Assembly (NCBI GenBank): GCA_963841915.1
Contig: CAWJEN010000006.1
Coordinates: 1,536,001 to 1,600,000 of the forward strand
DNA length: 64,000 nucleotides
DNA from: an uncultured Planctomycetota bacterium
Lineage (GTDB): Bacteria; Planctomycetota; Phycisphaerae; Tepidisphaerales; Tepidisphaeraceae
Direction of reading: 5' to 3'
This document shows, one piece after another, positions 1-64,000 of the stretch; position 1 is the stretch's first letter; each line of letters opens with the position of its first letter. Position numbers and translations under genes: made by a program. The notes beneath the pieces were generated by a model. It was not told the DNA's origin, ran no database searches, and was given only the letters and a program-made list of their open reading frames with translations.

Positions 1-913
1 CATCGGTGGCGTGGCCGACGAAGTCGAGAGTGGTTCGTCGCTCTCAGAGGCGATGGCCAACTATCCCAAGGCCTTCGACAAGCTGTACGTCAACATGATC
101 AACGCCGGTGAGGCCGGCGGTGTGCTCGACATCATCCTGGCCCGCCTGGCCGACTTCATGGAGAAGGCCGCCCGGCTCAAGAAGAAGGTCATCGGTGCGA
201 TGATCTACCCGGCGGCGGTTATTACCATCGCCGTCGCGATCGTGACGGGCATCATGATCTTCGTGATCCCGGCGTTCAAGGACATCTTCAACGACTTCGG
301 CGTGGAACTGCCCGCCGCGACACAGTTCCTGATCTCCACCGCCGACTTCCTGGCACCGCCCAACAACGGCTGGATCTACATCGTCCTGTCGCCCGTCGCG
401 TTCCTGCTCTTCTGGAAGCTCGTCCGCATGAGCAAGGGCGGTCGCTACGCCACCGACCTGTTCAAGCTCAAGATTCCGATCCTGGGCCAGATCGTCGGCA
501 AGGGCACCATCGCCCGTTTCACCCGGACGCTCGGCACGCTCATCAGCGCCGGCGTGCCCATCCTCGACGCCATCAACATCACCAAAGAGACGTGCGGCAA
601 CGAGGTCTTCGAGCGGGCACTCGTCAAGGTCCACGACGCGATCCGTGAAGGTGAATCCATGGCCGATCCGCTGCGGGCGACCCGCATCGTCGACACGATC
701 GTCGTCAACATGGTCGACGTCGGCGAAGAGACCGGCGACCTCGACAAGATGCTCGTGAAGGTGGCCGACAACTACGACAACGACGTCGACGTGCTGGTCA
801 GCTCGCTCGTGAGCATCCTGGAGCCGGTGATGGTTGTGGTGCTGGGTGCGATTGTCGGCTTCATCGTCGTGGCCTTGTTCATGCCGATGATTTCGCTGGT
901 CCAGTCGCTGTAA
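1..913 (+). CDS. pilC: Type II secretion system F / type IV pilus platform protein (PilC/GspF family), 5' end outside window
   Basis: Two GspF repeats: GEAGGVLD..L.RLA and GEETGDLD.ML.KVA...LEP; three TM segments; followed by a prepilin cluster. Confidence 0.92.
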   Translation, partial: IGGVADEVESGSSLSEAMANYPKAFDKLYVNMINAGEAGGVLDIILARLADFMEKAARLKKKVIGAMIYPAAVITIAVAIVTGIMIFVIPAFKDIFNDFGVELPAATQFLISTADFLAPPNNGWIYIVLSPVAFLLFWKLVRMSKGGRYATDLFKLKIPILGQIVGKGTIARFTRTLGTLISAGVPILDAINITKETCGNEVFERALVKVHDAIREGESMADPLRATRIVDTIVVNMVDVGEETGDLDKMLVKVADNYDNDVDVLVSSLVSILEPVMVVVLGAIVGFIVVALFMPMISLVQSL

Positions 914-933
914 CGTTCGCCCAGGAGATTGTC

Positions 934-1968
934 ATGACCCATCGCCCCCGATTTGCCATCGCCCCCGTCCGCCGCGGCTTCACGCTCATAGAGCTGTTGG
1001 TGGTGATCGGGATCATCGCGTTGCTGGTGGGCATCCTGGTCCCGGTGGCTGCGACGATCCGCACCCGCGCCATGGGAGCCGACACGAAGGCGCTCATCCG
1101 AGCAATGAGCGACGCAGCGGATGCGTACTACACGGACTTCGAGGCGTATCCGGGCATCCTGCCGGATTCGGCGCTTGGGCCTCCTCCGGTTCCTAATCCA
1201 ATCGCGTTTGACATCGATGCCAGCTCCGGCACGTATGCCGGTAACGGCGGTGACCTGCTCGCGGGTAACGCCACAGGCGGCATCACCGGAGCAGAGAACT
1301 TCGTTTTGAGCATGATGGGCGGACTTCGGTACAACGGACCTGACATTGTCTTTGATCCGACCCGCGTCGGTAGCGGGGCGGTCGACCTTGCACCAGGCGG
1401 TCAGGGTCAGCGGTTCGGTCCCTACCTCGACATCGCACGCTCGCGCCTCTCGTTCGGCGGTGACGGCGACATCACCGGCCGCTTCAGTGACGACAACGGC
1501 GTCGCCCGCGACAGTGAGATTCCCGAAGTCGTCGACGCGTACAACAACCCGCTGCCGATCCTCTACATGCGGGTCAACAAGCGGACCAACAACAGCTCGG
1601 CCGTCAGCGACCTCACCGGTCGGCCCAGCTTCTTGCTGGGTCAGGTCACCGGCTACACCGGCCCGATCAGTGGCGCGCCCGGTCCGACCGGCGTCTATCT
1701 CGGCGTCGGTCGAGATGAAGTCAACAATTTCCACTCGATTAACGGTCAGTTTCACGGCCTACAAGCCGGTGGCGACGGCACCGACACCAACGGCTTCAAC
1801 GCCGCCAGTCCTGATGGCCCGTACGACGGCAACTTCTACCTGACGCGAGGCGGATCCGGCCAGCTCGCAGACGTCGTCAAGGACTCCTTCGTCCTCATCA
1901 GTGCCGGCCCCGACCGCGTCTACGGCACCCGCGACGACATCACCAACTTCGGCACCCCGCTCGAATGA
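934..1968 (+). CDS. Prepilin-type N-terminal cleavage/methylation protein, GspG-like
   Basis: RRG|FTLIELLVVIGII class III signal; C-terminal FVLISAGPD..YGT.DDI motif typical of GspG-like pseudopilins. Confidence 0.9.
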   Translation: MTHRPRFAIAPVRRGFTLIELLVVIGIIALLVGILVPVAATIRTRAMGADTKALIRAMSDAADAYYTDFEAYPGILPDSALGPPPVPNPIAFDIDASSGTYAGNGGDLLAGNATGGITGAENFVLSMMGGLRYNGPDIVFDPTRVGSGAVDLAPGGQGQRFGPYLDIARSRLSFGGDGDITGRFSDDNGVARDSEIPEVVDAYNNPLPILYMRVNKRTNNSSAVSDLTGRPSFLLGQVTGYTGPISGAPGPTGVYLGVGRDEVNNFHSINGQFHGLQAGGDGTDTNGFNAASPDGPYDGNFYLTRGGSGQLADVVKDSFVLISAGPDRVYGTRDDITNFGTPLE

Positions 1969-3050
1969 TGCCCCTCCCGACGACGCCCGTTCTGCCTCGC
2001 GACCGCCGACGCTCCGCCGTGTCGCGACGCGCCCGTGCGTTCACGCTCGTCGAGCTGCTGGCCGTCATCGGCATCATCGCCTTGCTCGTCGGCATCCTCG
2101 TGCCGACCATCAGCGGCATCGTCCGAAGCGGACGCGACTCCGCACAGCGTCAAGCGCTCAACTCGCTCGCCCGGGCGCTCGACGCCTACCGCGGCGATCA
2201 CAACGACATTCCCCGCTTCAGCGACGATGGGGGCAACTTCAATCGCGCAGACGTGACGCCCGATCGGGGCGCGAGACTACTCGCTCGTGCTCTTTTCGCT
2301 CCGGCGCCGAAGACCGATTCTGCTGTCACCCCGGCAGGTTGGCAGGGTGATTCGACAGCTCAAAGGGCAGCTCGAGCGGACGCTTTTCAGGACGGTTTCG
2401 AGGGGCCAGGCTTCAAGTCACAACGGCAGGTCGTACCCAACGGAAGCTCGGGACTGACGTTCTACCTGCCCGGCGAGACCTACGGCCCCTACCTGCCGCC
2501 GGACCGGTGGAACCTGCAGACGTTCAACGGCGACGTGACGCCTGAAGCCGTTATCCTCGACGCCAACGGCCTGCCGATCTTGTACTACCCGGCCCGCCGC
2601 ACGACGCCACCCCTGGGTGACGCCGCCGCCGATGGTGGATCGTACGCGTCTCCGATCACTTCCAACGGCAATGGCATAGCCGCTGCCAACCCGCCGGCGC
2701 TCTATAACGAAGCTGACAACGCCATGTTCATGGCGTCGGAGGCGGTCGCCACGTCGGCTGCAAATCTGCCGACGGGTTATTCTGCCGCCGACGCCGCAGA
2801 GCTCACCTTCTTCCGCCAGCTCATCGGCGACACGAATGCCAACGGCATCATCGATGATGCCGAGAAGCCGATCGTCAAGCCGTACCTGCTCATCGCCAGT
2901 GGTGCCAACGCAGCCGACCGTGGTGCTCTCAACGCACCGACGGACAACATGGCTGCGGGCTTTGCCACCGATTACGCCAATTTCCTCAAAGCCGCCGGCT
3001 GGGAGATTGCCCGCAGCCCCATCACCAGCTTCGACGCCGAACGCGAGTAG
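1965..3050 (+). CDS. Prepilin-type N-terminal cleavage/methylation protein, GspG-like
   Basis: RA|FTLVELLAVIGII; ILDANGLPILYY and YLLIASG motifs; ATGA overlap with upstream gene. Confidence 0.9.
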   Translation: MMPLPTTPVLPRDRRRSAVSRRARAFTLVELLAVIGIIALLVGILVPTISGIVRSGRDSAQRQALNSLARALDAYRGDHNDIPRFSDDGGNFNRADVTPDRGARLLARALFAPAPKTDSAVTPAGWQGDSTAQRAARADAFQDGFEGPGFKSQRQVVPNGSSGLTFYLPGETYGPYLPPDRWNLQTFNGDVTPEAVILDANGLPILYYPARRTTPPLGDAAADGGSYASPITSNGNGIAAANPPALYNEADNAMFMASEAVATSAANLPTGYSAADAAELTFFRQLIGDTNANGIIDDAEKPIVKPYLLIASGANAADRGALNAPTDNMAAGFATDYANFLKAAGWEIARSPITSFDAERE

Positions 3051-3800
3051 GTGGCGTCGATGCAGCGTGTCCAGCAGTCCGAGTCCAAGGACGCAGCTCC
3101 ACCAGCCGCAAGGCGTCGGGTTGCGTCTTGCCGCTACGCGACGGCACTGGTTCGTCGTGGGCTTGTTTTTTCCGAGCTGTTGCTTCTGATTCTCGTCCTG
3201 CTGGTCGTCTTCGGCCTGATCGTCAACCTCGCCCGGCGGGTCCGCCGCGAGAGCAACCATCAGCTTGCCGCCCGCGTGCTTGTCGAGCTCGAGGCGGCCC
3301 TGGCCGGTTACCGCGATGAGACAGGCGAAGCTCCTGCCGTCATTCCTTCACTGCTGCCCGCCGAGTACGACGCCGGCCGCCTGACGGACATTGATCTGGC
3401 GGCTTTTGGCGAGGCCGTCCTGAACCTCGACGAGCGAGCCCTGGCCAACAACCGGGCGTCGCTCCGTCTGCTCGCCTTCGGCTTTCGACGCGCTGGCGAA
3501 GACGCCGACGCAGCATCAGCAAGTAGCCTGCTGGTCGGCACGCTCGGTGACGCCTTGTTCGACGGCGGCACGCTCCGTGACCCGTGGGGCTCGCCGTTCG
3601 CCTACATGGCAGGCGGCTCACCGCTCATCGGCACCGCGGCGGGGAATCGCCCGTACTTCTTCAGCGCCGGCCCCGACGGCTTGTACCTCACCCGCGGCGA
3701 CAACCTGTATGGCTACGAGCTGACTGGTGGCGACCTGCCTTTGTCTGATTTGGCGTCGCTGGTGGACGATTCAGGCGATCCACCGGTGGACACGCCGTAA
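3051..3800 (+). CDS. GspG-like pilin with atypical cleavage site
   Basis: RRG|LVFSELLLLILVLL hydrophobic helix with Glu+5; DPWGSPFAY and YFFSAGPDG motifs; start could be ATG 3060. Confidence 0.8.
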   Translation: MASMQRVQQSESKDAAPPAARRRVASCRYATALVRRGLVFSELLLLILVLLVVFGLIVNLARRVRRESNHQLAARVLVELEAALAGYRDETGEAPAVIPSLLPAEYDAGRLTDIDLAAFGEAVLNLDERALANNRASLRLLAFGFRRAGEDADAASASSLLVGTLGDALFDGGTLRDPWGSPFAYMAGGSPLIGTAAGNRPYFFSAGPDGLYLTRGDNLYGYELTGGDLPLSDLASLVDDSGDPPVDTP

Positions 3801-3845
3801 TCTTCTGCAGCGTTTAAGCCCTTCGAAGCCTCCGACGCGCCCGCT

Positions 3846-4688
3846 ATGACCACGACCGCCACGATCTATCGCCCGTCCGCCGGTCGGCGACGCGCTGTCG
3901 CACCGGGTTTTACGCTCATCGAGCTGCTCGTCGTGCTCCTGATCCTGTCCATCATCTCGGCCATGGTCGTCGTCGGGCTATCGAGCGTGCTGGGCAGCAA
4001 CGAGCGGCGCGTGACGGAGGGCCGCCTGGCCCTGCTCGAGACGATGGTCGAGAACTACCGCCAGCAAACCACCACCGGCAGCGGCCAGGGACTTACGTCA
4101 AACTCACGGTCGCTGCCGGCGGCGAGTGAGCCCGCCCACGACTTTCCGATCGGCGATAGAGCTAGCCTCTCGCAGGCTGCAAAAGCGTTACTTGATGCCA
4201 CGCCCGCCGAGCCTGACAATGTGCTGTCGGACACGCAGCTCGTCATGCGACAGTTGCTCGCCGTTCCCGCCAATCGCGAGCTTGCCGCCGATCAGCCGGC
4301 GGACTTCCTGCAGGAGTCGTTCCGCTGGCCCACCGCAGATCGCGACTCAGAAACAGACGGTGTGGGTGACGATACGGGTCTCCGCCTGAATGACTTCACC
4401 GCAGCCGAGCCGACGCTGACGACGGCTGTTCCGACTGACGCGCAGGACAATGTGATTCTGTTCGCATCGAGCAACGGGCTCATCGTCGACGGGGATGGCC
4501 TGATTCGACCAGATGGACCCTGGTGGAACGCGCCGAGTCGCTCGACCAGCATCTCCGTCGTCGCTCGCGATGGCCGGCCGTTCTTCTTCTCCGCCGGTGC
4601 CGACGGCAACCCGAAGACGCACGAGGACAACGTCTACTCCCGTCCCGTCGTCGGCTTCGACGTCGGCAACAACGTCTACAGCGAGTGA
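3846..4688 (+). CDS. Prepilin-type N-terminal cleavage/methylation protein, GspG-like
   Basis: PG|FTLIELLVVLLIL; C-terminal FFFSAGADG....DN. Confidence 0.9.
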   Translation: MTTTATIYRPSAGRRRAVAPGFTLIELLVVLLILSIISAMVVVGLSSVLGSNERRVTEGRLALLETMVENYRQQTTTGSGQGLTSNSRSLPAASEPAHDFPIGDRASLSQAAKALLDATPAEPDNVLSDTQLVMRQLLAVPANRELAADQPADFLQESFRWPTADRDSETDGVGDDTGLRLNDFTAAEPTLTTAVPTDAQDNVILFASSNGLIVDGDGLIRPDGPWWNAPSRSTSISVVARDGRPFFFSAGADGNPKTHEDNVYSRPVVGFDVGNNVYSE

Positions 4689-4732
4689 CTCGCGTCCAAC
4701 ACTCTGCTTCACACCCCGACTTCCGCCACGTC

Positions 4733-6073
4733 ATGCTCCTGACCCGCACCCATGCCGCCCGACGCCTCGTCCGCGGCTTCACCTTGGTGGAGATGCTGGT
4801 GGTGCTTGGGATCATCTTCCTGATCCTGGCCATCGCGGTGCCGAGCTTTAGCGCGTTGTCGGGCAGCCGCAGCGTCGAGGCCGGCGAGAACGTCGCCGCC
4901 GCCGCCATCAGCCGAGCCCGCGCCGAGGCCATCCGCCGCGGCGTCACGGTTGGCGCGCTCTTCTACCCCGACGTCGAAGGCCGAACGGCCATCGCCTTCG
5001 TCGCCATCGGCGAAGCCACAGGCGATGACGATCCGTACAGCGAGTACGCCTCGCTCGTGACCAACCCAGACGCCGACTACGGCGGCTTCCTGCTCAATCC
5101 GCCGGGCGCCAACACCGTCATGCTGGCCGACACGTTCAAGGCGCTGGCCAGCGACGAGAACCCCATCGCCTACTCCGGCAACTTAATCGGCTTCGCCGGC
5201 CGTCCGATCGTGATGACGTACAGCGTCCGCAGCGAAGGCGACGCCCTGACATCGCCCGGTCTCGAAGACGTAGGCCCGTCGGTGAACGTCAACGATTCCG
5301 GCTTCGTCGACGTCATCGGCAACACGAACAACCCGTCGACCTATGCCGACGTCGGGCCCAACAGCATCATCTCGCCCGGCCGCACGCCATCGAACGAGCT
5401 CGTCCTGCTGAGCGATGTCGCCGGTGACCGCCTGCCGGTAGGGGTCGGCGTTCAGATCATCACGGGCCAGGCGCTTGAAGCCGGCGCTGCCAACAGCGGC
5501 AGAGACGGTGCGATGGTCGTCGACGCTGCGACCGCTTTCGGCGGGACGGCAGCCGGTTATGAAGAAAGCTTCATCGACCGTTACGTCCGGTTCGGCATGA
5601 TTGCCTTTGATTCTGATGGCCGCTTGGCGACTCCGTCGTTCAACATTCGGCCCAACGACGCTCTTGCGACGCTGCTCGGCCTCAACGCGGCTGCCTCACA
5701 GACTTCGCTCGCCAACAGCAGCCTCAACGTCGCTGGCAGCTTCCCCGCCTTCACGGCCGGCGTCGGCGTGATCGTCTACCGCAATGAAGCCTTCGAACGA
5801 GCTCCGGCCGACGAAACCGCAACGGAGTGGCAGGGCAGCTTTTTCTCGAGCGTCGATGCACCCTCCATCTCCTGGGTCGCTTCGACCGAGAGTGATCCGT
5901 CGAGTTACTTCCCAGATTTTGACGTGCAGGCCGCAGGTGACCCGTTCGTCAACACGGGTGAACTGCTCGACAACGAGTATGCCGAGGAACGCTGGCTCGA
6001 CGCCAACACGACGCCGTTGCTGGTGAACCGGTACAGCGGCACGTTGTCGAGCAACCTGGGCGAGCAGCCTTAA
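4733..6073 (+). CDS. Minor pilin/pseudopilin, GspH/FimT-like
   Basis: RG|FTLVEMLVVLGII..AVPSF; ARAEAIRR helix typical of FimT/GspH; ATG 4733 preferred over ORF-track start 4523. Confidence 0.85.
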   Translation: MLLTRTHAARRLVRGFTLVEMLVVLGIIFLILAIAVPSFSALSGSRSVEAGENVAAAAISRARAEAIRRGVTVGALFYPDVEGRTAIAFVAIGEATGDDDPYSEYASLVTNPDADYGGFLLNPPGANTVMLADTFKALASDENPIAYSGNLIGFAGRPIVMTYSVRSEGDALTSPGLEDVGPSVNVNDSGFVDVIGNTNNPSTYADVGPNSIISPGRTPSNELVLLSDVAGDRLPVGVGVQIITGQALEAGAANSGRDGAMVVDAATAFGGTAAGYEESFIDRYVRFGMIAFDSDGRLATPSFNIRPNDALATLLGLNAAASQTSLANSSLNVAGSFPAFTAGVGVIVYRNEAFERAPADETATEWQGSFFSSVDAPSISWVASTESDPSSYFPDFDVQAAGDPFVNTGELLDNEYAEERWLDANTTPLLVNRYSGTLSSNLGEQP

Positions 6074-6129
6074 TCGCTGCCGCGACATCGACCCGCTACT
6101 GCCGTACTGACTGACTTTTGCCCCCGATC

Positions 6130-7312
6130 ATGACCGTTACCGCCACGAGTATCGCCCGCCACACTGCCGCCCGTCGGCGGGGCGTTCGCGGCGGGTTCAC
6201 GTTCATCGAGGTGATGTTCGCCGTCCTGACGTTGTCCGCGGGCGTCATCATGATCGCCACGCTGCTGCCTGCTGCGCTGCGGACGGCCCAGGAGACACGC
6301 GAGAACGCGCTCGGCCTGGCCACGCTCGAGGGCGGGTACCACACTTTTCGCGCGACGCTGCCTGAAGATGCCGGGGAGATACCGGTCAGCGTCGACGCTG
6401 GCATGCTCGGCCGCGTGATGACGTGGCCCGCCGCCGACGAGGCTGCTTTGCCCAATGATGTCATTAATCTCTGGTGGCGCACCCTCGGCAACCGTGTTTC
6501 CTCAGCCGATCCGGAACAGATGTGGATTCCGTTCTTCTACCGGCCCAGTGTGTCGGCCGCCGCTCAGGTAGCGATGGTCTCCACTCGGTCCCGTGCCGAA
6601 ATTAGCTATCCTGCCGGTCCATCTTCGCCGGGGTACAACGCCTTTTTCGAGGTGGACCTGAGCGGTGGCGCACCCGTGGCCGGGCCGCTGGTGCTGGAGG
6701 ACAATCATCCGCTTCCAATCAGCGTTGCCACGCTCGGCGGCGCGGGCGTTTTGGTGGCTGGCGAGCCGGCGATTCAGACGCAGACCGACATCGTGCGCAT
6801 CTTCCCACGGTTGCAGCCCGACGGAACGCCTGGCACTGGTAGCCTGGGCGTCGAGCAGATCGCCGAAGCCGCCGTCGAGGGGGCGGCCATCGTGCTCGTC
6901 GACAACCTGGGCCGCCTCCGCGTCTACCGGCTCGGTGAACGCATCGGTTACAATGGACCCTCGGCACCGGGACCAGACTTCATCACCTACTCGCTTCAGC
7001 CCGGTAGTCTCGACACAAGCAAGTTCTTCAACGGAGGCAACGACGCTAACCCGGATAACGACGGCTTCCTCGATGCCACCGCTAGCACGCGACGGCTTCA
7101 CGCTCGGTGATTGGGAAGATGTCTCTGGTACGGACAGTCCACCTACGCCATTCGGCGACGGTGCAAGCGATCTTGATCCCGTGCCCGCTTATCTTGTCGG
7201 TCGCATGCTTGACGATCCCACCGGTGACAGCGGCCCCTGGGACGAGAACGACAACCCCCACGTCGGCCCGTCGCAGGTCATCAGTGTGCTGCAAGGCCAG
7301 ACGGTCAGGTGA
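6130..7312 (+). CDS. Minor pilin, PilV/GspI-like; one frameshift near 7085
   Basis: GG|FTFIEVMFAV; frame of ORF 6118..7110 looks coding to ...DATAS, then the frame ending at 7312 (DGFTLGDWEDV...VISVLQGQTVR) continues with the same acidic composition. Confidence 0.75.
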
Positions 7313-7484
7313 ATTCGTTAAGCCGGATAACGTCGAACGCCTCGGAGGGCAGAGTGGCCAAGGCGCTTGAGTGCATCGGTCCGGTGTGCTGTTCCGCGAC
7401 GGGTTGCGTCCTGCTCGCCTCAAACCACTGAAGTGGCATGGCCGGGGGTTTCCCGCCGTCGCCGGACGTTGCGAAGAGTGGGGC

Positions 7485-9407
7485 GTGACCCGCCTGCCTC
7501 TTCGATCCCGCCGTGCCGTCGGCATGAGCCGCGGCTTTACGCTGACGGAGCTGATGATCAGCGTTGTCCTCGTGCTGGTGCTGACGCTGGCAATCGCGTT
7601 GATTTTCGACACGACCAGCCGCGTGATCTCCAAGGCGACAGCCGTCCAGGTCGCCACCCGGAATCTCGACGCCGTCCGCACGACGTTGGCCCAGGATTTC
7701 ACCGGCAACGACGGGATCGACAGCGACATCTTCGTCGACACCGCCGGAGTCCTGCCGCTGAGTGAGCAGGCGATGATCGTGCTCAGCAGCGGCTACACCG
7801 CGACATGGCGAAACGAAGAAGACGCTGACAGCGACCTCAACGATTGGAGACTCATTTCAGACACCGGCACCATTGGCGATTGGATTGATGCGGCGCTGAG
7901 TGCAGATGTAGCCGGCGACGGAACGGAAGTAACCATCAATCCGCTCGCTTTCGGGTTGAGGTCGTTTCGCGTCGATCAATTCTCAATGTTTGCCAGCGGT
8001 GGCTTCGAGAGCGAGGTTGCGGTCGGAGCGGCAACGCCTTACCAAGCGGACAACGCACTGATTTATTACGGTCACCTGCGCGTGTTCAACAATGACTATG
8101 GCCAGGCTGCTGGCCTGCAGGATCCTGCTGCTTTCGGCGTTCCGGGTGTTCCTTACGCAGGCAATCCGGGCGGGACCGTCGGGCAGGAAAACGTAAACAA
8201 TCGCTTTGCCGACCAGTTCATGCTGGGCCGTGTGGCATTGCTTGCAGCGGCTCCCAATGCGTCTGATCCGACCGCGAGCGCAGATCTGTACGACCAAGAC
8301 TACTACACCTCGCCGGACGGCACGGCGTATCCGTTCGTGCGGCGGAACTGGAACTTCGTTCGAGAGAACAACCGAGCCTTCGGACCGCTTGCCAGCACGT
8401 CGCCGGTTCGCATCTATGACGGCACCTCGCTCGTCCCCGTGGTCGATGTCAACAGCACCAACATCGCCCTTCAGGCGGGAGTTGCAGACATCTTGGGCGC
8501 GTCCGTCTCGGAACTCCGCGAACGTTTCGACTTCATCATCGAGACCGACCCGATGGTGACCGGCGAAACAACGAAGCAGTATCCGTATACCACCGGTGAT
8601 GGAGGATTCGATCGTCTTCCGCGAGGCGGCGGCGCGAGCCAAGGCGGCAATACAGGCGGCGACTATTTCTCCTCGTGGTTCTGGAATGATGTGAACCGGT
8701 TTTGGATCAACCCGTTCGGCCAACAGCCGTCGACGGCACAAGGCGACGCACAGCGGTCACAGCTTCTTCTGCCCGGAGCGAGCAACTTCATTGTTGAATA
8801 TGCCGGCGACTACTTCGAGCAGAACCCGCTGACCGGGGAGATTGCCGACCAGGACGGCGACGGCGTTTTCGTCGGCCCCGACGGCGTGATTGACTTTATC
8901 GTGACGCCCTCCAACGCACGGGTCATCCGCTTCTATGGCTTCCCTCGTGACGTCGACGGGAACGGCTTCGCCGAGCTGTACTTTGATGGAATGATCACAA
9001 TGCCCGGAGCTTACACGTCGACCGACGTCTTGCCGTTAAAGGACATGGTCGGATTCACCGGCGTCACGCTCGGCGTGACAGAGTTCGGTGCACCGCTCAT
9101 CTTCCCGCACGAGAAGCGGGTCCCGATCGACGGACGTCTCGCAACGTACGGCGACTCGTTCGCGACAACCCCCGCGCCGTACGTGACGACCGGCCAGCCT
9201 TACCTGTGCGCGTGGTCGCCTGCGGAGATCAACGGCAAGATCCAATTCGACGGTTTCTCCGGCGGCGCTGCGGGCACACCGGACGTCTCCTTCGACTTCC
9301 CCCTCGGCCCAAAGCTCATCCGCTTCGTCGTCACCGCCACCGATCCCGAAGGGCGGCTCGAGACGCCGATCACCTCAGAGTTCGTCTTCGAGATCCCGGA
9401 CAACTAG
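7485..9407 (+). CDS. Large minor pilin, PilW/GspJ-like
   Basis: RG|FTLTELMISVVLV; L..D motif after the N-helix; C-terminal PKLIRFVVTATDP; start GTG 7485 or ATG 7524. Confidence 0.85.
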   Translation: MTRLPLRSRRAVGMSRGFTLTELMISVVLVLVLTLAIALIFDTTSRVISKATAVQVATRNLDAVRTTLAQDFTGNDGIDSDIFVDTAGVLPLSEQAMIVLSSGYTATWRNEEDADSDLNDWRLISDTGTIGDWIDAALSADVAGDGTEVTINPLAFGLRSFRVDQFSMFASGGFESEVAVGAATPYQADNALIYYGHLRVFNNDYGQAAGLQDPAAFGVPGVPYAGNPGGTVGQENVNNRFADQFMLGRVALLAAAPNASDPTASADLYDQDYYTSPDGTAYPFVRRNWNFVRENNRAFGPLASTSPVRIYDGTSLVPVVDVNSTNIALQAGVADILGASVSELRERFDFIIETDPMVTGETTKQYPYTTGDGGFDRLPRGGGASQGGNTGGDYFSSWFWNDVNRFWINPFGQQPSTAQGDAQRSQLLLPGASNFIVEYAGDYFEQNPLTGEIADQDGDGVFVGPDGVIDFIVTPSNARVIRFYGFPRDVDGNGFAELYFDGMITMPGAYTSTDVLPLKDMVGFTGVTLGVTEFGAPLIFPHEKRVPIDGRLATYGDSFATTPAPYVTTGQPYLCAWSPAEINGKIQFDGFSGGAAGTPDVSFDFPLGPKLIRFVVTATDPEGRLETPITSEFVFEIPDN

Positions 9408-9650
9408 TCGTCGCGCGGCGGCAAACGGCGGCTCATGGTATTGACTCGTCAGCATCCGCTTAGGCTGCCTGATCGCATTAGGGGACAGCCGCTGCGGAGC
9501 CGGGCATAGCGGCAGTGCCGGCGACGTCGAGTCGGCCTCATGAGTCGGGTGTGGCTTCGCGACACGTCGTGCAAGACGATGATGTCGCAGGCGGTATGGC
9601 GCACTGACTTTGCATTGCCCACTGGTTCATGGCGGCAATGCCATTGAGGC

Positions 9651-9881
9651 GCGGGCGGAGCCGAACGCTGCTACTTCGGTGCCGATCCATCTGCCTTCGG
9701 TTCCGAGTCCATGTCGGGCGGCTCCTCAGTGGCACGGAGCGGAACCGGCGGTTCAGGCTGCGGCATCGAGAGACTCCCGCTTGATGCCGCAACCGTTCAT
9801 GTCGGTGCCGACGCCGCCTTGGTTTGTGTCGACGCGGCCGTGCTCGGTGCCGCGGCGGGTCGTTGCGGAGCCGGCGACGGG
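9651..9881. repeat. 21-bp-period array, 11 units, conserved palindromic CGGNNCCG core with variable 13-bp spacers
   Basis: Cores start exactly 21 bp apart at 9656, 9677, 9698, 9719, 9740, 9761, 9782, 9803, 9824, 9845, 9866: cggagccg, cggtgccg, cggttccg, cggctcct, cggaaccg, cggcatcg, tgatgccg, cggtgccg, ttgtgtcg, cggtgccg, cggagccg. Confidence 0.85.
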
Positions 9882-10075
9882 CGATAACGCGGAGACTGTG
9901 AGGTCGAACCTTCACCGCGACCGATGTCTGAGCAGCCGCAGGGCAGATCGAGACCTTTGCCGAGCGGGGGTAGTGCTCGTCCCGGCCGCGTCAGCCGACG
10001 CCCGCAGCGGCGTCGAGCAGTTGCCGCTCGTTCGCGTCCTGCTTCCTTGCGTCCACCATCCCTAAACGGTTCATT

Positions 10076-10786
10076 ATGGCCGATGACTACCTGCCACGTC
10101 GGGAACTCTTGTTGAAAGCGTGGGCGATCAACTTTCGCAACACGATTTCGCAGTCGTATGTGTCGCTGGGTCTGACGACCGACGATGCGACACAGCTTCG
10201 CGAGCGGGTCGACGCGTTCGTCGCGGCCCTACTTGTGTCCGGTCAGCCTTCGACGCGGACAACTGTGACCGTTGCGGACAAGCGAGATGCGTCTGCTGCT
10301 ATGCGGGACCTGATCCGACGGCTGGTTCGACGCATTCAGAGCCTTCCCCATCTGACGAACGTGGAGCGGGAGAAGCTCGGGATCACGCTCCCGCACAAGC
10401 CGAAGCGGGTCGCGTCTCACAGCTCCAAGCCGCCGCTGGAGGTGCCGTTCGTGCACCTTGCGGCGATTCGGGACAGGCAGCTTCAGGTTCAGCTCGTCGG
10501 TGACAACGGCACCGGCCGCAAGCCAGACGGCGTCATCGGAGCCGTCTTGTACTGGAAGCTCGACGGCCAGATCAATGCGCCGTGGCATATGAGCGAGCTG
10601 ACGTCGCAGCGGACGGTCGTCATGGAGGTGCCTCAAAGCGTTCCCGGCGGCAGCGGCGTTTGGATCTCGGCCTGCTGGCTTAATCGCCGTCTCGAACGCG
10701 GACCGGCCGCAAGACCGGAACTGGCGTTCGTCAGTGACCCGCACTACGCGTCGCCTGCCTCGACCATGCCGCAGTTGGCTGCGTGA
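10076..10786 (+). CDS. Uncharacterised protein: helical N-domain plus beta-rich, possibly FN3-like, C-domain; ends QLAA
   Basis: Clean 236-aa ORF; DYLP..E..L..W..NF...LGLT and LGIT segments; C-domain KPDGVIGA...VWISACWLN..GP. Confidence 0.75.
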   Translation: MADDYLPRRELLLKAWAINFRNTISQSYVSLGLTTDDATQLRERVDAFVAALLVSGQPSTRTTVTVADKRDASAAMRDLIRRLVRRIQSLPHLTNVEREKLGITLPHKPKRVASHSSKPPLEVPFVHLAAIRDRQLQVQLVGDNGTGRKPDGVIGAVLYWKLDGQINAPWHMSELTSQRTVVMEVPQSVPGGSGVWISACWLNRRLERGPAARPELAFVSDPHYASPASTMPQLAA

Positions 10787-10840
10787 CGCGGGTGGTCGAT
10801 CGGTTTCCGCAGCCGATCGGACAGAGCGAAGAGTGCGGGC

Positions 10841-13800
10841 GTGAAGAACCGCTTTTCAGAAGGTCACAACCGGTCCGTCCGCCGCGGGTCGGCTCTGGTG
10901 GTGCAGACCCGCCGCCTGGGGCGATCGGGTGGTAGAAGGCGGCGAGGCGTGGTGCTGTTGTTCGTGGTGGTTTTGCTGACCTTGCTGGCGATCGTCGCCA
11001 GTGCGTTCCTGATCAGCACACGGTTGGCGAGTGGCCAAAGCGGCGTCGACGCGCGTGGCGGTCAGGTGTTCCAGGACGGCGTCGACGCCGAGGGCCAGAT
11101 CGTCGCGGTACGGGACCGGGCGATTGAGCAGCGTGCAGTTGCAAATCGCGTTGGATGTCTTCGAGACGGTCCGGGATAATCCAGCTGGCAACACCACGGC
11201 CGCCCGCACGATCGACTTCGCCAATGATCTTGCTGTGGCGGCCGACGCGTGCGACGGCCAACACGGGCTTTTACGGCAACAACAACGTTCCACCCAACCC
11301 CGCTGCGGCCGCAGGACCTGAACGTTTTGCGCCGATGCAGACGTACGTTGCTGTGGCTTATCCCGGCACCACGTTTCCGGCGCGGGAAACGCTGTCAACG
11401 CCGCGGCGGCGGTCGATGGGCGAGCGACTGGTTACCCCAACGGCGACCCGGCCTACGCCACGCCGGCGACGGCGTTGCGGTCTCCGTATTTTCCGCTCGA
11501 CGCACTTGGCGACACCGACCCGCACCTGGCCTCGGCCCGTCCAACGCCGACGGCCGGCATCGAGTTCGACGGTGCCACGCTCACGTTGCCCGGCGACTTG
11601 ACGGGCGACTACCTGTGGGAGCGGATCTCCGCTCCACCCGTCGGGCTGCCGGGGCTGAGCGATCGACAACGTTTTCGTCAATCCATTTGCGGCAGGCAGC
11701 TTTGCCGACCTCGACACAGCGGCGGATCGGCTGCTCTTGACGGAGCGATGCCGACGGTCATCCGGCAGTCTACCGGCGACGCCTTTGTCGAGTATGAGGG
11801 TGATGCCGCGGCCGAGTACGTCAACGACCGTATCCGCGTTTTCCCGGCTTGTTGTACGACGCTCGACGGCGGGCAACGCCTGCGAACGTCGATCCGGCAC
11901 CGTCAGGTGCCGACCTGATCTCTGCCCGCCGGTGACGCCGACGGTGACGGCGTCGCCGACGCGGGGCTTGTCCCGATCGTCTTCAATGAAAACGCATCCG
12001 TCGGCAACCCCAACCGCTACCTCGATCCGGCGACGAATCTGAGCTACACGCTCAGCTACCGTGTCGTCGACAACAACGCCAGCGTCAACGTCAACACAGC
12101 TCTGACGAGTCAGGGTGATTTGGCGATCCCGGCTGGCGTCGGCGCTGGCGTTGACGTGACGACGAATACCCTCGCCACACCGCAGACGCTCTACGAAGGG
12201 TTTGCCGGTCCGAATCGAGGCATCTGGCCGAGCAACGTCGGCGCCTATCAGTTGCAGCCGTTCCGGATCGGCGGGACGACGCTTGCCGACGATCAGTTCG
12301 GCGGCACGGCCGGTGAAGAACTCGGTGCTGACCAGATGGCTGACATCATGACCGAGCTGACCGGCGTCACCGCAAGTCAGCTCGACGACGACTCGCTCGC
12401 CGAGGTGCTTCTGCGCTTCAGGTGCGCCGGCTGCCACTCCCGATGTTGAGACAGCGACTGTGGGTGAACTGCTGGGGCTTGGCCTGACGACGCGACTCGG
12501 CCATCCCGCTCCTTTGTCGAGCGACGAGAATCCGACAATCAACGACCGGCGCTACGACGTTGGACGTCCATTTACCGACGCAGGTGCGACCAGAATCGCT
12601 GCTTCATCGTGGCGGCGGATACATTGATCAGTCGGCCGACAAGTCGCGGCTTGAGCGAGTTGCCAGCGACTCGCTGTGGATCGGCGCGGGGAACTACGTT
12701 GCCAACCCGCAGTTGAGCTTCGGTTCGTTCGTGCTGAATGATCCGATGGGAGTTGCCGCAACGGAGCAGCAGCGTCGGGCGTTATGGGCCGAGATGTTCA
12801 TGACGGCCGACCCAGACAACGCAGACTACGTCTACGACCGCGCCGACGCTGCTGGGTGGCGGCATCAGCTGTGCCGCTACCCGATCAGTCCGCGGAGCGG
12901 TCTCGTCGCCGAGAACGGCGTGAGCATGGCGTTCAGCCCGCTGCTGCTGGACCCGGCGGCGGCGTTCACGCACGGCGAGGCAAGGTGTCCGGCCGGCATG
13001 CCGCCGTACGCGTTGACGGCCGCTGATCCGCAGATTGCGACGGTGCGTCCGCCGGTAAAGGCGGGCCTGAACTCCGGCCGGCTTCGGCGAGTTGTGGCGT
13101 GCGTACTGGAACATCATGGCCGACCCGTCGGGCCCGGTCGCTGCCGCCGACTTTGCAGTGCCCGGCGACATCGACGACGCGACGACCCCCAACCCGAATG
13201 CGGAGTTCGAGCCGAATGTTCTTGTGACCGGCCTGCCAGCGATGATGAGCGACGAGCAACTGCTCCTGCTCCGCGCCGCCATCGCGGCGGTCAACACGAT
13301 GGACATTCGTGATCTCGAGCAAGCGATGGATATGGACGGCGCGTCGATGTCGACTTGGACAACGGCGATGCGACGATCGACGTCCGCCGCAGAATGGCGA
13401 TGCGGACATTACCGTGGCAGAGATCGATCTCGGCACTTTCGGCGGCGGGCACCGCTCAAGGCCCGCGTCTACGGCACCGAGGCTCAGCCGTTCATCGCGG
13501 AGTACGTCGTCGACTTCGACGTGCTCGGCACGGCGGTCGAGTACTGCGGCGGTCGAGCTGTTGAACCCGTACCCGTTCCCGATCAGATGGAGGCTGGTAC
13601 TCGTGGCGACCGATTCCGGCGGCGGGTGGAGATCCCGTATTTTTGCCGACTCTCGAGCGAGCAACCAACGGCCGGTCGCAGACACTCGATTGTCATGCCT
13701 GCGGCAACGGGCGGTACGATGGTGGAACGCTTGTCGTGACAAGCAGTGCGGCGCCGATCCTGCCGGTGTGACGCCGCCCGTCGCGTGATGTCGATGAGGC

Positions 13801-15535
13801 CGGGACGTCGACGGAGCGCCGACTGCGACCGCCGCGATGGACACTGCGACGTCGCGGTGATTGCCTCGCCCGCGGCGGCTGCCGGGTTCTTCGGTGAGGC
13901 GGTCTGTGCCATCGGCCGGCCAATGCGGCCGCTCCGCTCGCCCGAAGACCTGGTACCACTCGACATGGTCGACATCACAGGTACGGTGCCGGCTGAGCGA
14001 CGCCACCGGTTCCGCTATGCCCGCGATGATTCGCACGCGGTGGCAACGACGCCTCGCGGGACTGGAACGTTCAGTCTTCGTGGCGGATTACGACGCAGCG
14101 GCTGCCGGTCGTCGCACTTGATCCCGATACGACGCCGGTGCTCGACCAACTTCAGTGGTCACCCGAGTCGATCCCGCAAATCCGCATGCCAGGCGACAGC
14201 GGTTGACGCGGTGACCGATCTTGGTGCTCCGAATACGACTTCATGACGCCGCTTTCCCACGGCGGACTTCCCGTCGGTCCCGTGCTTCCGGGCCAATTGC
14301 CGCAACTGGTGCAACTGCTCCAACGTGGCCGTACGGCGGCTTTGCCCGGGCGGCGATGCGCTGACCGTGCCGATCGTCGGCAGCTACAGTTGTCACCAGT
14401 GCCGGTGGCTTCAGCTGGCTGTTCGGCCGGTCAGATCAACGCCATCTCGGACCAGCAGACGTCGAAACGGCTCAGCCAGGTGGAGACGGTGTGACTAAGG
14501 CGCAAGACTGCCTCTCGCTTTCGATGAGACAGGTGTGCCCGTCTACGACTGGGCCGCGGACGCGCTGAATTACCTCACGGCCCTCGACAACTTCGGCGAC
14601 GACACGTTCCCGAATGCAGACCTGCGCTTTGCCGGGATCGACTACACACTCGACACGATGGATACGACGCCCGGCTTCGGAGCGGACGACGGACTGCCGG
14701 ACGCGTTCCTGACGCAGTTCAACAGTGCCGCCTCGCCGTTCTTGCTGACGCCGTCTTTCGCGACGCCGGTGGGTGGCACCGACACGACGGTCCTTGGTCC
14801 GATCGATAACGACGGCAACGGCCGATACGGGCTGAGTGTGCCGCAGGTCTTCGGCTCGCTTGCCACCGACTTGGAGGCTGTGACCGAGCGGTATCGCGAG
14901 GCGTTCCTGCCGGCCCAGGGCAAGATCAACCTGCTCGACCACGGGTGCCGGCATTCTCAAGACGTTGCCGCTCGTCTCCTCAGCAGCCGGTGGCGTTGAC
15001 GCGACAAACGCCGTCGCGGCTGACGCATTCGTTCTGAATGTGTTCGACGCCGGATTGGATACCGACGCCAGCGGCACGATCGATGTCGGTGAGGCGCTGG
15101 TGGGCTTGTCTTCGTTGTCACCGTTCTACATCGCCAACAGCGTCACGACGGCGACCAACAGCGGCGACCTGAGTGGCCTGATCGCCGGGTACAACACGGC
15201 TGGTGTTGATGCCGACGCGACCGACTACTACGACGTGACCGACGGCACTGCCGGCGATGTCGATGCCGCCATTGTCGACGTCGCCCGCCTCAGCAACCTC
15301 ACCACGCTCCAGAGCGACAGCTACACCGTCTACCTCATCGTTCAGGCGTGGGACGGCTTCGGCACGCCTCAGGCTCGTATCGTCAATCAGGAGCGTGTCG
15401 CATTCATCGTCGATCGCAGCGGCATCTATCCGGCAGGGCACGGGATTCCCGGGCTGCCGGGCGAAGTCGGTTATGCCGACGCCGATGAGTTGCTCGACGC
15501 GCTCGAAGATCACGCCGATCACGCCGGGTAACTGA
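10841..15535 (+). pseudogene. Giant PilX/GspK-like minor pilin or tip subunit, disrupted by many indels (pseudogene or unpolished sequence)
   Basis: N-terminus RRRG|VVLLFVVVLLTLLAIV (no Glu+5, PilX/GspK style); internal DADGDGVAD and YRVVDNNASVNVN; C-terminal LSNLTTLQSDSYTVYLIVQAW...FIVDRS; the coding path switches frame more than ten times. Confidence 0.75.
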
Positions 15536-15768
15536 CGGTTGTGAGGGCGGATCAGATCATGCCGCAGTGGGTCGTGTCGCGACCGGCTGCGGCATTTTTG
15601 CGTTTTGGCGTGAAGTGGCAGGTGCGGCCGTAGACTTTGGGTCCAACCGCCGGGCGATGCTTACCACGTTGCCCGACGGCCGTGCCGACACGGTCGGCCG
15701 GCCATTCATCCCAAACCTTTTTCGTCGCGTCCTGACGACCGCCCGGGACGCGCAGCGAGGACTTGTGC

Positions 15769-18700
15769 ATGCCCCAGACGCCCGCGACCCCGTTCGATAA
15801 GCCGCACGTCGGCCACGCCGCCGCCTGGCCGGCCGAGGGCCTCTACGACCCCCGCTTCGAGCACGACAACTGCGGCTTCGGCTTCGTCGCCCACATCAAG
15901 GGCAGGCCGTCGCACACGCTACTGGGTCGGGCGTTGGAGATGCTGACGAACATGGAGCATCGCGGCGGCTGCGGGTGTGACCCGGGCAGCGGTGACGGTG
16001 CGGGCGTTCTCGTCGGCACGCCCGACGCGTTTCTGCGTCGCGTCGCCGGCGAGGCCAAGTTCGAACTGCCGGCGTTCGGCGAGTACGCGGTGGGCATGAT
16101 GTTCCTGCCCAAGGAGACGGTGCTGCGGCGTAAGTGCGAGCGGCTCTTCGAGCGGGTGCTGGCGGACTACGACATGCACGTCATCGGCTGGCGTGACGTG
16201 CCGGTCGACCCGACGGGCCTGGGCAGCGACTCGATCAAGGCCGAGCCGATGGTGCGGCAGGCGTTCGTGGGCATGAAGCGGTCGTTCTTCGACCGAGGCG
16301 ACTTCAACAGGCGGTTGTACCTTGTCCGCCAGCGGGTCGAAAACACGGTCGAGTTCGGCGAAGAGCGTGATTGGCCCAAGGCGGCCAAGGATGCGTTCTA
16401 CATCTGCACGCTCAGCACGAACCGCCTCGTCTACAAGGGCATGCTGACGGCCCCGCAGCTGGGCACGTATTACCTCGACCTGCAGGCGGAAGATTTTCAG
16501 ACGCACTTTGCTGTCGTCCACAGCCGCTTCAGCACGAACACGTTCCCGTCGTGGCGGCTGGCCCACCCGTATCGCTACCTCGCCCACAACGGCGAAATCA
16601 ACACCATTCGCGGCAACCGCAACTGGATGAAGGCCCGCACGGGCAGCCTCGAATCCAAGAAGTTCGGCACCGAGCTCGACAAGCTCTTCCCGCTGCTGAG
16701 CGGCTCGACCAGCGACTCGGCCACGCTCGACAACGCGCTTCAGTTCCTGACCGTCAACGGCCGCGAGCTGGCGCACTCGATGCTGATGCTGATTCCCGAG
16801 GCGTGGCAGAACGACCCGCGGATGGACCCGGACCTGCGGGCATTTTACGAGTACCACGCGTGTCTCATGGAGCCGTGGGACGGCCCGGCGGGCGTGGCGT
16901 TCACGAACGGCAGGCAGCTCGGCGCGACGCTCGACCGCAACGGTCTGCGGCCCGCGCGGTACTACGTGACGCACGACGACCTGCTGGTGATGGGCAGCGA
17001 GGCCGGCTCGATCGAGCTGCCGCCCGAAGAGATCAAGCAGAAATGGCGGCTCCAGCCTGGCAAGGTGTTGCTCGCCGACTTTGACGAAGGGCGGATCGTC
17101 GACGACGCCGAGGTGAAGGGCGATCTGGTCGACATGCGGCCGTGGACGCGTTGGGTGCGTGAGAACCTTGTGGTGCTCGACGACCTGCCGGATGTCAGTC
17201 AGGCCGAGAAGAAGGAGCCGATGGTCGGCACGTTCGACCCGGCGATGCTGGCAGACGCATCGAGCGGCGACGACGACGAAGAGGCAGGTCTCGTCAAAGA
17301 TTTTGACGGCCTGGCGACGCTGACGCTGGCCGGTCAGCGACTTCCCCGCGAGGTCGACGGCGGGCCGAACGAACGGTTGCTCAAGACACAGCGGGCGTTC
17401 GGGTACACGAACGAGGACCTGCGGATGCTGGTCTACCCGATGGCCGCCGCGGGTGCCGAGGCGGTCGGTTCGATGGGTGCCGACACGCCGCTGGCGTGCC
17501 TGAGCGACAAGCCGCAACCGCTGTTCAACTACTTCAAGCAGCTGTTCGCCCAGGTGACGAACCCGCCGCTTGATGCCATTCGTGAGGAAATGGTCACGAG
17601 CCTGATCACCTACCTCGGCCACGAGCGCAACCTGCTCGACGAAACGCCGATGCATGCCCGCCTGCTGAAGCTGCGTGGCCCGGTGATTACGAGCGAAGAG
17701 CTTGCCAAGATTCGTGCGTTGGGTACGCGAGAAGAAGACTTTCGCTGCGCGACGATCAGCGCACTTTTCGACGCCACCGCTGAAGAGCCGGGCGAGGCAC
17801 TGCAGGAGGCCGTCGATCAGATGTGTCACGAGGTCAGCGAGGCGATCCACGACGGGGCCAGCCTCATCGTGATCAGCGACCGCGGCGTCACGGACAAACT
17901 CGTACCGATCCCGTCGCTGCTGGCCACGGCAGCGGTGCATCACCACCTCATTCGGGATGGCACGCGCAACCAGGCCGGCCTCATCGTCGAGACGGGTGAA
18001 GCCCGGGAAGGGCACCACTACTGCTGCCTGCTCGGCTACGGCGCCGGTGCGATCAACCCGTACCTGGCACTCGACACCATCAATGACCTGCACGCCGACC
18101 AGCTGTTGCCGGGTGACATGACGGCCGTCGAAGCGCGGAAGAATTACGTCAAGGCTGCGCACAAGGCGATCCTCAAGGTCGCCAGCAAGATGGGCATCAG
18201 CACCGTGCAAAGTTACCGCGGCGCACAGATCTTCGAGGCATTGGGCATCGGCAGCGAGCTCATCGACCGGTACTTCGTGGACACGCCGTCTCGGATCGGC
18301 GGCGTCGGTCTGTCGGAAATCGCGCTCGAGGCGCTGATGAAGCACCGCCGGGCGTTTCCGCGTGTGGACGCCGAACGCAGCCTCGTGCTCGACGCCGGCG
18401 GGTATTACCAATGGCGTCGCGACGGTGAATTCCACCAGTGGAATCCCGGCACGGTTGCCAAGCTGCAGCACGCCGTCCGCGTCGACAGCGAAAAGGCGTT
18501 CCGCGACTACAGCAAGCTCGTCGACGACGACGCCCGTGCCCGCAGCACGCTGCGTGGCCTGATGGAGATCAAGCAGGCCAAGGAGCCGGTACCGCTCGAT
18601 GAAGTCGAGTCGGCCAAAGAAATCGTCAAACGGTTCGTCACCGGTGCGATGAGTCTCGGCTCGATCAGCACCGAAGCGCACGAAACGCTGGCATTGGCGA

Positions 18701-20550
18701 TGAACGAAATCGGTGGCAAGAGCAACAGCGGCGAGGGCGGCGAGTCGCCCGAGCGATACGTGCCGTTGGGCGTCAACGGCCAGACCACCCGCAATCCACG
18801 CCGCAGCGCCATCAAGCAGGTCGCCAGCGGCCGATTCGGCGTGCACGGTGACTACCTGCGCAACAGTGACCAGATTCAGATCAAGGTCGCCCAGGGTGCC
18901 AAGCCCGGTGAAGGCGGGGCGTTGAGTGGGCAGAAGGTCAACGAGTTCATCGCCAAGGTGCGTCACAGCACGCCGGGCGTCGGCCTCATCTCGCCGCCGC
19001 CACACCACGACATCTACTCGATCGAGGATCTGGCACAGCTGATCCACGACCTGAAGAACACCAATCCCAGGGCCGACGTGAGCGTCAAGCTCGTCAGCGA
19101 GGTCGGCGTCGGCACGGTTGCGGCGGGCGTTGCCAAGGCCAAGGCCGACCACATCGTCATCGCCGGCTTCGACGGCGGCACGGGTAACGCGGCGTTGTCA
19201 TCCATCAAGCACTGCGGCCTGCCGTGGGAGCTGGGATTGGCCGAAACACAGCAAACGCTCTTGAAAAACGGCCTGCGTGGCCGCGTGCGGCTTCAGGCAG
19301 ACGGCGGCATGAAGACCGGCCGAGACGTTGTCATCGCCGCGTTGCTCGGCGCCGAAGAAGTCGGCTTCAGCACCGCGCCGCTCATCGCGCTCGGCTGCAT
19401 CATGATGCGGGTCTGCCACCTCAACACGTGTCCCGTCGGCATCGCCACGCAGGATCCGGAGCTGCGTAAAAAGTTCATCGGCCAGCCCGAGCATGTCATC
19501 AACTACATGTTCTTCGTCGCCAACGAAGTCCGCGAGCACATGGCAAGCCTCGGCTTCCGCACCTTCGACGAGATGGTCGGCCGCTGCGACATGCTCGGCT
19601 TCGTCGACCTCAGCGCCCACCCGAAGCAAAGCCTGCTCGACCTGTCACCGATTCTCAAGAAGATGAAGCCCCGCAAGGGCGACACCACCTTCAAGACAGT
19701 CGAACAGGATCACGAAATCGACCGTGCCCTCGACAACCGCCTCATCGAGCTGGCAATGCCGGCGATCGAGCGGGGCGAGACGGTCCACGCCGAGGTGCCG
19801 GTCCGCAACGTCAACCGCACGTGCGGAACGATGCTCTCGGGCCGAGTCAACGAAAAGTACGGTCTCGACGGCCTGCCGACCGACACGATCCGCTTCAAGT
19901 TCGGCGGCACGGCCGGCCAGAGCTTTGGGGCGTTCTTGGCCGCCGGTGTCACGCTCGAGCTCGAAGGCGACGCCAACGACTACGTCGGCAAAGGGTTGTC
20001 GGGCGGCAGGATCATCGTCTACCCGCCCAGGAACAGCACGTTCGAAGCGTCGAAGAACATTATCGCCGGCAACGTCATCGCGTATGGCGCGATTGCCGGG
20101 GAGATGTACCTCAGCGGCGTCGTGGGCGAACGGTTCTGCGTGCGGAACAGCGGTGCCAACGCCGTCGCCGAAGGGTGCGGCGATCACGGCTGCGAATACA
20201 TGACCGGCGGGCGTGTGCTGATTCTGGGCAAGACCGGCCGCAACTTCGCGGCCGGCATGTCGGGCGGCATTGCCTACGTCTACGACCCGGACAACGACTT
20301 CTCAGCCCGGTGCAACACGGAGATGGTCGAACTGGGTCCCGTCGACGAAGACGACGACATGGCCACCGTCCGGTCGTTGATGGAGCGGCACGCCGAGTTG
20401 ACCGGCAGCACCGTCGCCAAGGGCATGCTCGAGCACTTCGACAGTGCCGTCACGTTCTTCACGCGGGTGATGCCGACCGACTACCGCCGCGTGATGGAAA
20501 GCCGCAAAGCCGGCAGCCGCAGAGCGGGCGACGTGGTGACGGCAGGCTAG
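15769..20550 (+). CDS. gltB: Glutamate synthase large subunit
   Basis: HDNCGFG Ntn-amidotransferase start, HSRFSTNTFPSW, FAQVTNPP, GAKPGEGG, PPPHHDIYSIED, C.M.R.CHLNTCP 3Fe-4S motif, GXGXG C-domain. Confidence 0.97.
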   Translation: MPQTPATPFDKPHVGHAAAWPAEGLYDPRFEHDNCGFGFVAHIKGRPSHTLLGRALEMLTNMEHRGGCGCDPGSGDGAGVLVGTPDAFLRRVAGEAKFELPAFGEYAVGMMFLPKETVLRRKCERLFERVLADYDMHVIGWRDVPVDPTGLGSDSIKAEPMVRQAFVGMKRSFFDRGDFNRRLYLVRQRVENTVEFGEERDWPKAAKDAFYICTLSTNRLVYKGMLTAPQLGTYYLDLQAEDFQTHFAVVHSRFSTNTFPSWRLAHPYRYLAHNGEINTIRGNRNWMKARTGSLESKKFGTELDKLFPLLSGSTSDSATLDNALQFLTVNGRELAHSMLMLIPEAWQNDPRMDPDLRAFYEYHACLMEPWDGPAGVAFTNGRQLGATLDRNGLRPARYYVTHDDLLVMGSEAGSIELPPEEIKQKWRLQPGKVLLADFDEGRIVDDAEVKGDLVDMRPWTRWVRENLVVLDDLPDVSQAEKKEPMVGTFDPAMLADASSGDDDEEAGLVKDFDGLATLTLAGQRLPREVDGGPNERLLKTQRAFGYTNEDLRMLVYPMAAAGAEAVGSMGADTPLACLSDKPQPLFNYFKQLFAQVTNPPLDAIREEMVTSLITYLGHERNLLDETPMHARLLKLRGPVITSEELAKIRALGTREEDFRCATISALFDATAEEPGEALQEAVDQMCHEVSEAIHDGASLIVISDRGVTDKLVPIPSLLATAAVHHHLIRDGTRNQAGLIVETGEAREGHHYCCLLGYGAGAINPYLALDTINDLHADQLLPGDMTAVEARKNYVKAAHKAILKVASKMGISTVQSYRGAQIFEALGIGSELIDRYFVDTPSRIGGVGLSEIALEALMKHRRAFPRVDAERSLVLDAGGYYQWRRDGEFHQWNPGTVAKLQHAVRVDSEKAFRDYSKLVDDDARARSTLRGLMEIKQAKEPVPLDEVESAKEIVKRFVTGAMSLGSISTEAHETLALAMNEIGGKSNSGEGGESPERYVPLGVNGQTTRNPRRSAIKQVASGRFGVHGDYLRNSDQIQIKVAQGAKPGEGGALSGQKVNEFIAKVRHSTPGVGLISPPPHHDIYSIEDLAQLIHDLKNTNPRADVSVKLVSEVGVGTVAAGVAKAKADHIVIAGFDGGTGNAALSSIKHCGLPWELGLAETQQTLLKNGLRGRVRLQADGGMKTGRDVVIAALLGAEEVGFSTAPLIALGCIMMRVCHLNTCPVGIATQDPELRKKFIGQPEHVINYMFFVANEVREHMASLGFRTFDEMVGRCDMLGFVDLSAHPKQSLLDLSPILKKMKPRKGDTTFKTVEQDHEIDRALDNRLIELAMPAIERGETVHAEVPVRNVNRTCGTMLSGRVNEKYGLDGLPTDTIRFKFGGTAGQSFGAFLAAGVTLELEGDANDYVGKGLSGGRIIVYPPRNSTFEASKNIIAGNVIAYGAIAGEMYLSGVVGERFCVRNSGANAVAEGCGDHGCEYMTGGRVLILGKTGRNFAAGMSGGIAYVYDPDNDFSARCNTEMVELGPVDEDDDMATVRSLMERHAELTGSTVAKGMLEHFDSAVTFFTRVMPTDYRRVMESRKAGSRRAGDVVTAG

Positions 20551-20603
20551 TTGTACCCACCGTTGTTGCCTGGGAGGCAACAACAAGGTAAGATAGAGCC
20601 GTC

Positions 20604-20864
20604 ATGGACGACAAGATGTCCGTCACGGATCTGTACTTCAATGCCAGGCAACTTCTGGCGGCGACGAGATCTCTTCGGCACCGCCGCGACGAACTGCGAT
20701 GGACGTGCGAGGATCTCGAGGATGCCCTCCTCGACCTGAAACTCGCCTACATCGGCAGTGACACGCCCCTTGCCGACGACTTCGCGCAGGAGTGCATCGA
20801 GTTCATGGAACAGATTTCAAGCCTCGTTGGACAACTACCCGACGAAGAACCCGACGCCTTCTAA
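20604..20864 (+). CDS. Small acidic hypothetical protein
   Basis: 86-aa ORF filling the gap, helical and acidic, TAAGAT upstream. Confidence 0.55.
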   Translation: MDDKMSVTDLYFNARQLLAATRSLRHRRDELRWTCEDLEDALLDLKLAYIGSDTPLADDFAQECIEFMEQISSLVGQLPDEEPDAF

Positions 20865-20874
20865 TCGTATTGCT

Positions 20875-21231
20875 ATGCGTAGAACATCACTTACCGCTCA
20901 AGCCGCCCGGGTGGTCCATCATCTCACCGAGAAGCTCGGCATGACGCAGTCGGAGATTGCGGAGATCATCGGCGTTCACCGTTCCTTTGTGACGCGGTGC
21001 AAGAACGCCGAGCGTGAATTCGGACCCGGGCACATCAACGCGATCGCTGAACACCTCGGTTTGCCGATGGGGGCGTTTTTGATGGCCGTCTCGCCGGCTG
21101 ATTTGGAGCACCCGAATCCGAAGGTCCGCGAAGTGCAGCGGCTTGCGGCGGAGTTGATGACGCAGCTCGACGAGTTCAGAAAGTCCCGGAAGCAGGCAAG
21201 TGCCGATGTCGAGCCGGCGACCGCCGCCTGA
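20875..21231 (+). CDS. XRE/Cro-family helix-turn-helix protein
   Basis: GMTQSEIAEIIGVHRSFVTRCKNAER...IAEHLG pattern. Confidence 0.8.
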   Translation: MRRTSLTAQAARVVHHLTEKLGMTQSEIAEIIGVHRSFVTRCKNAEREFGPGHINAIAEHLGLPMGAFLMAVSPADLEHPNPKVREVQRLAAELMTQLDEFRKSRKQASADVEPATAA

Positions 21232-21371
21232 GTCGCAGCGACGGCTTCCTCGGCGTGATTCTGCGCGAGTCGGTTGCATCCGCCGGCTCGGGCCGCACAA
21301 TGGTCATCCCACTGCCGCGGATTGGCCCGCGGCACGAGTGACCCTTCAGAAACCTAGAGAAACCACCGCAC

Positions 21372-21722
21372 ATGTCTGACGAATCCAAGCCCGAACAACA
21401 GCAGCCCAAGGGCCCGCAGGTCATCATCGACGAGCGCGAGCTGCAGTACGTCTACGCCAACGCCTACCGCGTCCACGCCGCCGATGAGGTCGTCCTCGAC
21501 TTGGGCTACAACATGCCCAACCCGAACCCCAACCCACAGGCCCAGCAGGGTGTCCAGCAGGTTCTGTACCGCGGCAGCCACCGCGTCATCATGACCTACG
21601 CCAACGCCAAGCGGCTTGCCGGCAGCCTCGTTCAGCTCGTCAAGCGCTACGAGCAGCAGTTCGGTGAAATCAAGCTGCCCCAGGCCCAGCCCGCCCCGGG
21701 CCAGGGCGAGCCGGTGCAGTGA
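21372..21722 (+). CDS. DUF3467-like protein
   Basis: YANAYRV...EVVLDLG...RVIMT...AKRL...L..YEQQFGEI. Confidence 0.75.
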   Translation: MSDESKPEQQQPKGPQVIIDERELQYVYANAYRVHAADEVVLDLGYNMPNPNPNPQAQQGVQQVLYRGSHRVIMTYANAKRLAGSLVQLVKRYEQQFGEIKLPQAQPAPGQGEPVQ

Positions 21723-21786
21723 TCCGATCGAGATCCTGAAAAACTACACGAGCCGCAGCTTCGGTTGCGGCTCTTGTTTTTGTGCG

Positions 21787-22374
21787 TCATGAACCATCCG
21801 ATCGCGCGGCGGTAGACGCCGGTGGTTCGTCCAGAACTCGAATGCCTCGACGACCGGGTCGAACCGCCAGCACAACGGCATCGCCGACGTTGTGGCGGTG
21901 GTAATGCTTGCTGGAGACGCCACATCGGTGCAGGTGCTTCTTGCCCTCAAGAACGTAGCGGAACCTCATCTGGCCGCCGTTGTTCGCGAGGTTGAAGCCC
22001 ATGACCGCCCGAGTTTTGTCGACAACGACGGCCCTGACACCCACTTCACCGGGCTTGAGGTGGTAGGTTTGAGCCTTGCGTCGTGCCGACCAGAGGGCAA
22101 TGTCGGCCGAGTAGTACCAACACAATCCTGAGATTCCGACGATGAGCAACATGATTGCCAAGCTCGGCACGACCTCGAGAGGGATGGCCTGCCAAGGCGG
22201 TACGCCGGTAGCGACGCCTCGAAGCAGCACCATCGCCGTCGCAATGCCCAGGTAGAGCGCCAAACCGACGAAGCAGCCGCGGTTGAGCCACAACGCGTTC
22301 TTTGTCTCCTGCGGAACTACCGGCACGATCTCGTACGCGAGCGGCTGTGTCTTTGCCGGTTCGTCCTTCGCCAC
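21787..22374 (-). CDS. Membrane protein, two TM helices plus DUF3592-like C-terminal domain
   Basis: Two hydrophobic helices; FRY...VGDAVVL tail; GTG 22374 lies 7 nt after TATGAT (ATG 22386 possible). Confidence 0.6.
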
Positions 22375-22381
22375 CGTCGGC

Positions 22382-22391
22382 ATCATACGGT
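22382..22391. promoter_or_regulatory. Overlapping back-to-back -10 elements (bidirectional leaderless promoter)
   Basis: + strand TACGGT 22386-22391, 5 nt before queC ATG; - strand TATGAT 22387-22382, 7 nt before GTG 22374. Confidence 0.55.
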
Positions 22392-22396
22392 CGCGT

Positions 22397-23080
22397 ATGT
22401 CCGCCACCGCTGCGATCGTCCTGCTCTCCGGTGGCCTCGACAGCGCCACGACGCTCGCCGTTGCGACGAAGCAAGACGGCCTCGCCTGCCACTGCCTCAG
22501 CGTCGACTACGGCCAACGGCACAAGGCAGAGCTCGACGCAGCCGCACGGGTTGCCGCGTCCCTCGACGCCGTCGCGCACAAGGTCGTCCGCGTCGACCTG
22601 TCCGCCTTCGGTGGCAGCGCGCTCACCGACGACATCGACGTGCCCAAATCCGGCCCGACCGACGGCATTCCCGTCACCTACGTGCCGGCCCGCAACACGG
22701 TGCTGCTGGCACTGGCCCTGGCGTATGCCGAGACCGTCGACACCGGCCTCATCTACTGCGGCGTCAACGCTGTCGACTACAGCGGCTACCCGGACTGTCG
22801 TCCCGAGTTCATCGCCGCCTTCGAGCGGACGGCCAACCTGGCCACGAAAGCTGCCGTCGAAGGGCGGCAGTGGGTCGAGGTGCGGGCCCCGCTGATCCAG
22901 CTGACGAAGGCCGACATCGTCAAGCTCGGCACCTCTCTCGGCGTCGACTATTCGGCGACTGTCACGTGCTACGACCCGGACGACGCCGGCCATGCGTGCG
23001 GAACGTGCGATGCGTGCCGACTGCGGCGGATCGGTTTTGAGGAGGCCGGGCTTGATGATCCGACGCGGTACATCGGGTAG
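22397..23080 (+). CDS. queC: 7-cyano-7-deazaguanine synthase
   Basis: [29 protein letters not shown]...CGTCDAC..R. Confidence 0.95.
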
Positions 23081-23094
23081 TGGTTGACATTTTT

Positions 23095-23118
23095 GCAAAG
23101 CCACTGAATTGGCTTTGC
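23095..23118. terminator. Hairpin between convergent genes
   Basis: gcaaagcca-ctgaat-tggctttgc. Confidence 0.55.
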
Positions 23119-23121
23119 CAG

Positions 23122-24072
23122 TCAGTCACTTCCTTTCCATTGATCGACAAGGTTGTCTGCTGCTTTGGCCCAATCGTCGAAGGCGAACTCGAAGCCGGCG
23201 TCTAGCAGTCGGCCCGGCACGACGCGGCGGCTCTTGAGGACGAGCTCGCTCTCCGTCCGCAGCACGCGGGTGCCGATCTCGATCATCAGCGGCGTCGCCG
23301 GCAGGCCGATCGGGACGCCGGCAGCCTGTCGCAGGGTCTTCATGAAGGCGGCGTAACGCACCGGCGTCGGTGAGCAGACGTTGATCGGCCCGGCCAGATC
23401 GTCCCGCTCGATGAGCAGGTCCATCACGCGGCAGAAGTCGTCGCCGTGGATCCAGCTCACGACCGGCTTTCGCCCGAGGATCGGCCCGCCGAGCCCGCGA
23501 CGGCAAAGCCAGAGCAGCGTGTCGAAGATGCCGCCGCGATCCGGCGTCATCACCATCGCCGACCGAAGGGCCAGCTTGCGCGTGTGAGGCACGTCGGCGT
23601 CGTCGAGTGCCTTCTCCCAGGCTCTCGCCACGTCGTAGCTGAAGTGCCACGTGTCGGGCTGATCCGGCTCGACGCCGAGTGTGCCGGTGGCCTCGTCCTG
23701 ATCGCGGTCCAGGCTGTGGGCGTAGATGGTAGCGGTCGCCATCTGCAGCCAGACGGACGGCGGTCGCTCGGCTTGGCGGATCGCGTCGGTGACGGCCCGC
23801 ACAGAGTCGACGCGGCTGTCGACAATGAGTTTGCGGTTGGTCGCGTTGTAGCGGCAGTTGACGCTGCGCCCGGCGAGGTTCAGCACCACATCGGCACCGT
23901 CAAGCTCAGCCACCCAGTCACCAGTCGTCTTGCCGTCCCAAACGACTTGCCGCCACGGCGCGTCGTTCGTCGGCGAGCGGGTCAGCACGACCACATCGTC
24001 GCCGCGAGCGTGGGCGTGTCGGGCGTAGCAGGTGCCGACCTGCCCGCTGCCGCCTGGGAGGACGAGCTTCAT
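23122..24072 (-). CDS. TIGR01777-type NAD-dependent epimerase/oxidoreductase (YfcH-like)
   Basis: GGSGQVG, VLNLAG, SRV, WE, SWIH..D, GPIN...P, S.RVVP.RL...GF.F. Confidence 0.85.
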   Translation of the reverse strand: MKLVLPGGSGQVGTCYARHAHARGDDVVVLTRSPTNDAPWRQVVWDGKTTGDWVAELDGADVVLNLAGRSVNCRYNATNRKLIVDSRVDSVRAVTDAIRQAERPPSVWLQMATATIYAHSLDRDQDEATGTLGVEPDQPDTWHFSYDVARAWEKALDDADVPHTRKLALRSAMVMTPDRGGIFDTLLWLCRRGLGGPILGRKPVVSWIHGDDFCRVMDLLIERDDLAGPINVCSPTPVRYAAFMKTLRQAAGVPIGLPATPLMIEIGTRVLRTESELVLKSRRVVPGRLLDAGFEFAFDDWAKAADNLVDQWKGSD

Positions 24073-24147
24073 TGGCCAAGTTTATGACAGGTACCGAATC
24101 CTCCGTTCAAGTTTGGCGAGTGTGTTACATGTTCTAACGTACGACCT

Positions 24148-24876
24148 ATGGCCTCTCCGATCACGTCGTTGCCGAAGATGAAGCGTTTCTTGTGCGTCGC
24201 GCCGCATCCGGATGACGCGGAGCTGGGCATGGGCGGCACGCTGATCACGCTGGCCAAGGCGGGACACCACGTCACGATCTGCGACCTTACCAACGGCGAG
24301 CCGACGCCCAACGGCAGTGCTGAGATTCGTGAGAAGGAGTGGACCGAGGCGACGAAGCGGATGAACGATGGGCTTGCCCCCCACAGCCAGATCGAGCGTC
24401 GCAATCTGTACCTCAAGAACCGCGAGCTTCAGCACACGATCGCCAACCGCCACGCCCTGGCTGCCGTCATTCGCGAGGTAAAGCCGGATGTGGTCTTCTA
24501 CCCGTACTATCCCGACGCTCACCCGGACCATATTGCTGCGCACAAGATTGCCATTGACGCCCGCTTCGACGCCAAGCTGACGAAGTCTGACATTCCGGGC
24601 GAGCCGCACCACCCCAAGCGGATCATTCAGTATTTCTGCACCCATTTGCGGACCGACATCGTGCCGACGTTCTGCATCGACGTGAGCGACGTCTTCGAGC
24701 AGAAGCTGCACGTCTGCCGTGCGTACGCGAGCCAAGGCCTGGCCGACGACGAGGGGCTGCTCGACTTTGTCGACACGATGCACAAGTACCACGGCGGCCG
24801 CTGCGGGGTGAGGTACGCCGAGCCGTTCTACAGCGACGAGGTGATCGGATTCAGTGGGCTCGACGAACTGGTGTGA
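24148..24876 (+). CDS. bshB1: PIG-L family deacetylase, BshB1-like
   Basis: APHPDDAELGMGGT, DLTNGEPTP, HPDH, ARFDAKLTK, AY.SQ, YAEPF. Confidence 0.75.
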   Translation: MASPITSLPKMKRFLCVAPHPDDAELGMGGTLITLAKAGHHVTICDLTNGEPTPNGSAEIREKEWTEATKRMNDGLAPHSQIERRNLYLKNRELQHTIANRHALAAVIREVKPDVVFYPYYPDAHPDHIAAHKIAIDARFDAKLTKSDIPGEPHHPKRIIQYFCTHLRTDIVPTFCIDVSDVFEQKLHVCRAYASQGLADDEGLLDFVDTMHKYHGGRCGVRYAEPFYSDEVIGFSGLDELV

Positions 24877-24952
24877 CAGGACGGACTGCGGGTTGCATAT
24901 CCGCAGCTACCGCGTGGTGCGACGCATCTTCCAGCTTCATATCGTTGTGCAC

Positions 24953-25516
24953 TTGAAGCAGGTTACTCTCGATGTTCTTGACGCTGCCGTGTCGGGCAGT
25001 TCGCTGGCCGAGCCGCTGACGCTGCGTGGTCAGCTGTCGCCGACGCGGACGACGTTGCTCGTTTTCCTGCGGCACTTCGGTTGTTGCTTCTGCCGGGAAA
25101 TGGTCAAGGACATTCGCATCGCCAGCGAGGCGGCAGACGGGCCGGGGGGCGAGCGGCGGTACCCGAAGGTCGTCTTCGTTCACATGGCCTCGCCGGAGCA
25201 GGGCGGCGAATTCTTTGGAAGCTACTGGCCGGCGAGCCCGGCGATCAGCGACCCGGACAAGCGGCTCTACGACGCATTCGGTCTCGGCCGCGGCAGCTTT
25301 GGGCAGATGTTCAAGCCGGCCGTCTGGGCGTGCGGCGTCCGGGCCCTTCGTAAAGGTCACGGCGTCGGCCGACCGGTGGGCGACCCGTGGGAGATGCCGG
25401 GCCTGTTCCTGCTCGAGCCCGATGGCAGCATCGTGTGGTCGCACGACTTCCGCCACGCGGGCGATCACCCGGACTTCCACGCCATCGCCTCCAGAACGTT
25501 TGGTGCCACGGTTTGA
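24953..25516 (+). CDS. AhpC/TSA-like (peroxiredoxin-like) redoxin
   Basis: FLRHFGCCFCRE, SDPDKRLYDAFGL, GDPWEMPG; start uncertain (TTG 24953 or GTG 24947). Confidence 0.75.
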   Translation: MKQVTLDVLDAAVSGSSLAEPLTLRGQLSPTRTTLLVFLRHFGCCFCREMVKDIRIASEAADGPGGERRYPKVVFVHMASPEQGGEFFGSYWPASPAISDPDKRLYDAFGLGRGSFGQMFKPAVWACGVRALRKGHGVGRPVGDPWEMPGLFLLEPDGSIVWSHDFRHAGDHPDFHAIASRTFGATV

Positions 25517-25607
25517 GCCACCGTCTGCGGTGGGCAAACCGTGCCGGTGACGCGTCAAGATCGGACACTGTTTGCCCGCATCGGAATGCGGCTCAAACAG
25601 TGGCACC
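25502..25607. repeat. REP/MITE-like element with GGTGCCAC...GTGGCACC termini (copy A)
   Basis: Near-identical ends to 35856-35975; internal hairpins; provides the stop codon of the redoxin gene. Confidence 0.8.
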
Positions 25608-25642
25608 GGGCGGTCTTCCGAACGTCGCGAACATCTTCGGCG

Positions 25643-25915
25643 TCACCAGCGAAGCTTGCGGATGACCTGAAAGAGAATGAAGCCGCCGCCGACTACAGCA
25701 GCGACGGCTGTTGCCGAGGAAGCGAGATGTAGGAGGCCGGCCATCATCGTGCGCGGCTGGTAGGCAACGAGTGCCAACGGAATGAGCTGTAGCAGGGCGT
25801 ACAACCCGATGATTAACAACGCAAACCCCGTCGAAAGCGGTAGGAGAATCGGCACGAGCGTTGGAGCATCCGTGGCAGGCGTCGCGTAGTCGACAGTGTC
25901 GGGCTGCTCGCTCAT
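25643..25915 (-). CDS. Small membrane protein
   Basis: Two hydrophobic helices; ATGA coupling to ABC ATPase stop. Confidence 0.6.
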   Translation of the reverse strand: MSEQPDTVDYATPATDAPTLVPILLPLSTGFALLIIGLYALLQLIPLALVAYQPRTMMAGLLHLASSATAVAAVVGGGFILFQVIRKLRW

Positions 25916-26850
25916 TGCACAATGCCCTTCGTCAGCCGCATGAAGGCGGTCTCGAGGTTAACTTCTTCTTCGCGGAACAAGGTCAGCTTGTAGCCGCCTT
26001 GGACGAGGCGGCCGGCGAGGAAGGTGTAGTCGGTGACGCCATCTTTCAGCAGGACTTCGAGGTGGTCGCCCTTGTTGTCGACTTTGGCCACGTTGGGATC
26101 TTCGGCCAAAATGTTGGCCGCTGCGACGGCGTTGCTGGCGACGCCGATCTGAATCACCGTGCCACGCTTGGCCTTCTTGACGATGTCCGTCCACGGCCCG
26201 CTGTAGAGCAGCTCGCCGCGTTCGATGATGCCGACGGTGTTACACAAATCCTGCAGTTCCGGCAGAATGTGCGACGAAATGATGATCGTCTTGCCCATCG
26301 TTCGGAGCGTCTTGAGCAGCTCGCGCAGCTCGACGCGGGCACGCGGGTCGAGGTTGCCTGCCGGTTCGTCAAGGAGCAACACCTTCGGGTCGTGCAGCAA
26401 TACGCGGGCGATGCTCAGCCGCTGCTTCATGCCGCGGCTCAGGCCGTCGACGGGGGCGTCGTGCTTGTACGTCAGGTCCGTCAGCTCCAGCACGTCACCG
26501 ACGACCTTGACGCGTTCGCTGCCGTTGATGTCGTACGCGGCGGCGAAGAACTCGAGGTACTCCTGAACGACCATGTCCTCGTATGCCCCGAAGTAGTCGG
26601 GCACATAGCCGAGTAGCGGGCGAATCTGACGCGACTGGTAACCGACGACGAGGCCACAGACACGTGCCTCGCCCCAGGTCGGCTGGAGCAGGGTGCCGAG
26701 GATCTTCATCGTCGTGGTCTTGCCCGCACCGTTGGGGCCGATGAAGCCGAAGCAATCGCCCTCGGCGATTTCGAGGTTGAGGTTCGACAGCGCCACGAGC
26801 TGGCCGTAACGCTTGGTCAGGTTGACCGTCTTGATGACCGGCTCGCTCAT
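25912..26850 (-). CDS. ABC transporter ATP-binding protein (ABC-2/DrrA type)
   Basis: GPNGAGKTT, LSRGMKQR, LLLDEP..LDP, SSH. Confidence 0.93.
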   Translation of the reverse strand: MSEPVIKTVNLTKRYGQLVALSNLNLEIAEGDCFGFIGPNGAGKTTTMKILGTLLQPTWGEARVCGLVVGYQSRQIRPLLGYVPDYFGAYEDMVVQEYLEFFAAAYDINGSERVKVVGDVLELTDLTYKHDAPVDGLSRGMKQRLSIARVLLHDPKVLLLDEPAGNLDPRARVELRELLKTLRTMGKTIIISSHILPELQDLCNTVGIIERGELLYSGPWTDIVKKAKRGTVIQIGVASNAVAAANILAEDPNVAKVDNKGDHLEVLLKDGVTDYTFLAGRLVQGGYKLTLFREEEVNLETAFMRLTKGIVQ

Positions 26851-29339
26851 GATGTTGCCTCTGGTGCTTCTTCCTCGACGTCCTCTTGGCCGTCTTCGTC
26901 GGTGGTCTGTTCCTCGACAATCAATCCGCTGCGGTCGATTGGCAGCACGAACTGCGCCACAACGGTTCCCGTGCCGCCAAGCTTCGCGCCGTCCACCGTC
27001 AGCGGAATAGGTGTTTCGACCTCATCGGCTTCGGCAATGACAACAAAGTTCCCGGCCGACAAGGCAGCGGTGATGTCCCACTCGCTCGCGCCGCGGTTCA
27101 CCGGCACCACCGCATCGGATGTGCCTTGCTGATTCGTCATCGGCGGTAGCATTTCGAACAGCGACAGCACCGCAGGCGTCACGCGATAGTCACTGGCCCA
27201 GTCGTCGAACACGCTTTGCTGCCCCGTCGACAGCGACAGCCGAACGCCGTTGATCGCGTACCAGTACTGCGGTGCCCAGTCGATGCGGAGCGTGCCCGTC
27301 ACCGGCCTGTTCCGCGGCGGCTGCAACGCGCTGCCGCTGGCGCGATACGACACCGTCGCCACGCGACCGTCGTCGTCTTGCATCACGTCCTTAAGCGACC
27401 GGATCGAACGGCCGTTGTCCCAGCTCGGCAGGTAGAGCACGACCGTCTCAGACCGTGCCCCGCGAGGCCGCTTGTAAGCGATGTGGACATTGCGCAGGTC
27501 AAGGCCACTGGTGTTGACGAGCGAGCCGACCGGGAAACGCTCACCGCCGACAAGGGCAACGCTTCCCTCGATGCCCAGTCGCCTCGGGCCGCCACTGACA
27601 GCCTCGAACTTCTTGAGCGTGCTGCGGTAGGGCACGTCGATTACGCTCGCGTCGCTCAAGTCGACCACGTACGTCACCGGGCTCGCCCGCGAGCCTGTCA
27701 TGACATCGCGATCGCTTGGGGGAATGAGCGCTGTGACAACGCTTTCGACCGCATCGCCGGGGGCGTCTTCCTGCGCGACGCTGATCGTCTGCACGCCGTC
27801 CCGCGGGACGTAGATGCCCAGGTCAGCTGCAATGTGCGACGGTGCGACGCTGCCGCCCCGCAGCAGGCTGACATGCCGTAACTTCGCGGGTCCGCGCAGG
27901 ACAAGGCCGGTCACGAGCACCGTCAACGCCGCCGCCCCGGCCGCGGCAAGGCCGAACGCGTACCAGCTCAAATGCGTCCGCTTCGTCCGCAACAACCAGA
28001 AGTAAACACCTGGCCCGGCCAGCAGCCAGTAGGCGATGAAGAAGACGATCACGAGCGTCACCAGCGTCGAGCTGCGACCGGCCAATCGAATGCCCGCCTG
28101 CGGCGAGTTGCCGAAGTCGCGATAGCCGTTGGTGCGGTACCTCGCCACGTCCGAGTCTCTGTCGGCAAGTTGAGGTTCGTCCCCGACGTCGAGCAGGCTC
28201 GCCCAGATGGCTGTCCATCCGCCGGTGGGCGAGGCACGGTCACCGAGCAGGTTGCGGTTGGAGACATCGGTGGCGAGCCACGTCACGCAGCCAAAGCCAT
28301 AGCCGGTGCGGGCCATCAGCGGAAAGCGACCGTCGGGTGAGACGTCGCTGAGCGCATCGGCCTGGTCCTTGGCGGTGCCCTCGAAGTCGTCGGGCTCCAG
28401 CCACGCCTCGACGATCGAGTCGCTCTTGGGAAGTCCGAGCACGAAGCGGACCGGCCCGGGCACCCCTTCGTACGGCTCGGCCTGCCGCGCCAGCAGGCGA
28501 TCCGACACGCGCGGCAGCGGGGCGGCGTTGTCTAAGTCGACGGCCGCGGCGGGTGTGACCGGTAGCAGGTCGAAGATGGGCTCGAGTGCTTGCCAATCGC
28601 TCTGGTGCGTGACAATCAGCCGGCCACCCGAGCGGACGTAACTGCGAAGGGCCGACATCTGCTCGCCGCCTCCGTCGAGCAGGTCACCGGGGTCTGCGTT
28701 CTGCCACACGACGGCGTCGACCATGTCGTACCCGATCGCACGATCAGGCAGATCCTGCGTCCGAAGACTTGCCGGCCGGTTGGTCTTGATGATGCCGATG
28801 AGGTTCGGATCGCTCAGCTCGCCCAGCCCGTTGTAGAACCCGCCGGCCTCACCACCGACGAGCAGCAGCAGCCGGCCGGGCTTGGCCTGCGGGCCTTGAG
28901 CGTGGATCGACTCGGGCGGACGCGCTTCCACCGGCAAACGGGCCAGCTCGCGGCCCTCGCTGTCGGCCAGCACCACCCGCAGATCACGCTGCGGATCAAA
29001 CCCGCCGCGACCAGGGGCGATCTTGAAGTACGACCAAAACGTCTGGCTGCCACCTCCGGCAAGCGTGACGGCACGGTCGAAGTAAACGCGGTCACCGTCG
29101 AGATCCTGCTGGACGACTCGCAGGATGTAAGACCCCGGCTCCCCGGCAGGTGGCTGGAGACTGACCCGCATCGGCACCCAGCCCAGCGGGTCGTAGAACC
29201 CGCCGAGCCCGACCTCGGTCACGCTGCCGACGGTGTTTCCCGGCACCTGCGCACGAACGCTCGACGCGCTCAGAAGCAACGCCCCCAGCGCCACCAGAAT
29301 AAAGACGAGCTTGACGCGCGGCGACATCGACATCGGCAC
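26847..29339 (-). CDS. Large exported/membrane protein associated with the ABC transporter
   Basis: Signal peptide, GWVPMRV, GYDMVDAVVW...YVRSGG (GATase-like fold segment), YWLLAGP TM pair; coupled to ABC ATPase. Confidence 0.75.
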   Translation of the reverse strand: MPMSMSPRVKLVFILVALGALLLSASSVRAQVPGNTVGSVTEVGLGGFYDPLGWVPMRVSLQPPAGEPGSYILRVVQQDLDGDRVYFDRAVTLAGGGSQTFWSYFKIAPGRGGFDPQRDLRVVLADSEGRELARLPVEARPPESIHAQGPQAKPGRLLLLVGGEAGGFYNGLGELSDPNLIGIIKTNRPASLRTQDLPDRAIGYDMVDAVVWQNADPGDLLDGGGEQMSALRSYVRSGGRLIVTHQSDWQALEPIFDLLPVTPAAAVDLDNAAPLPRVSDRLLARQAEPYEGVPGPVRFVLGLPKSDSIVEAWLEPDDFEGTAKDQADALSDVSPDGRFPLMARTGYGFGCVTWLATDVSNRNLLGDRASPTGGWTAIWASLLDVGDEPQLADRDSDVARYRTNGYRDFGNSPQAGIRLAGRSSTLVTLVIVFFIAYWLLAGPGVYFWLLRTKRTHLSWYAFGLAAAGAAALTVLVTGLVLRGPAKLRHVSLLRGGSVAPSHIAADLGIYVPRDGVQTISVAQEDAPGDAVESVVTALIPPSDRDVMTGSRASPVTYVVDLSDASVIDVPYRSTLKKFEAVSGGPRRLGIEGSVALVGGERFPVGSLVNTSGLDLRNVHIAYKRPRGARSETVVLYLPSWDNGRSIRSLKDVMQDDDGRVATVSYRASGSALQPPRNRPVTGTLRIDWAPQYWYAINGVRLSLSTGQQSVFDDWASDYRVTPAVLSLFEMLPPMTNQQGTSDAVVPVNRGASEWDITAALSAGNFVVIAEADEVETPIPLTVDGAKLGGTGTVVAQFVLPIDRSGLIVEEQTTDEDGQEDVEEEAPEATS

Positions 29340-29440
29340 CTGCGACGCTAACCGCCCGCGTCTGCCGGGGCAACAGCGACGCGACCTCCATCTACATCGC
29401 CCGCACAAAAGCGTGCCGCGACACCAGAAGCGGTCGCAAG

Positions 29441-29533
29441 GGTGCCACACCCTCTCGCGAAGCAAAAGTTGTGTCTGCGCCGCTGCTCCAGGAATCCTGA
29501 CACACTTTCCCCTGCGGGAGAAGGCGTGGCACC
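29441..29533. repeat. GGTGCCAC...GTGGCACC inverted-repeat element (divergent copy)
   Basis: ggtgccacaccctctcgc / gcgggagaaggcgtggcacc arms. Confidence 0.55.
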
Positions 29534-29598
29534 AACGCTTCGTTTTGGGGAAGCTGTGGCATCGACGCGGTGGGCGATCCCGCCCCTACATTCGCTCC

Positions 29599-31584
29599 AT
29601 GAGCACGAACCTTCATTGGGGCATTCTCGCCACCGGGCGCATCGCTAAAGCATTTGCGGGTGATTTGGAGAAGACGGATCGCGGCACCTTTGCCGCGGTG
29701 GCGAGCCGGTCGCTCGAGAAGGCCAAAGCCTTTGCAGAACCGTTTTCCGGCGTCAAAGCCCTCGGCAGTTACGAAGAACTCGTCGCTGCTGACGATATTG
29801 ATGCGGTCTACATCGCCACGCCGCACCCGCAGCACGCGCAGTGGGCGATCAAGCTGCTTCGCGCCGGTAAGCACGTTCTGTGCGAGAAGCCGATTTGCGT
29901 CAACGCCGCCGACGCCGAGGCCGTCGTCGAAGCCGCCCGTGTCAGCGGCAAGGTGCTCATGGAGGCCTACATGTACCGCTGCCACCCGGTCATGTCGAAG
30001 CTCGTCGAGCTCATCAAGGACGGGGCGATCGGAGACGTGCAGCACATCGACTCGGCCTTCAGCTTCCGCGCCGGTGACGACCCCGACGGCCGCCTCATGA
30101 ATGCCGACCTGGCCGGTGGTGGCATTCTTGACGTCGGTGGATACGCGGTCAGTCTCGCCCGGCTCGTCGCCGGTGCGGCCAACGGTCAGCCGCTTGCCGA
30201 GCCGACCGCGTTTAAAGCCGTCGGCCACATCGGTAAGACCGGCATCGACGAATGGACGTCAGCCGTCTGCACGTTTGCGGGTGGCATCGTCGCCAGCCTG
30301 CGCACCGGCGTGCGACTCAACGCCGACAACGGCCTGCGCGTCTTCGGCACCGAGGGCAACCTCCGCATCGACCAGCCGTTCATCCCTGCCCGCGACGGTG
30401 GCACGGTCGACATCGTCATCACCAAGGGCGGCAACACGGAGTCGATCGCGGTTGAGACAACCACGCCGCTCTACGCCCTTGAGGCCGAGACCTTTGCCAA
30501 GGCCGTCGAGACCGGTACGACGCCTTACCCGGCCATGTCGATGGACGACACGCTGGCGAACATGAAGGTGCTCGACACGTGGCGGAACGAGATCAAGCTG
30601 CTGTACCCCTTTGAGACCGAGGCCGGCTACCGCACGACGACCGTCGCCGAAGAGCCGCTGGCACGCAAGCCCGACGCCACCATGCCGACGGCCACGATCG
30701 ACGGCATCGGCTTTGAGGTCTCCAAGTTCTTCATGGGCTGTGACAACCAGGCGTTGCTCCGCGACGCCGCACCGCTGTACGACGCGTTCTTCGAGGCGGG
30801 CGGTAACGGGTTCGACACCGCCAGCGTCTACGGCCGCTCGCGGTCGGTCGTGCTGGGCGAGTGGATGAAGGTGCGAGGCGTTCGGGACCAGATCGCCGTC
30901 ATCTGCAAGGGTGCTCACACGCCCCATTGCCGGCCCGAGGTCATTGGTCAAGAGCTCGACAAGCAGCTCGATTGGCTGCAAACGACTCATTGTGAGTTCT
31001 ACTTCATGCACCGCGATGACCCGTCGGTGCCGGTCGGGGAGTTCGTGGACGCGATGAACGAAGAGGCCGACGCCGGTCGTATCCGCGGCATGTTCGGTGG
31101 CAGCAACTGGACGCTGGAGCGTGTGAAGGAGGCAAACGCCTACGCCGAGGCCAACGGCAAGCGCGGGTTCGGGGCGATCAGCCAGAACCTGTCACTGGCC
31201 GAACTGGTGTCGCCCGTCTGGGACGGTTGCGTGTGTGCCCACACGCAAGAATGGCTCGACTTCCTGGCCCAGACGAACACGGCCAACTTTGCCTGGAGCA
31301 GCCAGGCCCGCGGGTTCTTCGTGCCTGATCGCGACCTTGGCGAAGAGGAGCTGCAGCGGTGCTGGGTCAGCGACGACAACCTCAAGCGTCGCGAGCGGGC
31401 GGTGGAGCTGGCGGAGAAGAAGGGCGTCGAGCCCGTTGCCATCGCGGCGGCGTGGGTGCTGAAGCAGGCGTTCCCGAGCTTTGCGCTGATCGGCCCGCGG
31501 AGCATGAGCGAGCTGCGGACGTCACTCGCAGGTTTGGGCGTCGAGCTGACGGACGAAGAGCACGCGTGGCTCGACCTGAAGTAA
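29599..31584 (+). CDS. Gfo/Idh/MocA oxidoreductase fused to aldo-keto reductase
   Basis: WGILATGRIA, HVLCEKP, GGGILDVG; AKR half GNGFDTA..Y, KG, HRDD, GGSNW, WSSQARGF, IGPR. Confidence 0.88.
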   Translation: MSTNLHWGILATGRIAKAFAGDLEKTDRGTFAAVASRSLEKAKAFAEPFSGVKALGSYEELVAADDIDAVYIATPHPQHAQWAIKLLRAGKHVLCEKPICVNAADAEAVVEAARVSGKVLMEAYMYRCHPVMSKLVELIKDGAIGDVQHIDSAFSFRAGDDPDGRLMNADLAGGGILDVGGYAVSLARLVAGAANGQPLAEPTAFKAVGHIGKTGIDEWTSAVCTFAGGIVASLRTGVRLNADNGLRVFGTEGNLRIDQPFIPARDGGTVDIVITKGGNTESIAVETTTPLYALEAETFAKAVETGTTPYPAMSMDDTLANMKVLDTWRNEIKLLYPFETEAGYRTTTVAEEPLARKPDATMPTATIDGIGFEVSKFFMGCDNQALLRDAAPLYDAFFEAGGNGFDTASVYGRSRSVVLGEWMKVRGVRDQIAVICKGAHTPHCRPEVIGQELDKQLDWLQTTHCEFYFMHRDDPSVPVGEFVDAMNEEADAGRIRGMFGGSNWTLERVKEANAYAEANGKRGFGAISQNLSLAELVSPVWDGCVCAHTQEWLDFLAQTNTANFAWSSQARGFFVPDRDLGEEELQRCWVSDDNLKRRERAVELAEKKGVEPVAIAAAWVLKQAFPSFALIGPRSMSELRTSLAGLGVELTDEEHAWLDLK

Positions 31585-31738
31585 GCGCAAAGGCGGCCGC
31601 CGCGGCGCAACGGTCAGAATGCTCGAAATGCCCTGACGCGGATTGCGAGATGCGTCAAACGTCATATGCGGCCGACGTAAAGCGTGCACGGCCGTGTCGC
31701 ATGGCGGACGACCCGCCGACGCAGTCGATGGGCGCGAT

Positions 31739-31754
31739 TGTTCCACGTGGAACA
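31739..31754. other. parS centromere-like site
   Basis: Perfect palindrome TGTTCCACGTGGAACA matching the conserved bacterial chromosomal parS consensus. Confidence 0.9.
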
Positions 31755-31805
31755 TTGGCGGTGTGCGTGGACCCCTCGCCAGGCGACGCCAGCGGGGTCG
31801 GCGGA

Positions 31806-31821
31806 TGTTCCACGTGGAACA
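31806..31821. other. parS centromere-like site
   Basis: TGTTCCACGTGGAACA. Confidence 0.9.
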
Positions 31822-31905
31822 ATCGACCCGCCGCACCCCATGGCCGCCGTCCCGGCCTCGATTCGGCCGCCGCGGCGCAACAGATCGGCGGCCGTAAGGT
31901 CGCCC

Positions 31906-32766
31906 ATGGAGCAGTTCGAAGCCGACGGAATCGAGCAGGTCGACGGGCAAGGCGGACTGCCGATGATCCGCGTGCGGACGGCCGTGGCCGAGGCCGACAT
32001 CTATCTGCACGGGGCACACGTCACGCACTACAAGCCGGTCGGCGGGAGCGATGTGCTGTTTTTGAGCGAAAGGGCGGTTTTTGCCGACGGCGAAGCGATC
32101 CGCGGCGGCATTCCGGTTTGTTTTCCCTGGTTTGCCGACAACAAGCCGGCGGCCGACGCTCCCAAGCACGGCATCGCCAGGACGCGTCCGTGGCAGCTCG
32201 TCGAGGCACGTCGCGAGGGTGGCGACGCGGTCGTCGTGCTTCGGCTGAAGGACGATGCGACCAGTCGCCGATGGTGGCCGCACCGCTTCCGTTTCGACCT
32301 GACGGTGCGGGTTGGCGCGACACTTCGCCTGGAAGCGAAGGTGACGCACCTAGGCGACGACTCGTGCAGGTGTGAGTTGGCGTTGCACACGTACTTCAAG
32401 GTCACCGATGCAGAGAGCGTGAAGCTGAACGGCTTCGACGGCTGCAGCTACATCGACTCGATCGACGGCGGCCAAGTCAAAACGCAGCAGGGCGAACCGA
32501 CGATCGATGGTGAAGTCGATCGCATCTACCAGGCACACGTCGGCGAAGTGACGATCAACGACGGCCAGCGCACGCTCGTCGTCAGCAAGAGCGGCAGCAA
32601 CAGCACGGTGTTGTGGAACCCGCACGTCACCAAGGCGGCGTCGATGAGCGACTTCGGCGACGACGAGTGGCGTCACATGCTCTGCGTCGAAACCGCAGCC
32701 ATTGGTGACCACGCCATCCACCTCGCCGGCGGTGAGACGCACACGATGAGCTTGACGATCGGCTGA
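31906..32766 (+). CDS. D-hexose-6-phosphate mutarotase (YeaD / aldose 1-epimerase family)
   Basis: [47 protein letters not shown]. Confidence 0.9.
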
Positions 32767-32773
32767 ACCCCGA

Positions 32774-32789
32774 TGTTCCACGTGGAACA
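32774..32789. other. parS centromere-like site
   Basis: TGTTCCACGTGGAACA, intergenic. Confidence 0.9.
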
Positions 32790-32830
32790 GCCGGTGGCAC
32801 AGGCCGACAGGGCTCGTAGAGTGCCCGCCT

Positions 32831-33730
32831 ATGAGCATCCTGGTCAACAGCGACACCAAAGTCATCTGCCAAGGCATCACCGGTTCGGCCGGGGCTTTTC
32901 ACACCAAAGGCTGCCTCGAGTACGGCACGAAGATGGTCGGCGGCGTCACGCCCGGTAAGGGCGGCACGAAGGACGACAACGGCTTGCCCATCTTCAACAC
33001 GGTGCAGGAAGCCGTCGACGCCACAGGGGCCGACGCCACGATGATCTTCGTGCCGCCACCGTTCGCAGCCGACGCGATCATGGAGGCGGCAGACGCGGGC
33101 GTGAAGCTTATCGTCGGCATCACCGAGGGCATACCGGTGCTCGACATGGTCAAGGCCAAGGAGTTCCTCAAGAGCACGCCCGGCGTGCACCTCATCGGCC
33201 CCAACTGCCCGGGTGTCATCACGCCGGGACAGTGCAAGATCGGCATCATGCCCGGCTACATCCACAAACCGGCAGGCGAGGCCGAGAGTGGTAAGAAGGT
33301 TGGCATCATCAGCCGGTCGGGCACGCTGACCTACGAAGCGGTCTGGCAGTGCGGCCAACGCGGCATCGGCCAGACCACCGCCGTCGGCATCGGTGGCGAC
33401 CCGGTGAAGGGACTCAACTACATCCAGCTGCTGCAGATGTTCCAGGACGACCCGGAGACGGACGGCGTCATCCTGATCGGTGAGATCGGCGGCACCGACG
33501 AAGAAAATGCCGCCGACTGGGCCAAGGAGCACATGTCCAAGCCGCTGGCTGCGTTCATCGCGGGTCGCACGGCCCCTCCCGGTAAGCGGATGGGCCACGC
33601 CGGCGCGATCATCTCCGGTGGCGAAGGCGACGCCGAGAGCAAGATCGCCGCCCTCAAGGCCGGCGGCTTCGAGGTCGCCATGTCGCCCGCCACGATGGGT
33701 GAGGCGATGGCGACTGCGCTCGGCTTGTAA
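32831..33730 (+). CDS. sucD: Succinyl-CoA ligase alpha subunit
   Basis: [42 protein letters not shown]. Confidence 0.96.
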
Positions 33731-33739
33731 TCGACGGTT

Positions 33740-33767
33740 GGTGCCACTGCAAAGGTGCAGTGCCACC
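33740..33767. repeat. Short GGTGCCAC-type hairpin
   Basis: ggtgccactgca-aagg-tgcagtgccacc. Confidence 0.55.
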
Positions 33768-33790
33768 GGCTTTGGGTGTACAATGTCTCC

Positions 33791-34450
33791 ATGCCGTTGC
33801 TGGACACGCCACCGCAGATGAAGACGCCGCGTCGGCCGTCGCTGCCCGACTACATCCCGTCGTTGCAGAACGGCGACCACCTGTCGCACGCCGAGTTCAT
33901 GCGTCGCTACGAAGCCATGCCCGGCGTGACGGCCGAACTGATTAACGGAACCGTCTACATGGCCAGCCCCGTCCGACTCACCCAACACGGCAAGCCGCAC
34001 GCTCACCTCGTCGGCTGGCTCGTCGCCTACTGCAGCCGACATCTCGACGTCGAGATCGGCGACAACGTGACCGTCGTTCTCGGTCAGGACACCGACCCGC
34101 AACCCGACGCTTGCCTCCTGCTCCCCGAGTCCCGCGGCGGGCGGGCCAAGCTCGTCGACGGCTACGTCCACGGCCCGCCGGAGCTGATCGTCGAAGTCGC
34201 CGCCAGCACCGCAAGTCTCGACGCCAACGCCAAGGCCGAGGCCTACCACGCCGCCGGCGTCCGCGAGTACCTGCTCTGGCGGACGGAAGAAGAACGCATC
34301 GACTGGTACGAACACACGGGCGACCGCTACCTCGCCATGACCCCCAATGCCGACGGCCTTGTCGAAAGCAACCTCTTCCCCGGCCTGATCCTCGACCCCG
34401 CCGCCCTGCTCCGCGGGGATCTGGCGACAGTGCTTGCGCAACATTCCTGA
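33791..34450 (+). CDS. Uma2 family (PD-(D/E)XK) endonuclease
   Basis: L.NGD.L...EF..RYE, AELING.VYM..P, PQPDA, PELIVEVA.S, K...Y...GVREY. Confidence 0.9.
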   Translation: MPLLDTPPQMKTPRRPSLPDYIPSLQNGDHLSHAEFMRRYEAMPGVTAELINGTVYMASPVRLTQHGKPHAHLVGWLVAYCSRHLDVEIGDNVTVVLGQDTDPQPDACLLLPESRGGRAKLVDGYVHGPPELIVEVAASTASLDANAKAEAYHAAGVREYLLWRTEEERIDWYEHTGDRYLAMTPNADGLVESNLFPGLILDPAALLRGDLATVLAQHS

Positions 34451-34453
34451 CTA

Positions 34454-35698
34454 TTAAACGTTACCTTGGGGCGCGATCGCCTGTTCTTTGCCCGACGTTT
34501 CAGCATCGGCGTGGTCTGAAAAGTGCTTCGCCAAGGCTGCGGTAATCTTCTGTGACTGGGCCTCAAAGCCGTCAAGGTGCTTGCGAATCGCCGCCATGGC
34601 CCCTTCAGCGTCGGTAGGTAAACCCTGGTCCAATGGTACCAGCCGCTTCGTCATTAAACGGGTCCACTTTCCCGTCACGTTGGATCCTCCGAGCTTAAGG
34701 CCGAGGTCGTTATCAGGATGTGTCAGGGCTTTGATCAATGTGTTCCGTGCTTCCTGATCGTCCGTTGGTCCCACTTGGACATAGAACCGTAGATGGTTCT
34801 TCCCTGCATCGAAGTAGACACGCAGCCACCCGGTCGGCTTGAACTGGGCGATGGACCCGATGGGCGGTAGCAGATCAGCCCAAGCCGCAGGCTGACAGTC
34901 CACACGCCTGCCGGTCACGTTTAACACGAGCCAACTGCCGCGCGACTCAAGCTCGCCGCGGATGTCTGAGAGCAGTCCGCGACCCTGCTCCTTGATGCGA
35001 GCGAAGATGAGGTCGAGCGCCTGCCGGTGGTTCGCGTACAGGCGGTCGCAGAGCGCGTCTAGATCGGGATCGGGCATGTAGCGGGTGGCGACAAGACGAA
35101 GGTAGTGGCGGACGAAGGCGGCGACGTCGGCGTTCATCGACGTGGCGTTGATTTCCGTCGCCCGTGAGAGGATGCGGTAAAGGTCGCTGTAGCCGTAGGC
35201 AACCCACTCGTCATCGCTCGGAACGTCACCGTCAGGGGTGAGGAAGACGAAGAGCGGCTTCAGACCCGGAAACTCCGTCAGCACCGTCTGCCGGTAGCGG
35301 GCGAGTTGATTCGAGTGTTCCCCCGAGAAGACCTTGTTCTCGACCGCGATCACGAAGTGGGGTGGATGACGATGCACGAGCAGCAGGTCGATGTTTCGCC
35401 ACTCTCGTCGCACCTCGACATCCCCGAGCGGCTCACCGTCGACCTCTGCCGGGCTCAGTGGTCGCGTCGTCGGATCGACCCGCCGCAGTACGTCCATCAG
35501 CACCGGCCGAAGGAAGGCGGCACCCAGTCCGTGAGTCTCGGATGGGTTGAGGAGCCAGGCGAGGAAGTTGCTGTGCCGGATCTCAGCCGTCGCGACGCCA
35601 AGGGCATCAAAGACATTGAACCTCCCGACCCGCGCCTCGAGCACGCCGAGGTCGTCGTTGTCGCAGACGAAGCGGTCCAGCGCCTCAAGATCAGTCAT
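34454..35698 (-). CDS. PD-(D/E)XK nuclease family protein (PDDEXK_4-like)
   Basis: FNVFDALG...EIRHSNFLAWLL.P...HG, REW..IDLL, IAVENK, QL.RY, FLTPDG. Confidence 0.85.
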   Translation of the reverse strand: MTDLEALDRFVCDNDDLGVLEARVGRFNVFDALGVATAEIRHSNFLAWLLNPSETHGLGAAFLRPVLMDVLRRVDPTTRPLSPAEVDGEPLGDVEVRREWRNIDLLLVHRHPPHFVIAVENKVFSGEHSNQLARYRQTVLTEFPGLKPLFVFLTPDGDVPSDDEWVAYGYSDLYRILSRATEINATSMNADVAAFVRHYLRLVATRYMPDPDLDALCDRLYANHRQALDLIFARIKEQGRGLLSDIRGELESRGSWLVLNVTGRRVDCQPAAWADLLPPIGSIAQFKPTGWLRVYFDAGKNHLRFYVQVGPTDDQEARNTLIKALTHPDNDLGLKLGGSNVTGKWTRLMTKRLVPLDQGLPTDAEGAMAAIRKHLDGFEAQSQKITAALAKHFSDHADAETSGKEQAIAPQGNV

Positions 35699-35717
35699 CG
35701 ACTGTAAAGATAGTCAC

Positions 35718-35810
35718 GTAGGGTGGGCCCCGGCCCACCTCTGGAAGACCGGAAAAAGACGCGAGTCGGAAGAAGACGCCGACCGGATGGTGGGTCGGGG
35801 CCCACCCTAC
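35718..35810. repeat. GTAG-type REP doublet (REPIN-like)
   Basis: gtagggtgggccccggcccacc (35718-35739) and inverted ggtgggtcggggcccaccctac (35789-35810). Confidence 0.75.
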
Positions 35811-35855
35811 GCGTCTCACGCCCGGTGCCACGACACAGCGTGTAGTAGGGTTGCC

Positions 35856-35975
35856 TGGTGCCACGGCTTGAGCCGCCGTCTGCGGCGGGCAAGCCGTGTC
35901 GGTGACGTCGTGCGCCGCAACACGGTTCCGGACACGGGTTGCCCGCATCGGAATGCGGCTCAAACCGTGGCACCA
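35856..35975. repeat. REP/MITE-like element (copy B of 25502-25607)
   Basis: tggtgccacggcttgagcc...ttgcccgcatcggaatgcggctcaaaccgtggcacca. Confidence 0.8.
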
Positions 35976-35993
35976 AGCTGCATTCTCTTCTTG

Positions 35994-36140
35994 TTCCCGC
36001 GCAAGTCTGGTTCGTGGTCGAACAAGGTTGGCTCCTGATCGCGCAGAATGAGATGTGGGTCGCGCAAGTCGGGATGTTGATCGCGCCCGAAGGAGTCTTG
36101 ATCGCGCAAGATTGAATCTTGATCGCGCAAGATTCGATTT
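35994..36140. repeat. 21-bp-period degenerate array, 7 units, core TGATCGCGCAAG
   Basis: Units start at 35994, 36015, 36036, 36057, 36078, 36099, 36120. Confidence 0.8.
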
Positions 36141-36383
36141 TGCGCTACCGCGTGGGGAGGTTGTCGGACGTGATACCGCGTTTGCCGTGCGTCAGGGGCG
36201 TTCGGGGCCGTCGGCGGTGGAGGGAGGTCCGGGAAATGCGGGTGTCGGGGGTGTTGGGGGTGTGTGGGTTTGGGACGGGGTGTGAGGGGGGGAAAGCGGG
36301 TGGTGAGCGAAAAACTTCAGCTCGTCTTCAGCGGTGTCGGGGCGGGGTCGATGAGGCGGGTGAGCTTGGCCGGGGACGTTTGC

Positions 36384-36443
36384 GTCCCCCGTCCCCCGTC
36401 CCCCGTCCCCCGTCCCCCGTCCCCCGTCCCCCGTCCCCCGTCC
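36384..36443. repeat. Heptamer tandem repeat (GTCCCCC)x8 plus a partial copy
   Basis: Direct count; (GGGGGAC)8 on the minus strand. Confidence 0.95.
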
Positions 36444-36568
36444 GCTCGACGGCCGTCGGCCCGTGGGCGACGTTCGAGGTTTGCTTCGGCGTGGCGACAC
36501 AAGCCCCCGCCCAGGCCACGACCGCGACGGTGACCGAAGAGAACGAGGGCCTGCGGATCGCCGCATAA
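36440..36568 (+). pseudogene. C-terminal gene remnant ending EENEGLRIAA
   Basis: VRSTAVGPWATFEVCFG...LRIAA* has protein-like composition, is followed by a terminator-like hairpin and has no plausible N-terminus. Confidence 0.55.
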
Positions 36569-36606
36569 GGCGTCCCCCCCCCCCCCACCCACCTTCACCC
36601 CCCTGA

Positions 36607-36642
36607 TCCCTGCGCCCCTGCGTCCGCTGTGCGGGCGCAGGG
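36607..36642. terminator. GC-rich hairpin between convergent genes
   Basis: ccctgcgccc...gggcgcaggg. Confidence 0.55.
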
Positions 36643-36644
36643 GT

Positions 36645-38498
36645 TCAAACGTCTTGCACCCGACGGCGGAGCAGGAGCAGGCCGCCCATGGCGACAACGC
36701 CGGCCGTCGCGGGTTCGGGGACGACGCTGGCGGCCCAGGCGTCGGCCATGGCGAGGTCGGAGGCGCTGACGCTGTTGCCGAAGTTGCCGCGGAGGATGGC
36801 GAAGTCGAGGATGGAGACGACGCCGTCGAAGTTGAAGTCACCGATGGACGCGCCACTCAGGCCGATTTGGCCGAAGTTGCTGCGAAGCACCGCAAAGTCG
36901 AGGATGCTGACGGTGCCGTCGTCGTTTGCGTCGCCGGGGTTGGAGAGGTCGGGGTCGAGCGTCAGGATCGACAGCGAGTAGCCGGGCAGGAGACTGGAGA
37001 GCTGGCCGCTTGTGATGCTGCCTGCTGCGTTGCCGAGGAGGAGCGTCGGATCGAACGGGGCGTCGTCTTGCGCCCAGATCGGCAGGGTCAGGTTGACGGC
37101 AGTGAGGCCGTTCGCGTCGGCGTCTTCGGCGAGGTAGGTCGTCCTGTCCCGCACGTCGTAGCTGGAAAGGCCGTCGAGGTTGAAGGCTTGTTCGCCGTCG
37201 TCACGGTTCATGATGAGGAAGACGAGCGAGCCATCATCGTTGCGCAGGGCAGCGGTTTGGAAGACGCCGGGGTCGACAAGGCCTTCGATGTCGAAGCCGA
37301 GCGACGGGTTGCTGTCGGGCTCGACTTCCACGACTTGCTTGGCTTCTCCGGTGAGGTGGCTCAGGTGGGAGAAGATGACACCCGCCGGGCTGACGAGGCC
37401 GCTCGTGGTGCCGACGGAGTCGCCCAACGCCCAGCCGTTGCCGCCTTCGACGGCGTGGAAGTTCATCACTTCGATGTCATCGGGCCGTTGCAGCGCGGTG
37501 AGCAGGAAGCCGGCGGTGTAGAGGGCGTTCCAACCGGTTTCTTCCGTCGAGCGGATGAAGGCCTCGTTGGGGCGGTTCACCGGTGAGTTGTCGCTGTAGG
37601 CGATGACGTTGTATTCGGTGATCCAGATCGGCAGATCGTCGTAAAGCTGCTCGATGATGTTGGCAGCGCGGCCGATCGTGACCTGCGGGAAGGCGAGGAA
37701 AGCACCGCGGGCGTCGGCTGCCGCGTAGTTCTCGAGGGCGTCGCCGTTCATCTCGTAGTGGTGGAGAATCAGGGCGTCGAACGCCGGCCGGCCGGGTGTG
37801 TTGCGGGTGGCCCAGACCTCGTCGTTCCAGTTGTCGGTGCGACTGTTGCCGGTGATCTCGCCACCAAAGAGGAACTCGGTGCGGAAGTTCGCCCCGATTT
37901 TGGCATTGGGGGCGGTTGTGCGGATCGATTGGGCGAAGTCGCCGATGCGGTTGCCGTAGCGACCACCTCTGCCGCCGAGCCACTCTGCGGTCCAGAAGTA
38001 GGCTTCGTTGTCGGCCTCGATGTAGGTGACGTCGCCGCCATCAAGGTTGTCGACGAAACTGATCATGTCGTCGGCATCGTTCTCGCGGGTCGTCAGGTTG
38101 ACGACCCACTGCTGTTGCACGCCCGCACGGGCGGCGAAGTCGACGAAGCGGTCTGTCGTGAACGTGCCGGCAGGTCTTGCGTTAACCCAGTCGTTGGCCC
38201 CGTTGTTGACGAACCACGGCTGCGACCAGATGTTGGTGATCTCGTTCTCAGGAATGAAGCCACCGGCCTGCCAATCCCAGAAGCTGCTCGGGCTGCCGCC
38301 GATGTAGCGGAGGTTCTTGACGCCCAGAGCACCGACAAGGGCCTCGTGCGCCGGGCTGTTCATGAGGTTGTCGTAGTTGGCGTAGTTCTGATTACCGCCG
38401 AACCACATGTCGTTGATGGCAGCCGTCTGGCCGTTGTCAGCGACGGCCAAAGTAGAACAAGTCGCCGACACGGCAACCGCGAGGAGAGGGTAGCGCAT
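36645..38498 (-). CDS. Secreted clan GH-A-like glycoside hydrolase with dockerin-like repeats and PEP-CTERM
   Basis: Signal peptide; LRY.GG, IEADNE (acid/base), WITEYN (nucleophile); GDANDDGTVSILDF / GDFNFDGVVSILDF; VPEP-TM-RRR. Confidence 0.8.
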   Translation of the reverse strand: MRYPLLAVAVSATCSTLAVADNGQTAAINDMWFGGNQNYANYDNLMNSPAHEALVGALGVKNLRYIGGSPSSFWDWQAGGFIPENEITNIWSQPWFVNNGANDWVNARPAGTFTTDRFVDFAARAGVQQQWVVNLTTRENDADDMISFVDNLDGGDVTYIEADNEAYFWTAEWLGGRGGRYGNRIGDFAQSIRTTAPNAKIGANFRTEFLFGGEITGNSRTDNWNDEVWATRNTPGRPAFDALILHHYEMNGDALENYAAADARGAFLAFPQVTIGRAANIIEQLYDDLPIWITEYNVIAYSDNSPVNRPNEAFIRSTEETGWNALYTAGFLLTALQRPDDIEVMNFHAVEGGNGWALGDSVGTTSGLVSPAGVIFSHLSHLTGEAKQVVEVEPDSNPSLGFDIEGLVDPGVFQTAALRNDDGSLVFLIMNRDDGEQAFNLDGLSSYDVRDRTTYLAEDADANGLTAVNLTLPIWAQDDAPFDPTLLLGNAAGSITSGQLSSLLPGYSLSILTLDPDLSNPGDANDDGTVSILDFAVLRSNFGQIGLSGASIGDFNFDGVVSILDFAILRGNFGNSVSASDLAMADAWAASVVPEPATAGVVAMGGLLLLRRRVQDV

Positions 38499-38642
38499 CC
38501 TGTAATGTTACAGCATTCGCGTCGCTGATGAAGGTGGATTGCGCAAAAACCGGCGGGTGAAGCACTCGTGGCAAATATGCGGTGGTAACGCCTCTCGCCT
38601 CGACGCCACGAGCGGCACCACTTGCAACGGCGTCGTCAACGT

Positions 38643-40778
38643 CTACGCCGCAACGTTCTCGGCCAGCTGATCGGCTGACCGTTCGGTTTGCAGCTCGACC
38701 ATGCGTGCGTAGCGGCCCGACGTGGCGAGTAGCTCCTCGTGCGTGCCAACCTCTGCCAGACGACCGTCGACCAGGACCGCGATGACGTCGGCATTGCGAA
38801 TCGTGCTGAGGCGGTGGGCGATGACAAAGCTCGTCCGGTCCTTCATCAGGCCGCTCAGGCTCGCCTGGATCAGTCGCTCGCTTTCGGCGTCAAGGTTGCT
38901 CGTCGCCTCATCGAGGATGAGAATCTTGGGGTCGGCCAGGATCGCACGGGCGATCGTGATGCGTTGACGCTGACCGCCTGAAAGCTTGACGCCGCGCTCG
39001 CCGATGAGCGCGTCGTAGCCGCCTTCGAGCTTGGCGATGAAGCCGTCAGCATTGGCGAGTTTGGCCGCCCGCTCGACGTCTGCCTGCGTTGCCGTCCGGT
39101 TGCCGTAGGCGATGTTCTGCGACAGCGTGCCGTCGAAGAGGAACGTGTCCTGCTCGACGATGGCCAGCAGGCCACGGTAGTCGTCGACGTCGTAATCCCG
39201 CACGTCGCGACCGTCGAGCAGAATGCGTCCGCTCGTCGGGTCGAAGAAGCGGGCAATGAGGTTGCACAGCGTCGTCTTGCCCGCACCACTCGGGCCGACG
39301 AGCGCGACCGTGGTGCCGGGTGGCACGTCGAGGGTCACGCCCTCCAGAACAGGGTCGCCCAAGCCGGGTGCCTCGTCGCCCAGATCACCCGACTGCAGCG
39401 GGTAGGCGTAGCCGATGTTATCGAGCTTGATGTTGCCGACGACGGTCTCGCGGGCGATTGGCACGCCCGGGTTGTCGCTGTTTCGCCCGAATTCGGGCGT
39501 TTCGTTCATAAGGTCGAGTGTGCGGTCGAGGCCGGCAAGCTGGTTCTGCAGGGCGGTCGCACTAGTCGCCAGCATCGCGATCGGCTGAAGCAGGCCGAGC
39601 AGGAAGGCGATGAAGGTCGTGAGGTCACCGGCGGTCATCCCGGGGTTGCCGGCCTCGTCCAGTTGCGTACCGAGGATGCCGCCGTACAGCAGCAGGCCGG
39701 CAAGGGCGACGGGGATGATGATTTGCCACGCGCTGTCGATGCCACGCATCCACCACCAGGTGTACATCTCCTGGCGGGCCATGAGGTGGTTGTTGGCGGC
39801 GAAGCTGACGGCCTCACCGCGCTGACGATTGAACGTGCGGACCACCCGCATGCCGCCGAACGACTCGGTGGCGTGTGAGTCCGTAATCTGCCGTGTCGAG
39901 CGGATGTCGCGGAACAGCGGGCGGATGCGGTTGATCCATGTGCGGTGCGTCACCCAGACAACCGGAATCACGACAAGAACACTGAGTAGCAGCTCCCATT
40001 GGATCCAAACGAGCGCTGCCAGCGACAGAACGAGCTGCACGATCGCTTTGACCGGGTTGTAGAGAATCGAGAAGACGAGCTCGCCGACATTGCCGGCGTC
40101 GTCGCGAAGGATGCTCGCTACACCGCCGGACTTGATGTCCTGGACACGGTGCAGCGGCAGGCGGACGGCGTGGTCGAAGGCGATCCGACGGGCGTGCACG
40201 CTCGTGCGCTTGCTCGCAAGCGTCGCCTGCCAGCGACTCCAAAGCGTCAGAGGAAGCGTGACAAGAGCGATGAGGACGCTCAGGCCGACAACCCAGTAGA
40301 GCAGGCCCAGACGGCTGTCGGCTGAGAGGCCGACACTGGTGAGGAAGGTCCGAAGAATGGCGGGCCGCGCCTCGCCGGCGTCGGTGCCGCCGAGGATGAC
40401 GTAGTCGATGACAACCTTCGGGGCGAAGTTCGGCGCGAGCGCCATCGCGGTGCCGATGGACGTGATGATCAACGCGGAGATGACGCGTCGCTTCTGGTCG
40501 TTGAGGATGCTCCAGAACTGCTTAAGCAGCTCCCCGACGCCGCGGTTGCGTTTGCCGCTGCGTCGGCGGCTGACGATGACGCCTTCGCGTGTCGATTCTT
40601 TCCGCTTCTCGTCAAGCTTTTCCTTGAGCTGATCGTCGGAGAGGTCCTTTTGCCGACTGGCCTCGTCGAGCTCGCGAGCGGTCTGCCGGTACTTGCGGTA
40701 GCGGCGTCCTGAGGAACGGCGGAAACGGATCGAACGCTCATCCGGCAGCACGTCGGCCGGGTTGTCAACAACTGTCAC
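38643..40778 (-). CDS. ABC exporter, fused permease/ATPase (MsbA-like)
   Basis: TMD followed by GPSGAGKTT, LSGGQRQR, ILDEATSNLD, IAHRLST. Confidence 0.93.
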   Translation of the reverse strand: MTVVDNPADVLPDERSIRFRRSSGRRYRKYRQTARELDEASRQKDLSDDQLKEKLDEKRKESTREGVIVSRRRSGKRNRGVGELLKQFWSILNDQKRRVISALIITSIGTAMALAPNFAPKVVIDYVILGGTDAGEARPAILRTFLTSVGLSADSRLGLLYWVVGLSVLIALVTLPLTLWSRWQATLASKRTSVHARRIAFDHAVRLPLHRVQDIKSGGVASILRDDAGNVGELVFSILYNPVKAIVQLVLSLAALVWIQWELLLSVLVVIPVVWVTHRTWINRIRPLFRDIRSTRQITDSHATESFGGMRVVRTFNRQRGEAVSFAANNHLMARQEMYTWWWMRGIDSAWQIIIPVALAGLLLYGGILGTQLDEAGNPGMTAGDLTTFIAFLLGLLQPIAMLATSATALQNQLAGLDRTLDLMNETPEFGRNSDNPGVPIARETVVGNIKLDNIGYAYPLQSGDLGDEAPGLGDPVLEGVTLDVPPGTTVALVGPSGAGKTTLCNLIARFFDPTSGRILLDGRDVRDYDVDDYRGLLAIVEQDTFLFDGTLSQNIAYGNRTATQADVERAAKLANADGFIAKLEGGYDALIGERGVKLSGGQRQRITIARAILADPKILILDEATSNLDAESERLIQASLSGLMKDRTSFVIAHRLSTIRNADVIAVLVDGRLAEVGTHEELLATSGRYARMVELQTERSADQLAENVAA

Positions 40779-40827
40779 GTCCGATCATAGCAGCGGCAAC
40801 CGGGGTGCTTTCGGAAGCTGCTGCGGC

Positions 40828-41994
40828 TCACCGCCGACTCACGCCACGGCGGATGGCGTCTTTGCCGAGTTTGTCACGGATCTTGTCGAGCGTCTGATCG
40901 ACTCGCCGGTCGCGGCCATCAGTGCCGGAATCGAAGAGATCGAGCTGTGGGGCGGCAGGTGGATCACCCAGATCCCCCAGCGAAACGCCCAGAAGTCGCA
41001 GCGGGCGGAGCTCGCGGGTGGCCCAGGCGTCGAAGAGATCGCGGGCGGCGTGCCAGAGTTGCAGAGTCGCGTCAGTCGGCTTGTCGAGTGTCGAGCGGCG
41101 GGTGAAGGTGACGAACTCGCGATACGTGCCGCCGTGACGAAATTTGACGGTGACGCACCGCGACATGCGGCCCGTCCTGCGGAGGCGGCTAGCGACGTGC
41201 TCGACCTGACCCAGCAGGACGTCCCGCAAGACATCTGCGTCACCGATGTCCTGGCCGAATGTGTGCTCATTGCCGATGCCTTTGGCCTCGCGTTCGGGTA
41301 CGACAGGTCGATCGTCGAGGCCGAGCGCGAGTCGCCTGAGACCTTGCCGTTCGGCGAAGAACTCGTCGGGCATGGTCATCACGTCACCGACGGTTTTGAT
41401 GCCGAAGCGAGCGAGCTTCTTCTGGGCCGCCGGTCCGATGCCGGGAAGCGTGCCGATCGGCAGCGGGTCGAGGGTGGCGCGGACGGCGTGCGGCTCGATG
41501 ACCACGAGCGCGTCGGGTTTCCTCAAGTCGCTGCCGAGCTTGGCCAGAAACTTGTTCGTCGCTACGCCGACGCTGCAGTTGAGGTTGACGGTCTGGCGGA
41601 CACGTCGGCGGATATCGGTAGCGATGGTCGGGCCGTCGCCGAACAGGCGTGTGCTGCCGGTGACGTCGAGGTACGCCTCGTCAAGGCTGGCGGGTTGAAC
41701 AAGCGGCGTGTAGCTCCGCAGAATGGCGAAAACCGCATCGCTCACCTCGCGGTACTTGGCGAAGCTGCCGCGGACGATGCGGGCGTGCGGGCACAGGCGA
41801 AGCGCTTCGCCCGTGGGCATCGCGCTGCGACACCCGAAGACGCGTGCCTCGTAGCTGGCCGCCTGCACCACGCCTCTTGGCGGTCGACCGGCGACGAGCG
41901 TCGGCACGCCCCGCAGTGACGGATCGTCACGCTGCTCGACCGACGCGAAGAAGGCGTCCATGTCGACATGCAGCACCGTTCGCGGCCAAGTCAT
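40828..41994 (-). CDS. dinB: DNA polymerase IV
   Basis: HVDMDAFFASVE, ASYEAR..G, SLDEAYLD, NKFLAK..SD..KPD; C-terminal QLDLF beta-clamp motif. Confidence 0.93.
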   Translation of the reverse strand: MTWPRTVLHVDMDAFFASVEQRDDPSLRGVPTLVAGRPPRGVVQAASYEARVFGCRSAMPTGEALRLCPHARIVRGSFAKYREVSDAVFAILRSYTPLVQPASLDEAYLDVTGSTRLFGDGPTIATDIRRRVRQTVNLNCSVGVATNKFLAKLGSDLRKPDALVVIEPHAVRATLDPLPIGTLPGIGPAAQKKLARFGIKTVGDVMTMPDEFFAERQGLRRLALGLDDRPVVPEREAKGIGNEHTFGQDIGDADVLRDVLLGQVEHVASRLRRTGRMSRCVTVKFRHGGTYREFVTFTRRSTLDKPTDATLQLWHAARDLFDAWATRELRPLRLLGVSLGDLGDPPAAPQLDLFDSGTDGRDRRVDQTLDKIRDKLGKDAIRRGVSRR

Positions 41995-42743
41995 TCGTCC
42001 ACTTTGAAGCGGTCGCCGAGCTTGCGGATCGAGTCGGGCTCAGGGAACTGCTGATCGAGCAGGTTTGCTAAAGTTTCGGTTCGCTTTCGCTCGTCGGTCT
42101 CTTCGAGCAACGCCTGCTTCTCGTCAATGTCGTCGAGCAGGTCGAAGGCGAGTACATCGGCGAGCCTGGCGGTCGGCAGTGGTGAAGCAAAAAGCTTTTC
42201 GAGTTGGCCGGCGACAGGCGTGCCCAGGATTGGTGGGCGCCGGCACAGCCGCTGCATCCGCTCGCGGACGTCGCCAAGGTCGATCTCAAACGCCCGCCGG
42301 CTGCCGATAACTTGGAGGTCGGCTCGGCGGTACATGATGGGCTCGCCACCGTAGATGTCTTCGCCGACGTCGAGCTCACCTTCAATCTTGATGCGACAAA
42401 CGCCGCGGACGAGCACGTTGTATCTGCCGTCAGGAAGGCGTTGGTGGTCGACGACGGTGCCGACGCAGCCGTGTTGGAAGAGCGCGGGTCCGTCCTCCAT
42501 CGGGTCGACGCCTTCTCGGATGCGGCAGATGCCGATGAGTTTGCGGCCGTCGTACTCACCTTCGACGCTGTGCCGGGTCATTTGGCGGTAGCGACGCTCG
42601 AAGACGTGCAGCGGCAGGATCGCGCCGGGAAAAAGGACAACACCCGGCAGCGGGAAGAGTGGAACGGCATCAATGCGTTCGCCGTCGGCGTAGCCTTCGT
42701 CGTCGCGGTGTGCAGAGTCACCGTTGTCGCCGCTGGACGCCAT
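41991..42743 (-). CDS. LON peptidase substrate-binding domain protein (no ATPase or protease domain)
   Basis: PLFPL..VVLFPG..LPLHVFE.RY, GCVG, LPDGRYN, KQALLE. Confidence 0.88.
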   Translation of the reverse strand: MASSGDNGDSAHRDDEGYADGERIDAVPLFPLPGVVLFPGAILPLHVFERRYRQMTRHSVEGEYDGRKLIGICRIREGVDPMEDGPALFQHGCVGTVVDHQRLPDGRYNVLVRGVCRIKIEGELDVGEDIYGGEPIMYRRADLQVIGSRRAFEIDLGDVRERMQRLCRRPPILGTPVAGQLEKLFASPLPTARLADVLAFDLLDDIDEKQALLEETDERKRTETLANLLDQQFPEPDSIRKLGDRFKVDE

Positions 42744-42795
42744 GACACGAACGCTAGGGCCGCGACAGGCGGGTAGGTGTCTAAGCTGAGGTTGA

Positions 42796-43290
42796 ATGAT
42801 TTGTAACGTCCACCGACGACCCGCCGCGCATCGCTACGCCGTCATGGCGATGATGCTGTTCGCAACGGCCTGCACGGCCGACGTACCCGCACGCGAGCCG
42901 CCGATGGTTCAGGTCGAGGGCGTGCTGAGCGTGCCGGTCATGAAGGCGAGCGACCAGGCGAAGCTGGCCGAACACATGAACAAGAACGCCGTCGTGGTCG
43001 GTCGCATCGCCACCGCCGAGTGGAGCGCGAGCGGCAAGGTGATGATCGTGACCTTCGAAGGCGTCGACGAGAAGAAGTTCTCGATCGCGACATTCGAGCG
43101 GACGAAGAAAAGTTTCAACGACGCCTTCGGTGGCGACTTCAGGAACGCAGTCATCGGCAGCGACGTGCGACTCTCCGGTGAAATTCAGCCCTACGGCGGC
43201 TACGACAAAGACGAACCCGGCAACGAGGGACGGTTGCAGATGCTGCTCGTCAGCGCGCGGCAGGTCACGATCACGAAGCTCGCCGCGTGA
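42796..43290 (+). CDS. Putative lipoprotein with OB-fold-like domain
   Basis: Hydrophobic stretch plus TAC lipobox; VVVG.I...S.SGKV...F, G..V.LSG.I..Y pattern. Confidence 0.55.
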   Translation: MICNVHRRPAAHRYAVMAMMLFATACTADVPAREPPMVQVEGVLSVPVMKASDQAKLAEHMNKNAVVVGRIATAEWSASGKVMIVTFEGVDEKKFSIATFERTKKSFNDAFGGDFRNAVIGSDVRLSGEIQPYGGYDKDEPGNEGRLQMLLVSARQVTITKLAA

Positions 43291-43688
43291 GTGACCTCGA
43301 CCTCACGATCCGCCGAAGCAAACGGCTCGAGCGTCGCCTGCGGGACGGCCTGAACGCCACCGGTAAGGGGCTTCATGAGCTGACAAGCTCCGTGCAGAAG
43401 CGTCTGCCCCGCGAAACGGTCAAAAAGCTCAGGTTTGTTGCAAGTGTTCGCAACGCGATGGTGCATGATCTCGACGTGACGAAGCTCGACGACAAGCGCG
43501 GCTTCGTGCAGGCCTGCGACGCCATCGAACGCGAAATCGACACCATTGCCGGCCCCGGCAGGCGTGACTCGTGGCGGCTGACGCTGATCGCAGTGGCCGT
43601 GATCGCTCTGTTCATCATCGTCGGCATCGCCGTCGCCATCTTCATGATGAACGAGCGCGGCATCAGACTGGAGTGGTCGTTCGGCTAG
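43287..43688 (+). CDS. HEPN/DUF4145-like protein with C-terminal TM anchor
   Basis: GKGLHE...LP......LRF.A..RNAMVH (RX4H); C-terminal hydrophobic helix; GTGA coupling. Confidence 0.65.
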   Translation: MSDLDLTIRRSKRLERRLRDGLNATGKGLHELTSSVQKRLPRETVKKLRFVASVRNAMVHDLDVTKLDDKRGFVQACDAIEREIDTIAGPGRRDSWRLTLIAVAVIALFIIVGIAVAIFMMNERGIRLEWSFG

Positions 43689-43702
43689 ACGCAGCTACAA
43701 GA

Positions 43703-43727
43703 AAACCCGCAGGCAGAGCCTGCGGGC
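43703..43727. terminator. Intrinsic terminator (hairpin, U-tract on minus strand)
   Basis: aaaacccgcaggc-aga-gcctgcggg. Confidence 0.65.
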
Positions 43728-43756
43728 GTGTGCTTGTTAGCAACATGTCGCCCGAT

Positions 43757-44089
43757 TCACTTGACATCGACGAAGCTGGCGACGCTTCGCAGGTCGAGAG
43801 CGTGCTGGCTGGTCGACTTGATCTTGGCCTTTGCTCCGACAACGAGCTCGGGGTGGACCTTGCGGGTGTACTTCACGTAGATCCGGCCGCCGCGACGCTT
43901 GGGGCGGTCACTGTGGTTCTTCTCACGGGCAGCAATAGGAGCACGGAAGACCGGGTCACCCATGAACAAACGCTCGAGCGTTTTGCGGGCACCCTCACGG
44001 TTGATGCTCTTGGTGATCGTGACGTCGAACATCTCGCCCGGGCGGACGGTGGGAAGGGCGGCAGTCGATGAGGCGCTGGTGTCGGACAT
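43757..44089 (-). CDS. Small basic hypothetical protein
   Basis: 110 aa, GGAG SD-like sequence upstream, strong GC3 bias, own terminator. Confidence 0.7.
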   Translation of the reverse strand: MSDTSASSTAALPTVRPGEMFDVTITKSINREGARKTLERLFMGDPVFRAPIAAREKNHSDRPKRRGGRIYVKYTRKVHPELVVGAKAKIKSTSQHALDLRSVASFVDVK

Positions 44090-44132
44090 AGGTCGGCTCC
44101 GGGTGGCCGCCACACTAGGCGCGGCTACCTGC

Positions 44133-45548
44133 TCATGACAAGCTGGCCATCTTCGCTGCGACCTGGCGCATGTCGCCGACAAACTCCGCCCGTGCCCGCT
44201 CGCGATCGGCATCGCTCGGTATCCGCAGGATTGCCGACGGGTGGATCGTGGCCATGAACCAAGGCGCGTAGGTCGACTCCATCGGCTCGCCACGGCTCTT
44301 CGTGACGCGAAAGTCCCGGCCCATCAGCGCCTGGGCCGCCGTGCTGCCGAGGGCCACGAGCATCGGCGGCTTGATCGTTTCCAGCTCCGTCTCAAGCCAC
44401 GGCCTGCACGCGGCTATGTGCCGGGCCATGGGCTTTTGGTGCAAACGGAACTTGCCCTTGTCGATGAAGTGAAAGTGCTTGACCGTGTTCGTCACGTACA
44501 CCTGGTCGCGGTCGACGCCCGCCTCGTGCAGCATCTCGTCCATGAGCTGACCGGCCGGTCCGACGAAAGGCTTGCCGGCTCGATCTTCATTGTCACCCGG
44601 CTGCTCGCCCACGAAGACGCATCGTGCGTCGCTCGGCCCTTCGCCGAAGACCGCCTGCGTCGAGCCGTTGTCGCACAACTCGCAGCCGCGACACGTTTGC
44701 ACCGCCTCCCGCATCGAGCCGATCGTGTGGTCGGGCGGGATGAAGGCAGATGCACCCTTGGGTTTGCTCGCAGCCATGGCTGCCGTTCGAGCAATCATCG
44801 TGCCTGCCCGAGCGGGTGCTTCGCGGAGCAGGTCCGGAATGATCTGCGTCTCAGGCAGCGTCCGCCAATGCCGCACGTTCATCTCTGCCTTCATGGCCTT
44901 CACCTTCGGCCGGGCGGGGTTGAAAATGTTGGCGTAGTAGGTCCGCCAGACGTCTTCAAGCTCGTCGCTGTCCGGCGCTGCCGACGCCGGGACGCCGGGG
45001 CCGTAGGCGAGTTGCTTGCCGTTCCATGTGGCCGACGCGTCGGGCGTCAGGATGGTCCACCGCATCGAGCCGAACCGCTCGCGGAAGAAAGGCGTGCCGC
45101 GTCGAATGATGTGATGGTCGGGCCGATGGAAGGCGACGTAGTGCTCGCGCTCCTCCTCGACGATCTTCCGGAACCGCACGAACGCGTGCATCTTGTGTAC
45201 GTCGCGGCGGATCATGGAGCAGCGACGGTCAAGTTTGACCACATCTGCGTCAGCCGGGTTGCCCATCAGTGTCGGCTCGCTTCGCAACCGCCAGAGCATC
45301 GCATACAGGAAATGCCAGCGGTCATCCGCGCGAAAGTCGGCGGCGATCTCGGCCTGCTTCACGAATCGCGGCGGCACCTTGAACACGCCGGCCGGTGTCG
45401 CTTCCGGGGCTTCGTCGGCAAGGCCCGGCAGAAGCGACTCGCTGCCGTCGTCGAACGTGACGTCTTCGGGCGACACCTCGGCAAGCACCAACCGCCTCGC
45501 CGCCCTTCGCCAGGCGTCGAACGTGGGCTCGATGACGACACGCCGCAT
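44133..45548 (-). CDS. DUF4130 - UdgX-type uracil-DNA glycosylase-family fusion
   Basis: N-half HKMHAFVRF, YYANIFNPAR; C-half C..C 4Fe-4S, GEQPG, VKHF, GKFRLHQKP loop, HPSAILR. Confidence 0.85.
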   Translation of the reverse strand: MRRVVIEPTFDAWRRAARRLVLAEVSPEDVTFDDGSESLLPGLADEAPEATPAGVFKVPPRFVKQAEIAADFRADDRWHFLYAMLWRLRSEPTLMGNPADADVVKLDRRCSMIRRDVHKMHAFVRFRKIVEEEREHYVAFHRPDHHIIRRGTPFFRERFGSMRWTILTPDASATWNGKQLAYGPGVPASAAPDSDELEDVWRTYYANIFNPARPKVKAMKAEMNVRHWRTLPETQIIPDLLREAPARAGTMIARTAAMAASKPKGASAFIPPDHTIGSMREAVQTCRGCELCDNGSTQAVFGEGPSDARCVFVGEQPGDNEDRAGKPFVGPAGQLMDEMLHEAGVDRDQVYVTNTVKHFHFIDKGKFRLHQKPMARHIAACRPWLETELETIKPPMLVALGSTAAQALMGRDFRVTKSRGEPMESTYAPWFMATIHPSAILRIPSDADRERARAEFVGDMRQVAAKMASLS

Positions 45549-45577
45549 AAGTCGACTTTAGGATGTGCCACAACGCA

Positions 45578-46221
45578 TCATCGCCCGCCACGCAGCGACA
45601 GCATTGCCGCCACGAGTGCATCGGCATCGGTCGGTCGATCGTCCCGCTTGCGAACCCGATCCAGAAGCGTCTCGGCGTCGACGCGCTTCTCACCCAACGC
45701 TACGAGCGCGTCGACGGCGTCGGCTTCGCCGGGCGTGAGTGAGCCGATGGTCGACTGGGGTTTGGCGGGTGTCTGCTCGGTCGGCAGCGACAGGCCTGCG
45801 AAGCGGCCAACCTTGCCGGCGAGCTCGGCGATGATCGTTTCTGCCGCCCGTTTGCCGATCTGCGGGAGCTTGATAAGAGCCTTCGTGTCCTTGTTCTCGA
45901 TCGCGGCGGCCACGTCGGCGGGTGGGACGGCCAGCGCCGAAGCGCCTTGCGTGGGCCAATGCCTTTTACCGTAATGAAAGCGTTGAAAAAGCCTTTGTCC
46001 TCGACGCTGGCGAACCCGATCAGCCGCGGCGTCAGGTTCCCGCCCGACGCGTCACCTTCGAGGTAGAAGATCGTTTGCAACGTGATCTCCTGCCCAACCC
46101 GCTGCTCGAGCGACGGCACGTCACCGGCCGGGATGAGCACCTCGATCGCCAGCGGGCCGTGCGTGATCGTTACGCGATCTTCTATCACGGCATCCAACGT
46201 CCCTGTCAGGCGAGCGATCAC
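45578..46221 (-). CDS. ruvA: Holliday junction branch migration protein RuvA (one frameshift at ~45938)
   Basis: VIARLTG, L.GF, V.GIGP..AL, then LPQIGKRAAETIIAEL and DAVDALVALG in the next frame. Confidence 0.9.
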
Positions 46222-46260
46222 GCCGCAGCTTAGCGGGGGACGAGTCGCTAGCCTGTGGTC

Positions 46261-48213
46261 ATGGAGGACCAGTCTCAAACCTTGTTTAACCCGCCAGAGT
46301 CGTTCCAGCGGCAGGCCCGTGTGCAGTCGATGGAGGAGTACCGCCGCCAATGGCAGCGGTCGGTCGACGATCCGGAGGCCTTCTGGGCACAGGCGGCCGA
46401 TGAACTGCGGTGGTTCAAGAAGTGGGACAAGGTCCTGGAGTGGAACGAGCCTTACGCCGAGTGGTTCAAGGGCGGGCACATCAACGCAAGCGTCAACTGC
46501 CTAGACCGCATCGTCGACAGCGGTCGCGGCGAGAAAACTGCAATCCTTTGGGAAGGCGAGCCGGTCGAAGACGACAACCAAACCCCCGCCACGCCGCGTG
46601 AGGTTTCGCGGATCAGCTACCGCGACCTGCTGGCCGACGTGTGTCGCTTTGCTAACGCGCTCAAGGTGCAGGGTGTACAGCGGGGCGACATCGTCACGAT
46701 CTACATGCCGATGGTGCCCGAGGCCGTCGTTGCGATGCTGGCGTGTGCGAGAATCGGTGCGCCCCACAGCGTCATCTTCGGCGGCTTCAGTTCGGCCGCC
46801 ATTGCCGACCGCCTAGCCGACGCTAAGAGCAAATTCGTCGTCACCGCCGACGGTGGGTGGCGGCGCGGCAAAATCATCCCGCTCAAGGCCAATGTCGACG
46901 AAGCCGTTCGGCAAAGCGAGGGCGTCGAGAAGGTCATCGTCCTCAAGCGGTGCGATAATGACGTGACGATGGGCGAACGCGACGTCTGGTGGCACGACGC
47001 CGTCGCCGACATGACTGACCGGTGCGAGCCGGCGTCGATGGACGCTGAAGATCTGCTGTTCGTCCTCTACACCAGCGGTTCGACCGGCAAGCCCAAAGGC
47101 ATCCTGCACAGCACTGCCGGGTACCTGCTGCACACGTACCTCACGTGCAAGTACGTCTTCGACCTCAAGGACGAAGATGTCTACTGGTGCACGGCCGACG
47201 TCGGCTGGATCACCGGGCACAGCTACATCACCTATGGCCCGCTCGCAATGGGTGCGACCGTCCTGATGTACGAAGGTGCCCCAAACTTCCCAGACTTTTC
47301 GCGGTTCTGGCAGATGGTCGAGCGGCACCGCGTGACCGTCTTCTACACGGCACCCACTGCCATCCGCGCGTTCATGAAGGCCGGACGCAACCTGGTCGAC
47401 GCCAGTGACCTGTCGAGCCTGTCGCTCCTCGGCACCGTCGGCGAGCCCATCAACCCCGAGGCGTGGCGGTGGTACCACGAGGTCATCGGCGACGAGAAGT
47501 GCCCCATCGTCGACACCTGGTGGCAGACCGAAACCGGCGGCCACATGCTCAGCCCGCTGCCCGGTGCGACGCCGGCGAAGCCCGGCAGTGCAACGCTCCC
47601 CGTCTTCGGCATAGACGCCGCCGTCGTCGACCGCGACGGCAAGGAGGTCCCGCAGGGCGAGACCGGATTGCTCGTCATCCGCAAGCCCTGGCCTTCGATG
47701 CTCCGCGGCATCCTCGGCGACCCGGAGCGGTACGTGAAGACCTACTGGAGCGACGTCCCCGGCATGTACTTCAGCGGCGACGGCGCCCGCCGCGACGCCA
47801 ACGGCTACTTCGAAATCACCGGCCGCATGGACGATGTCCTCAACGTCAGCGGCCACCGCCTCGGCACCGCCGAAGTCGAAAGCGCATTGGTCGCCCACGA
47901 GTCCGTCGCCGAGGCGGCCGTGGTGGGCGTGCCGCACGAGGTGAAGGGCGAATCGGTCGCCGCCTTCGTGATCCTCCGCGAGGGCTTCGAGCCCGGCGAC
48001 GATCTCAAGGCCGCACTGCTCAAGCAGGTCGCCACCGAGATCGGCAGCTTCGCCCGCCCCGACAACCTCACCTTCGCCGACGGCCTGCCCAAGACTCGCT
48101 CGGGCAAGATCATGCGCCGCCTCCTCCGCGAAGTCGCCGCCGGCGGCGAGGTGAAGGGCGACGTCACGACGCTCGAGGACATGAACGTCGTCAGCAAACT
48201 CCGCGAGGGGTGA
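46261..48213 (+). CDS. acs: Acetyl-CoA synthetase
   Basis: [60 protein letters not shown]. Confidence 0.96.
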
Positions 48214-48377
48214 GCCCGACGGCGGGCACGACGGTCTGGCTGTCGGGCTTCAACGCCAACGTCAATGGGCAGACGGGCCCGGCCTGCCTGCCGATCTCGA
48301 CCAACCTGCCCGGCGGCGCCTCGACCGTCCGGACGGACGTCGCGGCCCCGGTGAAGGAACTCCGCATCGCGGCGTGA
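48210..48377 (+). pseudogene. C-terminal remnant resembling the 10076..10786 protein, ends KELRIAA
   Basis: GTTVWLSGFNANVNGQTGPACLP aligns by eye with GSGVWISACWLNRRLERGPAARP; followed by terminator. Confidence 0.55.
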
Positions 48378-48399
48378 TCGACGAGACGCGTTCCAGTTG

Positions 48400-48434
48400 A
48401 AGGCCGGGCCCGCGAGGGCCCGGCCTTGTCGTTT
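48400..48434 (+). terminator. Intrinsic terminator
   Basis: aaggccgggccc-gcga-gggcccggcctt followed by gtcgttt. Confidence 0.7.
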
Positions 48435-48481
48435 GCGGAAAGCATGCGTGCTTGCAGTCGCGCGTTGTGCTGAAGCACGAC

Positions 48482-48766
48482 CTACTTCGCTAGATCACGT
48501 CTGCCTACAGACGCCAAAACGTAGAGAACTGGGGCGAAGATGATCAGCATGCAAGCGCCCTGCCCATCAACGACGATGTGGGCGCACATCGCACCGATAG
48601 CTCCTAAGAATGACACCACCCAGATAGATGAGAGCGACTTACAAACGAAGCGGCCAACCAGTACCGCAAGCAACATCGAACCGAGTTGGCCGATGAGCGA
48701 CAGCGTGTCTGAATCGATTGGCATTGCCATCTTCGATATCTTTGTGTGCAGTCCGCGATTGATCAT
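48482..48766 (-). CDS. Small hydrophobic membrane protein, AT-richer than flanks
   Basis: Three hydrophobic segments; atypical composition. Confidence 0.4.
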   Translation of the reverse strand: MINRGLHTKISKMAMPIDSDTLSLIGQLGSMLLAVLVGRFVCKSLSSIWVVSFLGAIGAMCAHIVVDGQGACMLIIFAPVLYVLASVGRRDLAK

Positions 48767-48785
48767 GGACTAGCCAAGTAGGGTG

Positions 48786-48821
48786 GGTGCCACGGCATGA
48801 GAGAACGGTTGCCGTGGCACC
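48786..48821. repeat. GGTGCCAC-type hairpin
   Basis: ggtgccacggca...tgccgtggcacc, preceded by gtagggtgg. Confidence 0.65.
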
Positions 48822-48842
48822 ACGCCTTTCCGTTACGCCGCC

Positions 48843-49322
48843 TCACGACTTCCCGAACCCCGCCGCGTGGCGCCAGCGGGCGAGTTGGCCGAGGTGGTAC
48901 GCCTCGTGCGGGATCAGCATGAACGTCACGAAGTGCCCGGCCGACTTGGACATGCCCTCGATCGACTTCGGCGTCGCGGCGAAGTCGGCGTCGCTCGCCT
49001 CGCGGACGGCATCGACCAGGTCGGCGTGGACGTGGTCGAACATCGCGACGAGCTCGGCCTTGGGCGGGTAAATCGAGCGGTCGGCGGTCGGGGTCGTGTC
49101 GGGGCCGGCGAAGGCCTTGTAGTCCATCATGCACATCGGCTCGCGGCCGAGGACGAAGCGGGCGTAGTCGAGGGCCCCGCACAGGTGGGCCAGCGTCCAG
49201 GCCGGGTGGTTCGGACAGCCGGCGGGCTGCTCGGCCCAGCGGTCGTCGGGCACGTCTTCGACAGCTTCGCGGACCCACTGGTGGGAGTCGGCGGACAGGT
49301 CGAGCAAGATGTCGCGGTTCAT
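48843..49322 (-). CDS. DinB/YfiT superfamily protein (putative thiol S-transferase)
   Basis: NHPAWTLAHL and HEAYHLGQL metal-binding histidines. Confidence 0.85.
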   Translation of the reverse strand: MNRDILLDLSADSHQWVREAVEDVPDDRWAEQPAGCPNHPAWTLAHLCGALDYARFVLGREPMCMMDYKAFAGPDTTPTADRSIYPPKAELVAMFDHVHADLVDAVREASDADFAATPKSIEGMSKSAGHFVTFMLIPHEAYHLGQLARWRHAAGFGKS

Positions 49323-49399
49323 GGGCGGCAGGATAATGTTCGGAAGATGGTAAAGCAATGGTGGCGTGAACGGCGGCCAGCGTCCGATACCATTCGATA

Positions 49400-51919
49400 A
49401 TGACCGACCGACCCGGAGCACTGCGCACCGCGGGCTGGCTGAGTGCCGCCGCTCTTTGGCTGTTCTGCGCGATTGCGGTGGCCGACTTTTCTCCGCTGGA
49501 TTGGCCGACGCACGCGGTGCGGCCGGTGCCACAGGACGTGACGAACGTCGCCGGCAGCGTCGGGGCATTCGTCGCGTACCACCTTGTCGTTGCCATCGGT
49601 CCGGCCGTCTGGCCGCTATTGGCGGCGACGGGCGTGCTGTGCGCCTTCGGCTTTGCAGGATACAAGCTGAGCGACCTGTGGCTGCGGGCGCTGGGGCTGG
49701 TCGTGCTCGTCGCGGCTGTCGGCGGGATCACGACGCAGTTCGGTCTGGACGTTTACCGCCTGCCCGAGGGTGACGGCGGCGTCGTGGGTCTGGCTGTCAG
49801 TCACCACCTCGGTAATCACTTCGGCGTCGCCGGGACGAGGTTGGCGCTGCTGGTTGCAACGGTGGTGGGGCTGTTGCTGATGGCCGACGAGGTGTTCCTG
49901 CACTGGCCGGCGAAGGTGCTGGCCGGCTTCCGCAGTGCACGGGAGAAGGCAGAGGGCAAGACGCCTGTCGTGGTGACGGTGCCGTCGATCCCGCGGCCGA
50001 CCATGCCGAAGCTGTCGATGCCGACGTTGCCCCGGTTTCGGCTGAAGTTTGCGGAGAAGAAGGAGAAAAAGGTCGTCGCCGTCGCAGATACCAAGCCGAA
50101 GCGGAACCGGTTTGCCGACGATGACGGGCCTGCCCCGGACGCTCCAGACGTCGAGGCCGAGCTGCCGGACATCATCGCGCAGGAGGACGCACTCGAAGAG
50201 GAAGACGAGGCCGAGCTGCCAGAGGCACCGGAGACGGACGTCGAAGAAGCGCCCGGCCCGCCCAAGCGCGACCTGTCTAAGATCAAGGTGCGTCTGGCCA
50301 AGAACAACGTGCCCAAGCAGACGGCCCCAGTGCAGCAGGAGCTCGACGACTACGAGCTGCCCGATTGGGAAGATCTGGCCGAGCCGGAGAACGACTTTGC
50401 GGACAAGCAGGAAGAGTTTGTCCGCGAGAAGGCGGCCCAGCTCGAGGAGGCGTTCGAGGAGTTCAATGTCGACGCCAAGGTCGAGGCGATCGACACCGGT
50501 CCTGTCATCACGATGTACGAGATCAGCGTGGCCAAGGGCACAAAAGTCGCGCAGATCACCGGCCTGTCGAACGACCTCGCCCGCACGCTGTCAGCCGAGT
50601 CGATTCGCATCGTCGCCCCGATTCCCGGAAAGAACACGATCGGCATCGAGGTGCCAAACCAGGACAAGGAGAAGGTCCGGCTCAAGGACCTCATGCAGCA
50701 GGCGCCTGCCAAGACGCAGAAGATGCACATTCCGATCTTCCTGGGCAAGGATTCCCAGGGAAATCCGCTTATCGACGACTTGGCCCGGATGCCGCACTGC
50801 CTGATCGCGGGCACGACGGGCAGCGGCAAAAGCGTCTGCATCAACACGGTGATCATGTCGATCCTGTTCACGCAGCGGCCTGACCGTGTGAAGCTGATTC
50901 TCGTCGACCCGAAAGTGGTCGAGATGGCGCCATTCAAGGACGTGCCGCACCTGATGTGCCCGGTAATCACCGACGCCGCCAAGGCGGCGGGCGTGCTGGA
51001 GTGGGCGTGCACGAAGATGGACGAGCGTTACGAGCTGCTTGCCGAGGCGGGCGTTCGCAACATCGCTGGCTACAACGCGCTGGAGCGCGACGAGCTCATC
51101 GAGCGGATGGATCCGGCCACGCCTGAGGAAGAGGCCAAGATTCCCAAGCACATGCCGTACGTCGTCGTCATCATCGACGAGTTGGCCGACCTCATGATGA
51201 CCGGTGGCAAGGAAGTCGAAGCGAGCATCGTCCGCATCGCACAGAAGGCCCGAGCCGTCGGTATCCACCTGATTCTCGCGACACAACGGCCGCAGGCGAA
51301 TGTGGTGACGGGGCTTATCAAGGCGAACATGCCGAGCAAAATCGCCTTCCGCGTGAGCTCCAAGATGGACAGCCGCATCGTGCTCGACCAGAACGGTGCC
51401 GACCTGCTGCTGGGCCAGGGCGACATGCTCTACCTGCCACCCGGTGCGGCCCGGCCGATGCGAAGCCAGGGCACGTACATCGACGACAACGAGATTCGCC
51501 TGAGCGTCAAAAAGGTCAAAGCGTTGGCCGACGCCCAGTACGAGCCCGAACTCGTCCAGATCAAGAACGGCGTCACGGTCGACTCAGACGAAGAACGTGA
51601 CGAGCTGTACGAAGACGCGGTCCGCGTGGTCCTCGAAACCAAACGCGGCAGCGTGAGCCTGCTGCAGCGCAAGCTGACCATCGGCTACGCCCGGGCCTCA
51701 CGCATCATCGAAGCCATGGCCGCCGACGGGTTGGTGGGCGAGTACAAGGGTGCCCAAGCCCGTGAGGCGACGGTCACGCTTGAAGAGTGGGAACAGCTCA
51801 AAGCCGAGCAAGCCTCACCTGACGACGCTGTAGAAGACGCTGACGAGGAAGACCTTGAGGAGTACGAGGACGAGGCGTACGAAGAGGACGCCGACAACTC
51901 GACGCGCGAGGCGGCCTAG
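49400..51919 (+). CDS. ftsK: DNA translocase FtsK
   Basis: 4-TM N-domain, PHCLIAGTTGSGKS, DPK.VE, IDELADLMM, ATQRP, GQGDML, gamma domain S.SLLQRKL.IGY.RA. Confidence 0.95.
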   Translation: MTDRPGALRTAGWLSAAALWLFCAIAVADFSPLDWPTHAVRPVPQDVTNVAGSVGAFVAYHLVVAIGPAVWPLLAATGVLCAFGFAGYKLSDLWLRALGLVVLVAAVGGITTQFGLDVYRLPEGDGGVVGLAVSHHLGNHFGVAGTRLALLVATVVGLLLMADEVFLHWPAKVLAGFRSAREKAEGKTPVVVTVPSIPRPTMPKLSMPTLPRFRLKFAEKKEKKVVAVADTKPKRNRFADDDGPAPDAPDVEAELPDIIAQEDALEEEDEAELPEAPETDVEEAPGPPKRDLSKIKVRLAKNNVPKQTAPVQQELDDYELPDWEDLAEPENDFADKQEEFVREKAAQLEEAFEEFNVDAKVEAIDTGPVITMYEISVAKGTKVAQITGLSNDLARTLSAESIRIVAPIPGKNTIGIEVPNQDKEKVRLKDLMQQAPAKTQKMHIPIFLGKDSQGNPLIDDLARMPHCLIAGTTGSGKSVCINTVIMSILFTQRPDRVKLILVDPKVVEMAPFKDVPHLMCPVITDAAKAAGVLEWACTKMDERYELLAEAGVRNIAGYNALERDELIERMDPATPEEEAKIPKHMPYVVVIIDELADLMMTGGKEVEASIVRIAQKARAVGIHLILATQRPQANVVTGLIKANMPSKIAFRVSSKMDSRIVLDQNGADLLLGQGDMLYLPPGAARPMRSQGTYIDDNEIRLSVKKVKALADAQYEPELVQIKNGVTVDSDEERDELYEDAVRVVLETKRGSVSLLQRKLTIGYARASRIIEAMAADGLVGEYKGAQAREATVTLEEWEQLKAEQASPDDAVEDADEEDLEEYEDEAYEEDADNSTREAA

Positions 51920-51984
51920 CCGGTCGGTGCCCACGGGGGCGTGCGTGACCTGCTGTCGTTGCCGCTCCGGTGGTAGAATCGGTC

Positions 51985-53286
51985 ATGCCCGATGCCACCG
52001 CACCTCAGATGAACGGCCTGTCGACCCGCTCGCTCCACGCCGGCCACGTGGTCGACGAGCAGAAGTCGCGGGCGGTGCCGATCTACGCGACTTCGAGCTT
52101 TACGTTCGATAGCACCACCCACGCGGCCGAGTTGTTCGGGCTCAAGAGCTTCGGCAACATCTACTCGCGGCTCATGAACCCGACGGTCGACGTGCTGGAG
52201 AAGCGCGTGGCTGATCTCGAAGGCGGGGCGGCGGCGCTCGGTTTTGCCAGTGGCATGGCGGCCATCCAGGCGGCGATCTGCACGATCTGCCACAGCGGGC
52301 AGAACTTCGTCTCTGCCACGAGCCTCTACGGCGGCACGCACTCGCTCTTTTCTCACACGCTCAAGTCGCTCGGCATCGAGGTCCGTTACTTCGACCCGAC
52401 AAAGCCCGAAGAGATCGACGGACTTGTCGATGAAAACACGCGGTGTGTCTACGCCGAAACGATCGGCAACCCGAAGTGGGACGTGCCCGACCTCAAGGCC
52501 TTGGCCGAACGGGCCCACGCTTTCAAGTTGCCGCTGATCGTCGACAACACGAGCGCGAGCCCGGCCCTGTGTCGGCCGATCGAGCACGGGGCGGATGTCG
52601 TCGTTCACTCGACTACAAAATATCTCGGCGGACACGGCACGCACGTTGGCGGCATCGTTGTCGACTCTGCCAGCTTCGCCTGGGCAGACAATCCTGAGAA
52701 GTGGCCGGAGTTCTGCTCGCCCAACCCGGCCTACCACGGCATGGTCTTCGAAGAGTCCCTACGCGGGATCGGAAACGTGGCGTACATCATCCACATGCGG
52801 ACCAACTGGCTCCGCGACACCGGGGCAGCAATGAGCCCGTTTGCCGCCTTCCTGTTCATCCAGGGCATCGAGACGTTGGCCCTTCGCATGCGGGCCCACA
52901 GCGATAATGCGATGCGGGTGGCCCAGTGGCTCGAGGACCATGACGCGGTGGAGTGGGTGAACTACCCGGGCCTGCCGTCACACGCACAGCACGAGGTGGC
53001 CAAGCGGATGCTCGCCGATGGCTGCGGCGGATTAATGTCCTTCGGCGTCAAAGGCGGGAAAGAGGCGGGCGAGAAACTCGTCAACGCGGTGAGGCTCATC
53101 AGTCACCTCGCCAACATCGGCGACGCCAAGACGCTGATCATTCACCCGGCAAGCACGACGCATGCTCAGCTCGCTGAAGACGAACAACGACGCGCAGGCG
53201 TGTCACCGGAGACGGTGCGGCTGAGCGTCGGCATCGAAGACTTTGAGGACATCGTCGCCGACCTCGATCAGGCGCTGAAGGCCTGA
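51985..53286 (+). CDS. metY: O-acetylhomoserine aminocarboxypropyltransferase / sulfhydrylase
   Basis: PIYATSSF, GNIYSR..NPT, HSTTKYLGGHG (PLP Lys), HLANIGDAKTL.IHPASTTH. Confidence 0.9.
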   Translation: MPDATAPQMNGLSTRSLHAGHVVDEQKSRAVPIYATSSFTFDSTTHAAELFGLKSFGNIYSRLMNPTVDVLEKRVADLEGGAAALGFASGMAAIQAAICTICHSGQNFVSATSLYGGTHSLFSHTLKSLGIEVRYFDPTKPEEIDGLVDENTRCVYAETIGNPKWDVPDLKALAERAHAFKLPLIVDNTSASPALCRPIEHGADVVVHSTTKYLGGHGTHVGGIVVDSASFAWADNPEKWPEFCSPNPAYHGMVFEESLRGIGNVAYIIHMRTNWLRDTGAAMSPFAAFLFIQGIETLALRMRAHSDNAMRVAQWLEDHDAVEWVNYPGLPSHAQHEVAKRMLADGCGGLMSFGVKGGKEAGEKLVNAVRLISHLANIGDAKTLIIHPASTTHAQLAEDEQRRAGVSPETVRLSVGIEDFEDIVADLDQALKA

Positions 53287-53459
53287 CAAACCTCTGCGAA
53301 CGCGAGCGACGTGAGGGGTTCCAGACGCCTCACGTCGAAAGGTGCACTCCTGTTCCTTTGCTCGTCCGATTCGTCAATCCGTTGAAGTGCCTCGACTGCG
53401 CTCGGGATGATGGATGAACTCGCTACAGGAAAGCCAGCTCTAACGGCTACGCGCCAGCT

Positions 53460-53825
53460 CTAATTGCTGCGCGTAACGAGCCACAGGCCGTAGATGATCG
53501 CGAGCAGGCCGGCGACGTCGAGGCCGACCATGAACCACATGCCGCCCTTGCCGCCGAGCGCGTGCTGTGTGTCGACGACGGTCGACACAGCCATCAGCGG
53601 GGCCAGGGCGACGAGGGCGAGCCACCACCAACCGCTCATGCCACCCGAGCGAAGCAGCCACGCAGCAGCGAGTCCGACAGCGCCGCAGACGAGCCAGGCG
53701 ACAGGCCACGCCCACAACACCGTCTGGCCCTTCCACTTGAGGTAACCGAGCAACGCTGCCGACAGCGGATACGTCGCACCCACGATCAGCAGAATCATCC
53801 GGCCGGCGGCAACCTGTTCGTTCAC
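53460..53825 (-). CDS. Four-TM membrane protein
   Basis: Hydrophobic 121-aa ORF coupled to the M16 peptidase. Confidence 0.65.
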   Translation of the reverse strand: MNEQVAAGRMILLIVGATYPLSAALLGYLKWKGQTVLWAWPVAWLVCGAVGLAAAWLLRSGGMSGWWWLALVALAPLMAVSTVVDTQHALGGKGGMWFMVGLDVAGLLAIIYGLWLVTRSN

Positions 53826-56674
53826 TGGGCGGTCCGGGCCAGTGGCATCGGGACGACGGTCACCTCGCCGAACTCGGACAGCTGTTCCTCGACGATGTCC
53901 GCCGGAGCGACGACGACGATCGAGAAGTTCTCCGGATTGCCGTAGGTCGCAACGACGTTCTGGACGTCTTGGGCCGTGACTGCACTGATCTTTTCGCCGT
54001 AGGTGTTGTAGTAGTCGAGCGGGTAATCGTTCAGCAGGATGCTCGACCGAAGGCCCGACAGCTGGCCGACGGTCTGCTGGCTCAGCACGAGGCTGCCTGC
54101 GACGCGACGTTGCGCGTCGAGTAGTTCGACCTCGGTGACGGGCTCGCTGGCCATTGTTTTGAGCACGTCGAAAGCCGTGGTGATGGCCTCGGCTGTCGTC
54201 TCGGGTTTCGTGGCGAAGCCGACGGCGAAGTCGCCGCTGTGACGGCTCGGGCCAAAGCGCCCGCCAGCCCCATACGTCAGACCCTTCTCGGCCCGCATCG
54301 CACGGTTGAGTCGTGACTCAATGCCACCCGACAGAATTTGGGTCGCCACGCTGGCAGCGTACTTCTCATCGGAATCAGACTTAAACGAGCGATTGCCCAT
54401 GCGGACGGCCGCCTGACCGCCACCGGGGTTATCGACGAGTAGAATCTTCGGCTGGTAGTCGCCCAACGTGTACGTTTCGTCGGCGATCGCGTCGACGTCG
54501 GCAGACGTGACGTCGCCAAGCATCTTATTCGCAAAGGCTTCGGCCTCGTCACGGTTCATGTCACCGGCGAGGATCAGCGTGCGCTTCGGGTTCTTGTAGG
54601 CGGTGTCGGCGTAAGCGACGGCGTCATCAAGGCTGAGCCCGGCGATGACAGCGGGTGTGGCCGATCGACCTGCCGGCGCGTCACCGAACAGCAGCGTGTC
54701 GAACTCTCGAGCAGCGACGCCTGACGGGTCGGACAGGGCTTGCTGCAGTCCGCCCGCCGCTCGGGCTCGCAGGTTCATGAACTCGCGCTCGTCGAAGTTG
54801 GGTTGCGTCAACAACTCGCTGACGAAGTTGGCGGCCTCTTCGGATGCTTGTTTCGGGAAGCTGGCATTGACGCTCGTGTGGTCGCCGCCGTCACCGGCTG
54901 AGAGACTGATGCCAAGCGCATCGAGCTGCTCGTTCTGCTCGGTGGCGCTTCGGCCGGCCGAACCACGCGTCAGCAAATCGGCGGCGAGGCTGGCGAGGCC
55001 GACCTTGTTGTCAGGCAACGCGTCGCCACCAAAGCCGTTCATGATCAACGTCATGCCCACCAGCGGCAGACGCGTGTCTTGAATCAGGATCACATCCGTG
55101 TCGCCGACGGCGAACTCTTCACCCGTGTTGAAGTCAGCCGAAATGGTCTCGGTAGGGATGGGCGTCTTGGTCGGGTACGACTCAGGGAAGTCGAGCTTTG
55201 CGGCGTCCGACATCGGCTGCGTGCTCGGCGCTTCTTCGGCTGCCTCCATGCCCTCGACGGCAGCCTTGACCTGCTCGTCGGCTGTGTCGCCACCTTCGGG
55301 GTCACGACCGGGCAAGTATGTCAGGGTCGAGACCTTGCTGTCCTTGAGGTAGTGCTTGGCGACGCGGGCAATGTCATCGCTTGTGATGGCGTCGATCTTG
55401 TCTGCCTGGTTGTTCGCGTCCTGCGGGTCACCGCCAAATGCCCACGCCTCGGCGAGGCTACCGGCGACGCTGTCTGCCGTCTGCTGGCCACGCAGGATGG
55501 CGAGCTTCATCTGTGTCTTGGCCTTGGCGAGCTCTTCGTCCGTGACGCCTTCTTCGGCGACGCCGTTGAGCACGTCCATCGTTGCCTTCTCGACGGCCGC
55601 GGGATCCTGACCCGGGAGTACGAAGATGCTGGCGAACATGAGGCCTGCATCCTCGAGCCGGTACATGCCGGCCGACGCCTGCTGGGCGAGCGGCGGCTTG
55701 CCATCTGCACCGGCGACAAGCGCCTGATACATGCGGCTGGACCGGCCTGTGCCGAGGATGTTGCCGAGCACTTCCAGGGCGATCACGTCATCATCCGCCC
55801 AGCCGCCCGCCTTGAAGGCGAGCGTCAACGATGCAAGCGGGGCACGCTCGACATAGACGGTCTTTTCTTTCCGCTCGGTCTGCTCCGGCTCCGTCGGGCT
55901 CGGCCGCGGCACGTCGGCGCCGCGGGGAATCCAGCCGTAGTAGCTCTCGACCCACTCCTTGGCCTCATCGACGTCGAAATCACCGGCAATAGCCAGGACC
56001 GCATTGTTGGGAACGTAGTAGAGGTCGAAAAAGTCTTGCAGCTCTTGCGGCTGAGCCTCAAGCAGCTGATCCATATCGCCGATGGGCGTCCACTGGTAGT
56101 GCGACTCGTCGAAGGCGAGGTTGAAGAAGTCGATCGACTGCTTGCCGTAGGGCGGGTTGGCGACGCGGAGCAGGTACTCCTCGTTGACGACGCTGCGTTC
56201 GGTTGTGAACTTCTGTGCATCAACCTTGAAGGACGCCATGCGGTCGGCCTCGAGGTACAGGGCCATCTCGAGCGCGTTGCTCGGGACGGTGTTGACGTAG
56301 GCCGTCTGGTCGAACGAGGTGAAGGCGTTCGAGTTGCCACCGACGCCGTTGACAGAGGCCATGTGTTCTTCATTGGCCACGTGTTCACTGCCGCTGAACA
56401 TCATGTGCTCGAATAGGTGAGCAAAGCCTTGGCGATTGGGCTGCTCGTCCTTGGAGCCGACGTGGTAGAGGACGCGGACGTGGACGACGGGGGCATTGTC
56501 CATCGGCGCGTAAATGACGCGCAAACCGTTGTCGAGCGTTTGAGTCGTAAAGTCGATGTCGGGAACCACGATGTCGACGCTAACGGCGTCTTCCATTTGT
56601 GTCGCCGGCGAATCGGCAAGAAGCGTCGCGGCGGGCAGGGCGACAGCGAGGGACAGCAGCGGGGCGATGCGCAT
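53822..56674 (-). CDS. Exported M16 (pitrilysin-family) zinc peptidase
   Basis: Signal peptide, L.NGL, GFAHLFEHMMF (HXXEH), NAFTSFD.T.Y, second inactive half with GLTYG. Confidence 0.92.
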   Translation of the reverse strand: MRIAPLLSLAVALPAATLLADSPATQMEDAVSVDIVVPDIDFTTQTLDNGLRVIYAPMDNAPVVHVRVLYHVGSKDEQPNRQGFAHLFEHMMFSGSEHVANEEHMASVNGVGGNSNAFTSFDQTAYVNTVPSNALEMALYLEADRMASFKVDAQKFTTERSVVNEEYLLRVANPPYGKQSIDFFNLAFDESHYQWTPIGDMDQLLEAQPQELQDFFDLYYVPNNAVLAIAGDFDVDEAKEWVESYYGWIPRGADVPRPSPTEPEQTERKEKTVYVERAPLASLTLAFKAGGWADDDVIALEVLGNILGTGRSSRMYQALVAGADGKPPLAQQASAGMYRLEDAGLMFASIFVLPGQDPAAVEKATMDVLNGVAEEGVTDEELAKAKTQMKLAILRGQQTADSVAGSLAEAWAFGGDPQDANNQADKIDAITSDDIARVAKHYLKDSKVSTLTYLPGRDPEGGDTADEQVKAAVEGMEAAEEAPSTQPMSDAAKLDFPESYPTKTPIPTETISADFNTGEEFAVGDTDVILIQDTRLPLVGMTLIMNGFGGDALPDNKVGLASLAADLLTRGSAGRSATEQNEQLDALGISLSAGDGGDHTSVNASFPKQASEEAANFVSELLTQPNFDEREFMNLRARAAGGLQQALSDPSGVAAREFDTLLFGDAPAGRSATPAVIAGLSLDDAVAYADTAYKNPKRTLILAGDMNRDEAEAFANKMLGDVTSADVDAIADETYTLGDYQPKILLVDNPGGGQAAVRMGNRSFKSDSDEKYAASVATQILSGGIESRLNRAMRAEKGLTYGAGGRFGPSRHSGDFAVGFATKPETTAEAITTAFDVLKTMASEPVTEVELLDAQRRVAGSLVLSQQTVGQLSGLRSSILLNDYPLDYYNTYGEKISAVTAQDVQNVVATYGNPENFSIVVVAPADIVEEQLSEFGEVTVVPMPLARTAQ

Positions 56675-56760
56675 GATCGCCAAGGCTACGCACGCAAATT
56701 AAGAAGAAGCCGGCCACCCAAGGGCGGCCGGCTCCGGAAGCGTTGAAGATGCGAATGGTC

Positions 56761-57501
56761 TCAGGCCGTGACCTGCCGACGGCGCAGGCCGACGAGCGAG
56801 AGCAGCGAAAGGCCGGCCATTGCGGCCATGGGCTCCGGAATGACGACACCGATGGCTTCAACAGAAGCAACCAACTCGCCTGTTGGAACTGTCGTGGCAT
56901 CTAAAAGTTCGAGCCGAACCGTGTATTCGCCGGGACCAAAGTCGGGAACCAGAAAGCTCGCGGCAGCAACTGCCGTCAGGTTCACCGAATTTGAAATGAC
57001 GAATTGAGCATCGCTTGGTGAGTAGCCGCTTGTAAAGAACCCGTCACCGTCATCTAGGCTCTGATCAGACGAGAGAGTGTTGGCATCGGTGACTCTGAAC
57101 GCAGTCTGGTTGAAGGCAGTTGCAGAGGTTGGATCGATGTCAATCAGGAAGCGAATGAAGAAGTCGTTGTACGCTCCAGCATTAGAATTTCCGGGTGTAA
57201 ACTGGTAGTCAAACTGGAAATCGTCACTGTTTCCGACCACTCCGTCATCTTCGCGGATCGTGTATCGGTTGCCACTGACGCTACCAAGTGGCGGAAAGCG
57301 GTTCCGAATCTTCAACGCAAGCTGATCATTCGTCGTTTCATTTGTGGTGATGACGAAGTCAGTCCCTGGTATGCCGCTGCCCGCAAGAAACTCACTCGAC
57401 GTCCCCGTCTTAAATGGAGAAATCGTTGTTTCGGTGACGGTTCCAGCGCCAACTGGTGCAGCAGCAGCCGCAACAGCTGTGGCCATTAAGATGTGTTTCA
57501 T
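56761..57501 (-). CDS. PEP-CTERM sorting domain protein
   Basis: Signal peptide MKHILMATAVAAAA; C-terminal IPEP-TM-RRR; visibly AT-richer. Confidence 0.85.
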   Translation of the reverse strand: MKHILMATAVAAAAAPVGAGTVTETTISPFKTGTSSEFLAGSGIPGTDFVITTNETTNDQLALKIRNRFPPLGSVSGNRYTIREDDGVVGNSDDFQFDYQFTPGNSNAGAYNDFFIRFLIDIDPTSATAFNQTAFRVTDANTLSSDQSLDDGDGFFTSGYSPSDAQFVISNSVNLTAVAAASFLVPDFGPGEYTVRLELLDATTVPTGELVASVEAIGVVIPEPMAAMAGLSLLSLVGLRRRQVTA

Positions 57502-57567
57502 TGGTATTGATGTCTCTTCCCTGCCGCCTTGACCCCCCGGGACCATCCCAAGATTAAGGCAACGTAA

Positions 57568-58650
<1,083 letters not shown>

Positions 58651-58658
58651 GCATCTGA

Positions 58659-58730
58659 AGCGAGCCCCTATCGTCAGCGAGGGGTCTTGATCGGTCGTCC
58701 AGAGACCCTCCCTCACGGTCGGGGCTCGCT
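58659..58730. repeat. Imperfect inverted repeat (REP-like) between convergent genes
   Basis: agcgagcccctatcgtcagcgaggggtc / gaccctccctcacggtcggggctcgct. Confidence 0.65.
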
Positions 58731-58741
58731 CTGTGCGGGAC

Positions 58742-59164
58742 TCATCCGACCACGGGCAAACGACCTTTCGGGATCTTGTCGCGTTCGATCATCGACTTTC
58801 CGAGCACATCGTCGGCGTGCTTGCGGAGCTGCTCGGCACTCGTAAACAGGTGGTCGTACTCGTACTCGCCGCCGTGCCATTCGCAGCCGTCGGTCGTGTA
58901 AGTACGGCAAATTCTCGGCCGCGTCTCGTAGACGCCGCAGCGATTGTCGTCCTGCAAATGCTTGCATTTGCTGGCGAATGCGAGGTACCATTGGCCGTCT
59001 TCGACGAAGACGTGAACCGCCTCGTGCATGAGGTACCACCGGATGTTGTCGTAATCGTGGGCCGTCTCGGGGTTGTCCAGCGGCAGGGCAACTTGGCGGC
59101 AGCAGAGGGCTGCGCACTTGGCGCACAAGGGCGTGACGACTTTGCTGTCCTTGGTCTTCGACAT
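58742..59164 (-). CDS. YkgJ family cysteine cluster protein
   Basis: C..C...CC, C..L....C..YE.RP..CR.Y. Confidence 0.88.
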   Translation of the reverse strand: MSKTKDSKVVTPLCAKCAALCCRQVALPLDNPETAHDYDNIRWYLMHEAVHVFVEDGQWYLAFASKCKHLQDDNRCGVYETRPRICRTYTTDGCEWHGGEYEYDHLFTSAEQLRKHADDVLGKSMIERDKIPKGRLPVVG

Positions 59165-59213
59165 CGACCTCCACCATATCGGCAAGCCCCTGCCGACGCG
59201 CCAAGGCTCACGC

Positions 59214-60332
59214 ATGACGCCGAAGCTGCTGGCCGGGTTGCCCAAAACCAACATGTCGCTGTTTCACCGCTGCCGCTTCGCCGTCGGTGATCCGGCGGCA
59301 TGGCTGGAGCTGCCGGGCGAGACCGTCTTCATCTGCCGCGACATCGAAGTCGACCGGGCCAGGCAGAACGTCAAGGCCGACCGCGTGCTATGTCCGGCCG
59401 ATGTTGTCGATTGCGAGCAACTCAGCGGAGAGCGAGATGTTGCAACCGCTCAGGCCGTCGCGGCCTTGCTCACAGCGGCGGGGCAGACGGTCGTCTTCGG
59501 CGACCGATCGCTCGGACTCGTCTACAGCGACGTGCTTGGCGAAAGCGGCGTCGAGGTGAAGCTCGACCCCGACCTCGGCATTTCAGACCGCCGCAGCAAG
59601 TCAGCCGAAGAGATCGAGCGGCTGACGCATTGCCAGTCCGTTGCGGAAAAGGCGATGCAATATGCCGGCGACATCATCCACTTGGCGGGCGTCGACGGCC
59701 GTGGGCGGCTGACTCACGAGAGCGATTGCCTCACGAGCGAGCGGCTCAAGGCGATGATCGAGATCGTGTTGCTCTCGCACGGCTTTGCCAGTGACGGCGG
59801 CATCATCGTCGCCGGCCCGCCGGCCAATCACGATTGTCATGACGCGGGAACCGGGCCGTTGCTGGCAGACGATCCGATCATCGTCGACATCTTCCCCCGC
59901 GACCGGTCGTCGCTCTATTGGGGCGACGTGACGCGGACGTTCGTCCATGGCACGCCGAGTAAAGAGCTGCAAGAGATGCACGCGGCGGTTTGCCAGGCCA
60001 AGGCCGCGGCCATGGCCGTTGTGCGGCCGGGGGCGACCGGTGCGGACGTCCATGCTGCGACGGTCGCGACGCTTGAAGAACACGGCTTCCGTTTCGGCCC
60101 GGCCACTGATGACGAGCCCACCATGCCTCACGGCACCGGCCATGGCATCGGTCTCGAGGTTCACGAAGCCCCACTTCTGGACGGCAGGGGCGGGCCGCTC
60201 GTCGAGGGTGATGTCCTGACGATTGAGCCCGGCCTTTACGGCAAGCGGGCGGGTGGCGTCCGTGTCGAAGACATGGTTGTCGTCACCAGCGACGGGTGCG
60301 TCAACCTGAACATGCTGAGCGAGACGTTGTAG
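59214..60332 (+). CDS. Xaa-Pro peptidase (M24 family)
   Basis: D.FP, GD.TRT, HGTGHGIGLEVHE, TIEPGLY, GVRVED. Confidence 0.92.
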   Translation: MTPKLLAGLPKTNMSLFHRCRFAVGDPAAWLELPGETVFICRDIEVDRARQNVKADRVLCPADVVDCEQLSGERDVATAQAVAALLTAAGQTVVFGDRSLGLVYSDVLGESGVEVKLDPDLGISDRRSKSAEEIERLTHCQSVAEKAMQYAGDIIHLAGVDGRGRLTHESDCLTSERLKAMIEIVLLSHGFASDGGIIVAGPPANHDCHDAGTGPLLADDPIIVDIFPRDRSSLYWGDVTRTFVHGTPSKELQEMHAAVCQAKAAAMAVVRPGATGADVHAATVATLEEHGFRFGPATDDEPTMPHGTGHGIGLEVHEAPLLDGRGGPLVEGDVLTIEPGLYGKRAGGVRVEDMVVVTSDGCVNLNMLSETL

Positions 60333-60340
60333 AGTGCGTC

Positions 60341-60880
60341 GTGCGAATCATTGCGGGCGAGTTTCGCGGGAGAAAGCTTCTCGGCCCAGCCGATCAGGCG
60401 ACGCGGCCGATCACTGATCGGGTCAAGCAGGCGATGTTCGACACGCTTATGCCTTACCTGGCCGGGGGTGGCCACGTTTACGACGTTTTCGCCGGCACCG
60501 GTAGTTTTGGTCTGGAATCGATGAGCCGCGGCGCCAGTGGCTGCACGTTTTTCGAACGGCACAAGCCTGCCCTCGAACGGCTACGACGAAACATCGAGAC
60601 GCTCGGCATTGTTGCCGACTGCACCATCCGCGTTCGCGACATCTACAACGGCGAGTTCCTCGATTTGCCCGAGGCTGACGTGATCTTCCTCGACCCGCCT
60701 TACGAGCATGTTCGCAAGCGGACGGACGACGTGCAGCGGCTCATCGACAAGTTAAGCGAGCGGCTTAGGGGTGACGGCGTCATCGTGTTTCGGCACGACA
60801 AGGCCGACGACGACGTGTTCTTCGAGCGGGAGCAAAGCCGACGCTCCTGGGGCGGCATGACGGTCCGGCTGTGCCGCTAG
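60341..60880 (+). CDS. rsmD: 16S rRNA m2G966 methyltransferase
   Basis: RIIAGEFRGR.L, TRP..DRVK..F, FAGTGS.GLE..SRGA, FLDPPY. Confidence 0.88.
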   Translation: MRIIAGEFRGRKLLGPADQATRPITDRVKQAMFDTLMPYLAGGGHVYDVFAGTGSFGLESMSRGASGCTFFERHKPALERLRRNIETLGIVADCTIRVRDIYNGEFLDLPEADVIFLDPPYEHVRKRTDDVQRLIDKLSERLRGDGVIVFRHDKADDDVFFEREQSRRSWGGMTVRLCR

Positions 60881-60893
60881 AGGAAGCGGCGAC

Positions 60894-62627
60894 TTACGCG
60901 TTGCCGATGCGTGGGCCGGTCTGCACGAACTTCAAGAGCGATCGCCAATCGGCGAATGTCGCGACGCTGGCGAAGAGCACTTCTGCAGCGGTCGTTGCGA
61001 CGCGGAGCAGCAGGGACAGGAAGAACAGGAACGCCCACCAGGCGTCCTGCCACTGGACCGGGTTGAACAGGTCGAAGAAGCCCGTCGGATTCTCGAACTC
61101 GCGGGCCATGGCAGTCTGGCGAAAACCCTCAATGGCAGCCTCCTTGACGTCTTCTGGGAGGAGCAGTGCTAGCGCGCCGACGAAGACAAGCTCGCGAATG
61201 CCGATGCCTGCCGGCGCGAACTTGGCGAGGTGCCCGACTGAGAATGCGAGCGCCCAGGCGGCCAAGACCGGCATGAAGACGTGGCCCCAATCGTCAGGCG
61301 CAAGCGGTCCACTGATGAGCAACCAGACGGCGGTGCCTTGCCAGGCGACGCCTGCGGTTTGCCACAGCGCCAGCGGCAGCAATCGACCGCCGGCCAGTCG
61401 AGTGCGGCCGCCGCGACCGATGAGGGGCATCAGCCGGTAGAACACCTTCGGCGAGGCCAGAATGAGGTTAGCCGGCACCAGCGCCAGCAACGCCATCCAC
61501 AAAGGTCGCCACGCCGGGGCGTCGGTCCATAGCGACCACCATGCTCCGATGCAGGCCACGATGAGAGCACCGACCAAAGCGAGCCCACTCTCGGTTCGGC
61601 CGGCCGCGTGGGCTTGTGGGCCACTGGCGCCATAGGGCCGCACGAGTTCCATCCGCAGCACAACAAAGGTGCGGCCCGGCACGATCCGCGCCAGGTGACC
61701 CAGCGACCAGATCCTTGTCGCCGGCCGCACCGGCATCGGCCGTCCAAGGCCGCGTAACACCTGCCACCACGTCGAGGCCCGGAACAATAACAAGCCGAGC
61801 GCGAACATGGTCGTGCCGAGCACGATCGACAGGACGTCGAGTTGCCCCAGCCGATCCTCGACCGACTGCCATTCGTCCACCACCGGCTCGACGACGAAGA
61901 AGAGCACGCCCATCGTCAGTGTCACGACGACGAGCCTGCGGAACCACGGCGACAGCTGCCTCGCCAGACGAACGAGCTTTTGCCGCTGTGTCGCGTCGAG
62001 ACCGATGATCTCGTCGCTGACCATTTCGGTCGCTCCGCCGATGCGTCGCCTGCGGGTCGGCAGCAGGCGGACGCCGTATTTGCGAAGCGTCTTGCGGAGG
62101 AACTTACGGATCGGCGGGACCCAGCGGGTCAAGACGATGTTGAGCAGCCACAGGCCGACCCAGGTGACGCCCATCGTGACCGGTGCCGCCAAGGCGGTGA
62201 TGCCGACCAACTTGGCGACGGTGCCGACGCCGTAGTCCTGAAGCGGCAGTCGGGCGACGATGCGCTCGTAGTAGTGCCACGCCGCCCACATCAGGCCTGC
62301 CGTGACGAGCACACTGAAGAAGGTGATGAGCCCGGTAAAGAGGGTCGACTCGATCGGCAGGCGTCTGCCGCGGAAGACGTGCGTTGTGATCTTCCGCTTC
62401 CCCGGCAGCGTCACAAGGGCAAAGCCGACGATGAACAACGGAATCCCACCCGGACCGGGGAGCAGCACGCCCAGGATCGGGCTGGCCAAGATAAATACCC
62501 AGCCGACCACGTTCTTCAGGACGAAGACGAGGTAGTTGCGGACGACGCGGTCGAACCACGAGAGCTCACTGACTGGCGTTCTACGCTCACGCGGCAACGT
62601 CGGCTTGTTCGTCTCGACGTCGTCCAC
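60894..62627 (-). CDS. Membrane protein: PGPGW-like N-domain plus lysylphosphatidylglycerol-synthase-type TM domain
   Basis: LLPGPGG; R..PG; PAGIGIRE motif; many TM helices. Confidence 0.65.
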   Translation of the reverse strand: MDDVETNKPTLPRERRTPVSELSWFDRVVRNYLVFVLKNVVGWVFILASPILGVLLPGPGGIPLFIVGFALVTLPGKRKITTHVFRGRRLPIESTLFTGLITFFSVLVTAGLMWAAWHYYERIVARLPLQDYGVGTVAKLVGITALAAPVTMGVTWVGLWLLNIVLTRWVPPIRKFLRKTLRKYGVRLLPTRRRRIGGATEMVSDEIIGLDATQRQKLVRLARQLSPWFRRLVVVTLTMGVLFFVVEPVVDEWQSVEDRLGQLDVLSIVLGTTMFALGLLLFRASTWWQVLRGLGRPMPVRPATRIWSLGHLARIVPGRTFVVLRMELVRPYGASGPQAHAAGRTESGLALVGALIVACIGAWWSLWTDAPAWRPLWMALLALVPANLILASPKVFYRLMPLIGRGGRTRLAGGRLLPLALWQTAGVAWQGTAVWLLISGPLAPDDWGHVFMPVLAAWALAFSVGHLAKFAPAGIGIRELVFVGALALLLPEDVKEAAIEGFRQTAMAREFENPTGFFDLFNPVQWQDAWWAFLFFLSLLLRVATTAAEVLFASVATFADWRSLLKFVQTGPRIGNA

Positions 62628-62716
62628 GGGCGCGGCAGCATAGAGGACAAGCAGCCCGGTGCGTCGACAACCCTTCGAGAACCCGCTCGTGCCTCCATAG
62701 CGGTCCTGCCCACGCG

Positions 62717-63130
62717 TCAGGCGTCACTGGAGGAAAATGCATTCTCATAGTGACGCACCACGGACTCGGCCCCACCCGGCAGCACGACCGCCACGATGTC
62801 GAATCTGACGACCGGGTCGTCATCAAGCGTCCGACGGTGGGCGGCGGCGACCTTGAGGATCTGGCGTCGCTTGTGGTGCCCGACGCGAAGTTCCGGCTGA
62901 CTGTCGGCCCGTTCGCCCGTCTTGACCTCGACATAGACGATCTGGTCGCCGGTTCGGCAGATCAGGTCGAGCTCGCCGCTCGGGCAGGACCAATTGCGGG
63001 CCACGATGCTGTAGCCGAGCTTGCGGAAGAATTGTGCAGCAACGTCTTCGCCACGACGACCGAGTTCGTGATGCTTGCCGCGACGGACGGTCGGGCGTTG
63101 TAGGTGCGAGACGAGCTTGCGGAGCCACAC
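62717..63130 (-). CDS. yraN: YraN (UPF0102) family nuclease-like protein
   Basis: LG..GE..A...GY.IV.RNW....GELDLI......VYVEVK, RFDIVAV. Confidence 0.9.
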   Translation of the reverse strand: MWLRKLVSHLQRPTVRRGKHHELGRRGEDVAAQFFRKLGYSIVARNWSCPSGELDLICRTGDQIVYVEVKTGERADSQPELRVGHHKRRQILKVAAAHRRTLDDDPVVRFDIVAVVLPGGAESVVRHYENAFSSSDA

Positions 63131-63277
63131 GGGCCGACTGTAGAACCGTCTTTGAGCGGCCTGTGGGATTGCGAGCGTTGCCGCGGCCGATGAAGGGGCT
63201 ATAGTGCCGGCCCGACTTGGCCGGCGTGGCCTTGTCCCCATACGCACTGCCCCTAGATAAAGCTCCGACTTCCTCAG

Positions 63278-63613
63278 ATGGCTGTTAAGATTCGCCTTAC
63301 TCGCATGGGCCGCCGGCACCGCCCGTTTTACCGGGTCTACGCCATCAACGACCAGAGCAAGCGCGACGGCCGTCCGCTCGAACAGCTCGGTCACTACGAC
63401 CCGCTCGAAGCTGATCAGGACAAGCAGTTTGTTTGCGACCTGGACCGTGCCAAGTACTGGCTCGGCGTTGGCGCAATCCCCAGCGAGACGGTCAGCACCT
63501 TGCTCAAGAAGGCCGGTGTCGAGCACAAAATGCTCCGCCTGCCCAAGCCGGGTAAGCCCAAGCCGGTTGAAGGTGAAGAGGCCAAGGGCGAAGAAGCCAA
63601 GGCCGACGCCTGA
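63278..63613 (+). CDS. rpsP: 30S ribosomal protein S16
   Basis: MAVKIRL.R.G....PFYR, RDG..LE.LG.Y.P, WL..GA.PS.TV. Confidence 0.96.
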   Translation: MAVKIRLTRMGRRHRPFYRVYAINDQSKRDGRPLEQLGHYDPLEADQDKQFVCDLDRAKYWLGVGAIPSETVSTLLKKAGVEHKMLRLPKPGKPKPVEGEEAKGEEAKADA

Positions 63614-63637
63614 GGCCAATGCTTTAAGTGAACGAGA

Positions 63638-63672
63638 CGACGGGAGACGAGCCACCGGCTTCGTCTCCCGTT
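63638..63672 (+). terminator. Hairpin between rpsP and trmD
   Basis: gacgggagacgagcc-acc-ggcttcgtctcccgtt. Confidence 0.5.
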
Positions 63673-63717
63673 GCTTTGTGTCGTCTCGGTGACGCTGCTC
63701 GCCAATGCCCGCTCCGC

Positions 63718-64000
63718 ATGCTCCGCATCGATGTTGTCAGCCTCTTTCCCGAGATGTACGCGGGCGTGCTCGGCACCTCGATTCCCAAGCGAGCGGCCGA
63801 CAAAAGGCTTGTCGAATACGCGCTGACCGACATCCGCCCATTCGGTGAGGGCAAGTATGGCAAAATCGACGACCGCCCGTTCGGCGGTGGGCCCGGCATG
63901 ATCATGATGCCGCAGGTGCTTGCCGCGGCGACCGATCACGCGCTGGCACTTGACGCCAGACCCGCCCGGCGGCTGCTAATGACACCGGTCGGTAAGCCAT
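63718..64000 (+). CDS. trmD: tRNA (guanine-N1)-methyltransferase, 3' end outside window
   Basis: Own translation: MLRIDVVSLFPE...IDDRPFGGGPGM; follows rpsP. Confidence 0.92.
   Translation, partial: MLRIDVVSLFPEMYAGVLGTSIPKRAADKRLVEYALTDIRPFGEGKYGKIDDRPFGGGPGMIMMPQVLAAATDHALALDARPARRLLMTPVGKP

Follow-up and report, generated by a model that had tools for sequence, protein, structure and literature searches.

At parC-type centromeres, tandem sites lie in helical phase beside a cognate gene, a periodic array next to a single gene is found in type III toxin-antitoxin systems, and type II GNAT toxin-antitoxin pairs form an obligate two-gene operon with an RHH-type antitoxin. Iteron origins also place tandem sites in helical phase beside a cognate gene, and binding of Rep to iterons is described as cooperative and as lost when an iteron is shifted by half a turn (PMC4980987). 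Repeat-array RNA systems are described with periods of 5 for VIPR, 18 for TIGR-Tas, and 60 to 79 for CRISPR (10.64898/2026.10.21.760802; 10.64898/2026.04.26.720927). The WYL-domain regulators BrxR and CapW are presented as co-occurring with many unrelated defense systems and as linked to inverted repeats (PMC9122601). In the cDHS1 and cDHS2 hotspots of Pseudomonas aeruginosa, variable defense cargo sits between conserved flanks and homologous recombination is proposed; the same report states that the build-up and regulation of integrase-free defense hotspots are open (PMC10250203).

The module described here was found in a 64,000-nt stretch of the genome of an uncultured Planctomycetota bacterium (hereafter, the stretch is the window and the genome is G000) and pairs an array of 21-bp period with a gene for a protein of about 230 aa. 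Like an iteron origin with its Rep gene, it has tandem sites in helical phase beside a gene, but Rep is described as a winged-helix protein whereas a helical bundle followed by an FN3 domain is predicted here, and the units here are dyad symmetric, differ in motif from locus to locus, have no AT-rich unwinding stretch, and sit at chromosomal loci (PMC4980987). No partition ATPase was seen at the annotated loci. With VIPR, TIGR-Tas, and CRISPR, as described in the reports cited above, the module shares a periodic array beside a single uncharacterized gene, but it differs from them in its period of 21, in the lack of unique spacers, in the DNA-type constraint on the array, and in the position of the array, which precedes the promoter of the gene. 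The literature searched, with subscription papers and preprint supplements outside the search, held no description of the module; no sign of it was found in the main text of two 2026 preprints on noncoding elements, one of which mentions uncharacterized repeat arrays that possibly include period-21 arrays.

A copy of the module in a pilin operon

Between a PilW-like N-methyl-motif gene (7371..9407, plus strand) and a PilX-like gene (10841..15531, plus strand), the window carries a degenerate 21-bp-period array (9649..9879, no strand assigned), a 196-nt leader (9880..10075, plus strand), a 236-aa gene of the family ending in PQLAA (10076..10786, plus strand), and, 3' of the stop codon, a hairpin with a 9-bp stem (10797..10819, plus strand) whose downstream sequence has no U-tract. 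The gene, the leader (about 190 bp), and the hairpin (10796 to 10819) had been placed much as found here by the original prediction. That prediction also had the array begin at 9408; the segment from 9649 to 9879 is periodic, but from 9418 to 9648 period-21 column conservation is at the null level (p = 0.69, frame-preserving rotations), which rules out the earlier start. The array consists of 11 units with the dyad core CGG-N2-CCG and otherwise variable positions. Its mean unit identity is 45%, its dyad z is 3.8, its column conservation was reached by none of 20,000 frame-preserving rotations, and its genome-wide periodicity z is 4.8; a run of Tandem Repeats Finder on the window did not pick it up. 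Two possible relic units of an older array (9424..9444 and 9529..9549, within 9424..9549, no strand assigned) are a lead only: they are the two best matches to the profile of the array at the same site in a relative, G004, and lie 105 bp apart, in phase.

The PilW-like and PilX-like genes had been assumed to be neighbors normally, and they are indeed 60 to 100 bp apart in two relatives (G001 and G002). In a third relative, G003, the two genes are likewise adjacent and the site is without the module, so the pilW-pilX site is empty in three of four relatives and occupied in G004. The protein at the G004 site is 26% identical to the window protein and is not its sister in a quick tree, and the two pilin-site copies are likely independent insertions. 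A role as a pilus component is ruled out by the empty site in three of four relatives together with the many unrelated neighbors of family genes elsewhere. The window copy looks like a cargo-free, eroding example of the module. The sigma-28-like promoter of the family is weak or lost in its leader (best scores, 6 to 7 bits), and its protein sits on a long tree branch and has lost several of the family's basic residues. The PilW-like and PilX-like flanks are host genes; the PilX-like gene is split into three frames here, compared with a single 1508-aa open reading frame (ORF) in G002. Among Atlas look-alikes, Planctomycetota and Bacteroidota predominate.

Two further sites in the window contain parts of the module. 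A second 21-bp array (35994..36140, no strand assigned; periodicity z, 10) has 7 units with a different core (GATCGCGCAAG type). It is followed on the plus strand by a sigma-28-like promoter (36325..36356; 16.2 bits), a 7-bp tandem repeat of 8.7 copies in place of the missing gene body (36383..36443), a 42-aa C-terminal remnant of a subfamily-2 gene ending in LRIAA (36440..36568), and a hairpin with a 14-bp stem (36614..36644). Just outside this array, on the minus strand, is a gene for a PD-(D/E)XK nuclease (34457..35698; PADLOC PDC-S26, E = 9e-93). At the third site, a 55-aa C-terminal remnant of a main-family gene, also ending in LRIAA (48210..48377, plus strand; hhalign 97% to the main family), starts directly 3' of the stop codon of an acetyl-CoA synthetase gene and is followed by a hairpin with a 12-bp stem (48400..48427, plus strand). 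The 36-kb array and, at both sites, the remnants and their hairpins were as predicted. The tie between the 36-kb remnant and the pilin-site gene had been called architectural only; the layouts are alike, but the remnant also has a sequence match to the C-terminal end of a second subfamily (E = 5e-8), which in turn weakly matches the main family (hhalign 76%), and it is thus a homologue, beyond a look-alike layout. A single island with the 36-kb array and the 48-kb remnant as its two ends is unlikely, because the intervening genes (ABC transporter, DinB-type polymerase, uracil glycosylase, and acetyl-CoA synthetase) are of housekeeping type.

Arrays lie upstream of family genes

At an E value of 0.001 or better, 1,646 representatives match the window protein. 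The original prediction of a dispersed, high-turnover module with locus-specific motifs agrees with the empty sites and with the spread of the family, which occurs in 18 of 41 relatives at 1 to 20 matches each (0 to 20 over all 41; the tallies include one unpublished genome, G006) and in 11 of 201 genomes of the phylum, with at most 14 candidates scored per genome. Pfam searches with 133 aligned members returned no informative family match and no HTH, WYL, or WCX domain, the family had no sequence match in PDB, PADLOC, or PHROGs, and a word-index protein search returned only the query itself. Plasmid, phage, and viral-contig collections, searched with one query each, gave no matches.

The predicted structure (pLDDT 92) has a four-helix N-domain (aa 10 to 101), a linker, a beta sandwich (aa 117 to 222), and a low-confidence tail. 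The modeled beta sandwich is an FN3 domain by structural match (Z 13.2, rmsd 1.8 over 95 residues). A fold search with the N-domain alone gave no clear match, the best being Z 7.5 on a model of pLDDT 65. Neither domain is a known DNA-binding fold. Positions with Arg and Lys are conserved in both domains, dN is below dS for both in 15 computed pairs, and the domains have been shuffled between family copies. A homodimer prediction scored 0.26, against a mark of 0.42.

To relate array and gene, 90 loci from the search of relatives (30 as supplied by the search and 60 chosen from its table, mainly by E value, with fragments and most contig-edge matches left out) were combined with 8 from G000, one of which was left out, and a period-21 array was called when the signal exceeded the 99th percentile of 400 random pieces. 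The lag-21 periodicity that the original prediction expected in the flanks of homologues was present on the upstream side of the gene in 63 of the 94 testable loci and on the downstream side in 3 of the 93; these loci are not independent, four genomes having supplied most of them. All 15 loci from two distant families of the phylum had an array, close to the start codon. In a separate scan, six of eight new loci had an adjacent upstream array, one was at a contig end, and one was without; none of 10 loci in that scan had an array downstream. Within G000, an array lies within 15 kb upstream of 14 of 14 family genes or remnants, compared with 2 downstream, a count based on 21 arrays chosen out of 37 regions (chance, about 8% per side); it includes two gene pairs that represent haplotypes of a single site, and the 48-kb remnant is possibly a coincidental case. 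Seven of these arrays are adjacent to the gene, and the other seven are 5.9 to 14.3 kb away.

Sequence tests favor a double-stranded DNA site

Constraint on the arrays was examined in a set of 55 with at least 8 units and a unit identity of at least 0.43, kept after two others had been removed by hand (one coding-like and one a 7-mer repeat). Steps between units were exactly 21 bp in 529 of 545 cases, and the consensus had dyad symmetry in 41 of the 55 arrays adjacent to a gene and in 11 of the 20 that lie farther off. Units within an array were 43 to 87% alike, with variable positions that recur between units and no unique spacers, and nearly every locus carried its own motif. Within units, no compensatory change was detected (up on 51 axes, down on 55); at core columns that pair, the minor alleles were G-T in 134 cases and A-C in 134, with no G-U bias; and the order of units had no effect on folding (mean z, −0.09; z below −2 in 4 of 55 arrays). 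The lack of covariation, the neutral unit order, and the equality of G-T and A-C form the pattern of sites on double-stranded DNA, and judged from the sequences, the array behaves as such a site.

We consider it highly improbable that the array acts as an RNA, be it a guide, a sponge, or an antitoxin of the type III kind, or that it codes for a peptide of heptad repeats. This possibility is suggested by a reverse-strand sigma-28 −10 box that faces the array at 12 of 53 array loci, compared with 0 of 35 others (expected, 0.7), by a small excess of open frames over arrays on both strands (47 versus about 43 of 52 under the null), and by one borderline wobble test (p = 0.036). Against an RNA, neither per-unit hairpins nor one long hairpin is supported given the absent covariation and neutral unit order, there is no G-U bias at core pairs, and the variable positions of different units are related rather than unique spacers. 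Against a heptad peptide, array conservation has no codon-position pattern, and in some arrays none of the three sense frames is open or 1-bp slips occur. A replication origin is ruled out for lack of an AT-rich element: a 30-nt window of 30% GC or less was present on the outer side of 1 of 55 arrays, on the gene side of 3 of 55, and after the gene at 3 of 55.

Defense genes between array and gene

The key addition beyond the first reading is the presence of cargo between array and gene; the promoter and the GNAT neighbor described below were also absent from that reading. Twenty genes that had seemed array-less, from 7 genomes and 4 genera, have an array 1.9 to 14.5 kb upstream with other genes between. 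Among 20 further regions, 9 had an array 2 to 9 kb upstream, 2 had a weak adjacent array, 4 had none in at least 14 kb, and 5 were at contig edges; five more islands came from regions selected for their GNAT gene. PADLOC matches at an E value of 1e-20 or better were found for 21 of 55 cargo ORFs (in 11 islands), compared with 5 of 108 ORFs in flanking DNA, the matches in both sets being partly generic kinases or helicases. Clear defense genes are present in 11 of 20 islands, including type I, IIG, and II restriction-modification systems, an AriA/AriB-like pair (PARIS-like), DarG, and RmrA, and the cargo in G023 and G018 comprises complete type I-E cas operons with CRISPR arrays. The other 9 islands are without clear defense genes, and cargo elsewhere consists of imuB-dnaE2 or of metabolic or unknown genes. 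Several cargo ORFs have no match in Pfam or PADLOC, and cargo genes occur in either orientation relative to the array. Defense-type genes also occur outside some arrays.

Cargo is exchanged between alleles. For example, contig C2 and part of contig C6 are two haplotypes with common flanks and different cargo; one breakpoint lies just past the array (or past a nuclease-related gene that both share), and the other immediately precedes the promoter. Variable cargo within conserved flanks is likewise described for cDHS1 and cDHS2, and the recombination proposed there fits the C2/C6 swap (PMC10250203). However, core defense hotspots as portrayed in that report are flanked by core single-copy genes or RNAs, whereas the bracket here is a patchy, multicopy array and gene that occupy many unrelated sites in a genome and frequently enclose no cargo.

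The main rival explanation sees array, gene, and the stretch between them as a mobile element that has no enzyme of its own and is moved in trans, with the array as its end, origin of transfer, or packaging signal, a protein that coats or licenses the DNA, and defense genes as cargo. We consider this unlikely. It is true that the polarity with which array and gene enclose the cargo is the same in 20 islands, that copy numbers are patchy and remnants numerous, and that the pilW-pilX site is empty in three relatives and filled in G004 by a divergent, nonsister copy. In addition, a 67-bp direct repeat lies on either side of island L155, REP-like palindromes occur ahead of 20 of 55 arrays and behind 4 of 54 genes (a pattern drawn by eye from the same loci), and the N-domain weakly matches coat proteins of filamentous archaeal viruses (SIRV2-type; Z 5.1 to 5.8, rmsd 3.1 to 4.6, 72 to 87 residues, on a single-sequence model of pLDDT 65). 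However, coat-protein matches of this strength are at noise level for a helical bundle, the 21 stretches compared have no recurrent end sequence or target duplication (three show single, differing junction-like repeats), phage, plasmid, and viral-contig collections have no matches, and the arrays have no adjoining AT-rich stretch. Integron cassette arrays have an integrase and repeated attC-like sites, whereas no integrase was found among the scanned cargo ORFs, and junction-like repeats are limited to those differing ones in 3 of 21 stretches. One protein clade with the same array motif has different cargo in three species (G000, G002, and G003), and conservation of clade and flank with changing cargo is how a scaffold would behave. 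By eye, that clade adjoins what seems to be the same flanking gene in G000 and G003.

Promoter, AA tail, and a GNAT neighbor

A motif of the form TCAAG-spacer-GCCGAT lies about 100 nt before the start codon in 60 of 88 leaders, compared with 2.6% of 1,061 ORFs, as counted with a sigma-28-like profile trained on the same leaders. Lying between array and gene, it leaves the array upstream of the promoter and outside the transcript of the gene. The motif has the form reported for Escherichia coli FliA promoters, with a spacer one base longer (PMC4183435), and FliA is encoded in the genome. Other ORFs scoring high with the profile include, as judged by eye, chemoreceptor and FliD genes.

The protein ends in AA in 124 of the top 150 family matches (83%), compared with 145 of 2,222 long ORFs of the genome (6.5%), and the tmRNA tag of the genome ends in FAMAA. 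In Caulobacter, nonpolar C-terminal residues are described as the signal for ClpXP, with chemoreceptors among its substrates (PMC8973945); the tail here is similarly nonpolar, and degradation may follow from it. The tail behind the originally proposed ssrA-like degron is real but is not shared by the whole family: tail and sigma-28-like motif alike, and with them the likeness to Caulobacter substrates and FliA promoters, are absent at 15 of 15 loci of the two distant families that keep the array. Both are thus a host-lineage add-on.

A GNAT gene of about 350 aa, usually ending in AA as well, lies within 1.5 kb at 16 of 98 loci and directly downstream of the family gene at 4 of 10 loci of the separate scan. 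It belongs to no named family and has no PADLOC match, and strong matches to it were found only in genomes that also carry the FN3 family. This association, a tail that resembles the tmRNA tag, and the patchy, multicopy spread typical of addiction modules would fit an addiction or abortive-infection system in which the FN3-family protein is an unstable, array-bound repressor or antitoxin and the GNAT is a toxic effector freed on its decay. We judge such a system very unlikely. Most loci, including the window copy, are without a GNAT gene, the GNAT protein usually has the AA end itself, and neither protein was matched in PADLOC. At nine islands, moreover, the GNAT gene lies beyond the array and is transcribed away from it from its own promoter (most have a −10 box about 10 nt before the start), with the FN3 gene 6 to 13 kb off. 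Compared with the obligate two-gene operon of type II GNAT toxin-antitoxin systems, the partner here is, by predicted structure, not an RHH protein, and the GNAT is present at a minority of loci (16 of 98).

At cargo loci, no copy of the array motif was found at the promoter of the gene (mean rank, 10.05 of 20). Simple autoregulation through such an operator therefore does not hold at these loci. This also bears on BrxR and CapW, which resemble the module as regulator-like genes co-located with diverse defense systems (11 of 20 islands here). As described, however, those proteins have HTH-WYL-WCX domains and one or two boxes, and repress the linked promoter through an operator (PMC9122601), whereas the family has no such Pfam match and a different fold, its arrays have 8 to 20 phased sites up to 14 kb from the gene, and its cargo loci have no motif copy at the promoter.

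Array motif and protein sequence

The original prediction had each protein variant pair with its own motif. Some clades do keep theirs, but there is no overall signal: across 45 adjacent pairs, motif and protein similarity are uncorrelated (Mantel r = −0.01, p = 0.6), and unrelated motifs occur even between proteins with 72% identity. The motif is not predicted by any column of the alignment (family-wise p of 0.66 or more), and no single-residue code was found. In a post hoc comparison of 10 pairs, residues 3 to 5, 21, and 46 differ where motifs differ and agree where they are the same. Loci L064 and L065, with 54% identical proteins, have kept their motif, and in one cargo-bearing protein clade (63 to 71% identity) from three genomes with unrelated cargo, motif similarity is 0.66 to 0.86 against a background of 0.32. 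Two close pairs conflict over which domain would read the motif: L019 and L032 have the N-domain in common, L038 and L039 the FN3 domain, and the motifs are unrelated within both pairs. These patterns fit a motif specificity that switches in punctuated fashion.

The overall uncoupling of motif and protein is also what would be seen if the array were read by a host or phage factor, or acted through DNA shape or as a recombination-prone landing site, with the linked protein co-inherited and serving another role. In keeping with this, several G000 arrays have no family gene close by or just a remnant of one, and defense-type genes lie on the outer side of some arrays. We nevertheless regard co-inheritance as quite unlikely, since a single host factor could hardly account for dozens of unrelated palindromic motifs in one genome, and the fixed upstream polarity over 14 kb together with clade-linked retention of motifs implies a cognate pair.

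Discussion

By the features compared above, the module does not belong to the iteron origins, WYL regulators, guide arrays, GNAT toxin-antitoxin pairs, or integrons. We tentatively favor the possibility that the protein binds its own array and that the pair organizes or gates neighboring accessory genes as a scaffold. The array would be a cis-acting double-stranded DNA site of about 8 to 20 dyad-symmetric boxes, which, with one box per two helical turns, all lie on the same face of the DNA. By analogy with iteron and parC platforms, the helical-bundle-plus-FN3 protein may bind the array as a symmetric unit and polymerize along it. Array and gene would then be a sedentary but exchangeable scaffold, and the complex could organize, silence, or time-limit the accessory genes beside the array. 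If array-adjacent genes are gated, defense cassettes landing between array and gene would be kept, and cargo would be swapped through recombination between conserved flanks. In Phycisphaerae, the sigma-28-like promoter and the ClpXP-type AA tail on both the family protein and the GNAT may, by analogy with Caulobacter substrates, confine the proteins to a short pulse in the flagellated stage.

A more far-reaching proposal, which we regard as doubtful, is an enzyme-less device for gene capture or transfer. The protein would nucleate on the array and coat the DNA through the cargo to its own gene, marking the stretch for protection, silencing, or transfer, and fast switching of specificity would allow many orthogonal pairs per genome. 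In motile Planctomycetota, the device would be on in the swimming stage and be cleared by proteolysis, coupling the control or exchange of defense genes to the cell cycle.

The module provides a two-part handle on defense hotspots: its array of 230 bp and its protein of 230 aa enclose restriction-modification and PARIS-like loci and entire CRISPR-Cas loci, and the array offers an easy marker in the search for new defense genes. If binding is cognate, the helical bundle plus FN3 domain would be a new DNA-binding architecture with dozens of differing natural palindromic targets, and array-protein pairs could serve as orthogonal parts.

Possible traces of cassette insertion and island shuffling

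Two short duplications in G000, the genome that holds the window, may be scars of cassette insertion: an exact 37-bp copy of the first part of the family-gene leader lies within cargo at C2:33855-33891, and a 75-bp junction repeat (C6:1338391-1338465) is found on both sides of one cargo gene. At C5:498501-499413, two unlike arrays adjoin, one sharing the motif of the C2 island at 22 kb, and the locus lies beside cargo also present in the C6 island at 1.304 Mb; this points to shuffling between islands. Another 21-bp array on this contig (C5:946853-947419) reverses motif orientation midway and sits within an ORF ending in AA, with no family gene in its vicinity.

REP-like palindromes lie just outside the 36-kb array in the window (35727-35811 and 35853-35978) and at many related loci, and 7-bp tandem repeats occur 3' of many family genes. 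The PilX-like host gene (window 10841-15531) is split among three reading frames, which could reflect either a pseudogene or assembly indels; it is also in pieces in G001 and is a single 1508-aa ORF in G002.

Cargo and flanking genes

One array-gene island, in G023, contains a type I-E cas5 with a C-terminal HNH domain match (L153:10523-11638). The entire cargo of an island in G003 is an imuB-dnaE2 mutagenesis cassette (L136:3489-8921). Five large cargo ORFs are candidate new defense genes: L127:1919-6715, L132:5574-9074, L139:6171-7925, and L142:4507-6672, with scant or no matches in Pfam and PADLOC, and L152:13942-16836, compared with Pfam only and likewise with scant or no match. On the outer side of the L031 array, an ORF (L031:3-746) has a start that, by eye, resembles a Cas9 RuvC segment; a Pfam search at an E value of 1e-4 returned no match to it.

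AA tails and the sigma-28-like motif

Genome-wide in G000, the sigma-28-like motif accompanied 16 of 145 AA-ending ORFs, versus 49 of the 2,073 other ORFs. The AA-ending ORFs with this motif include chemoreceptor-like genes, and together they could possibly constitute a swarmer-stage proteolysis regulon.
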